Shown: positions 1 to 63,786, counted from the whole stretch's first letter. The stretch is DNA of 63,786 nucleotides, filler included, from Olpidium bornovanus S191 (GCA_017911155.1; 27 parts of 27 records of this genome joined end to end with filler, not necessarily neighbours in it); one strand, 5' to 3'. Numbers and translations: made by a program. Notes: generated by a model not told the origin, from the sequence alone.

Positions 1-98
1 AGTTACGTTTTTCGGGGAGAAATAAAAGCGTGACCGGCGGTTTAGAGAATTTTCCAATGCCCAATGGTTGAGAGCGAACCGTTCCATTTTTCGTTCCA

Positions 99-763
99 GG
101 TGGTGTTGGACCTTTACCATGACTTCCTGGGAGAGCAGCGAGGCGTTGCTCGGGACATGGAAAAGCTCAGACGCGACCGGAGAAATGAGGAACAGGAACG
201 TGAACGAGAGCAGTCGAGGAAGCAGGACTCATAATATCCTTTCTTGTGGGGCCGCGTCGATCTGTTGTGTGTTTGTGCGTGTATGGCTGGCGTTGGTAGT
301 GGTGGTGGGGGGGGTGCTTTCGGGCGTGACCGCTAGTAGGATTTCTTGACATAGATTTCTTTGCAATACTTGGCGAGAGCAGCTGAGGCTCGTTCGGGAC
401 CGGCTCCGACGGCTGTCGGAAGGTCACGTGAAAGCGGCTCGAGCACAGGAGCAGGTGGAAGGACGCAGCAGTTTGTCCTGCCGTTATTTTCCACGTATTC
501 GCCTTCTTCTGTCACCCGTCCTTCTCACCCCTCTTTCGTCCTCTTCCCGCATCTTCGTTCGTTTTGTTTCCCCGCAAAAACGACGGGTCGGGCAGATGCT
601 CCGGCGGCTACAGAGGGAGCAAAAGGAGGCGGCAAGGGAAGCCATTCGGTCGTCGCGGGAACGGCTAGATGCCGATAGCCGAGACGCGACGGACCTGGAG
701 CGCGACGCCGAAGACGCGCGGAGGAGGCTGCGACTGAATTGGCAACCGCTCACGGCCAGATGA
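99..763 (+). CDS. Probable 3' exons of an unidentified coiled-coil protein
   Basis: After TTCCAG: VVLDLYHDFLGEQRGVARDMEKLRRDRRNEEQERE. Later E/R-rich helical segments FLCNTWREQLRLVRDRLRRLSE and MLRRLQREQKEAAREAIRSSRERLDAD. The splice path is not resolved and no family is recognised. Confidence 0.3.
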
Positions 764-2221
764 TCGGTTTTCCGAAATGGGATCCCTACCCGCTGGTGGA
801 CGTCCGTCCGCGTTTCAACGCGTGACGCTTTTTGAGGAGCTCGGACCAGGGGTGGTCGACGGATGGGAATACGCGGCAGGCCGGGTTATATTTGGTTGGG
901 CGAATTGGGACCGTCCGTTGGCGGATACGTGGTTATCATTGGGGCTCAGTCGGCTCCTTTGCTCTGCAGCGTCCGCGGACATCTCGGATCCGATTTTGTT
1001 CCCTGACCCGCTGCGTTAGGAATAGGAAAAAAAGTGGGGGGGGGAGGTTAGGGCTTTTTTCCGCACAAAATGTCAACGGCGTGGACATACCTGTCGCCTG
1101 CGCTGGGCTCTGTTGCGGGACGTTTACCTTTGAAGCGTCAGTGAGCTAGCAGGTCATAGCACCGGAACCGCCCACAGACAGGCCTGCGACGCTGGATCCA
1201 CCCCTCACCCAACCCCGCCGCCCGCTGAATCCCCGTGAAACCGCAAAAGCGTTTACCTGTCTGCAACCGAAGAAATCCCATTCTGGGTTGTTCGTGTGAA
1301 TGATGCCGTCAGCCGGAATGCCGCCACCGTGACCTACGGCCGGAAAATCTTATTTAGGTTTTCATGGATAAGACCCTGCATGGAGTTGGTGGAAAAGAAG
1401 AGAAAACGAAAGGGAGGTTTGGGCGAGGTGGTTCCGAAGCATCGCACGGAAAGCGGAACCGCGCAATCCGGCACTCATATTTGCTGATTACGGCGGAACT
1501 TTCCGACCGGAACCAAAGAAGGCGAGAAACCGGACCGCGAAGCTGCAATGAAGTTGCGCCCGCCGAAAGCGGAGGAAATTGGCGAACGTACGGCGTCGCA
1601 AGTAGTTCAGGCGGTCTGTTTCGAGAGAGAAAAATAACTTGCTTCCTTCTAAACCGGTGAGCGCTAGTAGATACAGTTCTGGCCGGTCATCCTTCTGTGG
1701 TGTGCGTGTGTGTCGGAGGGAGGGGGCGAAGGAGAGGTGGGTTGGGGGGGGGGTGGGGGTAATAACTCTTTTTTGTGAATTCAATGTAGATGGGATGAAG
1801 ATGGGAAAGGCGAGCGTCCGGGCGTCATATGCTACGCAGCTGACGGCTCGCAGGAAGCGCTTTACGTCGTGTCCATGAATTGCAAGCGGACACAGATGTA
1901 TGAATGGAGGCGAAACCCTGTTATTTTGCAGAAAAAAAAATTCTGGAGAAGAGGGGAACGAAGAGAGAATTTGTTGACGTCCCGTTGAGAAAATTCGCGA
2001 ATCATGCCCGCACGCCGAAAGCAAGTTTCCTTGAGAGAAGCAGCTCGCGCCAATAGGCAGTCTCAACGGTACTCGTGCGATTCTTCGGGAGAGCGGACAC
2101 GGGGAAAACCGACCCGTCGTGTCACCAGGACACGGCGCTGCAGGGGGGAGAGAGGGGGAGGGGGGGCGGGGGGAAGAGGACAAGGGGGTGCGAAACGCTT
2201 CCAGGCTCACCGGGCGCCGGT

Positions 2222-3029
2222 TTACGTTACGCCGCGAGTCGGCCTACTACCGTTCTCCTCCAGGTCCCTTTCACAGGTCCTCAGGGCGCGGGCGAGTTTC
2301 CAGAACGAACGCAGGTCCATGCCAAGAGCCCTGCACCGGTGCCGCCAGGTCCGGCACTTCCTCCGGTGAGATCCCCTGGCGCCGCTCCAGTAGGCGACGA
2401 CGGCGTCCGCAAACGTCCCGTTCCAGACCCACGGAAGGAAGACCAGATGACGACGGACGATTCGAGCGACCTGCTCGAATTTCGCGTCGCTCGCTCGGAA
2501 GAGCAGGTATCCGAAGAGTTCCAGCGCAACGCTCTCATGATCCAGCATCTCGGGTTCCATGCCCTCTGAGGCGCGTTCCGGGTCGTCCCAGAAATGGAAG
2601 TAACGCTGACACCAGAAAACGTTCGTTTCTTCCAGGACGTATTCAAGCATCTCCGAAGAGCTGAAGCTATCTTGGCCCGAATAGACGTCTGAAACCCTGA
2701 ACGCCCATGAAGCTTGTACTGTGGCATTGGCGTAGAACCAGTCGTCCGATGCCAGGGTGTCCAAACCCGGGACAAGCCTCCGAAGAAATTCCACGGAACC
2801 AGACAATACCCCGACAAAGACACGGCGTCCCAGGTAGATGTCTGCCAGGGGCCGCGGAAGTTCGGCGTCGAATACGGACTTATATTCCTCGTAGAGTTCC
2901 GTGGCGCCCCTGACATCTCGTCTGGCGCAGTGCGCTCTGAGGCATTCCATCAAAGCAAATTTCTTGCAACCCACGTCAGCAGCTTCAAGGCAAAACGCCA
3001 GAAATCTCCTTTCGTGCTCGTCCACCATG
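2222..3029 (-). CDS. Hypothetical protein, intronless, 5'-truncated at contig end
   Basis: 268-aa ORF with globular-protein-like composition (aromatic and hydrophobic helices, e.g. ELFGYLLFRASDAKFEQVARIVRRHLVFLPW). No family recognised. Confidence 0.5.
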
Positions 3030-3129
3030 NNNNNNNNNNNNNNNNNNNNNNNNNNNNNNNNNNNNNNNNNNNNTTAATTAATTAANNNNNNNNNNNNNNN
3101 NNNNNNNNNNNNNNNNNNNNNNNNNNNNN
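3030..3129. other. Artificial contig linker (N44-TTAATTAATTAA-N44), first of 26
   Basis: The same 100-nt spacer, with stops in all six frames, occurs at 3030, 4941, 6540, 8180, 11067, 12446, 13572, 16527, 19578, 20728, 22931, 24946, 28256, 30314, 32392, 34722, 38992, 43250, 45680, 49480, 52228, 54646, 56097, 57781, 59158 and 60553 (start positions). Confidence 0.99.
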
Positions 3130-4277
3130 GGAAGGCAAGGGGCGAAAAAATGGATTCCGACGCTCACGCTGAGATTCTGCCACGGAGGCGGCAAACGGAA
3201 TGACCACTGTGTTCATCCTGTCCATCACCGCTTCGCCGTCCTTGGTTTCCGTGTAGATCACGTATTGGTCTAACGTTAGTTTGCTGAAATGGCACATGAC
3301 GACCAGAAACCTGGCGGGCATTGTTTGTCAAAAATCAGCCCTCGGCATTTCTCTCTCTCATTTTTTTTTCTTTTAGTTGCGGGGAAGGGGGAAGGGGGTG
3401 GAGGGTGAGAGCAAAAGGTCGGCCCGATGTGCCGCCCGTGCAAACGCCAGGCGCGAACCGCCAAGAGAAGGGCAGACGGGGGGCACGTGGGGGCCCTTAC
3501 GAAATGAAGCCGAGCGCCCCCAGGGCGGTCGCCGCGCGGATTAGCCTCCTCATCGTTGTGTGCGTCGGGTAGACCGCCAGGGTTATGATCATCGTGCCGT
3601 AAAAGTACGCACACTTCGCCAGCGCGACGGCGACGTAGAAGGCGATCAGGCCGACGAACTCGGCGGGCTTTCGGAAGTAGTCGTCGATCACGTCAATCCC
3701 GGAGCTGTAGGCCTTGATCGCCGAGAGCGTCGCCGACGCGTTGAACAACAGCCCCGCCACGAGGACCCAGAAGATCGGCGCGCCCCTCCTCGACCACGAC
3801 CGGAGGAGGAGCGCCGCGCAGTCCGCGGACTCGTAGACGCCCCCCCCGAACAGCAGGTAGGCGATGTCTCGACGGGAATTCTGCAGGCCGTAGTAGTCGA
3901 ACTGGCCGGGAGAAAGAAAAAAAAAACGTAACCCCCCCCCCCACCACCACCACCACCACCCAAAGAAAAAACAAACGAATTATTCTGGCTCCAGTTCAGC
4001 TTCGGCGTAAAAGCACAACCAAAAAAAAAAAAAAAAGAAAAGAAAAAAAAAGGGAAAAGATAAAAAAAATAAAATAAAATAAAAATAAAATAAAATAAAA
4101 ATAAAGAAAAATCTGGTGCGCCGCTCCCCGGATTCACGCTCCTTGGGCGCTTGACAAGGGGCGGTAGGCGGTGAGGATGGGTGGTGGGAATGAAGGGGAA
4201 TGGGGGGAGGGGGAAGAGAGGATGGTCTTCCGTACTGGATCATAGCCGAGAATTTCCACCAGCGTCTTGTTTGCCAT
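3130..4277 (-). CDS. Multi-pass membrane protein, 7TM/GPCR-like candidate (3'-truncated)
   Basis: Exon 1 (4277-4236) MANKTLVEILGYDP|GTACGG splices to CAG|FDYYGLQNSRRDIAYLLFGGGVYESADCAALLL...IFWVLVAGLLFNASATLSAI...FVGLIAFYVAVALAKCAYFYGTMIITLAVY...LIRAATALGALGFI|GTAAG, then FLVVMCHFSKL. N-terminal NKT sequon and about four hydrophobic helices before the gap. Confidence 0.5.
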
Positions 4278-4396
4278 TATTCCGGTTGCGTTGTATCCCG
4301 CCTGGGAAGGGAAGGGGAAAGAGGGGTGGCCTTGGGGCGAGGAGAGAGGGCGCTTTTAGAGGGAGCGGGAGGGAAACATCGGAGAGGAAGAGAGAT

Positions 4397-4401
4397 TGAG
4401 A

Positions 4402-4447
<46 letters not shown>
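4397..4447. repeat. (GA)n microsatellite
   Basis: Directly visible. Similar (GA)/(TC) tracts at about 25605-25628, 26020-26050 and 29904-29940, and (CGTG)n at about 29468-29500. Confidence 0.9.
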
Positions 4448-4449
<2 letters not shown>

Positions 4450-4602
4450 AAAGGGTGACCGATTGAGAGGACCGCCGCGCCGGGGAGGGCGTAAAAAAAA
4501 AAAAAAAGGTCGAAGAAGGAGGAGGGAAGGACGCGTCGGCGTTTTTGGCGCGGAGTGGGCTGTGGGGTGGGGGAAGAGGGAGGGAGGGAGGGGGGGGGGG
4601 GG

Positions 4603-4673
<71 letters not shown>

Positions 4674-4899
4674 GGGAGGAGCAGCACCGGCGCGAAAAGA
4701 AAAAAAAACCCCCTCTTCTTTCCTCGGCGGGCCGTACTCCAGAATACAGGCGGTTAGGCGCGCCCCGTATAAAGCGGGCCCGCGTAACCATGGCGGCGCC
4801 GTTCCCGTAGCGACGAACACAAAAAAAAAATTCGGCTTTTTTCTCTGCTCCTCCGCCTTCGCCCCCGCCGTGCCCTCTTCGGCGGGGGGGAAAGAGGAA

Positions 4900-4935
<36 letters not shown>

Positions 4936-5040
4936 TCTAANNNNNNNNNNNNNNNNNNNNNNNNNNNNNNNNNNNNNNNNNNNNTTAATTAATTAANNNN
5001 NNNNNNNNNNNNNNNNNNNNNNNNNNNNNNNNNNNNNNNN

Positions 5041-5994
5041 CATGGACGGTGCCGATCAGTTTCACCTTCTCATCCAGCAAGGCGAGGAACTGGTCGTACC
5101 AGCAGCCCTTGACGAATTGAGGAAGGAACGGTCCCCGGACGGAAGAGTTTAGGAGAGCAAAACGCTGGTACCGTTTTCCAGTTTTCTTCTCTGCGAAGTC
5201 CACGCCTATTGGGTGGCTCCCGAGGTCATAACAACTGCCAAAATTTTGGCGCAGATCAGAAAGAACTCGCCACGCCGATGAAATTCTCAGGAGCAAAAAA
5301 CGAGCAGTCAACCAACCTGTTGTCTTTGTGTATAATAAAAATGTTGTTAAGCTTCGGGATCGCATCAATGACTGCTCTTGGTGCAGGCCCATTTACTATG
5401 AACACGTAGTCAACGTTCGTCTGCAGGCCGTGGCGTAGGAAGAAAAGTATATTCTGCGTCTGCATCTCTGGTCTACGTTCAAGCGGAAAAGCAGTTAGAA
5501 AGGAGGACAAACAATACCAACATCGAATACTGGGTTTAAGCACTCACACAGTTGCTTGCATGGAATAGACAAACGAGACGACGTCCGAGTTATTGGTGTA
5601 CGGCCCTCCGGATGCCCATCGCATCCCAGGCTCAACAACGTCCTCGAAATCGCCGACCACAATACTTGGAGTGTGCGATACGTTGAGGTTACCTGGTATC
5701 ACAGGGTCAGGGTGCACGTAACTACGTTCCTATTGTTTGCGCCAGCGGGCCGGTCAGATACCTGCAACTCCGTGCACCTGTAGTAGCTTGCCTGTTATGG
5801 ACAACGCGTTTCCGTTCAGTAACGTCGTTTTGGTTGGACATTCAGTCGACCAGTGGCAGTACCACAAAAGCAACAAACATACTTCGTTCCCAGCAGCAGA
5901 AACCAATGCCACCGGCGGCCATCAAGGCACAAGCTATCCTCGCCTTTGTCCTCCGTAATGACACCGCGGACTTCGACTTCCCCGGTCTCCACAT
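5041..5994 (-). CDS. Type II membrane glycosyltransferase-like protein (NSSVRGPFLP family), 3'-truncated
   Basis: Spliced reading: MWRPGKSK...RIACALMAAGGIGFCCWER|...SDVVSFVYS...|...QNILFFLRHGLQTNVDYVFIVNG...IFIIHKDN|CYDLGSH...YQRFALLNSSVRGPFLPQFVKGCWYDQFLALLDEKVKLIGT. This matches my recollection of an uncharacterised family related to rhamnan-synthesis RgpF-like proteins. GT-AG introns restore the frame. Confidence 0.65.
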
Positions 5995-6449
5995 GATGGC
6001 TTCCGCGACGTCTACCCTAGTTCACAACTCGCGCCGACCCAAAGACGTGTTTGTTTTCCCGCTGGACTCGGCAAGCGGGCCGTACAATGCGGTTCCTCCG
6101 CGGCTTCGATCTTCCGCTTGCCCTGGAACGCGGCAAGGGGCGCTCGAAGTCGCCGCGCCGGCGGCAGGGGTGAGGTCCGAATACGTCAACCGCCCCGCAA
6201 AGATGTCCTGGCGTTCGGCTTTTTTGCGGGGCGAGTGCGAGACGGCGGCCCGGCGGAAAAGGGGGGGGGGTTGAGGGAGGTGCGCCCGGAACCAACAAAC
6301 GAACAACAAAAAAAAAAAAAAAAAAAGACACGCGACCATTTTAAACGCGGGCTGTGCCACACAAACGCCAATTAAGGGACCTGTCAAAATTTCCACCGCC
6401 CGCGGATCCATCCCGGGCAGCAAGGAAAAGGGGGAGAGGAGGGGGGAAA

Positions 6450-6490
<41 letters not shown>

Positions 6491-6496
6491 AGAAAA

Positions 6497-6539
<43 letters not shown>

Positions 6540-7431
6540 NNNNNNNNNNNNNNNNNNNNNNNNNNNNNNNNNNNNNNNNNNNNTTAATTAATTAANNNNN
6601 NNNNNNNNNNNNNNNNNNNNNNNNNNNNNNNNNNNNNNNGAAGAAATTTTTTTTTTTCTTTTCTTTTTCCCCGCCCCTTCTTTTCCTCCTCCGACTGCCT
6701 TTCTCCTGACGCAAATGTGCCTTTCCACCCTCTTCCCCCCGGCACTCCCCCTTCCGCTACTCCGCCGTGTCCCTACGCCGCCCCCTCCTTTCGTTTGACG
6801 CGCTTGCGGCCGCGCAAGTGTATATTCTCGGGTGGTAAGAGATCAGGAAACAGCCTGCTTGCGCGTTTCCCGCAAGGAAAAACTGAAATCGCTGCGTGCC
6901 GCTTTCACGTCGGCTCGAACGTCTAAAAGGCGCGGGAGAAGTAAGGATCTCCCCGGCCAACGACGCCGCGGAAGAAACGAATGCCGCCACACGGAACGAA
7001 GTCGACCGGTTCGGCGATGGGCTCCGGTATGGGACAGCCGCCACCAGGACACCAGACGTGCGGCCGACCGCCCCGCGAGGCTTAAGAAGAAGAAGAAAAA
7101 AAAAAATCGCCATTTGTCGTGGTCAAAGGTTTCGGCGGCACAAAGGGAGGGGTCGGAACGGCGGCCGCGAGCGGTTTGCCACCGCACGCGTCTAACCTTT
7201 CCCGAGAGCCGCGCATCTCGGAGTCAGGGAGATCCGATTTCCGTCCATATATTCCGGTGGCAGAAACCGCGGTTCCCGAACGGCGCTCGCTGACCTGCAT
7301 CGACCGTTCTGGACGCGCTCGCACTCGAACGGGAGATCGCGAAATTCGCGCCGGCATTTGTCGCGGGCCCGGGAGGAGCGGCGGCGACGAAAACGGCGCA
7401 AGGTCTACCGGGGAAGAAGGCGCGACAGCGT

Positions 7432-8179
7432 CTACACGACGTCGCTGACCATCTTGCCTCCGACGTTCGCGCTGCCGGCGTTCGCGGACCTCTTGATGAA
7501 GCTGGGGTGCCGTTTCATGAGCCTCGTGCCGGCCCCGCGGAGCCCGGTGACAAGCCTTACGAACGAGCCGGACAGTCGTTGCTGGGCTTCCGGGTAGCCG
7601 GTGCCGGCTGAAGCATGGGCTCGAGCGAAGCGGTCGGCGAGGGCATCCATGACGACGTCAAACTCCCGCGGGCCGAGGCCGACGGCCAGGCACGGCTCCA
7701 CGACCTTCTCCAGAATGGCCACGAAAATGTCCCGCGTCTCCTTGGTGTTGCCGACGCCTGCGCCGAGCGACAGGATGTTCCGGAGCAGAGGCTTGAAAAA
7801 CGACGAGAGCTTGTCGCCCGTCCGGTGCACCCGCTCTCCCGAGCCGCTCAATGGCGGCGTGTTCGGCGCCGGAGAACTCGTAGAGGCGGGAGGCGTCGTC
7901 GGCGTCGGAGAACCCGTCGGGCTCGACGGCAAAGGTCCGGCCGCCGGTGACGGCGATGACGGAGGCAGCGAAAGCGCGCTCCCGTCTGCGGCCGCCGCCA
8001 AACTGCCGGTCGACGAGCATATCGAGAGCGCCGAACCGTGCGGCGCAGACATTGCCGCCGCGTACTGCGCCACGACCATGGACTTCAAATCGTCCATCAC
8101 ATCGCGAGAGTTCAGCAGCAGCGGCTTTAATTCGCGTATGTCCTGGCCCAGGTTGCTGTCGAACTCTTCCATCGACGCA
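7432..8179 (-). CDS. FIBP: Acidic FGF intracellular-binding protein (FIBP) homologue, C-terminal part
   Basis: EFDSNLGQDIRELKPLLLNSRDVMDDLKSMV...FKPLLRNILSLGAGVGNTKETRDIFVAILEKVVEPC aligns by eye with FIBP DLDKEFLQDLKELKVL...[36 protein letters not shown]. Carries a Ser/Pro-rich insertion. Confidence 0.8.
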
Positions 8180-9494
8180 NNNNNNNNNNNNNNNNNNNNN
8201 NNNNNNNNNNNNNNNNNNNNNNNTTAATTAATTAANNNNNNNNNNNNNNNNNNNNNNNNNNNNNNNNNNNNNNNNNNNNACCCCTCGACAAATTTTAAGG
8301 AAAGATCTGACAAGAATTTAGGAGCAGAATTGGATGAGGATCCAGATTCAAAGTTGGAAGTAGAAATACTTTCAGGGTGAGGCGTATTTCTTTTCCATGG
8401 CCGTACTATTTGTTCCTCATATAAAATCATAATTGGGCACATAACAGAGCCAGAGGCTTGAGATAGTTCGGGGTGTGGGGAGGCCATCCGGGGCAGGGTA
8501 AGCGGGCCGGGTGCGCCGGGCGGGGGGCGGGGTGGCGGAAGATGGCGTTGTACCGGGTCTGTCCGGCTCTGTCTTATGAATTGAATGGGGGAAAGTTGGG
8601 GAGCCATGGAAGCCACGGAGAAAAACGCGGTCGAAAGATGTTGGAATTAAGTCAAGAAATTGAAATCGGCAGTTCCTTCAAAGACCCCGGGTCGCCACAC
8701 TTTTGCCCAAATTATTCTTCACAGCGACTGTGGGCCCGCTTTTTCCCCGGTGCATTATTGAGAACAGCAGCCACACAGGCAAAGAATTTTGCAATAAAGA
8801 GCTGGGTGAGGCCACACCTTTGCAGGGGCCACGCCAGCAAGCTGTTTTCTACGGTTTTCCACCCTTCAAGCACCAAGCGGAGTTGCTTTACAAGCTGCTT
8901 GAACCTGCCACGCTCTGCTCTGCTGATAGCGCGTTCCTCATTCTGCGGTTCCCTGCCTTCTTCCTAAGCAAGCAGCAACGGCGTTCACGTCCGCTCGGAA
9001 GTTTGCTACACGTTCGGGTCGTGCAGAGTGGGTGCCCTTTTGCTGTGTCCGCTTTCTACGTGACTATGGATTTCCTGCTGACCTTCTGGGCGTGTTTCCG
9101 GGTGCTTTCCCTGCCGTCGCCAAGTTCCGTCAACGATTCTGGATGTGTCCCAAATCGGTGCTGCGGTGTCCCGCCGCAAGGATAGGCACCGGGGCCAGGC
9201 GTCCGTTGCTGGGCACGCCGGCTGGGGCCCGGAAATGACCGCGCTGCCGTCGCACACCACAGTGTCCGCCCGCGTGCCTCGTGTCCTCGGCTGCCGTCAC
9301 GTGACACCCCGGAATTCCCCCTTCCCCTCCTCCCGCCCGCCCGCCCGCACGCCCGCTCCCCGCGCAGAAAAACGCGCGCAGAGAAAGGAGCGGACGCGCG
9401 CCGCGGTAGAGGAACGGCCTGCCAACCGCCTCCCTCTCTCGTCCGCGTCGACGCGACGCGGCAGTGGCCGCGCGCTGCGCCACCCAGCAGTCAA

Positions 9495-11066
9495 ATGGCG
9501 CCGCCGCTGCCCTTCGCCAGCTGGGCCAAGTTGCGCGGGACTGCGCTGCCGTTGCCGCTGCTTGCCGTTTGCCTGGTGGCTTCCGCACTTTTCTTCTACC
9601 CCGCGCAGCTCAGCACGCCGACCGGGCCGGCCCTGCCGCCGGCGGCGGCGCCCCAACTCCCGCAGCGGGATTCGCTGTTTGTCAACCATGCGTCAGGCTT
9701 TCCTGCCGCGTTTGGCCGTACCGTGCTGGATCACGTCACCGCGCACCGAAAGGGTCTCGTCGTCGTTATGCCGTTCACCAAGCACGACTTGGCGAAAATG
9801 GAAGAGAATCTCGCGTCGTGGGACAGCTTCTCGCCCTGCACCGCGGCCCGGCGAGCTTCCGAGGGAAGATGGGCGGAAGAAGTTGGCAGCAGCAGCAGAA
9901 GCAGTGGAGCCCGCGCGCGGCGGGTTAAAACCGCGTTTTATTTTTACTACAACGGCGTTGTCGACGAGGAGACGCGCAACTTCCTTTGGAAAGTCAGCAG
10001 CCGGACAAGCGGATTGCACGAATGCTTCGACAGTGAGTGTTTTATGCCGAGAGCTCGCGGTTTCCGCGTTTGATTACACTTATTAAGTTTACTGCACAGA
10101 CTTAATTTTTGCCCGCCGGTGCGCTGTGGGTTTTTTTTCCCTTTTTTTTGCAGTGGTCGGGTACACGTCGGCATTCCTAGCTGGAGACGACGATCGCTAC
10201 GACCCACAGCGGTTGAAATCCAACTGGGTGCGTGGTCCGAACAATCAGTTCTACTTTCTCGTCCTTGGCGATGCAGGGCAAGACGAGAACGGCGTGGAAG
10301 GTCCGAGCGCAAGCGAGCGGCCGCTCGAAATTGTCAGGCTGCTGACTTCGTTGGACAACGGCCGGACCGGTGCGGAGCGGGAGATGCAGGACACCTGGCC
10401 TTTTTCCTCGAATTACCAGTATCTTTTTCACATGGAGCCAGACACCCGCCCTATCCGGTCGGACTGGCTTGGCACGCTGCTGCATGAGAGCGGTCTGGCG
10501 CCGTTCGGCTCCGGAGCGATCGACCCGGACGAAGAGGGGCCGAACGACCGTTTTTGGATGAAGGGATCCGCCTTTCGGGGTAAATGCGTCCTGCACAAAC
10601 TGGCTGTCAAAGATGAGAATGAACGATGTACACTGCTCGGCCCAAAGATTGCTGCGCACATTAACGGGAATGGTATTGCCCCCACGTGCGTTGTTTCTGT
10701 TGAGCCCGTGCAGCGGACCGACGCAAAATCCCTTACTGACAGGGCACTGCAAAACTTGCACAGCACTTTACAACATCGGCGATAGCCGCTTCGTCGACTT
10801 TCTCGCAAAGGTCCGGAAATCCGAGTACGTCAACTGGCCGTACGATCTGGCCATTCACCTGTATCTCAACTCGCCAATCAGAGAGGCCGATAACCGGGGC
10901 TACCTGCATTTGTTTCGTCATTCCGCTTTCGTGCAAAATTTTGGACGATACCCCTTCAACGTAAGCGAAATAGAGGAGAGCGAACGCGGCGCCACGGCCT
11001 TCATCCACTCGGACAACCAGGCCCAAGAGCGGGGCGTGACACGCGAGAGGACGGGGGGGAACATGG
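9495..11066 (+). CDS. Type II membrane glycosyltransferase-like protein (MEPD...FWMKGS...HINGNALY family)
   Basis: N-terminal anchor LPLPLLAVCLVASALFFY, then LVVVMPF, GPNNQFY, YLFHMEPDTRPIRSDWL, FWMKGSAFRG. The intron G|GTATTG...CAG|CA restores HINGNALYNIGDSRFVDF. First intron is GTGAGT...TTGCAG. Confidence 0.65.
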
Positions 11067-13484
11067 NNNNNNNNNNNNNNNNNNNNNNNNNNNNNNNNNN
11101 NNNNNNNNNNTTAATTAATTAANNNNNNNNNNNNNNNNNNNNNNNNNNNNNNNNNNNNNNNNNNNNCACGCACACGAACCCACGAGGGGGGGGGGAGCGA
11201 CCCCCCCCCCCCCTTTCCCCCCCCCCCCCCCCCCCGCCCGCCCGCGCTCGCACGGCTGTCGTACTCCGAAAAGACCTCGACGCTGTTCCTCCCCGCCCCG
11301 CTGTGGGAAAGACCCTGATTTCATTAAAGCTTCACCGAAGCTTCGGCGCCTGAAACGAACGGGCGCCGTTAAAGCTCACACCGCGCCGCAAATTCAACCC
11401 CATCAGCGCCTTCTCTGAACAGGGTTTGGCCCAAGCAGCATTGACTGTGCACCATACCTAGACAATTTCTCAGATCCCGTCAAGCGCGCCGCAGCCGCCG
11501 CACCGGGGAAAAAAAATTTTTTTCGATAATTTCTCCAAATTTGCCAGAGACCGGCGCTCCGGTATGATGCCGCCACCAGGACCCTTTGATGGATTCTCCG
11601 GCTCCACGCCAAACAAACGTGCTCAGCCACAAAAAAACAACCTGCTTGAAACTCGTCTAAACAACTCTTGAGAATATCGCACAGAGAGCTTTGGCCGCTG
11701 GACATCACGGCTGAAGCGAATCTTAAAAGCCAACGGCTCACGAAGGGCTAAGCAAAAAGGTCCAGGCAAATCCGGCAGGAAGGAACAGTCTCAGGCCGGT
11801 CAATAACCTGAGCAGGGCGGCCAACGGCAGCCACTGGCGCCCTCGCAGTCCCTGCAAGTTCTGTTCTTCTTCCGAGCGTTTTCCGAGTGATCGTTCGCTG
11901 ATCCCGGCCGATCTCCATGCTCAAGCTGCCATGAACATTCAGCGGCGCACAAATCCCCCCGCCCCCCCCCCTCCCCCCGCCCCCGCTCAATCGCCTAAGG
12001 AGGAGGGTCAGCTTCGCCTGGCTCGCGTCTTTTGTGCTTCAGCCACTGCTTCGAAGCCATGTTCAACCTCTTGTGCGAGTTTGAAAACCCTTGTCCAATC
12101 TGTGGACCACCCCTCGAAGATAATGTTTACGATCTGAAGGCATCGGGCAAACTGACGGGGGAGCCAGTGCTTGGCGCCATCATGGACCCAGGTGGAACCG
12201 GCATTAAGTTGACTTAGAACTTCCCCTTCGACGTCACTAGGAGATTCGTCTCCCCCCGTCGTACCACATCCGCCGTTGCTACCGCGGAATTACTCCTCGT
12301 GACCCCATCCGGTGACAACACAGTGAATAACGCTCTTTACGTTCCTTATTTACTTCCTCGCCTTCCTCAGTTTCACGAGCATATGATCTCAGCGCTACAG
12401 TTCTCTTTGCCTTCATTCGGGATGCAGGCACCAGCAAGCTCCATGNNNNNNNNNNNNNNNNNNNNNNNNNNNNNNNNNNNNNNNNNNNNTTAATTAATTA
12501 ANNNNNNNNNNNNNNNNNNNNNNNNNNNNNNNNNNNNNNNNNNNNCATGTCAAAGGGCAAATAAAGCTGTCTTAATGTCTGCCTTGACAAAAAAGAAAAT
12601 CACTAGTAAATAAATAAAATTCAAGACACATTTGACAAACAAGATTTTCAATCTGCTTTTCAAAATACCAGATATTTTGCGAATGCAAGCTCTGTAGTTT
12701 AATACGACGCCAACTTTGACAGTACTTTTTACCCTAGTCATCCTATTTATAAACACAATGCTGGTCGACAAGGTTTTCATTTTCCATTGGCATTTTCAGC
12801 CATTTTCGAAGTGCTTTTAAAAACTATATCAAAATTGCATCATCTCAATTGTTAAAGTGCCCTAAGGGCTTTCCCCGCCGCTCTCCGCATCAAGAAAAGC
12901 GGGCGACGCGATTTTCCGGGTTGCATAATACAAAGGCGCCACGACCGAAGATACAAAATTCCAAGGAATGCTTCAGTATTGGAGGGTTAAAGGGTCTCTC
13001 GACCCGTCCAAAAATTGCTGGCGGCCTCCTGTTACAGAGGCCTCCGGACGGACATTGGTTTAGTTTTCAACCAGCAAAACCCAGTCTCAGTAGAAACTTC
13101 ACTGACGTGGGTACGCCCTAGCACAAAGATTAAGGAAAAAAAAAAAAAAACCCCCGGACTCGCTTCCCCCCGCCGCCCTTTTATACCCGGCGCTTTCCCC
13201 TGTTTTCCCCCCCCCGCCCCATCCCACCCGCGGCCGCGGACGAAAACAAAAAAAAAAAAAAGAAACAAACCAAAAGGGGAAAAAATAAAGGGGAAAGGGC
13301 TCCGGTTGGCACGCCAGTTCCCCCCTCCGCGCATGATGACCTCCCCACCCCCGTTCCCGGACAACCTCCCGGCCGCTCCCACCGCGCCCCTTACTGCTGC
13401 GGCCCGGCCGCGCCGCAGATCTCCCGCACGGTTTTGGTTCCCCCCCCCCGCTTCCCCGCCTTACGCCCCATCGCCTAACCGTTC

Positions 13485-13523
<39 letters not shown>

Positions 13524-13689
13524 CCCCCCCCCGCGCCCCCCCCCCCCCCCCCCCCCCCCCCCGCTCCCCCCNNNNNNNNNNNNNNNNNNNNNNNNNNNNN
13601 NNNNNNNNNNNNNNNTTAATTAATTAANNNNNNNNNNNNNNNNNNNNNNNNNNNNNNNNNNNNNNNNNNNNCATGGTCAAGAATAGTCA

Positions 13690-13954
13690 AATGTTCTGCA
13701 CGCTTTTTCGGACATCGATTACGCCAATGACCCGGATGGGCGTAAGTCGATAACGGGTTACATCATATATTGCAATAATGCGCCTATCATCTGGAAGTCT
13801 GTGAAGCAACCTTGTATCAGTGTCTTCAACAGAGGCTGAACTTGTCACAGCATCTGCGGCAGCCCAAAAACTTATCTGGCTACTGTTTATTCTGGCAGAG
13901 TTCACCAACAGTTCTCTGGAAGCATCGACCCTGTTCGTCGATAACCAAAGAGCC
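13690..13954 (+). mobile_element. Ty1/copia RNase H fragment, frameshifted
   Basis: LHAFSDIDYANDPDGRKSITGYIIYCNNAPIIWKSVKQPCIS(fs)SSTEAELVTASAAAQKLIWL...TLFVDNQRAV; cut off by a GC-rich repeat. Confidence 0.9.
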
Positions 13955-14790
13955 GTCGAAGGCGGCGCGACCGGAGCGCGGCGACGGCGCGGCGGAAGGC
14001 GGCGCGGCGGATGCGGAAGGCTGCGCGGCGGATGCAAAAGGCTGCGCGGCGGATGCGGAAGGCTGCGCGGCGGATGCGGGGGTGAGCTTATTCGCGGGAA
14101 AGCGCAGCGGACGGCAGGCGACACTTAGCGCGGGCGCGACGGCGGGCACCGGAGCGCGGCGACTGCGCGGCGGAAGGCTGCGAGGCGGATGCGGGGCGAC
14201 CAAAGGGGGCGCGACGGCAGGCACCGGAGCGCGGCGGCGGCGCAGGGGACGGCGGCGCGGCGGGGCGGAAGGCGGCGCGGCGGATGCGGAAGGCGGCGCG
14301 GCGGATGCGGAAGGCGGCGCGGCGGATGCGGGGGTGAGCTGAATCGCGGGAAAGCGCAGCGGCGGCGGGCGACACTTAGCGCGGGCGCGACTGCGGGGCG
14401 GGCGCGATGGCGGGCGGGCGCGATGGCGAGCGGGCACCGGAGTGCGGCGGCGGCGCGGCGGACGGCGGCGGCACGGCGGGCGGAGCGGCCGAAGGCGGCG
14501 CGGCGGCGGGCACCGGAGCGCGGCGACGGCGCGGCGGAAGGCAGCGAGGTGGATGCGGGGCGGCCAAAGGAGGCGCGACGGGCAAGCACCGAAGCGCGGC
14601 GGCGGCGCCGCGCGGCTGGGCGGAGCGGCCGAAGACGGCGCGACGGCGGGCACAGAAGCGCGGCGGCGGCGCGGCGGAAGGCTGCGAGGCGGATGCGGGG
14701 CGGCCAGAGGGAGCGTGACGGGCGGGCGCCGAAGCGCGGCAGCGGCGCGACGGACGGCGGCGGAAGGCTGTGCGGGCGAGGGGGCGGTCG
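13955..14790. repeat. Hierarchical GC-rich minisatellite (21-nt unit inside a 252-nt higher-order unit)
   Basis: GGCGGCGCGGCGGATGCGGAA units. The block GTGAGC..ATCGCGGGAAAGCGCAGCGG...GACACTTAGCGCGGGCGCGAC recurs at 14082 and 14334. Confidence 0.85.
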
Positions 14791-14903
14791 AAGGATGGTT
14801 CTTCCTCGGATTCCCCACTTTGTAGGAGTCTGGGTCGTTCAGACGGTGTGTATATTTAGGGGTTACACCCCCGATCCAGGGATATATACGGAGGTACAGT
14901 CGA

Positions 14904-15050
14904 TTGGATGGTCGATCCACTACAATGGCGAAATCATCATCTTTCGGCAAGACGTCCTTCGAGTTCCTAGAACATATCTTCGACGAGACGGGGATTCGAA
15001 TAAAAGACGACTATCAACAGGCCGTAGCAGACTGGCCTCCCTCAAGCACT
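14904..15050 (+). mobile_element. Degenerate Ty3/gypsy RT C-terminal remnant
   Basis: SSFGKTSFEFLEHIFDETGIRIKDDYQQAVADWPPSST resembles the gypsy motif CxFxxxxVEFLGHIIxxxGIxxDPxKxQAVxxWPxP. Confidence 0.5.
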
Positions 15051-15244
15051 CATTTGTCTCGACCCACGTGTCTGCCAGGCCCGTGGCCTTTGCCACCTTT
15101 ACCAAGCTATTCTCGTAAACAGTCAACCTAAAACACCTCATCAGTTCCGCATCGGATGTTGTCGTGTGCAGATTTCCCGGCCCCCACCCCCCACGCCCCG
15201 CCCACCGGAAAACAACGCGCTTTTTCGAACAGCAGCTAACAATA

Positions 15245-15256
15245 GGCTATGAGCCC
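15245..15256 (+). promoter_or_regulatory. Copia-type primer-binding site (tRNA-iMet anticodon-arm type), one mismatch
   Basis: GGCTATGAGCCC follows ...TAACA and lies upstream of a copia gag. The complement of tRNA-iMet GGGCTCATAACC is GGTTATGAGCCC. Confidence 0.7.
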
Positions 15257-15779
15257 AACGGGCTTGCCACTGTCCGCAGTAAACCCCCGTCATCGCCGAC
15301 GACCCTCCCAGCCCTCCCCGCAGCCAGAGAAAGAAGGCAAACATTACCCTTTCCCGACGCGAGCAGCCGCCGCGCGCAGGCACCGCAGGGACGCAGACAG
15401 AGATAGAGGGCGCGGGAAGGAGGGGGAGCCGAGAGCGCACGAGGACGTTTGGACGGACGTTCGAGCGCGCACCAGCAGCAGTTCAATGGGAGATCGCCAA
15501 AGAGCGCACGAAGACGTTCAGACGTTCGGTCAAACGCCCCGACCGGTTGCACACCAAATGGGAGAGCGCGCGCGCCGCACGCGGAAACAGCAGCGCGAAC
15601 CCCCGGGTTCTGCAGCAGCAAGGAACAGCAGCACGAAGCTCCGAGTTTAGCAGCAGCTGCAGGAAGTAGCAACAGCAGTGCTGACTGGCGGCGCGGATTC
15701 TCGTCCAACAGCAGCAGTAGCAACCCCCACGCCCGGGCGCACAAGGGAGAAGGCCAGGCCGCGGAAAACTAGCAGAAAG

Positions 15780-16526
15780 AGAATCGCTTGACAGGCTTGA
15801 CATCAAGGCCACCTTGTACGCTAGCAAAATGGAAGCCTCGGAATCCTTCGACCATTTCCTCCTGCGGACAAAGGAGCAGGTTCGGCATCTCCAAGACATG
15901 GGAGAAGACAACGTCCGCAATTGGGAGCGCAAGCTCCGTGATATTCTCCTCATGGGCTGCCTACACCTGTTCCGGGCGACGATTGACGCGTTGGAGAGTC
16001 TCCCCCGCCGTGATCGGGACGCGAAGGCCTGGACGGTGCCCACACTGACGGAGACCGTGACGATTCTTCGGGAAGCTGACGCTCGGTGTCGTCTGGCTGA
16101 ATCTTTGGGAGACGGAGCGCTTGTCGTCAAGAACACGTTGGCATCGAAGAGGGAGAAAAGCAAGTCTACCAACGAGCAGAAGAAGAAGTTCAAGTGTTTC
16201 AACTGTGAGAAGCCGGACCATTTCATGGTTGAATACCGCAGCGTCCGCAGGCCCGGAAGCTGAGGGGGCAAGGACAAGAGTAAGGAGGAGAAGAAGAAGG
16301 AGACGGATGACGGAGCGGAGAAGGCGAACATCGTGTGCGCGGGGGACGAGATTGAGGACGGAGTCGCGCTCCTAGCGGCGACGACCTCCTCCGCCGCGCC
16401 GACGACATGGTTTCTGGACAATTGCGCGTCGTATCACATTGCGATGAGTCCCGACAGCGTCCAGAATCTCGAGCCCGCCAGGAAGTTCGTTCGCGTCGGC
16501 AATGATGCAGTTCTGCGCGCGGCGCA
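15780..16526 (+). mobile_element. Ty1/copia gag (UBN2-like plus zinc knuckle) and protease start, decayed
   Basis: RLDIKATLYASKMEASESFDHFLLR...; knuckle CFNCEKPDHFMVEY (last Cys replaced by Tyr); after a frameshift, WFLDNCASYHIAMS...FVRVGNDAVLRA (copia protease motif WxLDSGASxHM). Confidence 0.88.
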
Positions 16527-16989
16527 NNNNNNNNNNNNNNNNNNNNNNNNNNNNNNNNNNNNNNNNNNNNTTAATTAATTAANNNNNNNNNNNNNNNNNN
16601 NNNNNNNNNNNNNNNNNNNNNNNNNNCAGCGAACCTAAACGCCGCGGACGCTTCCGCGTCAATCCACCACGGTGCACGACCTACGTGCGCCCAACGAATC
16701 AGGATTCGAACCCAAACCGTGATGAACTGATGCCGCTCCACTCATGATCACATTCATCATGATGCTCGTGCCTCTCGACAACGAGACAGTCAAATCATCC
16801 CTCTTCCGAAAGGACGATGCACATCTTCCGATGTGGGCGGGCGGGTGGGTCATAGCTAGCTCAACTGCCTCTCGTACCTCGTATCCTCGGGCGCTGCGAG
16901 CCGAACCGACAGGATACTACGGTAAACAAAGCAGTCCTCGCTAGCTACTTTCACAGCAAACGGAGCTAGCTACCCTCTGCGGATTTCTT

Positions 16990-17340
16990 CGCAGTGCCAG
17001 AGACTGTGTCCACATGGACTAGAGTCAGACAAAGCACAACATGTTCACGACTCCGCATATCGTAATAACGGAACATTGTTGTTGGATTATCCAAACGATT
17101 AGCGGCCGCAACCGCTGGATCCTTTCCAGCATCCAATTGCGCAGTCGTGATGCTTTTGATCAGCACGTACGGCGTGATCTTGGTCCTCGGGTAACCAAGC
17201 GTGGTCATGTAATCCTTGATCCAGAATCTGACCATTGCCGGTTCTGGCGTATGCGCATCCTTCGCAAGACATGTCACGAGGAGAGTAGGTACCGCTTTCC
17301 ACGGAGCGCTGTCGGCGCCCAAAATGGCCTTGGCGGGCAT
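16990..17340 (-). mobile_element. Possible tyrosine-recombinase C-terminal remnant (DIRS/Crypton-like)
   Basis: LLVTCLAKDAHTPEPAMVRFWIKDYMTTLGYPRTKITPYVLIKSITTAQLDAGKDPAVAAANRLDNPTTMFRYYD resembles DIRS YR LFIS..PHxPxS..TISRWIK..L..AG...TAHSTRSASTS...G......ANWSS.STF.RFY. The HxxR motif is degenerate and there is an upstream in-frame stop. Confidence 0.45.
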
Positions 17341-18202
17341 CGACCTCGACTTCGACTACTCTAGCTTCGACCCCCGTTTCCTCCGGTTTCGCTCGTTTTG
17401 CATTGTCTCGCGCGTTTGCACCCGTCTTTTGCTTTCGACTATCGGGGTCACGTGCGTTGACGCCGTCCACTTGTTTCGAACTGTTTTGGTTTCGCCACCC
17501 CTTTTTTTCCCCCTGTCGTCAGACTCGCTGATAAAACACCTCACCGATCCACCCGGCGTCAAAATAAAGAAACAACCCCGAGTTCGGGCGTCCTGAAACA
17601 AAGCCGTCGGGCTTGTTCCAATGTCGTGTTCACCTTCGGGCCTGTTCGAGCGGAGGCGTCGGCTGCCGCTACGGGTTGAGCGGCGTCGACTGCTCTCTCT
17701 TTTCCCTCCCCGTCCTTTCCCGCGGCGTCGGCTGCGGAGTTCGAAGCCGCGTCACAGCGCCATCGACGCCGAACCCGAGTGCGGCACGCAAAGCGCGCCC
17801 GTCAACCGGATCGCCCAGAGCCCCCTGCGGGCACGAAGACGGCCCTGCCTTCCCTGCCGCCCGGGCCTGATCCGATTGCGGCCACGTCGGCTTCGTCGCC
17901 GACAGCGCGAGCTGCCCAAGCCTGGTATACGGCGACAATGTCCGCTTTCGGGTCAACGGAAAGGTGTTCGCATACCAATGGTCGTACCTTTATTGCCATC
18001 CGGCGATCCAATGTCTCTCCCGTTTCTTTCGGAGCAAAAACCGTGCCAGTGAACTGCACATTGGTCCATTGGACCTGTCTGCCAACCCGCGTCAAGCATG
18101 ATGGTCTTCGTTTCGATCCAAATGTCAATAAGGTACACAGCTTTCCAGCAAGTGAACGAAGCGTCAATTTTTCGTTTGACGGCCCGCGAATCATTCCGGC
18201 AA

Positions 18203-18633
18203 TGTGATGAGGGCGCGCCGGGGCTGCCCCCCACAGGGACACCCGGTCAACCCCCCCACAGGGCCACACCCGGTCACACCCACAGGGCCCTCTGGCTGCC
18301 CCCACAGGCCCACCCGGTTGCCCCCCACAGGCCCACCCGGTCACCCCCCCCACAGGGCCACACCCGCGCACCCCACAGGGCCACACCCGCGCACCCCCCA
18401 GGACCACCCGGTCACCCCCCCAGGGCCACCCACAACTCCCCTGACAGCCGTCTAGTAATTCCCCCACCCGGCAGCCACCCGGCTGCTGTATAAATAACAG
18501 CCCTCCTCCCTCTAGCCAGAAACTTTCCCCACACAACAACAAACAAACACAACAAATAAACACAACAAACAAACACAAAGCAGCTTGTAGCATGAATAAT
18601 ACAACTGAAACTCAACACATTGTCCACATTACA
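18203..18633 (+). mobile_element. 5' LTR of a Ty3/gypsy element with an internal C-rich minisatellite
   Basis: Begins TGTGA, ends TTACA, contains TATAAATA. Followed immediately by TAGTAGCA (one mismatch to the tRNA-iMet 3'-end PBS TGGTAGC), with the gag ATG 16 nt after the LTR end. CCCCACAGGGCCACACCCGG-like units at about 18225-18440. Confidence 0.7.
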
Positions 18634-18648
18634 TAGTAGCAATGCCTC

Positions 18649-19577
18649 ATGACCCATAACCCGACCCCAACTTCCCCCACTACCTCCGACGCAGGACCGA
18701 CCCTCCTGCAGACAGAGGCGGACTACCAGTTAGCAATCCGCCAGCTGGAAGCCCGCCTGGCAGAAGTAACCGCGCAGCATGACAAGTCGCTGCAGGCGAC
18801 TTTTGCCGCCACGACCGCCGCCGAGAATCCCGCCCAGAAACCCTTGGAATCCGACCGTGCCGTCGCGAAGCTTATTCGCGACAAACTCTGGCCCTTTACC
18901 GGCCGCAACCGGGCCCCCCATCACATGCGCAACTTCCTCGTGCAATTCGAGCAGTATGCGGAGTACGCTCGTCTCGACTCCTCAGCAAGAGTTGTGGCCA
19001 TCGGCGCACTGCTTGCCGACGAGGCAGCCGCGTGGTATCAGAGCCTGGCGGGCTCGGTGCTCACCTTCACCGAGTTCTGCCGACTCTTCCTCCAAAGCTG
19101 GGGTGACCCCCTCGAGGAGGAGAACGCGCGGAGGAAGCTGGCCAGCCTCCAGCAAACGGGCTCCGCGCTCCTCTACACGAAGGAGTTCCGACGTGTGGTG
19201 CTCCCCTTCCCTGACCTCACCGAGCCTGACAAGTTTTTTGCTTACAAGCGAGGCTTGTCAGATGGCCTGCAACGGGACCTCCGTGTCATGTGGGTATCCT
19301 CCCTGGAGGAGGCAATCTCTGTTGTGGAGGAACTCGACGAGATTGACCGCCAAAGGGGGAGGGGCACCGGGCGCCCGCAGGATCACCCACGGAATGGGCA
19401 AGCTCGTTGCCCGGCCCCAAACGATGGACCAGTCCCCATAGAACTCGGTGTCGTCACCATGACAAAGTCGTCACCAACAGTGATGACGAAAAACTACAAC
19501 GACTCCCAGTTGTTTCCGCGCTTGATGGAACCGCTGCGCGAATTCCTGCGAGCGCGGAAAGCTTGCCTGTACTGCCG
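18649..19577 (+). mobile_element. Ty3/gypsy gag (Retrotrans_gag), intact to contig end
   Basis: WPFTGRNR...NFLVQFEQY...LLADEAAAWYQSL...TFTEFCRLFLQSWGDPLEEENARRKLASLQQTGSALLYTKEF...AYKRGLS...GPVPIELG...CLYC. Confidence 0.92.
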
Positions 19578-19677
19578 NNNNNNNNNNNNNNNNNNNNNNN
19601 NNNNNNNNNNNNNNNNNNNNNTTAATTAATTAANNNNNNNNNNNNNNNNNNNNNNNNNNNNNNNNNNNNNNNNNNNN

Positions 19678-20541
19678 CCCCGCCTCTTTCTCTGCACGGA
19701 GCAAAACGTACTCAATCGCCCCGAGATTTTGCATGCAGATCGCAATGATCCGGGCGACTTTCAGCCTAACTCCCTTGTCCTTCGCCTCGAGGCCGTGCAG
19801 GTAATACGCGATAAGGTACTCGACGAAGCGGACCGACACAGAATCTTCCTCGTCGCCGTCGGTGCCGCCGCCGGCGGGGGAAGCGCCAGATCGACAATTT
19901 TCGTCGTCTACGCGGTCGTGCGTGGGCGGTTTAAAAACAAAAAAAAGGCGGAGAAACGACAATCCGTCAGCGCCCAGGGCCGGTTTCTACTCCGGCTCGT
20001 ACCTCCCCTCCTCCCCAAAAAAACAAAGACTGTCACAAGGGCGGTGCGCACGCGGGGCGCTGCCCAACCCGGCCCGTCCCTCCGCCCTCTCTGCGGTCCA
20101 GAAACCTTTCGCCCTCGTGTAGGCGACGAATGACGCGAAGAACGCGAGCACCCTTTCGACGGCCGGCTCGCGCTTGCGGGCCACGGGCAGGACGCGGTTT
20201 AAGTTCCTGGCAAACTCGCGGTTGAAGAGCAGCTCCTCCTCTTCCCCTCCTTGATTTCCTTTGCTGTCTCCGCCGCCGGCGCTCCGCCCCCCCCCGCTTT
20301 TCGTCGCCGCCGCCGCCCGCGTCCGGCGGACCGCCGCGGCCCGTTCCCGGGAGCACCGCTCCTGGACCTTGCGGAGGGCGACGGCGGTTTTCCTATGCGC
20401 GGACGCCGACGCCTGCGCCTCCTGGAACAGGGCGGCCATGTCCTCCGCGACCAGGGACGCGGCGCGGGCGGCGGAAAGGTCCGCTGCCCCTTCGGGCGCG
20501 TTCCTGACGACGGCCGGCGCGGCGTCCGCCGCTTTGACCAT
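19678..20541 (-). CDS. YCG1: Condensin complex subunit 3 (Ycg1/CAP-G), N-terminal part
   Basis: MAALFQEAQASASAHRKTAVALRKVQ...FNREFARNLNRVLPVARKREPAVERVLAFFASF...|...RFVEYLIAYYLHGLEAKDKGVRLKVARIIAICMQNL. Confidence 0.88.
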
Positions 20542-21433
20542 TGCTTCTTTCTCTTTTTTTGGGAGAGCGGGCGGGGAAGCGGGGGAATGGGTGACACCAC
20601 CCGCCAATGCGCACCCCCGGTGAGCTCGACCCCGGACGATCCCCCCCCCGGTGGGGAAAAAGCTGGAGAAAAAAAAAATACGAAAACCTCAAGACAGCTT
20701 CCACCAACAAAAAAAAAAAAAAAAAAANNNNNNNNNNNNNNNNNNNNNNNNNNNNNNNNNNNNNNNNNNNNTTAATTAATTAANNNNNNNNNNNNNNNNN
20801 NNNNNNNNNNNNNNNNNNNNNNNNNNNAAGACAATTTGGTCATCGACCTCAACCGAATACCTGCCTTTTAAAAGTCTGTTACAGTTGATTCATTAGAACG
20901 TGTAAAGCTTCTAGCTCCACGGCAACCAAATTAACGAGTTTAGCCATGTGTCTGTGTTGTTCATCCATTCCTGCGAATCTGGTCCGCTCGCCTGAAATAC
21001 TGCGCGGCCAGACTTATTGCTGACCTCGACTCCATGATCGTTTCCAGAGATATTTTGCGATTACCGATGCCTCTTATCCATTGTGTTATCGGCCAATCGA
21101 ACACTTAAAGCAATCGGTGTAAAAATTTTGGACTTTGTTCGATCCAGGCCACTTTGGCTGCTATGGGGTATCTTTCCCGAGAAAATCTCTCGAAACAGGC
21201 GTAAATCGAGTGCTGCCTTTCGGCGCTTCTGTTCTGGTGTCCGATATTAAGTAACCCGGCAGGTGGATGATACCGGCAAACGTGCTTTGATTATCACCCC
21301 GCTCGCGCCCCATTTGGGAGAAAAAGAATTGATTGGAACGGCTATAAAACGGGATATCGATGACTTCTCAGGAAAGCGAGTGTGCCCGGCACGCCTCTTG
21401 GAACGTTGCAATGCTTAAATAACCTTGCCAACG

Positions 21434-21790
21434 TCAGTACCAGCCGCCGTAGCCCTTCCCCTTCCCATAGCCGCCGTAGCCCTTGCCTTTCCCCTTCCCA
21501 TAGCCACCGTAGCCCTTGCCCTTCCCCTTCCCATAGCCACCGTAGCCCTTCTTTCCGTATCCGCCGTAGCCCTTCTTCCCGTATCCGCCGTAGCCCTTCT
21601 TCCCGTAGCCCTTCCCCTTCCCATATCCGCCGTAGCCCTTGCCCTTGCCCTTCCCGAATGCGCCATACCCGTTTCCGCCGGGCGGGAACGGCTCGGGGGC
21701 CGGGGCCGGGGCCGGATCGGGATCAGGGGCGGCGGAAACGACCTGCGCGAGGACAGCGACGGCGGCGAGAACGATGACAGCGATCCTCAT
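21434..21790 (-). CDS. Secreted Gly/Lys/Tyr-rich repeat prepropeptide (118 aa)
   Basis: Signal peptide MRIAVIVLAAVAVLAQVVSA, pro-segment APDPDPAPAPAPEP, then 84 aa with 42 G, 19 K and 16 Y, including six GYGGY and one GYGGW. Repeat indels are all multiples of 3. Upstream TATAAAA on the same strand at about 22035-22041. Confidence 0.85.
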   Translation of the reverse strand: MRIAVIVLAAVAVLAQVVSAAPDPDPAPAPAPEPFPPGGNGYGAFGKGKGKGYGGYGKGKGYGKKGYGGYGKKGYGGYGKKGYGGYGKGKGKGYGGYGKGKGKGYGGYGKGKGYGGWY

Positions 21791-23030
21791 GATTCTTTGT
21801 GCTGTTTTCTTTTGGCGGACAGTAACGGACGTTTTGCGCTGTTTTCGCACGAGGCAGCCAAGGGGGTTGGGGAAAGAAACGCGCAGAACAGAAACAAACT
21901 GTCAAATGAAGTCTTTGTGGCACGCCCTGTTGTACTTTCGTTGGGCGCGGTAAAACCACGCCAACCCACCTGCTTTAGTGACTGGGGCTTCGAAGACACT
22001 GCGGTTCAAAAAAAAAGAGCAGAAGGGGAAAGGGTTTTATACCCGCCGGCAACTTCTGATCGTTGACGCACCTGCGGCCGGCAACCCACCCTCGGTCGCA
22101 CCCGCGTGCGGCGTTTCGTTTTAAACGCCTACAGTAAAGTGACGCCACTTTTCAGGGCATTCGACGCAAATTAGATAAAATTACAGCGACAGCGTGGAGG
22201 AGTGAAACGAGAATCGTCGTTTTTTCCCGCCCCTTGCAGAGAGTGAAACAAAAGTGGGTCATTTTTTCCCGCCCCTTGCAGATTGCAAACGATTCGCAGG
22301 TTGAAAAAATAAGGAGCGGTGTTGCGAGGCGGCATTGGCCACCTCAGCTTCTCCTCCCGCCCTCACTCCCGTACCACACAGCTGCTCCCGCGTCCCGTCT
22401 CCTCCAGCATCCCTGGATGGCAAAAGTCAGTCCCTCATTGTTTCTCCAACCGCAAGCTGCTTTGGAGGCGAAATATGACGCCGCAGGCGACTCACCCATA
22501 GCGCCCCGAGTTGACGCGGCATTCTCCCTCAAAAATGACGCACAGGACAGCTTGCTAATCCGCGTCGGGCTGCCTAATCCTTTTTTTTGTAGCAAGGTTC
22601 TGGAAGGGGAGGCTGTTGGTGTGCGGCGGAGATTCCGGTTTCAAATTCATTCGCGAAAGCGGCGACCAATTTCGCAAGCTTTGCGCTTCCTAAGTTAGCC
22701 ATTGAGCGCATGGCCGCTCTATCCAGCAATCGTCTTTTTTGGAACGCGCATCACGCACAGGGCAGGTGCGGTTTGGGTCGCAGTTGTGCATTGTTTGCAG
22801 CCACTGGAGCATGACAAATATGACGGGGAGGCCGCTGGAGAATGGATAGGCGGGGGGAGAAAGAGGGGGCAGGCCCGAAAGAGCGCCGAAAGCGCGGACA
22901 TTCGTCAACGCCGCTTGCAAAACTTTCGGGNNNNNNNNNNNNNNNNNNNNNNNNNNNNNNNNNNNNNNNNNNNNTTAATTAATTAANNNNNNNNNNNNNN
23001 NNNNNNNNNNNNNNNNNNNNNNNNNNNNNN

Positions 23031-23366
23031 CAGGTCGTAAAACTACCCCAACCCGAAGCGACCTCGGCAGGTCGTAAAACTGCCTCAACCCGACGCGACC
23101 TCGGCAGGTCGTAAAACTGCCCCGACCACCCGCAAGCCGACAAGGGAGCAGGCCTTTCCTGCTAGTCTGAACAAGGCCCCCCCCCCCCCCGCCCCTCAAC
23201 GTAGGGGCCAAAATCACCGGCCCCTGCGTTCGGCGCCGTGACGCGTCTATCCTGAAAGACGCGTCCGGCGCCGTCGGACCAGCCCCACCTGGACAAGTGG
23301 TAAAACTGCCTGCGACTCCCCGACAGGGAGCTGCGACTTGCGACCTGAGCAGGTCGTAAAACTGCT
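23031..23366. repeat. 37-nt tandem repeat with dispersed copies of CAGGTCGTAAAACTGC
   Basis: Units start at 23031, 23068 and 23105 (period 37). Variant copies at 23294 and 23350. Unit junctions form CGACCT-N4-AGGTCG inverted repeats. Confidence 0.8.
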
Positions 23367-24299
23367 TAATCAAGACAACATGACTTGCGGCGGTGGCGGC
23401 ACCAGACCGTCGTCGCGAGCACCCAAACGGCAGGCCCGGGCTGGACGATCGAAGAGGACAAAGTCCCCCGGCCCGGGCCGCCCGCCCAACGAGACTGCGG
23501 CTGAGCCCAATGGCCCTTCCCCCCTGGGTCGCCTGGAGACATCAAGTACTTCAGGCATCGATCGCCCGGCGGCCCAGGAGGTGGAGGACGGCATGCCGCG
23601 CAACAAGACCTTCCGCGGGCGGAAAGTACGGGGGGTGTGCTGTGGCACGGCCACGACACTGACCGTCACCTTACGCCAAGAAAGACGCCACGGAAGGTGG
23701 CGGCGGGCGGGCGGGAGGTAAAGGCGGAGGAGAGGACAAGACGGCCCGGGGGCCGACCAATAGAATAATCTCCCCCGCGAGCCCACCAATAAAAGAGCTT
23801 TCCCCCTTCCACCCTTCCCCCCCTTTTCCCCCTCAGTGCCACACGCGGGGACCCACCGCCAACCACACCAGCTCCCCCCGGGTAAACGATACTGCTCCCG
23901 CGCGCAACCGCGCGCGTCTACGGAACCCCACGTGGGGACCACGACCGCGCGGAAGCAACCGCATCAGCGGACGAGCCAAGGCCAACTCGGATGACGTCCT
24001 GTCCCGCTCAGCCTCGACGAGCATAAAAAGCGCTTGTCTGACTTCGTAGCTCCGCTCCCTCACAGACCTCAGACCTCCGACTCGTAGACTCAACTTAGCT
24101 TGAACTTGACAGTACTTGTCAACCCTCGTCACCTTACCTGTAGCCTCCCGCACAGACCTGATGAGGAAGAGTAATAAAACGTTCTAACATAACATAGCCG
24201 CAGTACACATGTGTTTTGTGACATGGCGCCGTCATCGTTGTCATTGGTCACCGGCCTGGCTTCCAGTTAGAATAGTCGGTCACGATCGTTGCGTGTTGA

Positions 24300-24830
24300 T
24301 ATATGATTTAAGGATTTTACATTCAACTAAATTCTTTATAGTACACTAACTAATATTTATGTATCACGATATATAATTATTAGGATAAAAGATGCTGCTA
24401 TAAATAATGAATCAAATACTTGTAAACTGACATGTAGATGTATACCTGTACCAGGTGCAGAGTACTATATGTTATATGTGTGTATCATTTTTTTAGTTCA
24501 ATTATAATTATACTACTATGTATAGTACAGTGCAAAATAGAATATTTAATTATAATATCTATATATATCACTAATATAATTATATATCATTAATAATATC
24601 ATTAACACACATATTATATATAAATACAAATATTATTTATATTAATATTTCATATACCATGAGCAAATTGAACGCACTTACAGAGTTATACTGTGCCGCA
24701 CTTCAATAGCGGTACCAATACCAATATGGTGTATGATACATTTATACCAATTAAATGATACTAGTATATATTATTAGCTCATTGTAATTAGTATAAATTG
24801 TACTGCACCTTAGTTAGCTACCAGACTATT
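24300..24830. other. AT-rich island
   Basis: The core 24541-24660 is almost entirely A/T with many TA steps, in a window that is otherwise GC-rich. No ORF. Confidence 0.85.
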
Positions 24831-25085
24831 GTCCCATTATGCGTTGCGTAGGCCCTCCCGTCCGCTTTGAACAGTACATCTAGACCGTTGTATGTTGCTG
24901 GGGGGATAGAGAACAATGACATCCGAAACGCCGGTGTGTGCATGGNNNNNNNNNNNNNNNNNNNNNNNNNNNNNNNNNNNNNNNNNNNNTTAATTAATTA
25001 ANNNNNNNNNNNNNNNNNNNNNNNNNNNNNNNNNNNNNNNNNNNNACGGGGTGGGGGTGGGGGGGGGGGGGGGGGGACGGGGGGG

Positions 25086-25135
<50 letters not shown>

Positions 25136-25683
25136 AGGCAGGGGGGCGGGCCCCCCGCGTCTCGAAACACGCCGACCCCCGAAACCAAAACGTAGTTGCC
25201 ATCGCGCGCGCGGGAGCGAAACGCAAGGACGAGCCCTCCGCTTTTGCCAACGGAAAGCGAGCGAGCGGGACGTATAACTCCCCTCTCGCACCTGCCCGTG
25301 GCAAATACCGTGTTTGCAGTCCCGCCCGCGAGACCCTTTGCTCCTCCTCCTTCTCCGTTTGTTGGTGACTCCGGCCGTCACCCTCCCCTTTCCCCCCCCC
25401 CCCCCCCGCGCCCCCCCCCCCGCCCCCCCCCCCCCCCCCCCCCTTTCACCCCCCCCGCGGCTTGTGAGATTTACCCGCGTTTCTTCCCTCCACCCTTCCC
25501 ACCCGCCCTCCCTCCCTCCCTCCCGCACGGGGGCTCCGGAAAGCGCGGAGAGCGCCGCCCGGTCGCGCGGCCTGGTCCGAGGCCGATTCGAATCGGCCCT
25601 GGTGGAGAGAGAGAGAGAGAGAGAGAGAAACCGACCGTCTGGCAAGGCGCAATTCCCGCAAAAAGGGCCTGAGGTAACTCAAA

Positions 25684-26015
25684 ATGTCCCGCCTCGGCAC
25701 GCTCTCCCCGGCGACGTCGTCGTCCCCGCTGGCCTCCCAGTCGTCACTCGGCCGCGACAGAGCGTCGCCGCCGCCGCCGCCGCCGCCGCAGCAGCAGCAC
25801 CATTACCACCACCAAAACCACAACCATCCGCGTCCGCGGCAGGACCCTCTCCAGCCGTTCTCGCGCGAGCTGTGCAGATCCGTTGCCAGCGCACTGGTGA
25901 GGGAGCACCTGAGCCGGAACAATATGACGGCAACCCTAGAGAAGTTCAGGGAGGAGGACGTGAGCAATCCGCAAAAGGCCCCGCGAGTCGGGGGTTTTCT
26001 TTTTCTTCTTTTCTC

Positions 26016-26049
<34 letters not shown>

Positions 26050-26660
26050 ATCTCTTTTTTATTTTTTTTTTTTTTTTTTTTTTTCTGGCCCGCCGGCCCT
26101 GGCCCGCCCCACGTCGAGAATAAAGGGCCGTCGATCGCCTCTTCGTTTCAGCCCTGATCGCGATCTTTTTTTTTTCTTCTTCTTCTTCTTTTTTGATTCT
26201 TTTTTGTTAACGCAGCCCTTCCCCCCCCCCCCCCAAACCCCAAATGCAGGCGGTGCAGGGCGCGACAATCGCTTCCCGCTCGGCGCTGGTGCGCTATCTG
26301 AGAATGGAAAAAGTAAGCAGAAACAACCAGTCGTCCGGTGGGTCGAACTCTGTGCGCCTTCAGTTCCGCCATGCCTCCTCGCCCCCCCCCCCTGGCGCTT
26401 CCTCCTCCTTCCAGCCCGCGGTTCCCTAATGTCCCTCGGCTCACAGCCGCCTGCCGACCGCGCGCGCAGACGAACCCTTTTTGACACTGGTGGAAATGCT
26501 GGTCGCTCACCTGCTGGCGAAAAATCCGCTGCTGAAAGGCGGGCGTGATTTCGCGGACGCGGGCGCGAGTGGGGATCCGGGGCCGGGCGCCGCCCGAGGG
26601 GCCATCGGGGGAGATCCCCGGGAAACGGAGGCCGAGGGATCGCGGGGCTTTTTTGCGCGA

Positions 26661-26696
<36 letters not shown>

Positions 26697-28255
26697 CAGG
26701 AGACCGCCGGGCCGCTGCTGTCTTCCATCAAGGGTCGTTCGGCCGCGGCCGACGCAGCAGACGAACGTCCGACCGCGCCGGCGCACGACGAAGCGTCCCG
26801 GCAACCGAGGGCCGCGGCGAAGCCGGCGGGGAAACCGAAATCGTTCTTCGACGACGACGCGATCGCCGCGGCCGCGGAAGCGGCCGGTTCCTCCGGCGCC
26901 GAAGCCGCGGCCGTCCGGACCGGCGGCGGCGCTGGCGCGTGGATGGAGCCGGGCGCAAGGATGGAATCGGCCGCGACGGAAACGACCCGCGGGCCGGCCG
27001 CGGCCGGTCGAGACAAGGTCGTCCCGGCCGTTTTGGACAGGGCGACGGTTTCCGGCCTGAAAAACGTGCTTTTCGGCAGGGCGGCTCCGGTGCAGGCGTT
27101 CAATGACGAGTGGATCGGAAAGCAATTCACGTTCAACGAAAGGGAGGGCCTCACCTACGGACTGGTCCAGAGCAAGGTAGGAGGGTGAAGGTGAGGGGGT
27201 TGGTGCAAGAGGGCGCGTTTTCGGGCCGTTTCTCGAACGGGCCGTAACGAGCGAACACCACCCCCACATTTCCCGCGCGCGGGAATGTTTTTTTTTTTTT
27301 TTTTTTTTTTCCAGGGAGGGCCGTGCGGGCTCCTCGCGGTCGTCCAAGCGTACATTCTGCTGAACCTCACGTTCGACCCGGACCTCTCGCCGCTGGTCAG
27401 GAGAGACGAGCACGGCTCGCCGGTTCCGAGCGAGCAGCAGGCCAGATCGGCGCTCGCGAAAGCGATATCAGGCGTCCTCGTCACCTGCGGCAAAACGAAA
27501 CGGACGTACACGGTCGCCTGGTACGCGTCGTCGCCCGACCGCGCGCTCGGGGGAAATCGAAAGAACGAAAAAAATTTTTTCGTGCCCCCGCGGTTTTCAG
27601 AGGGGGCCGTTTCCCCTCGGAAAAATAAAACAAAAAAAAAAAAACAAAACAAACAAAAGAGAGGGAGAAAAAAAAAAAGAAAAGGGTTTCGACGAACGTG
27701 CCTTACTCCCAAACCCCGGCGCGCCTTCCTTCCCCCCCTTCTTCCCAGGCCGGAGAAACCTCCGCTCGGGTTCCCGGGACCAGCGGGCTTCGGAAGGAGC
27801 CAGCAGCTCGACCGCATAATCGCGCGCTCCTTCACGGACCAAGGGTCCCTGGCCAGGTTCGTGGAGCGGCACCTGGACAACGTAGGTCGATTCTGGCAAA
27901 GGTGGCCGTGATTTGCCCTTCCTCTGAAGAAAGAAAGAGTGAGAGAAAGAAAGAGAGTTTATCGGTGAGTTTCTCATTGTAGAGGTACAAAATCGGCCAC
28001 CATTTTTTTTTTTTTTTTTTTTTGCCGCACAAAAACACAAAAACCGCACAGTTTACGGCGAAGAACGCGAACGGCCTGGTGTCGCTCCTGATCTCGGCGG
28101 TCCTGACGCGCACTGCGGCGGACGTCGTCCGCGACATGGACGAACCCGACACGGCGCTGATCGGGGCGCACGGATATTGTACGCAGGAGATGGTCAACCT
28201 GCTCGTCACCGGGAAGGCCAGGTCCAACGTGTTCGACGGGACGGTATCGCTGGGC
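25684..28255 (+). CDS. MINDY4: MINDY-4 (FAM188B) deubiquitinase homologue, 3'-truncated
   Basis: N-terminal SVASALVREHLSRNNMTATL...NPFLTLVEMLVAHLL; catalytic region TYGLVQSK|GGPCGLLAVVQAYIL; LIGAHGYCTQEMVNLLVTGKARSNVFDG. Several GT-AG introns. Confidence 0.9.
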
Positions 28256-28355
28256 NNNNNNNNNNNNNNNNNNNNNNNNNNNNNNNNNNNNNNNNNNNNT
28301 TAATTAATTAANNNNNNNNNNNNNNNNNNNNNNNNNNNNNNNNNNNNNNNNNNNN

Positions 28356-29468
28356 CCCACCGCTGTCACCGTCGACGAGAAGCGGAGGTAGTCGGCGACG
28401 AACTTGCCGTTAATTCTGATTTTGTATGGCCGGCCGATGCAAAGCACGTCGTCCTGCTCGACCGCGCGCCTCCATGGAAGGAAATTGTCCACCCGCAGGA
28501 GGCTGACGGGCTCCTGCACGTTCCAGCAGCGGTACCGCATCCGCCGCGTCCGCTTCACGTACTCCTGCAGGGACACAAAGTTCCCCGCGCTTCCGGGGCT
28601 AATCTCCAGCCACAGCTCGAGTTGGTTTTCGGGTTTGGCCAGCTCCGCCCTTTGCACTGCCACGTCCACAAACTTGCCGTCGTTCGAAAAGCCGGTCTCG
28701 ACGATGACAGGCCGCTGCTTTAGGTGGGACGACTGCAGCGGCGGAATAATGAGCGTCCGGTTGTACAAGACCGAAAGCTTTGCCGCCTTCCGGAGGTTGA
28801 TGAGCTGGTTCGACAGGCCAGAGTGCTGGATAAAGAGAAGGTACCGCTCCTGTTCGGTTTCTTCCCCGGTGCTCGCGAAGGCTGCGGAAGTTGCGCCTGG
28901 TCCTTCTACCCCTGTTGATCCTCCTACCCCTGTTGATCCTCCGCGGATTTCCGTCGCGTCGCCTCCGTTGTTCTGACGAACCGGCATCCGCGCTATCTCG
29001 ATCGCTTCAGCTGCAAGTTCGTCACCGCGTTCCGCGTATGATTCTGTAAGCCCGTGTCCGCCACTTTTCGCCTCCCGGTCGATTCCGCTGCTGCGCTCGA
29101 AGTCGAAGCCGTCGTCGGCCTCGCGCTCCTCCTCGTCCAAAGCGGGCTGCGCCCAGAAGATGGCCAACCGCAAAAAAATTCGACGAGAGATGAAAAAAAG
29201 TTGTCGTTTCGCACTCTCCTCCCGCCAGACCCGGGGATTAAAGATAATCGACTCTCTCTTGAAATTCGAAGAATTGTGGTTTCAGTTGCATCAAAAGAGG
29301 CCCCTTACCGCCGGATCTATGGAGGTTGGAGTGGCCGCCGTTTGCTTGAAGCTGAGCTCCTCGGGCGTGCTCAACTGTCGTTCCTTAACCCCACCCCGCC
29401 AGACGCGACAGCGTTAAATTCAAAACACGTTAAGTAAGTATATGATTGTGATTGTGTGTGTGGGTGTG

Positions 29469-29504
<36 letters not shown>

Positions 29505-29844
29505 GGCGCGCTTGTACGCGCGTGCGTGTTGCTCTCGCAGGAAAAAAAAAACGGAACAGAAACTTTACCGCGGGGAACCTCGAAGATGCCGCCTGCTGTT
29601 GGTCAAAGTTGAGCACCGCGACCTGCTCGGGCTGTGTTCCCCAAGCCAAAGCCCGGCCGGCGGCGGCGTCGTCCTCCGGGCGAGAACTTCTCCCAGCTGC
29701 GCGGAGGAGGAGCGACGCCGCGGGCGCGAGCACCAGGGAAGGGATCGCGAAGTACGCGAGGGCGGCGAACCCCAGAAACACAACGGCGGCGGCCCTGCGG
29801 TGGAACGGGGGACGCGCGGCGAGGCGCGAAGGTGGCGCCCGCAT
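28356..29844 (-). CDS. GDP-fucose O-fucosyltransferase-family protein (O-FucT), type II membrane, 3'-truncated
   Basis: TM anchor AAAVVFLGFAALAYFAIPSLVLA, low-complexity stem, then RYLLFIQHSGLSNQLINLRKAAKLSVLYNRTLIIPP (O-FucT motif GxxNQ...A..LNRTLVLP). Confidence 0.75.
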
Positions 29845-29901
29845 GGGAAGAGGGCGAGGGGGCGGGAAGACAGCGAGAGTGGGGTCGAGACGAGGCAAGT
29901 C

Positions 29902-29944
<43 letters not shown>

Positions 29945-31099
29945 AGGGGCCGAGGGAGGGCATTATCTTTTCCGCGCGCGCCCGGATTGTCGCCGGATCG
30001 AGATGATGCTTTATATTGATTTTTTTTTTCTCAGTCGTCACGCGTATACAGGGCGTGGCGTTGGCCAACCAATAACCGTCGCGAGAAACGGGAAAGGAAA
30101 CAGATGCGAGGGGGACCTCTCTCTCTCTCTCGAACTGTGTGACCTTTCCGCTCCTCAGCCCATACCTCCCGCTCCGCCCGCCCCCAAAAGTACATGAACG
30201 CCAGGCATCTGGGCGGCGCGAGGCGGGAAGGAGGGGCATATTTTTTTTCCCTCCCTCGCGATATATGCTTCACCGACGACAACCAAAAAAAAAAAAAAAA
30301 AAAATGCGCCGCGNNNNNNNNNNNNNNNNNNNNNNNNNNNNNNNNNNNNNNNNNNNNTTAATTAATTAANNNNNNNNNNNNNNNNNNNNNNNNNNNNNNN
30401 NNNNNNNNNNNNNATGGCGTTTGACGGAGCCCACAAACAAATGAAGTGATTTATTTAAGAAATACTATCTGAAATTTAACGATATTCAATAGCCGCAGCC
30501 AAAGGAGAGCAGATAGGTCGCCACACTTTGCATGCGATACCTTTTCTCGCCTCCCCACTATAGAAAGGACTGGAGCATATAGCGTCGCAATAATTTGAAT
30601 ACAACTCTTTTTTTCGCCTCCCTTTCACGAGCTCGCGTTGTCCTAGTCGCCCTTTTTTTGATGGTCCAAAAACGAACGGGCTACGAGGGCCAAACCGCCG
30701 TCGCCTTGCAACCGTCGTCGCCACGCCCTTCTGGTTTCCTTCTGGTGCGTCGGACAAGGGAGTGCCGCGGTTTGGCCTCACAACGTGTTGATTATTTCCA
30801 TTATAGTAATGCTAATCAATTTAATCTTAGTATAATAATTATAATAATAAATATAATTATAAAAAAGGCGACGGTGGGGATTTTCGCGGGGACCCGTCGC
30901 GTGGACTCACTTCGTGAGGAGCTACCGCGGAGCCCCCGCCATGCCTGGTAGATTGCGGAATTTCTAGGATAGAGCAGGGCAGACCGTGCAACAACGCCAC
31001 CTTCCGCCACCTCCATGCATGACGCATTGCAACCCACCCCCTCCTTCTGTCCTACGTTCTTTATTTCCTTCCTTCCTTCCAGGGTCGTTCCACACAGAG

Positions 31100-31565
31100 A
31101 AACTTCGACGAGACTTCTACATCTGAATGTGCCTTGGATTTATGCTTCTAAATTTTTATCAGATTTTTGCACCGGATTCCACATCGGTTCCTGTTTTAGA
31201 TTCTACATGGAAATCGGTCTCGGAATTTGTATCTGACTCTGTATTGATTTTTTCCAGCAAAATTTCCTTGGGTACGCTTCGGATTATGTGCTAAATTTTC
31301 GTCAGATATGCCGCGGCTTCTGCTTCAGTTTCTAAATTTTAATCTGTGTCAGAGGCTGTGTCCCAAGCTGCATCAGATTTTACAGGCCTTGCATTTTGCG
31401 TCGGAACGTTCATTGGATTCTGCTTCTTAACCTGTGTCCGGATTTTTCTTGGATTCTGTTTCTTATTCTCTGACCGGATTTCGGCTCTAAGTATGCGTCG
31501 GATTCTGCATCCGAATCTGCTTCGGAATCTTGTCTGCGTGGGATTCTGCATCTGAATCTGTTTGG
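31100..31565. repeat. Degenerate short-period repeat (GGATTCTG / GAATCTG motifs)
   Basis: Recurrent GGATTCTGC(A/T)TC and CGAATCTG words, e.g. 31497-31560. Confidence 0.5.
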
Positions 31566-31602
31566 TAAAAATGAAAGTCAATCAGGGGTTAGTATCAGGG
31601 GA

Positions 31603-31958
31603 AAGTCTGGCGCTATCTCAGAGGGAATGAAGCTCACCAATGTGTAGCAAATACTGCAATACCTCGGAGGAACAATAGACGTGGCCCAAATTCATAGTGG
31701 ACTGGCAGCCCCATATGAGACCTCAATGCCCGTGATCATTTCTTCGGTACACTGACCTATCTGCCGTGGCCCAGGCGACCAGCCTCAACATAGACAATAT
31801 GGAGGCAGCCGAACTGGCTGCGGACGTCAAAGACGAAAAAGCGATCAAAACATATCGATACGAGGTATTGCCATCTTAGTGATGTGCCGCGGATGAAAAT
31901 CATCCGGATCGAGCGTGCCATCTCGTCCAAAAAAATTACTGCGGACATATTTACGTAG
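31603..31958 (+). mobile_element. Heavily decayed Ty1/copia RNase H C-terminus
   Basis: KVWRYLRG...; TSLNIDNMEAAELAADVKDE(fs)KRSKHIDTRYCHLSDV...IERAISSKKITADIFT*; followed by a purine-rich tract. Confidence 0.7.
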
Positions 31959-32301
31959 ATTCATGGCGGCGGGAGTTATGGTGCGTACAACGAGGAGGGG
32001 CGAAGAGAAATGAAGGGAGGAGTGGGAGAGGCCGAGCCATGGACGCACTGAGTGCACCATCCCTGGGCAGCCCCTACGTACGCATCATTAGTATAAGTAG
32101 GTCACTCACTATGAAAAAGCGGCGCCATACCTTCCGCTTCGTTACGGGCTCGCCGCGTCCGTTCCTTCACGGTGCCTAAAAGCCTGCTTTCGCCCCTCCC
32201 CTGCTCCAAATTGCACAGGCCCCGCACCCTCTTAGACGGGCCCCTCCCCCTCCTTAAAAAAAAAAGAAAAAAGCCGTTCCGCTCCTTCCCCGCACGCCCC
32301 T

Positions 32302-32376
<75 letters not shown>

Positions 32377-32972
32377 CCCCCCCCCACCCGCNNNNNNNNN
32401 NNNNNNNNNNNNNNNNNNNNNNNNNNNNNNNNNNNTTAATTAATTAANNNNNNNNNNNNNNNNNNNNNNNNNNNNNNNNNNNNNNNNNNNNCCATGTAAA
32501 TCCGGCACGCAAACGCCACACAAAACAAACCGACAACCTTTAGAAAGTCTACAGCATTCCGAACAGCGCAGTGCCGTCTCCCCGTGGTCCTCCATTGCGT
32601 GCTCGTCTTCCTTTGTCTCCTCTGGTTCTTCTGTCCTTTGTGCACCTGTTCCCCCCTCCCCCCCGTCCCCCGCGCGCGCCTTCCCCCTGGCCCCCCCGCC
32701 CGAACCCGTTTTCCCCACACTCCCTCTCGAGAAAAGGGAGGGGGGAGGGGAAAAGGGCGGCACACGTCTCCTTCCCGTCCCGCGCCGAGCCACGCGCGAC
32801 TTCCTTTCTCGCAGCCCCGGCGCACTTTTCGCGCGCACGCACGAGAGTGGCCAAGCGCGCCCCGTTTCCCCCGCACTCACCCGCCCCGCGCGCGTCATCC
32901 CCGCCGTCTCAGGCGATAATCGGGGGGTCGGGGCCAAGAAGCGACGACGCGAGTTAGACCGACCGTGCCGGA

Positions 32973-34721
32973 ATGAGGATTGTCCGCCTTGCGGCCCTGG
33001 TCGGGCTGGGCGCAGCCGCCCGAGCTGCCGTTCCGCGCTTCCGCGTCCAGCGGCCGGGATCGTCGGCGTTCCTCGACGGCGGCGGCGTTTCGGCGTTCTT
33101 TGAGCGTGTGTGAGTGTTTCTGCGCGCCTCACCCGTTCGCTTCCGGTGTGTGGCAAAAGGTACGGAAATCAGACAAACGCGTGCTCCGCTTTCCCCGCCC
33201 GGCTCCAGCGACAGAAAACTTTCAGAACTGCTGCCGACCGTGACTGAGGCAGACTGGGCGTATGCCACAAACCTTACCGACGCGAACCGGGAGTTGGCCA
33301 CTGCGGCCCAGCTGATGTGGAACAACAAGGTTGGTCACGCATCGCTTTTCTGAAAATTTGTGGGACGGCAGTCGACGCAATTCCGAATGGATCCGTTATC
33401 TCACTTCCCGTTCATCCCCTCAACAGCATCTCTCGTTTGTCAATGAGTCGAGGAAGTATATAGAGTTCTTGGATTTAACGGATGACGAGAAACGCCAACT
33501 TTTCTACCTGCGGCTGGACGGCAGTGGAACCCCGACCGATCCGGCTCTCCAGAAGGAGCTGTCAGAAATCATCGCGAAGATGACTGATATCTATTCGACT
33601 GCCACGGCCGACGGCCGCCCGCTGAGCCCCGACCTCGAGGACATAATGGCCACAAGCAGAGATCCCGAGGTCCTCAAGAAGGCATATGTCGGGTGGAGGG
33701 ACGCAACGGGCCCGAAAATAAAGGCGGATTACATCGAGTACATCAACCTGGCCAATAGGGCAGCGCGCGACGCAGGTTTCGCCGACGCACGAGAGCTATG
33801 GTGTTGATTTTGCCGCGAATTCGCGCGCCGCAAAAGGTTACCGTTCGTCCCGCTGACCGTCGGTTTTTTTTCTCCACCAGGCTTTCTGGTTATGATATGG
33901 ATCATGACGACTTCGCCCAGACCCTGGATGACGTTTGGAACCAGGTCGTCCCTCTGTACGAGCAGCTCCACTAATATGTGCGCTCAAAGCTTGTGGAAAA
34001 ATACGGCGAGGAAGTCGTCGGCACGGACGGGATGATTCCCGGGCATCTCTTGGGAAACATGTGGGCCCAGGGTGGGCCATTAACAACGTTGCCGAATCTG
34101 TTGAGGGAGAACCCCCGCGATCAGGGGGGGCTGTCCCGAAGGACCAGGATTATGACCAATTATAGGTTGGGGCCCCATCTACGATGTTGTCGCACCGTAC
34201 CCTGAGATCCCCGGAGTCGACGTGACCGATGAACTCCAGAAGCAGGGTTACGACGCCGTCAGGATGCACAAGCTGGCTGAAGAGTAAGCCCGACTGCCGC
34301 CGATTCAGATATGTCTGGGATCGGCGCTGTCGACACACTACGTGGCAACGCCTGATGACCGCCCGCACCGTCGCGCGGGCGACGCTCGCATTCAGGTTCT
34401 ATACCAGCATCGGGTTCGATCCCTTGCCTGAATCGTTCTGGAAGAAGTGAGCAGAGGAGGTCGCAGTGGTTTGCTGCGGATTTGCACTATACCAACGCGG
34501 AGAATTTGACGGCCGCTGTAGGAGCATGCTCGTGAAGCCGAACGATCGGGACGTTGTGTGCCACGCTAGGTAAAGCAGGATGCGCTTTTTCCCTGGAAAG
34601 CGAAACTGACGCATCTGACCCCGCAACCTTGTGTGTCCAGCGCCTGGGATTTCGGCTTTGACGATCTCAGAATCAAGATGTGCACAACCATCAACCACGA
34701 GGAACTCATAACCGTCCATCA
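32973..34721 (+). CDS. ACE: Angiotensin-converting-enzyme-like peptidyl-dipeptidase (M2 family), 3'-truncated, with one in-frame TAA
   Basis: Signal peptide [18 protein letters not shown]; WAYATNLT; [28 protein letters not shown]; PLYEQLH*YVRSKL; [14 protein letters not shown]; FYTSIG...[24 protein letters not shown]...[16 protein letters not shown], ending at the gap where HEMGH is expected. About eight GT-AG introns. Confidence 0.92.
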
Positions 34722-34821
34722 NNNNNNNNNNNNNNNNNNNNNNNNNNNNNNNNNNNNNNNNNNNNTTAATTAATTAANNNNNNNNNNNNNNNNNNNNNNN
34801 NNNNNNNNNNNNNNNNNNNNN

Positions 34822-36337
34822 AGCCATGCAAAAGGAGCGCGAGCCGGTTGAACGTGGTATTGTAGCTATGCACTGATTTGTGCTGTTGTGTGCATTAAAG
34901 TAACGTTTGGTATTGTTCCATTTCGTAGTCAACAGGAAAGAACTTGGCCCGTAGTGCAGCCTTCAACGCCGGCCAGTTCCTGATCCGTTGTGGATCGTCG
35001 GGATCAGGGAACTCGGTCTTGTTGGCTTTGTAGAGATTATGCGCATCACCCTGTAGTTTCCTGACATCAATACGCAGGAGAATCCATTGCGGATTGCGTA
35101 CGGTGTCTTGGTATTCTTCCATCTCGTCTTCGAAGGTGATGAGACGTTGCGCGCCTCAGGAGCCATCGTATGCCTTGATTTCGGTGAGCAAGATTTTTCC
35201 AGCATCACGAGCGGCGCGTGCATCTTCCAGGGACTCGTCCGCATTAGAGGACGAAGTGGGCACCTTCGCCGTCGACCTTAGGTGGTGTCCTCCGCGGTCC
35301 CGGTTGTGACCGCGGTCGTTGTCGTCGGAACCGTCGGAACTCGACCAGGAGGACTCGGGGGTTTCTTTGTGGAAGCTCGACACGTAGCACTCCTGTCTGA
35401 GGAGGAAGGAACTTGTCGAATTTCTGCTACACCTCGCCCTCTTTATTACTCGTCGACCATTTGATCGATAAGGCCGTCATATGCAAGTGGAGCGCGGTAT
35501 GGTGGTCCGTATCGGACGTGTCGGCATAGCCACATACAGAAGAAGCGGTGTTCTGCAGTGGTGGACTTGGTTTTGACCTGTGCGTGTTGCTTCCAAAGGA
35601 CGTTGTCGGGGTAGTCCTCATGGTTCACAAAGTCGTCGATCTCCAAGGGTAGTTTGTACCTCGCGGGAGTTATCGTAGGTACCCGGATTTGCCTCCCGGC
35701 CGACGACACCACGCGGGTCAGTGTCGTCACCCGGTCGACGGTATTGTTCCTGGTTTTGTTCCGTTTCTTGGCCGGCGACACCGCACGGGGCGGTGACGTC
35801 ACCGAGTCGACGGTCTTGTTCCTGGTGATGTTCCGTCTCTCGGCCGGCGACACCGCACGGGGCGGCGACGTCACTGAGTCGACGGTCTTGTTCTGGTCGG
35901 TCGCGATCGTTATAGAGCGTGTCGGTAAACGGGTCGTTATATTGTAGCGGCTGGACAGACGGGGGGTTGCCCCGCAGCGGTCGAGTGGACGACCTGGTGC
36001 GAGGTAGTCCACCGGGCATAGGTAGAACCCTGGAAGTTAGTGTCTGTGCAGGAGCCGGTGGCAGGACGGCTTGTTGTGATAGGTACCGCTCTTTTGGGGT
36101 TGTTGTTATTTTGTCTAATCCTGCGCTGACAACTTGACCGGGCTCCTCCTTGGTAATGCGTTCCTCTGGTTGTGAGAGGTTCGTCCCGTCGCCATCCCCG
36201 TCACCATCTCCATCCCCTTGTGCGTCAGTTCCAAACAGTGCGGTTTTTGTTGCTACGACCGCCTGTCGTTTATAATGGTCGTAGGCTGCTTCCACAGTCT
36301 CCCTCTCTGGTAAGGGTACTTTCGATCGCGTCACCAT
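34822..36337 (-). mobile_element. Decayed gag of Retrotrans_gag type with a long repetitive N-terminus
   Basis: Starts MVTRSK; 72-nt (24-aa) repeat EQDRRLxDVxAPCGVAGxETE about three times at 35700-35900; then EIKAYDGS*GAQRLITFEDEMEEY...KLQGDAHNLY...NWPALKAALRAKFFPVDYE...LL*CTQQHKSVHSYNTTFNRLA. Stops and frameshifts present. Confidence 0.75.
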
Positions 36338-36359
36338 CCACCGTGTTGCGTTGGTGCAC

Positions 36360-36680
36360 GCGGTGGTTGCGCGGCGGGTGTGCGGCGGTGGCGGGAGCGC
36401 AGCTGCGGCAGGCGACGGCTGGGGCGCGCGGCGGTTGCGGAAGCGCAGCTGCGGCGGGCGGCTGGGAGCGCGGCGGCGAGCGCGCGGCGTCCGAGAGCGC
36501 GGCGGCGGGCGCGGGGCGTCCGGGCGCGCCGCGGCAGAGACGGGTGCGCGGCGGCGGGAGCGCCGTCCGGGCGCGCGGCGGCGGAGACGGCAGGCGCGCA
36601 GCGGATGGCGGTCGGCTGGGAGCGCGGCGGCGGGGGGACGCGGCGGTGTCGACGGTGGCGAGCGGCGCTGCGTCAGGGTC
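36360..36680. repeat. GC-rich GCGCGGCGG low-complexity repeat
   Basis: Visible GGCGCGCGGCGG iterations; composition is similar to 13955-14790. Confidence 0.7.
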
Positions 36681-36685
36681 CCGTT

Positions 36686-36697
36686 GGGCTCATAACC
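36686..36697 (-). promoter_or_regulatory. Copia-type primer-binding site GGTTATGAGCCC
   Basis: Perfect complement of tRNA-iMet GGGCTCATAACC, directly abutting an ...AACA LTR-like end. Shares the downstream AACGGG with the site at 15245. Confidence 0.8.
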
Positions 36698-36789
36698 TGT
36701 TGTTTTTGGTTTCGCCTTATGTTTTTTTTTTTTCGCAGAGCATGCTGTCTAGTAGGATACGTCGGTGTCACATGATCCAACTACGACAG

Positions 36790-38770
36790 CGGCATCCTTC
36801 ATAGCGGGGCCGTGCCAGCGCCTTCGTGAGCGTGTCGGCACTGTTCGACGCGGTGAGGACGCGCCGGAGTTCGATTGTTCTTTCTGATACAGTGTGTCTC
36901 ACGAATTGCGCACGCACCTCGATGTGCTTCGTTCTGGAGCTACCGTTTGATCCGTCCGAGAGTGTTTTGGCACCGGAGTTGTCAATGTACACCGGTATAG
37001 CGGTTTTAGCATCGATGACGTTGATCTCCGAAAGCATGCGACAAATCCAGACCGCATCACGTGCGTATTCCGATGCGGCAAGGTATTCCACTTCAGTCGA
37101 TGACAGTGCGACACATTTCTGTTTGGTGGATCTCCAGTTGACCGCGCCTCCTGCCAACGTGAAGATGTACCCAGTCTGTGAGTGTCTGTCCTCGGCGTCT
37201 GAGGCCCAATCGGAATCAACGAATGCTTGGATGCCAAAACTGTCATCGTCCGTGTAGGGGCGCCGCACAGTCTGGCTGGTGGCGTGCCGATAGATGATGC
37301 CGAGGTTTTTGATCCCTTTCAAGTAACGTAGCACTCGCTCCGCGCAGGCCATGTGGGTGGTAGACGGGTCAACAGTGAAGCACAACAGCTTGCTCATGGC
37401 ATGGGAGATGTCGGGATGAGTGCACCCTGCGATGTACAATAAGGTCCCGATGAGCTCCTGTATGTGGAAGTATCTGCATGACCGTTGTCGGTCGTCCTTT
37501 TTCGCATAGAGCAGTTGACGTCGAGTGGTGTGGTGACATGGTTCGGATTGGCGAGCCCGAACCGTCGTAGTGCGGCTTCGATGTGATGTTGTTGGTCGAT
37601 GCTGATGCCGCCGTCAGGATGTCGCAGTATGCGATTCCTCAGGAAGAAAGATGCGGTGGACCATGCGGCCCCTTCAAACTGTTGACTAAGCACTGCCTTT
37701 TCGAGTTCAATGGCGCGAGGATTGGCGCCGGTGACCGTAATGTCGTCAACATAGAGAATGGCGATGCAGGCGGGGAGGCCCGTGGTGCTGCCGGCATCTG
37801 ACGGTGGGTTCGTGGCAATCGGAGTGTCGCCCTCTCGCCGTGGCTGCCACAAAACGTAGACACAGCCGTTGGCAGATAAGCAGGTAAAGCCACGCGATTT
37901 GTAGTATTTATCGATGTGCGCGTTCCACTTGTTTGCGGACTGCTTGAAGCCGTATAGACACATTAGAAATAAGCAGATGTAGTCAGGGTGTGCAGTATTC
38001 TCAAATCCTTCCGGTTGCGTAGCGTAGACGGGTTTGTCGATGGTCACGTTAAGGTATGCCACCGGTATGTCCGTTTGGAAGAGGTCTCATCCATGTTGCG
38101 CGGCCAAGGCGATGATCATGCGCATAGCCATGTACGAAGCGACGGGGGCGTATGTTTCGAGTCCGTACTGTTGGGAGAAACCGCGTGCTACCCAGCAAGC
38201 GCGAAACATTTTGGCAGAGTGGTCGGCGCGCAGTTTCCGTTTAAACACCCATTTGGTAGAGACAATGTTGACGCCCTCTGGATGCGGGGCCAGAACATAA
38301 ACTTGGTACTTTTGGAGATTGGCGTACTCGATTTTGCATGCAGCGTGCCATTGGGCAGCATCGGGTGCGGCCATGGCCTCGGCATAAGAACGTGGTTCCG
38401 GTAAGTACACATCCGGTTGGAATTCGGCTGCATGACAGAGAAGTCCTTCGACAACCTCGTCAGGGATGGCTAGCTTGTTACAAGCGAAGTATTGCCTGAT
38501 GGCATCAGTGTATCCGTCGAGGTTCGCTAGCGGCTCCCATGTGTCGTCGGCTGGGGAGTATCCTTTCCAGCAAATATGAAATTTGAGCGAGCCATCGGGT
38601 GAGCGCCGATGGTGGAGGATTTTGGCAAGCTCGAAGTGTCCACTGTCGTCTATCGCACTGAAGTCATTTGTGGGGCTTTCCTCTAAACCGAATTTCCCTG
38701 GAGAGTATGACGCGTCTTCATCTAAATGGCATCTCGACATTTGAGGACAATGTTGTCGAGCGGGTAAATC
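36790..38770 (-). mobile_element. Ty1/copia pol: integrase C-terminal tail, chromodomain, RT, RNase H (decayed)
   Basis: YPLDNIVLKCRDAI(fs)DED resembles the integrase-end motif SRDVVFDE. Chromodomain FELAKILHHR...FHICWKGYSPADDTWEPLANL, then EPRSYAEAM...WVFKRK...RACWVARGFSQQYG..TYAPV...HG*DLFQTD..AYLN...LYGFKQSANKWN...ILYVDD...RYLKG...FVDSDWA...SSTEVEY...SRTKHIEVR...ADTLTKAL. Confidence 0.93.
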
Positions 38771-38874
38771 ACCACTCCTTCTCGATTCGAAATTTAAAGA
38801 GAAGATTCGAATCGCAACAAACAGGAAAGCGAGGAGAGGCACTAACAAAGAAAAGTTCGTGAAGTAAACGACTG

Positions 38875-38991
38875 TCAATCAGACAACGGGAGAAGGTTTA
38901 ATTTCTTAACACACTCCTCGAATCGTAGACCAGGAAGGCCTTTTGTAAACACATCAGCCGTATTTTCAGAAGTACGGATTGGCTTGACATG
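38875..38991 (-). mobile_element. 3' end of a second copia RNase H, followed by a PPT-like tract
   Basis: HVKPIRTSENTADVFTKGLPGLRFEECVKKLNLL*; GAGAAGGAGTGG at 38783-38772 then TG, abutting the chromo-copia fragment. Confidence 0.75.
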
Positions 38992-39449
38992 NNNNNNNNN
39001 NNNNNNNNNNNNNNNNNNNNNNNNNNNNNNNNNNNTTAATTAATTAANNNNNNNNNNNNNNNNNNNNNNNNNNNNNNNNNNNNNNNNNNNNCGTCAAGGA
39101 CCGCTTCCGCCTCACCAGACGATTTCGAGTGGTGGCGGCATTAGCCTGGACAAACTCCCTAGTCTGCTCTTCCTAGGATTAGCCTCGTGGTCCACGGCAC
39201 GGCAACTTCATGCGAGAGAGGGATACGGAGAGCATTTTGGATGTGCGTGTGTCTTGTTAGCACGCGCATGTCTACGGGGCGCCTTTCACCTGGCGTGCGC
39301 CTGCTGGACACTTGCTGGCTCCTGGCGCCGAATCAAACAGTCACGTGACTGACGCGGCCCCCCGCAAACCCAAACACGGACCCTTTCCCCCGCCCCGGCG
39401 CCGCTCGGGTCGTGCCGCGCGCATTTGGCCGGGAAAAGAAGGGAAAAAA

Positions 39450-39484
<35 letters not shown>

Positions 39485-39503
39485 AAAGAAAGGAACGAGA
39501 AAA

Positions 39504-42500
39504 ATGGCACGAGCGTCGGAAGGGGGGAAGCCGCACGCCGGCGCCGACGACTGCGCGGACAGCGCCGCCCACAGTCCGCCCGCTGCGGCTGCGATCGGGC
39601 CGCCCGAGGCCGAAACCGTTGTCGTCGCCTCTGCCGGGGCGCCCTGCGGCGAAGCCAACGATGCCGGCGCAGGCGTCGACGCTGGTGAGACGTGTTTGCT
39701 TCGGACATTTTCGCCGCTTGTCGAAATTCCGGCGGACGCGGACGACAGGCCTGGGAACGGCGGGCTCGCCACTAAGCGCCGCAATCTCTCCTGCGGTAGC
39801 TCCCGAGCCTCGGCAGCTCTCGCTGAACATTTTGCTGCCAAATGGCGAGAAGGTGGAAATGATGGTGAGTTGCTGCCACACGGACCACTCCGGCGACGGT
39901 TTCTGCTGCCGCGGTGCGTCTCAATACTGTAGCCGCTTCTATGGGAAACCCATGACTTGTTCTTTAGACCTCCACTTTGGAGACGTACAACGATCTTAAG
40001 CAAGTGGTCTTGGAGTCGCCCCTCGCATCCAACTATTCCTGCTTTTACCTCAAGCTGGACGGTCGTCGCGTCAAGTATGCTGACTGCATTTCCGAATCGC
40101 TTAAGGACGGCTCCTACCTCGAATTTGAAGAAGGTAGAAGCAGCTGCTACGTTGTTGCGTGTGGTTCTCGCGTTTTTATCTTTTCTCACTCTGGTGTGCT
40201 TGTCAAGGCAAATACAACGAGACGGAAGTTCGCATTCAGCTCAACCGTTTGCGGGAGATGCTGGGCGGGCCGTTTAAGAACTCACCCACAGATTTTGGAC
40301 TTGACGAAGGGATATCTGCGTTTAGCACGCTTTGTGACAGATCCGGTGCGTTTTTGCTGCTACTCCGTTCTAAGGGTTGCAGCACTTGTTTTGCTAAAAC
40401 CATCGACACCAGATTTTGGCCTCCGTGTCAACAAGGAAAGCCACGAGGAACCGAATCTGGAGCTGAGGAAGCAGAACGGTTTTGCCAGCGGACACAGTTT
40501 CTCCATTCCGAAGCTGTCGATTTACTTGCCACCAATGGACAGGACTCCGGTCCAATGCCTGCGGAGTCTGGCGATGAGCCAGTGGCACCCTCCTCCTCAC
40601 CACCGCCGGCTGGCTGGAGACATCGCATATCTCGCGGTGACCACACTTGAAGGGGAGTCTGTCCAGGTCACCGCGCACGTTGACGGTTTCTTCGTGAACA
40701 AATCTACGGCACAGTTGTTCGACCCTTCGCCCCGGTCGCCTCTGAAGAGCACCTGCAAAGCCCACAACATCGCTGATCTGTTGACTAAAATTTCGCCGCG
40801 ATTCGGCGCCCAGTACAAGCTCCTCCAGGAGACATATTCCAAGTACATCATCTCGGAAATTTTTTCTCCGCAATCGACGAGCCTGGCGATACCCTGGCTG
40901 GCGCGCCCTCCGAAGCACACGGAAGATTCCCTCAGGGCTGCCGACTCGTACCTCAAATTTGGTCCCGAAGCGTTGGAGGCCTTTCGCGACTGGAATGATG
41001 AGATACAGGCCCACCGGGAGCTTCCGCGTGAGACGGTGCACGACCGACTGTTTCGTGAGCGCGGCCTCATCCGGATATATGCCGACTTTGCGGAGAGTGC
41101 CGGCCGCGGCGCACAGATGGTCGTGATGGGCGATGTGCAGCCCGTTAATCCGCTTGATCGAAATGACGGCCACATGTACATTAATGGGGGGATATTCTTT
41201 AGTCGGGGTTTCGACGGACATGAGGCATTCCAGAAGATTGGCGGTGATGCCGCCTCCCATGTCGCAACCGGCAAAGACATTGAAGGCGTGAGGATTCTGA
41301 ACAACCTTGACATCGACGGACTGTACACCCTAGGTTCGGCGGTTGTAGATTACAAGGGCGAGCGGCTTGTTGCCCAAACCATTGTGCCGGGTAAGTCGCC
41401 CACGTCTTCCACGTCTTCCTCTCTATACACACTGCTCTCTCGGCCTACTCTGCGTGAAGTATTATCGACCGGTGCTGACAATTTACCGTTTTCAAACGTC
41501 CCTACCAGGTATCCTTCGCGGTGCCAACGTTAAGGAGAAAGTCGTATACGGCTCTTTCGATGCGGAGACGAAGCTGGCCGCTGACCCGACGTTTCACGAG
41601 ATTTTCGGTCGGGTCGCAGAGCAACTTCACCTCGCCGAGCACGAGGTCGACGCTGGCGGCAATGACGGCTCCCGGGTGGAACTTTTCCTGAGCAAGGAAG
41701 CAAAAGGCTTGTTTGGTGGTGACGGGCGGCGGTATGCCCTTGATCTCTACCGCACCTGCCCAGTCGATGTCGAGTGGCTCGAGAGCGAGTGCCTGAGGAA
41801 GAATGCTGGTGAGGGGCACAAGGGCGATGAGGAAGTCCTGCCGCCATACCCCCATCAGCTGGTACTCCTCCGCCCCGAACTCGTCGAGGCGTTCTGGATG
41901 TACCGGCTCAGATGCTGGACCAGGGACCAGGCTGCTGCAATTGCGGAGAAGGTGGCTTTCGGCCGTCCGAAAGGATAGTTTTGTTCGTTCTCGGCTATTC
42001 GATATAACGCCTCCCATCTGGCTTCTCACTGCACAGGTGCAGAATGTATGCGGACAGAAAGTGAACCAGGCTGACAACGAGATGGCTAAGAGACCTGCTG
42101 CTCCGGACCGTCCCGAATCCTGCGAGCTCGCCGAAGGAAATATTTGCAATGGTGGTTCTCAAGTGGCCGCTCCACAGCAGAAGGCGACCGTCCAGTTGGC
42201 GCCCAACGAAATTGTGTCAGAGGCGGCAGATAAGAATTTTAATGCAAAGCAGCAGGACGAGGTTGCCGAAAAAGAGAGAAAATACGAGATGCCGGATGGT
42301 ACATGTTTTTGCTGTCTCATAGCGGTTATTCGGCCTTACATCATGTATCTAGTCATGAGGCGTTACTTTGACCAACCGGGTGCACTCTTTTTTCTGATTT
42401 TGGAGCTGTCGTTTCAAATTTTACAGCCGCTAAAATCGGCCAATTTAAGCTCGCGCTCAACCCAGACGTCCTGACCGACGCATATCCCGCAAGTTGGGAG

Positions 42501-43249
42501 AGGGACGAAACACTGAAGAAGCAGGAGGAGGACGTCCGCGCATGCTCCAAATTTCTCCACGACGTGATCATCCCCGCTTTTGTCAACGAAGCGATTTCCG
42601 ACAGCAATATCCATTTCGACTCCAGGGCCCTGACCGAGCAGATGCACAAATTTGGTATCAACATGCGCTGTCTTGGCCGGATTGCTCTTATGCTGGCGAA
42701 AGAAGACGACCCGAAGGCTGTACTTTTGAAGGTCGGATGTGCGAAAGGTCTTAAGTCTCGATTTTCATTCTCATTGCTTCGCCCAAATTGAAATTGTTGT
42801 TATTGGTCGTCCAGAATGTCGTGATCCACGAGATGTTGGTGCGGTCGAGCAAGCGCCTTCTCCGATCGTTCCTCCGCGGTATAAAGTTTGTGCACGCAGG
42901 AGGTTGCGTGGCGCACTTCCTGAACTGCTTCCTGGGCGAACAGCTTAATGCGCAACCACGCCCGGCGCTTAGTCTGGATGAGGAGCTTGCCGAATGGGAG
43001 GACCACGCAGCGGACAAGCGGTCAACAAAAAGGGACTACCGTCTATTGACCCCTCTGGGCCTCCGTCGGGCCATCCAGCAGGACATCGCAGAGCGGTATC
43101 GCTACCGCTTACCGGACAATGTTTTTGACATGGATGGCGGCGTCGGCGGCTTCAATCGATTATCGGTCCTCAGGGGCATCTGCCTCTCCGTAGGAGTGCA
43201 GATGAAGTGCAGGGATTACGTGTTCACGCGCGAGAAGCCGGACGGCAAC
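39504..43249 (+). CDS. CLU1: Clustered mitochondria protein Clu1 (CLUH), 3'-truncated
   Basis: QCLRSLAMSQWHPPPHHRRLAGDIAYLAVTTLEG; FRDWNDEIQAHRELPRETVHDRLFRER; GKDIEGV...LYTLGSAVVDYKGERLVAQTIVPG|IL; GGDGRRYALDLYRTCPVD; LLRPELV; HKFGINMRCLG. Confidence 0.96.
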
Positions 43250-43349
43250 NNNNNNNNNNNNNNNNNNNNNNNNNNNNNNNNNNNNNNNNNNNNTTAATTA
43301 ATTAANNNNNNNNNNNNNNNNNNNNNNNNNNNNNNNNNNNNNNNNNNNN

Positions 43350-44413
43350 CATGCCGCTCAGAGTGTATCGCAATTTCGGACGAACGCGCTGAGAGGGGAA
43401 CACACGGCGCCGGAAGCCGCAGCCGAATCGCCGCAATCGGCCGAGTTTCCCGACAACCCGCCGTCGCTGACAAAGCAGGTTCTGTCGCCTCCGCATCCTG
43501 AGCAGAGCCTTGCAAAGGTCGTGCTTGACCAGCGCGTGGATCTGGAAACATTCTTCATGGACGCCCTAGAGTTCGTCAGAGCCAACATCGAGAAAAAGCA
43601 CGCGGAACAACGGAAAGCTGCACAATACGATCATACCATTGCGTTGTGGCGGAGCAGAGTACGTCACTTCCAAATGACTTCAGTTGCGTTGTGTCCCAGG
43701 TGGATTCCAGCTGCTTCTTGGCACATTTCCTACACGCGTTCACACCAGCTGCGGTGCTCCGCTCACATCCCCTTTTAAGTTTCTTTCCTTCAAGTGCCCC
43801 GCTCCTTCTTTGGGTATCGAGGCCGGCGCGCTCAAATAAAACTAACCGATTTCCCCACCGCTTGCAGACTAGAAGTACCCCCGGCCTTGCCGAGCCGTCG
43901 ATGAAAACGTCGCTGGCCTCCATCTTGAGCAAAACGTCTCAGCAGGCTACGCCCGGCGGCACAGGTTCGGGCTTGCCGGTGTGGCGCAGTTCGACGTCAG
44001 TCTCGTGGCGCAAACATCCGTTGTCAGCAGCAGACGCCGGCGAGAGCCGGCAGACGCCGCCGACGCCGGTCGGAGAAGGTGAGATGCCCAAACTGGAGTT
44101 CTCGGACTTGGACTGGGAATCGAAGGAAAACATACTCCGACTGTTGTTCGCCAAAATGAACGGTCTCGTCGGCGACGAACCTCCGCCGGGTATGGTGACG
44201 CCACAACCTGAAACGAATGCTGCTGCGCCGGAGTCCGGCGGCAGCAGCGTGGGCGGAGACCTCGAGGACCGAGCGCTGGTGTTTATCGAGGCCGGGAACG
44301 CGCCTGCTCCCGTCGGTAACCGCATCGTGGAACTGACGGATGACGACGACACTCCCGCTCCCGGTCCGGAACGGGATCCGGGCGGGCTGTCCCTTACAGA
44401 AGTCGCCGCTTAA
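43350..44413 (+). CDS. BBOF1: Basal body-orientation factor 1 (BBOF1/CCDC176)-like, C-terminal part
   Basis: LAKVVLDQRVDLETFFMDALEFVR and KLEFSDLDWESKENILRLLFAKMNG match BBOF1 LAKNILDERTEVERFFLDALHQVK and DIGDLTWEQKEKVLRLLFAKMNG. Confidence 0.78.
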
Positions 44414-45779
44414 CCGCTCCAGATCGCGACGTAGTTTGTTCCATAGTTTTTTGCGAATTACCCGCTCAACCGCCGGGCGGTCACGTCGTGACTTCTATGT
44501 TTTTCGAGGTTTTGGTTGCCTGCCTTGCTGTTTTCCTCCGTGCAACCAAGTCCCAACCCGGACCACCGATCAGCTGCGACTCCGTCGGACCAGGGACTGT
44601 TCGGTGCAGACAACAGCAGAGTACGTCAAAGTTGCCTTGCTCGCTCCGGGAAGCGAGCAGCGAGCAGATGCTTTTTTGCGGTAGGTTTACGTACGCGGGT
44701 TCGGCCACCCCGCAACGGGTACCAGCTGCCCGAAAGCACGGCCAGCACATAAAGCCACAGGCACCGCCGGCCTGATCGCGCGAATACACTTGCCGACTGA
44801 GTAAGAGGGTGGTCTGCGCGTTCCCCACCCCCGTGACGCCTTACGGAAGTGGAAATTCCAGAAGGTTACGTGCCAAAAGGGAGAAATAGAAAAAGGAAGA
44901 AAAGTCGGCGGACAGCTGCCGGCGGCAGTCCAAACAAAAAGAAGAAAAAAAAAAGATATATTTCCGCTTTTACCCTCTTCCCATTTCCGGATTTTCTTTG
45001 TCGTTGGGTTGCGCGTCCCTATTAGAGCTGAAATGGCTCTCCTTGCACATTGCAAGTTCGATTTTTTAAGGCTTATAGCTTTTAACAAAGGGGCGGGCCC
45101 TCTTGTCGTTCCGTTCCGTTGTTCGCTCTACGCGAAAGTAGAAGATAGAGAGAGATATAAATATATATGTATATGGGGTTGTCTAAAATACTCCCAGCGG
45201 GTGAAGGTTTTTTTACTCCTAAGCCAAATGGCGGCCTCGGGCCGCCTATATAAATTGTGGGCCGCGTAAGTTTTGAACCGCCTTCAATTCTCCCAAGACG
45301 CCTTACGGTGGCCGTGGAGCCCTTCGCACTCTACCAGGACGCATCATACGGACCAGTAGGCTCAGTTTCTACCGCAAAATGCCGCCAAGGGCCCAAGGGC
45401 GGAAACCCCAGACAGAAAAGGCTGTAAACCTGCAAACTTTACGTCGCTGAAAATTTGCTACTCACATCTGCATCAGTCCTATCTGTCTTTGGCACCGGAG
45501 AGTTATCTGGATCACAGGAAACGCAAGGGTCATAAAAATGAGGCAGGATAGAAGCGAATTAGTCGAGCCACTTATATCTTCAGCTAGAACAGACGTTCCT
45601 TCGTTCCGCTGGCTGATTCTGTGCATTGTCAATCACTCCGATGTCAGCTTTTTTTTGTAGGACGGTTGCGCGCGCCATGNNNNNNNNNNNNNNNNNNNNN
45701 NNNNNNNNNNNNNNNNNNNNNNNTTAATTAATTAANNNNNNNNNNNNNNNNNNNNNNNNNNNNNNNNNNNNNNNNNNNN

Positions 45780-46709
45780 CATGGAGGCAAACTGCGACTG
45801 CCTCGCCGTGAGCATCGACCTTGTTGGGATGCTCGGGGCGGTGCTTGCAGAGGCGTTCGTCCCGAATAGTTGCTCCGACGTAGACATCGTTGGTGTGACA
45901 AACTTTTTTGGTGAAACGGCGCCAGGTGGACGGTGATACTGCCGTCCTTTCCTCAGTCGCGCGGATTTCCGCGGGTGGTGAGATCCTGACGCCGGCAGTA
46001 TAATGCCGGACGTCGCACCTAGCGCGCCGTTCGAGCAGGTCAGCGCACGATGTCGTGAACAATCTCCTCCCCAACCCCACGATGAACGGCGAAGAGTGGA
46101 AGAACATGCTCGATTGTAACCCAGAATGTTAAGAGGGTCGGACTGGTTGCAAAGATCTATTGGTTTGAGTTCGCCCATGACGACGTTGACGCCAGCCAGA
46201 ATCCCCGTCCGGAACTCCGCCATCCGGACCAATAGGCGCGTCAGCGCCTCGTATATGGCGTAGCCGACGATGTGCAGCGAGACGCACACCGAGATTATTG
46301 ATCCGTCAATTGGCGGGGTCTCCCTAATGCCTACGTCGACGATGAACGACAGTGCGCACAGGATCGCAGACATAACGTCGAAATGCTTTGTGCTCCGCTC
46401 GACAGCCAGGGCAAAGACAATGAGGGACGCAGCTCGCGCTAGCCAGAAGTGGGATACGTGTTTAAATACTAGCCAGGCAGTGGCGTCGCAGCAGATCTGG
46501 AAACACATTGTTGACAGGAACAGCCGGCCCGACTCCTTAGCGTTCTGCAACGCCGCTGATGCGAAGTAGGCTACGGCGGCGTACCACTCCACGCGGTCAA
46601 CCCTGGAATCCATTAACACGCAAAGGAACCACAGTGCAAGGACTTCCAAGTTCCTGTCCCGCAAGCGGAAGCCGTACCGCCACGACGACAAATCCGTCAT
46701 TTGCTCCAT
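45780..46709 (-). CDS. Hypothetical multi-pass membrane protein
   Basis: Several hydrophobic segments (VLALWFLCVLM, WYAAVAYFASAAL, AASLIVFALAV, MSAILCALSFIVDV, IISVCVSLHIVGYAIY). No family recognised. Confidence 0.4.
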
Positions 46710-49596
46710 CCCGGAGGACAGGAAGCCGTCAATTCAGCCCGAATGCCGAGCCAGCGGTTCGATAGGGTGTCGGCAGTCGCGAGCTCGCCGATGTCGAGCA
46801 GTGCGGCCCAAGTGCGTCGGCGTCTTCGGCTACCCAGCTGTCCACCGCGGGTCGTTTAGGGTCTGCGGCATTGGCAGGCCCCTAATCCTGAACGACTTCC
46901 TTGACGGTTGTAGGTAACGACGCGTCAGTGCCTTGGAAGCGTTCCGGCGACCGGCGCCGGCACTTCTTTGGAGAAACAGTCATACCGGCGGTTCCGGCGC
47001 CGCGCTCAATACGCCGAACGCGTCCACTTCCCCGCCGCTGCTGCTAGCGTTGTGATTCTCGCGGCTGCAGCGCTCGTCTCCAAATCCGTGTTCCTTCCTC
47101 CACTCCGACTGCAAGTGGCAGGTTGGCCGCGGAACTTCGGCCGACCTCCGGTTGTCCGCTCGTTTGGAGGCGGCGGCGGCGTGCAATGGACCGTGAACTG
47201 CGTTCCTTCCTTGCGGGCGTAGTCGTCGAACAGGCGGCGCGCGCACTGTTGCGACCAGACGGAGACAAAGAGAACGGAAGGAGACAGCAAGCGACGTGGC
47301 GACGGGAGTTCTCCTTTCCTCCGCCTGCTGTGACGGTCGGTGTGTATGACGAAGGGTTGTTGACGGGTGCCGGCCAGCGCCTGTGGAGATTCCAACACCC
47401 ACGGCTTCCGCCCCAATCCGCGCTTGCGGTGCGGTTTCGCCCGCAAACCACCAACAGAACTGCAGTTTTAGACCGTATTATGCGGTTCAAACCGCTTTCT
47501 GCAGCGCCGACTGCATCGTGGGGTAAGTGCCGAACTTTTATCACCAGAATCGCCGTTGCAAAGCTCGTTTATTGATGTGTTAACATAATTTTCTTTGCTA
47601 TCCAGTTATCCGTTACTATCACCGCCTTTATGTGCTGGGGACTCAGTGATGCATGGCAATCAGTTATATCGTCCGATATAAAAAAAGCCACTTACTAGGC
47701 ACTCTGGAATTGACAGAATGCACGCATCATGCGGGACAGAATCAGAAACTTTCTGACATGGCCGGCCCTCACTGCGGCGGATTCATCATCTCTCCTTCCA
47801 GCATGCTTGAGAATAATCACCGGTTTTATCAGCAACCGAGTTGTTGCGACGAGTTTTCTTGAACTTTTGCATCTCAGGAGACACCATGGTGTCGTCGTCG
47901 TCGTCGTCAGAGGAAACAGTGTGTAGGTTTGCTTTGGTTTGGTGAGGAATAAACACGAAATCACCTTTGAGCGCACCACCGGGGGAACAGCCCGCCAGGA
48001 GGGTCGTCAAAGACACGCGTCAATAAACGAAAGGATAAATCAAAAAGCATCGGAGAGCGCATCAGAGTGGCCAATGACGAGCACGCCGGCGGTCCAACCA
48101 TGCCAGCGACCCGACCGCGTCGGAGGCCGCTCTCGGCGACAGATCGACGGCCACTGCAGGCGAGTTTTGATGTACCTGCGGACCCCTTTAGTTGGCGCGC
48201 GCCAATTTGCATTCGTGGTGGCGCCGTGTGAACGCAGTCACTGTCAAGAACGCGACTTCCCTTGTCCTTTCCGAGAGGATGCAACACCGGCTGCATGGCG
48301 CCTGGATCTTCTCGGCTATATATCTGACCCAGAAACATTTCTTAAGGATACAGAAATCGTTTTGTTGGTCGTAAGACACTTTGCCGATTGTGGCCTGCAT
48401 AATTGATTTGGACGCCGCGGGCGATCATCGCGCGTCTAAAAATTTAGAACCAGCTCTATCCTTTGTTCCCTTCTTTGACGGAAAGTATTTCGGATTCCTC
48501 GTGGTTGGATCTGTTGCCAGAATTTGAGAGATATAATAATGTCCTTGCAAGAGACAGAGGCAAGTCTAGAGTCCCCAGAAAAAATGACACACGGGGTCTG
48601 GCCTCCATGGAAGTAATGATGATCTTTCCAGAAACATCCAGGAAGCCATATACAATAACCTTCATGTGGGGCCTGCGGGAAAACCTTTGTAAAGTGAATG
48701 GCCGGCCTTCCGGAAATCTCACTTCGCACTTTCCAGGGCTAAAGACCTATTTATCAGCTATTTGGCATCGACATTAACGTCGAACGCTGCTCTCGCCGAA
48801 GAGAATAAAACTCGTCCAAATACCATGCGCAGGGGTAAAGGAAGAATACCACCTGATGCCGAAACGAAGCTTATTGTTGGTGGCATGGGCACGCGAATAA
48901 GCGGAAGCGCGATCGGGCTCCAGCATGAATGCGCACGCGTACGAGAACGCTAGAAAACTAAGGACGGGCTTGGCCAAAATGTCCATGCTGATGTACGACC
49001 CCGCGAACTTCCCCTCCAACCCCCCCCCCTCGCCCCCGCCGTTCGGCCGCGGTTCTTTCTGACCACATTCTTGACGATAGTGCACTCATCAAGCAGAGCG
49101 TTGCGGTTTGGGATTAGGGCTGAGTCGGCGCAGCTGACGGGACCAGGCCGGGCCGGAAGACGGTTTTGGACGTGGTAAAGCTCGCCACCGGCTCGCCCGG
49201 CAGCCAGTAGTGCCGGAGTTTAGGTGTCCCGAGCTGCAGAAGCAGCAGCAGCAGCACGCGCGGGCGTGGGGCCTGGGACGGCCTACGACGACCCATCGCG
49301 CCACCGCGTTGATTTGGTGTTACCATGACTTCTCCGTCTCCTTGGTATAAAGCAAAACTTGTAACGATGCACGCTCGACTCCACTTTCCTCTGACTCCCA
49401 CGCCTCAACATTTTCATGGCCCCTTAACTTTTGCCCTGAGCTGCCCACTTGTACAGTCAGAAACAAGACACCATCTAGANNNNNNNNNNNNNNNNNNNNN
49501 NNNNNNNNNNNNNNNNNNNNNNNTTAATTAATTAANNNNNNNNNNNNNNNNNNNNNNNNNNNNNNNNNNNNNNNNNNNNACAGAAATTCAATTTAC

Positions 49597-51963
49597 CTGC
49601 ACATCCCTGACAATGTTAAGCCAGTTAACCGCCGCTTTCGACGAAGCGCAAACAACGATAACGAAGTCACTGACATCTCATCACACACGCTTAGGCATGT
49701 GTCAATGGCGGACTATAGCGTAGGAGATTAGCCTTTTTCACTATCAAACGGACAAAAAAAAACGCCAAGAACAGCAAATGTTCGGACATTCGTCGTCCCC
49801 CAATCCTCGTGAAGCTGGTGACCGGGAGTTTGATGGAGGAAACGTCAGTTATGATCCATCCCACCTAGCGCGGAGAAAACCAAATGTTATCAACTGACTT
49901 TCAACCCGATCGCTCCCGCGCGGATCTGACTCTTGAGTCCGGCCGGGTCGGAAGCGTTGCCCTTGCCGGTGAAACCGAAATTTAGCGGGATGTCGTCCGT
50001 TGCCTGCAGCATCATTCTGATGTGGCGATCGCCCGGCGTGCAAGTTGTGGCCTGTCCATTGTCAGGACATGGAGTAATGACTTCAGTCGGAAAAATATGT
50101 TGGGGGGCTTTGGCAATCGTTACTGTAAACAGCCGCATCTGTTCAATGTTCTACCTTCGTGCCGGTGTTCGGCCCCGTTCCGCCTCCGATCAGGGTTGTA
50201 ATGCCGCTGGAAATCGCCTGGTTATCCGACACGACGGTAAGAGGACCGAGATTTGAGCCAGTCCTAACTAAACTACTAAAGGGTTTAGTTCTCACCTCAT
50301 CGCATATCTGTGGGCAGATATAATGCACGTGGGCATCGATCGCACCCGCTGTGATTATCAAACCTTCCCCGGCAAGAACTTCAGTAGTTACGCCAGTGAT
50401 CATCTTCGGGTCCACGCCGTCCATGACATCCGGATTGCCGCCCTTCCCGATTCCCTGAATGAACCCGTTCTTGATGCCAATGTCGGCCTGCAATTTCCGA
50501 GGAAAATGCGTCCGCACTCATGAGCTCAGAAGAACCTCAGCCTTTGCCGCGCGGAGCTTGGTTAGTCCACGGTCACAACGACATCAAGGACGTTCGGGCT
50601 GACCTTATAGATGCCGGTGTAATCAACTATGAGGCAATTGGTGATGATCAAGTCCAAAGATTCGGCGTCCGTGGCTGAAGTTGCCTGGCCCATGCCTTCG
50701 CGAAGGACCTTGCCGCCGCCAAACTTGCACTCGTCGCCGTAGACGGTAAAGTCCTTCTCAACCTCCAGCCAAAGCGCCGTGTCCCCCAAGCGCACACGGT
50801 CGCCCACCGTCGGGCCGAACATGTCGGCGTACAGTTGGCGGTCGACCTGGCATGGATCAGCCGCCTGCGCTGGTTCACCGGATGGAACGTGCTTGAAGCC
50901 CAAAGCCTGCACCCTCTTCATTATCTCCGGGAGCCGCTTCTCATCCACCGCGCCGGACGCGAGTTTGTTGCCCCCGCTGATTACGCGCTTCCCACCGATG
51001 TCAACAAGGCTTACGGTCTTCGTGTCGCCGGGCTCGAACCGCACTGCTGTCCCTGTTGACAGACGGTATGTCGCGATTGCACAATTAAGGTGGGTTCACG
51101 CTTCCACGGACGTTAAATCGTGGTCACTATACCGGCCGCGATATCCAGGCGACGGCCATAGGCCAGCTCTCTATCGAAGGACAGACTCGCGTTCGTCTCG
51201 ATAAAGTGGTAATGCGAACCAATCTGCTCACAAGGTAGACATCAGCGCACAACTTTCTCTCGAGGCGTTGTAAAAGGTTACTGGCATGATGCTCGCGTAA
51301 CCACCTGAATGGGCCTATCGCCGGAGTTCGTGACTTTAAGCTTGTACCTCTTTCGATCAGCCACCAGGGTTATGCTGCCTTGACGGACGACGACTGCACC
51401 GGGCGCGTCTTCCGGCTTCTGCTCGTCGACAGGCGGGGGGAACAGCGACAGGTCGGGAACAGGAAGAAAGGACCCGTACAGGGCCAAGGCAAGATCGCCT
51501 GGCCGGGGCCCGGGAAGTGCGCCGGTTTGCGAAACGGACGGATGCGACGGTTGTCAGCGTCGAGGGCGGACTCTGATTTTATCGCGTTCTCAGACGGAAA
51601 TCCCAGACCCCCCCCCCCCCCCCCCCCCCCACCCCACACCCCACGATTACCGTCGTCCGTACTGAGCGGCTCGTGGACAGTGACGAGTTTCGACCCGTCG
51701 GGAAACGTCCCCTCGACCTGCACCTCCAGCAGGGTGTGGCACACGTCGGGCATCACGTGCCTGCGGCCGAGTATGCGCTTGCCGAGGTCCATCAGCTCGG
51801 CGACCGAGTGTTTCCCGTCGCGGATCAGCTCCACGAGGACTGACGCAAGCAGCGCGGTGGCCTCTGCGCAGTTGAGGCTCACGCCGCGCGCGAGCCTCTT
51901 CTGCGCCAGGGCCCCCACATTGTGGAGTAGGAGCTTGTCCAGCTCTTTCGGCGACAGGTGCAT
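49597..51963 (-). CDS. URE1: Urease (fused gamma-beta-alpha eukaryotic type), 3'-truncated
   Basis: [11 protein letters not shown]...[19 protein letters not shown]; GDRPIQV; [10 protein letters not shown]; [18 protein letters not shown]; [16 protein letters not shown]; ADIGIKNG; [13 protein letters not shown]; [10 protein letters not shown]; GAIGLK|LHEDWGTT. Many short introns. Confidence 0.98.
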
Positions 51964-52358
51964 TTCCACGCGCGTTCAGATTTCGTCGCTGCTGCTGCGG
52001 CTGCCCGCCTGCCTGCCTGCCTGTTGGCGGAGCGTGGCGGGCGGCGCGCTGCGTCAAAAAACCGGCAGGGGACCTGCGCCACCGGCGACAAGAAACTGGC
52101 ACGTGATCCGCGCCACAGGCCACGAGTGTTCAGATATGCGCCCTCGTTTTTGCCCCCCCCCTTTTTCTTTTTCTTTTTGACCGCCCGGCACCTCCCTGCT
52201 GTAACCGTCAACCATAGCAAATACATGNNNNNNNNNNNNNNNNNNNNNNNNNNNNNNNNNNNNNNNNNNNNTTAATTAATTAANNNNNNNNNNNNNNNNN
52301 NNNNNNNNNNNNNNNNNNNNNNNNNNNGCGCTAGCTGTCTTGATGTGCTACCACTTAC

Positions 52359-54645
52359 CTCGCGCACATATAAAAATACCTCCCCTGGTTTGGGCCCTTC
52401 TTGTTTACACGGAACTTGATGCACGGTTCCTTGTGTAGGCACAACGGCACCTGGCCGAAAATCAATGCAAGACGCATCAGTGATTTTTTGGGAAACTGGA
52501 AACGTCACCGTCAGACGGAGAATGTTAGGAAAATGTACAATCTTTTAATACCTCTGGCGGCTTGAAGATCGACTCCCAGGCACTCTTTGAAGCGGTCGAC
52601 GACGCGGTTGTCGAAACGGGCACGGCCTCTTCGATGGAAAAATCAGGACAACCTGCAGCGAAATGAAGAGCCTGCGACGTCGCGGCAGAACACGATTGGC
52701 TTCCTTCAGCCGAAATGCTGGCATCCGTGCTCTCATCAGCGGCTGACTTCGGAGGAGATTCTGTCCCAGCGGCAGGTCGAGAGTCAGCACCAGCAGCAGG
52801 TTCGGGTTGATCATAACCCAACAGAGCAGCGGCAGACCGCGTCGGTGTCAGATCAACTGGAGTGGGCTGGGCATCGGACAACAACGGTTGCGCGTGTAGC
52901 GTTGAGTTACACGGCGAGCCAGAGCCCGGCAAGTTCGTCACGTCGCCGGTCGAGACGACGGACGCAAAGAACGACGTGATCGCCTTCTGGTGAGCAGCGA
53001 TTCCGCCGCCTGGCGCCTTACGCGGAGCCTTCTTTTTTGAATGCTGGGCTGCCGCAGGTCTCGCTAAAAAACTCGGCACAACCTTGCGGGCCTCCGAAAA
53101 AGGCGTGAACGCAGCGGATGCTTTCTGCTCTAAAAACTTCCTGATGGTCTGCTGCTTCCCTGACAGCTCGTCGTAGTGCGCGCAACAGAGCGGCGGAGGA
53201 TTCTTGCACTCGAAGCTCTTCTCCAGGAGACTACCCAACAAGTCCAAATCCTGGCCTCCTTCCACCCGAATTCTCTCGTGGAATCGAGCCGAGACAGGAC
53301 AATGATCTGTTCTTCAACCGCAATGCATGACTTCATACTACCCCAACAGGCCGGCCGCGCTCCAAGTAAGAAGACAACTCCGCCGTCGCTTACCGCTGCC
53401 CATCACCGCCTGGTCAACGTTACACTCCTTGAGCGAAGGCAGCAACCCCGGGCTCACAATGATATAGTCGATTCTTGTACCGTAGTTGCCTCTTCTGTCG
53501 TTCGCCCAGTAGTCGCCCTACACATGAGTAATTCAGACGAATGAAGTATCGAAGAGAAAATCACTTGTTACACACCTCGCATCTATAAGGGTGTTCCAGC
53601 ATGTAAAAGCCCCTTTTTGCGTTGGGTGGAAGTGTCGGTAGAGGTCAACCATGGGACCACCAGGAGTCAAAAACTCGTGGATCCACTGCCGGGCAGGGTG
53701 TTCGCCAAATTCTGTCAGCTCGTTTTCCCGTATCGACCGTTCCGGGTCACAATGGTCGAGTGGTGCTGAGCAAGGCGATTAAAAAAGCAGTTTACCAAGG
53801 GCGGATCACGCAAGTTAGCCCAATAAAAGATGATACAAACCAGGGAAACACGCAGCTTTTCCCGCCGTGTTACGGATGCCAAATCCGATCTCGGCCATAA
53901 CCATAGGCGCAGAAACACCTCTACTCACTTCTGCAGACGTTCAGGTCACCTACCAGGACAACCTCCCTGTCAAGGTCCAGCAGAGATCTTACCCTAGCCT
54001 CCAGCCCGCGGTAGAACTTCATCTTGAAAGATCGCCGTTCAACACCACTCTCGTGCGGGGCGTACACGTTAAAAAGAACGAACCGCTGGAAATCCAGTAC
54101 AAGACAGCGTCCCTCGCTATCGATCTCTCGCCACTCTTGCGGACTTAAAGATAGGTCTCGCCACCACGGCGAATCGGGAGCGTACCCACCGCCGATGTTC
54201 TTCGAGGTTTCAGCCGCTGCACCCTCTGTCAGCGCTGAAGCTTTTCGCGCGCAGATGATACCCAAGAAACCGTCTTCTGCCTGGCCCAAGGGCCATTCAC
54301 AGCCCATGCAATCACGAAAATTGTGGCACGGTCAGGACGATAAATCGTGGGCGCGGGAGCAGCGATCTGCAGGACCTTCAACTCCCCCCGACTAAAAAAA
54401 GAACGTCTGCGCCCAGACGAAGGAGATGTGTTCATGACGTACCATGACGGGCACCAGGGGCTGGCGGACGTACGTCGCGACGCCACAGTAAGAGCCGGAT
54501 TTGCCCCTGTTGAAGGAATAGTACGCGTCGTAGCCTTCGACCAGGCCCAGCTCGGTCCCAACGCTCGATCTCGAAACCTTTGTCTTTCTCCCGCCCGGAA
54601 AACATAAACGACGGCAAAGCCCATCAGGAAAGGCGTCTTCTGCCA
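52359..54645 (-). CDS. APN2: AP endonuclease 2 (ExoIII family with C-terminal GRF zinc finger), both ends truncated
   Basis: TKVSR...VEGYDAYYSF...GSYCGVATY; IDSEGRC...LFNVYAP; VVLVGDLNV; MVDLYRHFHPTQKGAFTCWNT; NYGTRIDYI; MGSDHCPV; PLCLHKEPCIKFRVNKKGPNQGRYFYMCAR. Confidence 0.95.
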
Positions 54646-55306
54646 NNNNNNNNNNNNNNNNNNNNNNNNNNNNNNNNNNNNNNNNNNNNTTAATTAATTA
54701 ANNNNNNNNNNNNNNNNNNNNNNNNNNNNNNNNNNNNNNNNNNNNAGCATCCTTTGCCTGTACACGAACAAGCGTTTTTTGCTTTTCTACTGGTGGTGGC
54801 GCATTACGCGCAACTCGATACCGTGGGTTTCATCCCGGAGCTTGGTAAAGGAGACCTTTAGCCATGGTCAGAACGGTTTTGGAATTACTTCTCCCTTTTT
54901 TTTGGCCACCCTTTCTCCTGTGTCCCGTCCCTGTGTCCTGAAACTCTGTCGCCTCCTCCTCACCAAGTTTTTGCTTTGCTGTCGGTTGAAAACAACCAGT
55001 TTTTGCGCGGGCGTGTTGGAATTATTTTCACTCGGGCACCTTGATTTCTGTTGTCAGAGAGCTTTGCCTGCCTCCTCCTCACCTGTTAGAGCTTGCTACT
55101 GTTAAGACTCACTTGGGTCGGGTGACGATCGGTGACGATCGGTGAGGATTCTTGAGGAACGGTGAGGGCACAGAGGGACTCGGACGGGGGGGGAGGGGGG
55201 GTTGAAGAGCGGGTCGATTTTTGATTAATGGCTGGTGTCTACTGATTTTCTTAGGGCTGTCTACTGGTCGTGTCTACTTTCGCCGAGTATATACTACATC
55301 TCACAG

Positions 55307-55753
55307 GAGGAACGTGTTCCGGATTACTTGCCATTAGATGACGAAACCTTTTGCGGACGGCCTGGTGAGACAGAACGAACTGACGACAGTCATCGACGCC
55401 GGCGCTTTTGCAATATCAATCGAATACAATACCGGCTCCCAGGTGCTGATTTCCCCGACGCGCGGGCGCCTTTCTGCCATCTGCGGAAAGAGCCCGCTTC
55501 GCCACTGCATTCCATCCACCTCTCGGACGCGTCGGCGATAATCGGCCACATCCTTGTTCTTCCAGGGAACACCAGACTGTTCCGGTTCATCTGCACCGTG
55601 CGCGCAGCTCAGCTGCGAGGGTCAGAGGAGTTCCGCACCGTGCTGATGCTCAGAAACCGGAGGCCGACGGACGATGAAATGATGTTTTTTGCTAAATTTC
55701 CGAATTTGTGCTACGTCGTCGAAGACCCAAGGCGTGCGCGGGACCTCGAAAAG
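55307..55753 (+). CDS. Exon of a calcium-activated (BK/Slo-type) potassium channel, RCK2-like domain
   Basis: CAG|...IIGHILVLPGNTRLFRFICTVRAAQL...FRTVLML...FFAKFPNLCYVVEDPRRARDLEK|GTATG resembles Slo GHVVVC...LRNLVMPLRASN...HIVFV...[22 protein letters not shown]. Confidence 0.55.
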
Positions 55754-56196
55754 GTATGAAAGGATCGAGAGTTTCTTTAGCTGGCAAAACTGGAGGCAAA
55801 ACTGGATGACAGAGGCCTGATGGGGGCTGCCTCCCCAGGCCGGGCATATACGCTACCGCAAAGATTGCCATATTTTCGGAGCTCGACGTGTTCGGCGAAG
55901 GCTTCCTGTTGAGATTATCGCTGTTTTGCATCATTATTATTATGTATTTATGTTCTTCTTTTGTCTCCCTTCTGTTCTCTTTCTCTTCCTGGACTTTTCC
56001 CGGACTTTCTCCGTCGTTTTCTGTTAATTTTGCGCCGTTTGACGATTTTGGGCAAATTACCCTAGCCTCCCAGTGCGTTGGAAAAGGGGGGGGGGGNNNN
56101 NNNNNNNNNNNNNNNNNNNNNNNNNNNNNNNNNNNNNNNNTTAATTAATTAANNNNNNNNNNNNNNNNNNNNNNNNNNNNNNNNNNNNNNNNNNNN

Positions 56197-57702
56197 CATG
56201 CTCACGCAAATGCCGCGCTTCTTGAAAAAGAGAGGCAAACGATGGCGGCTCAAATGCGGCAGGCGGAGGCCTTACTTCAGCTGGAACGGGAGAAGTACCA
56301 GCAGCTTGCCGAATCATCGGCCGTGCGGGCGAACGAGCTGAAGGAGCGCGGGGCGGCCGCGGCCAAGGCCGAGCGCGAAGTCAACGAACTCACTGAGCTA
56401 CTCAACGAAGAGAGACAAGCGATCGCGTCTCTGACGCGGGAGCGGGAGGCGCGCGGGGCCGCCGCGGCCAAGGCCGAGCGCGAAGTCAAGGAACTCACTG
56501 AGCTACTCAACGAAGAGAGACGAGCGATCGCGTCTCTGACGCGGGAGCGGGAGGAACTTCAAGGAGAACGGCAAAAGTTTGAGCAGCTCGCCGCGGAGGC
56601 CGAAGCGAAGGAGTCGGCGCGGGCGGGAGAGATGGAGGAGCGGGACCGCGAGACGGCCGAGAACAAGGCTCGTTTGGAGGCTCTATCGGCAGAACTCCAG
56701 GAGGAACGGGAGAAGGGCGAACTGCTCGCCGGCGAGGCTGAAGCATTGAAGAAAGGGCCGGTGCGCGCGGGAGAGCTGGCTGAGCGCGAACGTCAGCTGG
56801 AAGAGAGCGAGCGTCAGCTGGAAGAACGCGAACGTCAGCTGGAAGAGCGCGAACGTCAGCTGGAAGAGCGCAAAAGTCAGCTGGAGGAGCGCGAACGCCG
56901 GACAGCCGAGACCACGGTCTTTTTGCAGTGCGACGTTTCGGACCTTTTCGAGTGCCTGGAAGTGGCGAAGCTAGCACTTTCCTGCGCGGAGCTGGCTTTT
57001 GAGCAAGAACAGAAAAAGAGCGAGCGGCCCGCCGCCGAGATCGAAGCATTGCAGGAAAAGGCGGGGCGGCCCGGAGAACTGGAGGAACGCGAAAGCAGGC
57101 TGGATGAGCGCGAACGGGAGCTGGAGGAACGCGAGTGCGAGCTGGAGGAACGCGAGCGCCTGACGGCCAAGACAAAGCGTCAAGTGGAGGAACTTGCCGA
57201 GCGCCTCGAATACGAGAGGCAGGCGGTGGCCCGCGCGGAGGAGGCAGCAATCCAGCAACAACGCGAGAAGGACGAGCAGCTCGACGCTGCGGAGGCATCT
57301 CAGCGGCAAGAAAGGGAAAAGAGTGAGCGGCTCGCCAGTGCGGAGGCAGCAATCCAGCAACAACGCGTGGAGGATGAGCAGCTCGACGCTGCCGAGGCAT
57401 CTCAGCGGCAAGAAACGGAAAAGAGTGAGCGGCTCGCCAGTGCGGAGGCAGCTCAGGTGCAAGTAAGGGAAAAGGACCAGCAGCTCCTCCCCGCTGAGGC
57501 CGCAATACCAAGGGAAGAGTCGGCGTGGGCAAGTGATCCGGAGGAGAGCGAACACGGGACGGCGACCAAGGATATCCCAGAGCGTGATGTTGAAAAACTT
57601 GCCGAGCTTCTCGAAGAGGCGAGGAAAGAACAAGCAATGGGTGGGCAGCTCGTCCGAAATATTAAGGGAAAGAGTCGTTGGCGGGCGGGGCGACGGAGCT
57701 GA
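56197..57702 (+). CDS. Glu/Arg-rich coiled-coil repeat protein, 5'-truncated
   Basis: Uninterrupted ORF of about 500 codons with (ERQLEER)n 21-nt repeats, a 105-nt duplication (56356/56461) and a 102-nt duplication (57241/57343). Confidence 0.75.
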   Translation, partial: HAHANAALLEKERQTMAAQMRQAEALLQLEREKYQQLAESSAVRANELKERGAAAAKAEREVNELTELLNEERQAIASLTREREARGAAAAKAEREVKELTELLNEERRAIASLTREREELQGERQKFEQLAAEAEAKESARAGEMEERDRETAENKARLEALSAELQEEREKGELLAGEAEALKKGPVRAGELAERERQLEESERQLEERERQLEERERQLEERKSQLEERERRTAETTVFLQCDVSDLFECLEVAKLALSCAELAFEQEQKKSERPAAEIEALQEKAGRPGELEERESRLDERERELEERECELEERERLTAKTKRQVEELAERLEYERQAVARAEEAAIQQQREKDEQLDAAEASQRQEREKSERLASAEAAIQQQRVEDEQLDAAEASQRQETEKSERLASAEAAQVQVREKDQQLLPAEAAIPREESAWASDPEESEHGTATKDIPERDVEKLAELLEEARKEQAMGGQLVRNIKGKSRWRAGRRS

Positions 57703-57880
57703 GTTGACGTCGAGAAACTTATTGCGCCTATTCGCCGCACAGCCGAAGCACGCGTCGCGGAGATGGCCGACGAGAACATGNNNNNNNNNNNNNNNNNNNN
57801 NNNNNNNNNNNNNNNNNNNNNNNNTTAATTAATTAANNNNNNNNNNNNNNNNNNNNNNNNNNNNNNNNNNNNNNNNNNNN

Positions 57881-59050
57881 GCCGGATGCACTCACACCGC
57901 GACATTGGTGGATGAAGGGTACCCCACCACGGGAACTGATGAGAGATGTCCGGAGGCGGTCCTGCCCAGCTTCCAAGAACTGGCTCCACCCGCCGATCAT
58001 GTGACTGAAGGTGATACCGAAGAGCGCTATACCGCCGTCTACCGCGTCACCTCGCGCCCACAAGGCGACCCCGCTTCGGAAGCTGTGCTTTGCGGAGGGC
58101 CAGAAAGCTCCTCGAACACCAGTTGCTCGAAGCTCGCCACGTCACCGGATGCAAATATGATGTCCAACGACATCGTTCTCCACAAAAATCATCATTTGCA
58201 CGAGGGTTTTCCGCAAATCCCGCGCTCCGTCATGTTTGCCTCCCGATCAGCATGTTGCCTGTACGATCCCACGTCAATCGAGTACCTGGTCCTTCGCACT
58301 CGGATATTGGAACTGATCATCGAGTCCGAGATCCGCTACGTGATGGAGCTTTCCGGTCGTCACTATCCACCTCTACCTTCATCACATTATACTGCGCGGG
58401 GGACCGGCCCGTTCAACCTCCCGCCGATGATCGACGCCGTCTACCGCCGGTTTCTGCGCGAGTGTCCGATCTTACCCAAAGGCTCCGTTTCCGCCCTGGA
58501 CGGTATTGCACGCGACCACGCACCGGTCTTCCTCGCTCATATCCAGATCGCCGCCAAGATCAACCTCCCGCGACTGATCGAGTTTTTCTTTACGATGGTG
58601 CTTCATCTCAAGTCTGAGGTGTGGCCGGTCGGGAAGATTGATGGCATCAAGCAGAACGAGAACCTCCTGGAAACCCATCCGCTTCTGTATCTCCATCCAC
58701 CTCACGGCTTTCGCATCGTTCCCGAGAGATCGCCCATCACCGAACACGCGAAAGTGGACCGGTTCAAAATCTCTTACGACGCAACTGCGGGGCCAAATGA
58801 GACCCCAAGGGTATTGAGGCGTCGCCAGGCCTTCGTCAATGCGTGGAGACGGTTTGCCATCGCTGCCGCGCAATGCCTTGAGAAATTTTCGGTAGACGAC
58901 GCCTTTGCCGTGATAGTGTTTGAGGCTGCCAGCAGTGCAAATACGTTCCAGGACCTTTCGCCTCTCTGGCGGGAGTGGGCCGAGTCGTTGCTTGCCGCTT
59001 TTGCGAGAACTATCGACATAATTCTGGTAGGTGGCTGCATGAAGGTGTAG
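57881..59050 (+). CDS. Hypothetical protein, intronless, 5'-truncated
   Basis: ORF of at least 381 aa: low-complexity N-terminus, then a globular-looking helical region (YLVLRTRILELIIESEIRYVME...FNLPPMIDAVYRRFLREC...AFVNAWRRFA). No family recognised. Confidence 0.55.
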   Translation, partial: AGCTHTATLVDEGYPTTGTDERCPEAVLPSFQELAPPADHVTEGDTEERYTAVYRVTSRPQGDPASEAVLCGGPESSSNTSCSKLATSPDANMMSNDIVLHKNHHLHEGFPQIPRSVMFASRSACCLYDPTSIEYLVLRTRILELIIESEIRYVMELSGRHYPPLPSSHYTARGTGPFNLPPMIDAVYRRFLRECPILPKGSVSALDGIARDHAPVFLAHIQIAAKINLPRLIEFFFTMVLHLKSEVWPVGKIDGIKQNENLLETHPLLYLHPPHGFRIVPERSPITEHAKVDRFKISYDATAGPNETPRVLRRRQAFVNAWRRFAIAAAQCLEKFSVDDAFAVIVFEAASSANTFQDLSPLWREWAESLLAAFARTIDIILVGGCMKV

Positions 59051-59365
59051 TTACTGCGACCATTTTTTTGCTAAACGGATTTCGGTTCGTTGTCCCATTT
59101 TGTCGCAGTCGGATGACCGTTACAGAGCCACAGTAACTCGTGCCTGGAAGCTGGTCCNNNNNNNNNNNNNNNNNNNNNNNNNNNNNNNNNNNNNNNNNNN
59201 NTTAATTAATTAANNNNNNNNNNNNNNNNNNNNNNNNNNNNNNNNNNNNNNNNNNNNCATGCAAAACAACACTCGCCTTCAAAGGAAAGCAGCTAAACGC
59301 GAAAAACTTCGCGCGCACCCCCGCTCGCCCCTCTCGGAAACACTTCCCCAATTTTCCCCGCGGCA

Positions 59366-60552
59366 ATGTCGACCAGCGTTAAGCAGAACGCCTGGTACGC
59401 TGGAAGAGAGCTGCGCGGTGCCTGCCGGAAAGGAGTGAAGGAGGGGGGAGAAAAGGCTGCGTTTGCTGTTCTCGCGGTGTCGGCGCGCTTCTCCCCGTTC
59501 GGCGTCCTCACGCGGTCGATTTCTCTTCGCCTGCTTCCGCCGCCCCGACTTTCCCGCCCCTCCTTTCCCCAAAATTTGCATATCCCGTAAATTTTGAATT
59601 TCAATTTTGTTTTTTATCCCCGCGCGGCAAGCCTTATCTGCATTGACGGCTGGGGAATCTCCCCAGAAGCCGACCCGAAAGGAGACGCAATCCGGAATGC
59701 AGAGACGCCAGTCATGGACAAGTTGGCGAAGGAATACGCTTTCACCAAGGTTGCCGCTCACGGCCTCGCCGTCGGCCTGCCTGATGGCCTCATGGGGAAC
59801 TCCGAAGTTGGTCATTTGAACATCGGTGCCGGCCGCGTCGTCTACCAAGACATTGTCCGTATCGAACTCGCCATGAAGAACAATACCTTCGCCTCCTCCA
59901 AGCCCGTCGCCGACATGCTGGCGCGGGCAAAGAAGAACGGCCGGATTCACTTTTTTGGGCTGGTGCGTGTGTCCGGTCGGTAATGCAATGCCTCCCGCAA
60001 GCGGACTTTCACTGAAACCGCAGACGTCGTTGTACCTGGGTTCGACGTGCCCGATCGTCTTGGCGTTTTCTCTTTGCATGTTCCGCTTCTCCATCGAACA
60101 CGCCTCTCGATCTTTTCGCTCTCGTTTTTGTTTTCGGTTTTCTGCGTTTCTCTTGTCATCTGGTCGTTGCTCTTCTCGTTGATTCTTGAATTCGCTTTCT
60201 TTCACGTTTTTGTTTGTTTTTTCTTTCTCGTTTATTTTTGCCATTTGTTTGTTTGACGTCTCTGTCTGCCCCTTCTTTTTTTTCACCTGTGTGCGTCTCA
60301 TCCTTCCCTGGTTGCAGGTGTCTGACGGTGGCGTGCACAGCCACATCAACCATGTCATGAGGTGCCTTGACGCGGCGAAGGAGGCGGGCGTCGCGAAGGC
60401 TTTCGTGCACTTCATTGGCGACGGTCGTGACACTGCTCCGCGTAGTTCGGGTACGATTTGTTTGACTTGTTTTTCATTTGTAATGCACGTGTTAGTCTAA
60501 GCGCTGTGCCACTTTTCAGCCAAATATCTGGAGGACCTCCAGAACTACATGA
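59366..60552 (+). CDS. gpmI: 2,3-bisphosphoglycerate-independent phosphoglycerate mutase, 3'-truncated
   Basis: MSTSVKQNA(C)|LICIDGWG...AHGLAVGLPDGLMGNSEVGHLNIGAGRVVYQD...GRIHFFGL|VSDGGVHSH...FIGDGRDTAPRSS|AKYL. Confidence 0.96.
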
Positions 60553-61011
60553 NNNNNNNNNNNNNNNNNNNNNNNNNNNNNNNNNNNNNNNNNNNNTTAA
60601 TTAATTAANNNNNNNNNNNNNNNNNNNNNNNNNNNNNNNNNNNNNNNNNNNNCATGACCTGGAACTCGCAGAGCGAGCATTGATTGCATACCCGGGGCGA
60701 AGCTTCCCCCTGTGCTGTGTGACTACTGGTGAAATTTCCCAGTACAAGATAGACCCGCGGCATACCGAAAGCTAGGGGAAGATGGCCCTCGAGAGGAGGC
60801 CCCAGCGGACGGATGCCCCGCTAAGATGCGGCGCAGGAGCCGGAAGCACCCGGTGGCAGCACCTGAGAGTGTGGCGGGCCCGTTACAAAATCGTGCTCGG
60901 AGACGCAGCAAGAAGTCGTGAGACAGGACGTCAGCGAGATGCCGAAATGCTGACGAGAGGCAGCGCTGAGCAGCTGAACAACGGTGGACTCTGATCTCCA
61001 CGATTAGTGGA

Positions 61012-61189
61012 GTACATCAACAACGGCCAGAAGGCCATGCGAGTCCTCATGGGGTAAGCCTCCGTGTTGACCGAAAGGGCGGCCACTGCTCAAAGAGAAC
61101 GTACATCAACAACGGCCAGAAGGCCATGCGAGTCCTCATGGGGTAAGCGTCCGTGTTGACCGAGAGGGCGGCCGCTGCTCAAAGAAAAC
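61012..61189. repeat. 89-nt tandem duplication
   Basis: GTACATCAACAACGGCCAGAAGGCCATGCGAGTCCTCATGGGGTAAGC... starts at 61012 and 61101 with few substitutions. Confidence 0.9.
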
Positions 61190-61199
61190 CAACTCAGGT

Positions 61200-62330
61200 G
61201 GATAGGACCGCGGCTGATCCCCGTCAGACGGGAACCTATCCCATGCCGGTGCGAAATGCACGAACGAGGGCCTGCAAGACGGTAGTAAGGTGGCTACCTG
61301 GCCCATTTCCCTGGAGCTGAAAGCAGAAGTCGCGCGCATAAATAGGCAAGATCCCTTCAAAGTCGTCCAAACAGTCTTTCACACACCCACTTTAGGACCC
61401 GCCGGCCTTGGGATCCAAATCAAGGCGAGCAAGGCGTATCAACGAGTGGGACTCCGCTGGATCAGTGCCCATCCTAGCCGGTCGTCCTTGGTGTGTTGCA
61501 GGAGGCCGCCAACATCCGGATAGCTCCGGCCGGTGTCGTGACAGTTGGCTACTAGATCATGCTCGGCGGTCGCTGACAACTGTGCTACAGGCGGCAGTTT
61601 GTTGGGCATGACGGAGGGGAAGCGGAGCAGGAGGTTGTGGTAATGCTGCTTCAGTGGGCCCTCCTTCATTTCGCCGAGACTTGCTTGTATTCACGCAGCC
61701 AGGGCGGGTGCAGCCGCACGATTTGGAGTCAAAATACTCGAAGGGGCTCTGTACTGTGGGCCCATCAGTCCCGTGCGGGTTCATGAGGATTCCCATCACA
61801 TCATGGTGCCGCAGCGAGCGGAGGGCTTGTTTGGCCGAGATGAGGGATACCTCGCTCTTGGGTGGTCAGGTCAGGTCAGGCGTTGTTGGGGTCAGTGGCA
61901 AGCCTATTGGGTCGAGCGCTGCGGCGGTCGGCCGCGTGCTGGTCTGGTCATGGGGGGCCTGGTCGAGTCCCTGAACTGGCGGCCCCCAAGGGTCAGGGTG
62001 ACGGCCTGCCAGGAGGTGGTAGGGTCGTGCTCTTGGAGCCAGGGCGTTTCTAGGATGAGGTCAGTACCTGATCTCCTGAGTCACGACAAGTCAGTCTGGA
62101 AGGACCAAGGTTGCTTTTCTCTGTCGAGAAGGGCGACCCTGGTCCTGGTCGAGCGGGTTGGACCGACCGCTGGCGCGGCCATCTGCAAAGTGTAGGCGAG
62201 TGGGGTTGTCGGCCTGTGGAAGTCCCTGGGCCACGCGGCAATTCATATGGTTCACGGTGCAGCCGCTGTCAATTAGGGCATTAATAGGCTTGTTACGGAG
62301 GGTGCCGGGGAGGATAAGGAGGCCCCTCCT
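61200..62330 (-). mobile_element. Decayed Ty3/gypsy protease to RT start
   Basis: LLILPGTLRNKPINALIDSGCTVNHM (aspartic protease DSG); DLILETPWLQEHDP.TSWQ; LLLRFPSVMPNKLPP. Multiple stops and frameshifts. Confidence 0.75.
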
Positions 62331-63471
62331 AGAGGTCCTGGTAGGGGGGAGGGGGGGTTCGCCTTGCCCCGAAACCCGAACACCCCCGATTAGATAGATC
62401 TCTGACGCCCCCTCCTTCCCAGATGGAGGATTACACATAGAAATTATGAATAGAGAAAGGGGAGATTTTTTAGTTTTGTTTTGATTCCCCGCCGCTTTGT
62501 TTGTGGCCAGGCCCGGACTCGTTTCCGCACAACGCGCCGGGTCCCAAACCGCGTCGAGGTCTTCTCGGGAGATTCTCGGAAAGGGGAGAGGACGGAACGG
62601 GCTCGAGGTCACGTGGCGGCCACGCAACGCCCTCGGGATTTGCAAATTACTTTTGTGAGCTGGGTCCGCATTCGTGGTTCGGCGGGTGGGGCGACCGCGG
62701 GGAGTCCGGGGGGGGGAAGGGGGGACCCAGGGCACACAGCCCCGGCCCCGGGCGCTCTTCGATTCGTCCCGCTCCTGAAGTGTCGTAGCAGAGAGTGCGG
62801 CGTGTCAAATCCCGAATGGCGTCAGCGGCCGTGAGGGGCGCGTGCCAGGGACAGAATCCCGGGCGGCGGGGCGGCATGACGTGCCGTTTCGGCGTTCGGC
62901 TGCGCGCGTCGACATCGCGCACGAGTCCCAAACGGGAACGAAAACCCCCGGAGAACCCGCCCGACCGTTGCTTCCGGCGGCCCAAAAGGGCAGCAAAACG
63001 TTCCTCTCGTACCGCCACCCGTAACGAGGCGCAGAATCATTTCCGCCCCCCTCCCCACCCCCCTTCGAAAGCCCGTCCGGAACCGCTTGACCAGGTGCAA
63101 AAAAAAAAAACGATCACGTGCGGAGAAGCCAGACCCCCTCCGAACGGTCCAGTGACCCGCCCGCCGAGCGTCCGGGGGCAAAAATCGGCGACTATTTCCC
63201 CCCCCCCTCCTTTTCCTCGACGGCGCCAGCCGCCAAAATGTTGTTCGCGTGGTGATGAAAATGGTACGAGGCGCTTTTCGGGGGGGCGACGCGGTGCGCG
63301 GCCTGTTCGTCTCGCGCTTTTCGCACCGGGACTAAGGGGTGCAGCCGGCAAAAAGATTCCGCCGGCCCGCCGCCCGTTAGGCTCAATAACCCCCTGAGAA
63401 GCACGAAAAAAAGTGGGCACGTCGCCGGCATTGTCTCTCTGCGGAAAGCCTTTGGGACCTCGGCCTTCGGC

Positions 63472-63702
63472 CTAAACCAACTTTTTCGCCTCGAAGAAAC
63501 CCTTCGAGGAGGTTCGGGTAGGGTTGGGGGCGATTAAAAGGCTTCTGCTCGCCGGTTCGGGCAATCACGGCGTGACCGAAACCGTCGGACCTACGAAAAA
63601 AAAAAAAAAAGAAAAAAAATGCGCGCCTCACCTTCAAATTCCTCATTTGCCACGCGCACGTCGCGGCCATGATCAAGAGCTGACAGAGCGCCCAGTACAC
63701 CA
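63472..63702 (-). CDS. p24-alpha (emp24/gp25L; Erp1/TMED9-like) cargo receptor, last two exons
   Basis: CAG|.VYWALCQLLIMAATCAWQMRNLK|GTGAGG...AG|GFFEAKKLV* gives the diagnostic FFEAKKLV C-terminus. Confidence 0.9.
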
Positions 63703-63786
63703 CTGTTTTACGGAGGCCCGGGTGGAGGCGGTGAGATGAATCTGATGAACGAGATCCGGGGCTCCTTTGCGGGGGAGGCGCCGTGC

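Follow-up and report, generated by a model that had tools for sequence, protein, structure and literature searches.

The analysis described here covers a 2.1-kb piece (positions 20828-22930; 54% G+C) of the window, i.e. of the whole stretch of DNA of 63,786 nucleotides, filler included, and the locus within this piece is a complete eukaryotic gene, which is real and transcribed and which encodes a small putative secreted protein. The gene is located on the minus strand, and its 118-aa open reading frame (ORF) extends from an ATG at 21790 to a TGA stop codon at 21436-21434. A TATA box (TATAAAA, 22035-22041, minus strand), which is read from the sequence and to which a function is assigned from its position only, is found ~70 nt before the point at which exon 1 ends. 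This exon is non-coding and forms the first part of the 5'UTR (21970-22010, minus strand); its portion from 21970 to 21994 is present in a transcript contig from the public run X6, and its start near 22010 is placed from the position of the TATA box. It is followed by a 5'UTR intron of 131 nt with GT..AG borders (GTGGGT...ACAG; 21839-21969), as indicated by the joint 21835/21970 in the X6 contig, and then by the second exon, which begins with the remaining part of the 5'UTR (21791-21838; from the sequence and the transcript contig) and contains the whole coding sequence. No upstream ATG is present in this part of exon 2 or elsewhere in the spliced leader, and the first AUG of the mRNA is the one that opens the signal peptide. 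The coding sequence consists of three parts, viz. the signal peptide (residues 1-20; 21731-21790), a pro-segment (residues 21-34; 21689-21730) and the predicted mature protein (residues 35-118; 21437-21688), and after the stop codon a 3'UTR of ~130 nt (21304-21433) extends to the limit of the transcript contigs (X1 contig, 21304-21484). An oomycete-like initiator motif (TCATTTG...CAGTTT) was also considered as the start site and was rejected, as it falls inside the intron.

Within the piece, no recognisable gene is present in the flanks of this locus, and an Rfam search of the piece gave no match. A 25-nt direct repeat, whose two copies (22216-22240 and 22258-22282) are 96% identical and 42 nt apart, is located further upstream, ~200-270 nt from where the gene is inferred to start; on the gene strand it reads ...GGGGCGGGAAAAAA..., resembling GC-box/E2F-type sites, and it may have a cis-regulatory role, either in this promoter or for a divergent neighbour. 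Beyond the direct repeats there is an ATG-started open frame on the plus strand (22421-22698; part of a 154-aa mechanical ORF), for which no transcript was seen in the two runs examined.

The original prediction expected a transcript from this locus, and it is found both in the contigs of the runs X1 and X6 and in the word matches of public runs. In seven public runs bearing one species label, ~0.2 of the words sampled from the 2.1-kb piece are present, which is roughly the portion of its length (about a quarter) that the transcript occupies, and when the gene is taken by itself, the share of its words reaches 0.80-0.87 in four runs. The contigs of X1 and X6, which come from different studies, cover only 21304-21835, plus the spliced leader in X6, and the flanks are uncovered; run X1 was tagged 'DNA?' by guess and it behaves like cDNA. 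The orientation of the spliced transcript is the same as that of the ORF. In one X6 contig, position 21835 is followed by 11 letters and then by 21970-21994, and these letters resolve as an 8-nt insertion together with 21836-21838, after which the splice removes 21839-21969. The 8 extra nt present in the X6 transcripts (ACTCCTCG, gene strand) lie between 21836 and 21835 and are absent from the assembly; X1 probably also carries this insertion, as judged from its 4 unmatched end letters, and the difference is either a strain polymorphism or a small assembly error. Run X1 also shows a single A>G difference in the 3'UTR, at 21337. Two other contigs of X6 diverge from the assembled gene, viz. one with a loose end at 21603, in which a later repeat follows immediately upon ...PAPAPAPEP and the FPPGGNGYG start is missing, and one with a loose end at 21402, which diverges 32 nt past the stop codon; these contigs suggest one or more additional versions of the gene, paralogous or allelic, that differ in repeat number. 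Two raw-read polyA/cDNA runs of the same species label yielded no reads in the ~6% that was sampled of each, which hints at condition-specific expression of this mRNA, an apparently abundant one. Word matches in public runs also point to putative orthologues under eight other species labels, the RNA runs of other species sharing 4-22% of the words of the gene.

The counts given in the original prediction for the leader of 20 aa, the X-Pro run, the tail of 84 aa and its repeats were all exact upon recounting. The leader begins with Met-Arg, followed by a 13-residue core of Ile, Ala, Val and Leu (mean Kyte-Doolittle hydropathy of 3.3) and then by Gln-Val-Val-Ser-Ala, and residues 21-34 form seven X-Pro dipeptides (AP-DP-DP-AP-AP-AP-EP) with a net charge of -3. 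The tail, whose N-terminus is FPPGGNGYG, contains 42 Gly, 19 Lys, 16 Tyr, 2 Phe, 2 Pro and one each of Asn, Ala and Trp (i.e. 50% Gly, 23% Lys and 19% Tyr); Asp, Glu, Arg and His are absent from it, and Lys is its sole type of charged residue. The motif GYGGY begins at residues 52, 66, 74, 82, 93 and 104 and GYGGWY at residue 113, the linkers being either GKK or GKGKGK (three of each), with Lys-Lys pairs at residues 64-65, 72-73 and 80-81. The predicted mature part has a mass of 8.3 kDa, a pI of 10.0 and a net charge of +19, or 0.23 charge per residue. In the coding DNA, units recur in tandem with periods of 24 and 33 nt, and the part encoding AP-AP-AP is a (GGGGCC)3.3 microsatellite (21696-21715). 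Because the repeat DNA is open in five of the six frames, an open frame proves nothing here by itself. It is only in this frame that an ATG is followed by a signal-like leader, and the GC content of third codon positions (GC3) of the ORF is 0.82 compared with a G+C content of 0.54 across the piece. Further, the 30 pairwise differences among the six GYGGYGK units are, barring a Gly/Lys swap, all in third positions and synonymous, with no difference in first or second positions other than the Gly/Lys alternation of the linkers. Selection acts on this reading frame, and the synonymous-only differences between the units are its signature.

Entry into the secretory pathway is very probably directed by the leader, which would then be cleaved off after Ala20 (Val-Ser-Ala / Ala-Pro), a cleavage site assigned by the -3/-1 rule and not by a trained predictor. 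The hydropathy of the leader and its Val-Ser-Ala site, read by this rule, agree with the signal peptide that was originally proposed. A cut after Ala20 places all seven X-Pro dipeptides in phase, and the neighbouring bond is disfavoured for signal peptidase because it would have Pro at +1. The run of dipeptides then ends, after Glu-Pro, at Phe-Pro-Pro. Pairs of the X-Pro and X-Ala type are reportedly removed stepwise from promelittin by dipeptidyl (DPP-IV-type) cleavage (Kreil, 1980), and pro-alpha-factor is said to undergo dipeptidyl processing by Ste13 alongside Kex2 cleavage (Julius, 1983). If the pro-segment described here is handled in the same manner, a dipeptidyl aminopeptidase of the Ste13/DPP-IV type, either in the Golgi or secreted, would remove AP, DP, DP, AP, AP, AP and EP in pairs. 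Bonds of the X-Pro-Pro kind resist enzymes of the DPP-IV class, and due to this the trimming should halt at FPPGG. We consider it somewhat more probable than otherwise that the X-Pro run is trimmed stepwise and that the trimming halts at Phe-Pro-Pro. However, the pro-part of promelittin is thought to neutralise its cargo, whereas here a charge of -3 cannot offset the +19 of the cargo; a role as spacer or timer seems likelier for the pro-segment than one as safety catch. The melittin-style character proposed for this segment is supported with respect to the in-phase run ending in X-Pro-Pro, but it does not extend to charge neutralisation as in promelittin.

Searches for relatives of this protein covered sequence families, protein collections, metagenomes and the literature. 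No Pfam family matched at E values up to 10, the PF07172 model for glycine-rich proteins (GRP) included, and the structural glycine-rich wall protein family, which had been named at the outset as the identification that would speak against the proposed peptide, was therefore not matched. Word-indexed homologue searches returned nothing, either with the whole protein (E <= 0.01) or with residues 1-48 (E <= 10). Of the 596 stretches that matched the pattern in a scan of metagenome proteins, none was confirmed by tblastn, and a degenerate DNA version of PFPPGGNGYG matched nowhere in the metagenomes scanned. The ESM Atlas provided only weak leads (<= 0.73), the top one of which, an oomycete 'mating-induced protein M96-3', was dropped, as its score is within the noise range. 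When 1.84 billion representatives were searched exhaustively with phmmer, 19 hits passed E <= 1e-3, the lowest value being 8.8e-8, and every one of them spans low-complexity stretches; in composition-adjusted BLASTP, for which two pairs were tested, the hit P0006 had a non-significant E value of 0.82 and P0012 produced no alignment. At the level of sequence, descent from any known family is not demonstrable. Full-text searches of a library of papers with exact repeat strings found nothing except a list of mollusc shell-matrix proteins. A loricrin-like protein of Phytophthora was considered as an analogue and rejected, as it lacks a signal peptide and contains only 12.7% Gly. We know of no fungus or protist from which a Lys-only GYGGY polycation behind an X-Pro 'fuse' has been described.

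Although descent is not demonstrable, 6 of the 19 phmmer hits share with this protein its layout, not its sequence, viz. a signal peptide, in-phase X-Pro/X-Ala dipeptides and a Gly/aromatic/basic tail. These hits are P0012 and P0001 from Penaeus indicus, P0011 from the copepod Eurytemora, and the unnamed P0007, P0015 and P0006, the latter three being from metagenome or SRA assemblies; the tails are acid-free except that of the Eurytemora protein, which has acidic residues. One member of the Penaeus indicus pair (P0012) is named neuropeptide-like protein 31, and the other is only 'uncharacterized'. In P0006, AP-NP-EP-LPP precedes a Gly/Phe tail containing GKGKGK, and the dipeptide run ends in X-Pro-Pro as it does here; its lower GC3 of 0.54 suggests that it may come from a different species. 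The called product of P0006 (L001, 1032-1562, a contig of Logan SRR32020236) has 176 aa, of which 77 residues are probable upstream non-coding sequence, and translation probably begins at residue 78, the Met with which the signal peptide starts, a TATAAAA being found ~85 nt upstream of it. The gene for P0006 has an ankyrin gene as its neighbour. Among the tails compared, a Lys-only GYGKKG composition is seen in P0002 and P0027 from the chytrid Blyttiomyces helicus, and P0026 shares the signal peptide of their family, which is a small multigene family with tandem copies. The gene model for RKO84336.1 (L004, 1662-2607, ML000224.1) appears to fuse two tandem genes, each with the same signal peptide, an intron right after it and GYGKKG repeats. 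A profile built on the protein described here also retrieved the plant proteins P0024 and P0025, of which P0024, with GGYGKGG repeats, was found at E = 7.8e-4.

The interpretation that we prefer, to which a rough probability of 0.45 is given, is that the trimmed, disordered polycation serves as extracellular material, i.e. as an adhesive or as matrix of the wall or cyst, and not as a ligand. The trimmed product would be an intrinsically disordered polycation of 8.3 kDa, carrying a charge of +19 and 16 Tyr in GYGGY blocks, which through cation-pi contacts of its Lys and Tyr and through electrostatic contacts would form a coat or condensate on anionic surfaces (e.g. wall polysaccharide, the substratum). 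Exposed Tyr could then be oxidised, either to DOPA (tyrosinase) or to dityrosine (peroxidase), which would cure the protein, and the cured protein would constitute an adhesive or a matrix protein of the spore or cyst wall. No tyrosinase, peroxidase or polyanionic partner is visible within the 2.1-kb piece. A material role fits better than a peptide of the NLP type because the tail is Lys-only, is 84 aa long and varies in repeat number, and the crustacean and nematode tails that were compared are shorter (32-55 aa), rely on Arg/His and have a lower charge per residue (0.12-0.16). The repeat of the sandcastle-worm cement protein Pc-1 is close to GGYGYGGKK; we know of no X-Pro pro-segments in Pc-1 or in the mussel foot proteins, and small Tyr-rich proteins are reportedly required for the oospore walls of Pythium oligandrum. 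In polycationic Lys/Gly/Tyr glue proteins (Pc-1, mussel foot), Tyr becomes DOPA (PMC9999432, PMC4275877), and a glycine-rich protein of tick cement is described as phase-separating (PMC11794139). By its composition, the protein described here displays the features of the class of DOPA adhesives, being basic, repetitive and dominated by Gly, Lys and Tyr, with its secretion predicted. Against a material role, the best-known X-Pro pro-segments belong to antimicrobial and venom peptides and not to adhesives, and the named analogues of the same architecture are annotated as NLP-31-like, i.e. as a defence/neuropeptide class. It is also conceivable, and to us rather improbable, that an underwater glue or cyst coat of a microbial eukaryote, perhaps a zoosporic fungus, has converged on the Lys/Tyr/Gly chemistry of the sandcastle-worm and mussel adhesives, with the X-Pro 'fuse', which a dipeptidyl aminopeptidase would remove, keeping it inert during secretion; if this were the case, it would be the first polycationic adhesive of the DOPA/dityrosine type described outside animals, together with a mechanism for its activation. 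An adhesive or wall-curing polycation of this kind would offer a short and genetically simple handle on the sticking and hardening of zoospores and cysts, and an adhesive would be a microbial counterpart of the marine animal glues, useful for biomaterials.

The main rival of the material role is that this gene encodes an antimicrobial or defence precursor, whose trimmed cationic Gly/Tyr tail would bind to microbial envelopes and damage them, as proposed for NLP-29/31, the caenacins and the crustacean glycine-rich antimicrobial peptides (AMPs). We view this as possible and, on the whole, doubtful. X-Pro pro-segments are classic for melittin-type peptides, and the best architectural matches are of the Penaeus 'neuropeptide-like protein 31' type with X-Pro/X-Ala pro-segments of their own; however, to our knowledge no glycine-rich AMP of this type has come from a fungus or protist. 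The six YGGYG motifs and the strong basicity of the tail (pI 10.0, with 50% Gly) are also as expected, since YGGYG/YGGWG motifs are said to typify the NLP/CNC peptides (PMC6780910), although the terminal block here is YGGWY and not YGGWG, and in crustaceans activity has been measured for glycine-rich AMPs that have a signal peptide (PMC12387859). Against these points, no homology with NLP/CNC proteins beyond composition was found: the Caenorhabditis remanei protein P0016 is a phmmer hit over the repeats (E = 4.4e-4), and the shrimp P0012 was unaligned in the BLASTP comparison, in which P0016 was left out. In addition, the tail is about twice as long as the NLP/CNC-type peptides and is Lys-only where they use Arg/His, and direct antimicrobial tests are lacking for most NLP/CNC peptides, as noted in a review (PMC6780910). 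Hence, of the NLP/caenacin reading that was originally put forward, the analogy is reasonable, as a pro-segment with a Gly/Tyr tail recurs in the NLP-31-like shrimp proteins, but family membership fails the homology test. If the protein should be antimicrobial, it would extend both the NLP-type Gly/Tyr peptides and the dipeptidyl pro-segment beyond animals.

The remaining alternatives to extracellular material or an antimicrobial peptide are considerably weaker. Ala-Pro repeats are glycomodules of arabinogalactan proteins (AGPs), and the X-Pro run, by its resemblance to them, could be retained as a module for hydroxyproline O-glycosylation, the protein then being a plant or algal glycine-rich wall protein of chimeric build, with which the retrieval by the profile of plant PF07172 proteins such as P0024 is consistent. 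However, the Pfam GRP model has no match here, the dipeptides of the run keep exact register with the predicted signal cut and lead up to X-Pro-Pro, as in P0006, and the genome was tentatively placed among the zoosporic fungi in the original prediction, all of which make a retained glycomodule quite unlikely. It is even less to be expected that the protein is a precursor of several peptides, from which signalling peptides of the GYGGYG type would be set free by cleavage at each of the three Lys-Lys pairs and possibly also inside GKGK. The three pairs are evenly spaced and flank GYGGYG units, and alpha-factor combines X-Pro/X-Ala trimming with Kex2 cleavage; but in the Kex2-repeat class the repeats are bounded by KR/RR, and this tail, with three KK pairs and no Arg, is devoid of the KR/RR sites that Kex2-type convertases prefer, due to which the release of GYGGYG at KK, as envisaged earlier, is unlikely. 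Most of the linkers, moreover, are GKGK and not dibasic, no dipeptide spacers follow the KK pairs, and the units released would be nearly featureless. That the locus is not a protein gene at all, but a transcribed GC-rich tandem repeat fortuitously open in several frames, is highly improbable, for even though openness in five of six frames and the lack of a provable homologue would fit it, the differences between the units are synonymous-only in this frame, the signal peptide opened by the first AUG of the spliced mRNA is canonical, and the same three-part layout occurs in many unrelated organisms.

Overall, the protein is built like known kinds of proteins, viz. precursors trimmed by DPP on the one hand and secreted cationic peptides or adhesives rich in Gly and Tyr on the other, and it is an orphan. 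Its membership in the NLP/CNC, plant GRP or Kex2-repeat classes is rejected, because each of them fails in a defining feature that was tested. The layout of a signal peptide, X-Pro dipeptides and a Gly/aromatic/basic tail has arisen repeatedly. Low-complexity filters hide genes of this kind from standard annotation, and an exact lookup found the protein to be absent from a collection of 15 billion proteins.

The relationship of this protein to known systems can be considered for each of its parts. Its pro-segment is similar to those of prepromelittin, cecropin and alpha-factor in consisting of an even X-Pro/X-Ala run that begins right after the signal cut and ends at a non-substrate pair, whereas the cargo is a repetitive, disordered polycation in the present case and an amphipathic helix or pheromone in theirs. 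The Penaeus indicus proteins XP_063597151.1 and XP_063597306.1 (P0012, P0001) resemble it in their signal peptide, X-Pro/X-Ala run (e.g. MP-EP-DP-VA-DP-DP) and acid-free, basic Gly/aromatic tail; however, their tails are of 36-55 aa and contain Arg/His and no Lys, with ~0.13-0.14 charge per residue compared with 0.23 here, and they are animal proteins whose names derive from automatic annotation only. Nematode NLP/CNC precursors are not known to have an X-Pro pro-segment, which P0016 also lacks, and they are Arg-based and often processed at RR/KR. In other respects the nematode NLP-29, NLP-31 and CNC peptides are alike in being secreted, basic and rich in Gly and aromatic residues, with YGGYG motifs (PMC6780910). 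The class I/II glycine-rich wall proteins of plants (PF07172) have in common with this protein a signal peptide and GGY/GK repeats, but their Pfam model does not match it even at E = 10. The Blyttiomyces helicus family (RKO84336.1 and BDK51DRAFT_28272/_33075; P0002, P0026, P0027) shares a signal peptide and Lys-only GYGKKG repeats, P0002 being 80% identical across the repeat stretch. However, the members of this family have no X-Pro pro-segment, an intron follows their signal peptide, some Asp/Glu is present in their repeats, and two of them carry a long C-terminal domain rich in Asn, Lys and Asp; on sequence grounds, common descent of this family with the present protein is not demonstrable. 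Lastly, with the sandcastle-worm cement protein Pc-1 and the mussel foot proteins, which are products of animal glands and to which its likeness is compositional only, this protein shares the character of a secreted, basic and highly repetitive protein that is dominated by Gly, Lys and Tyr.
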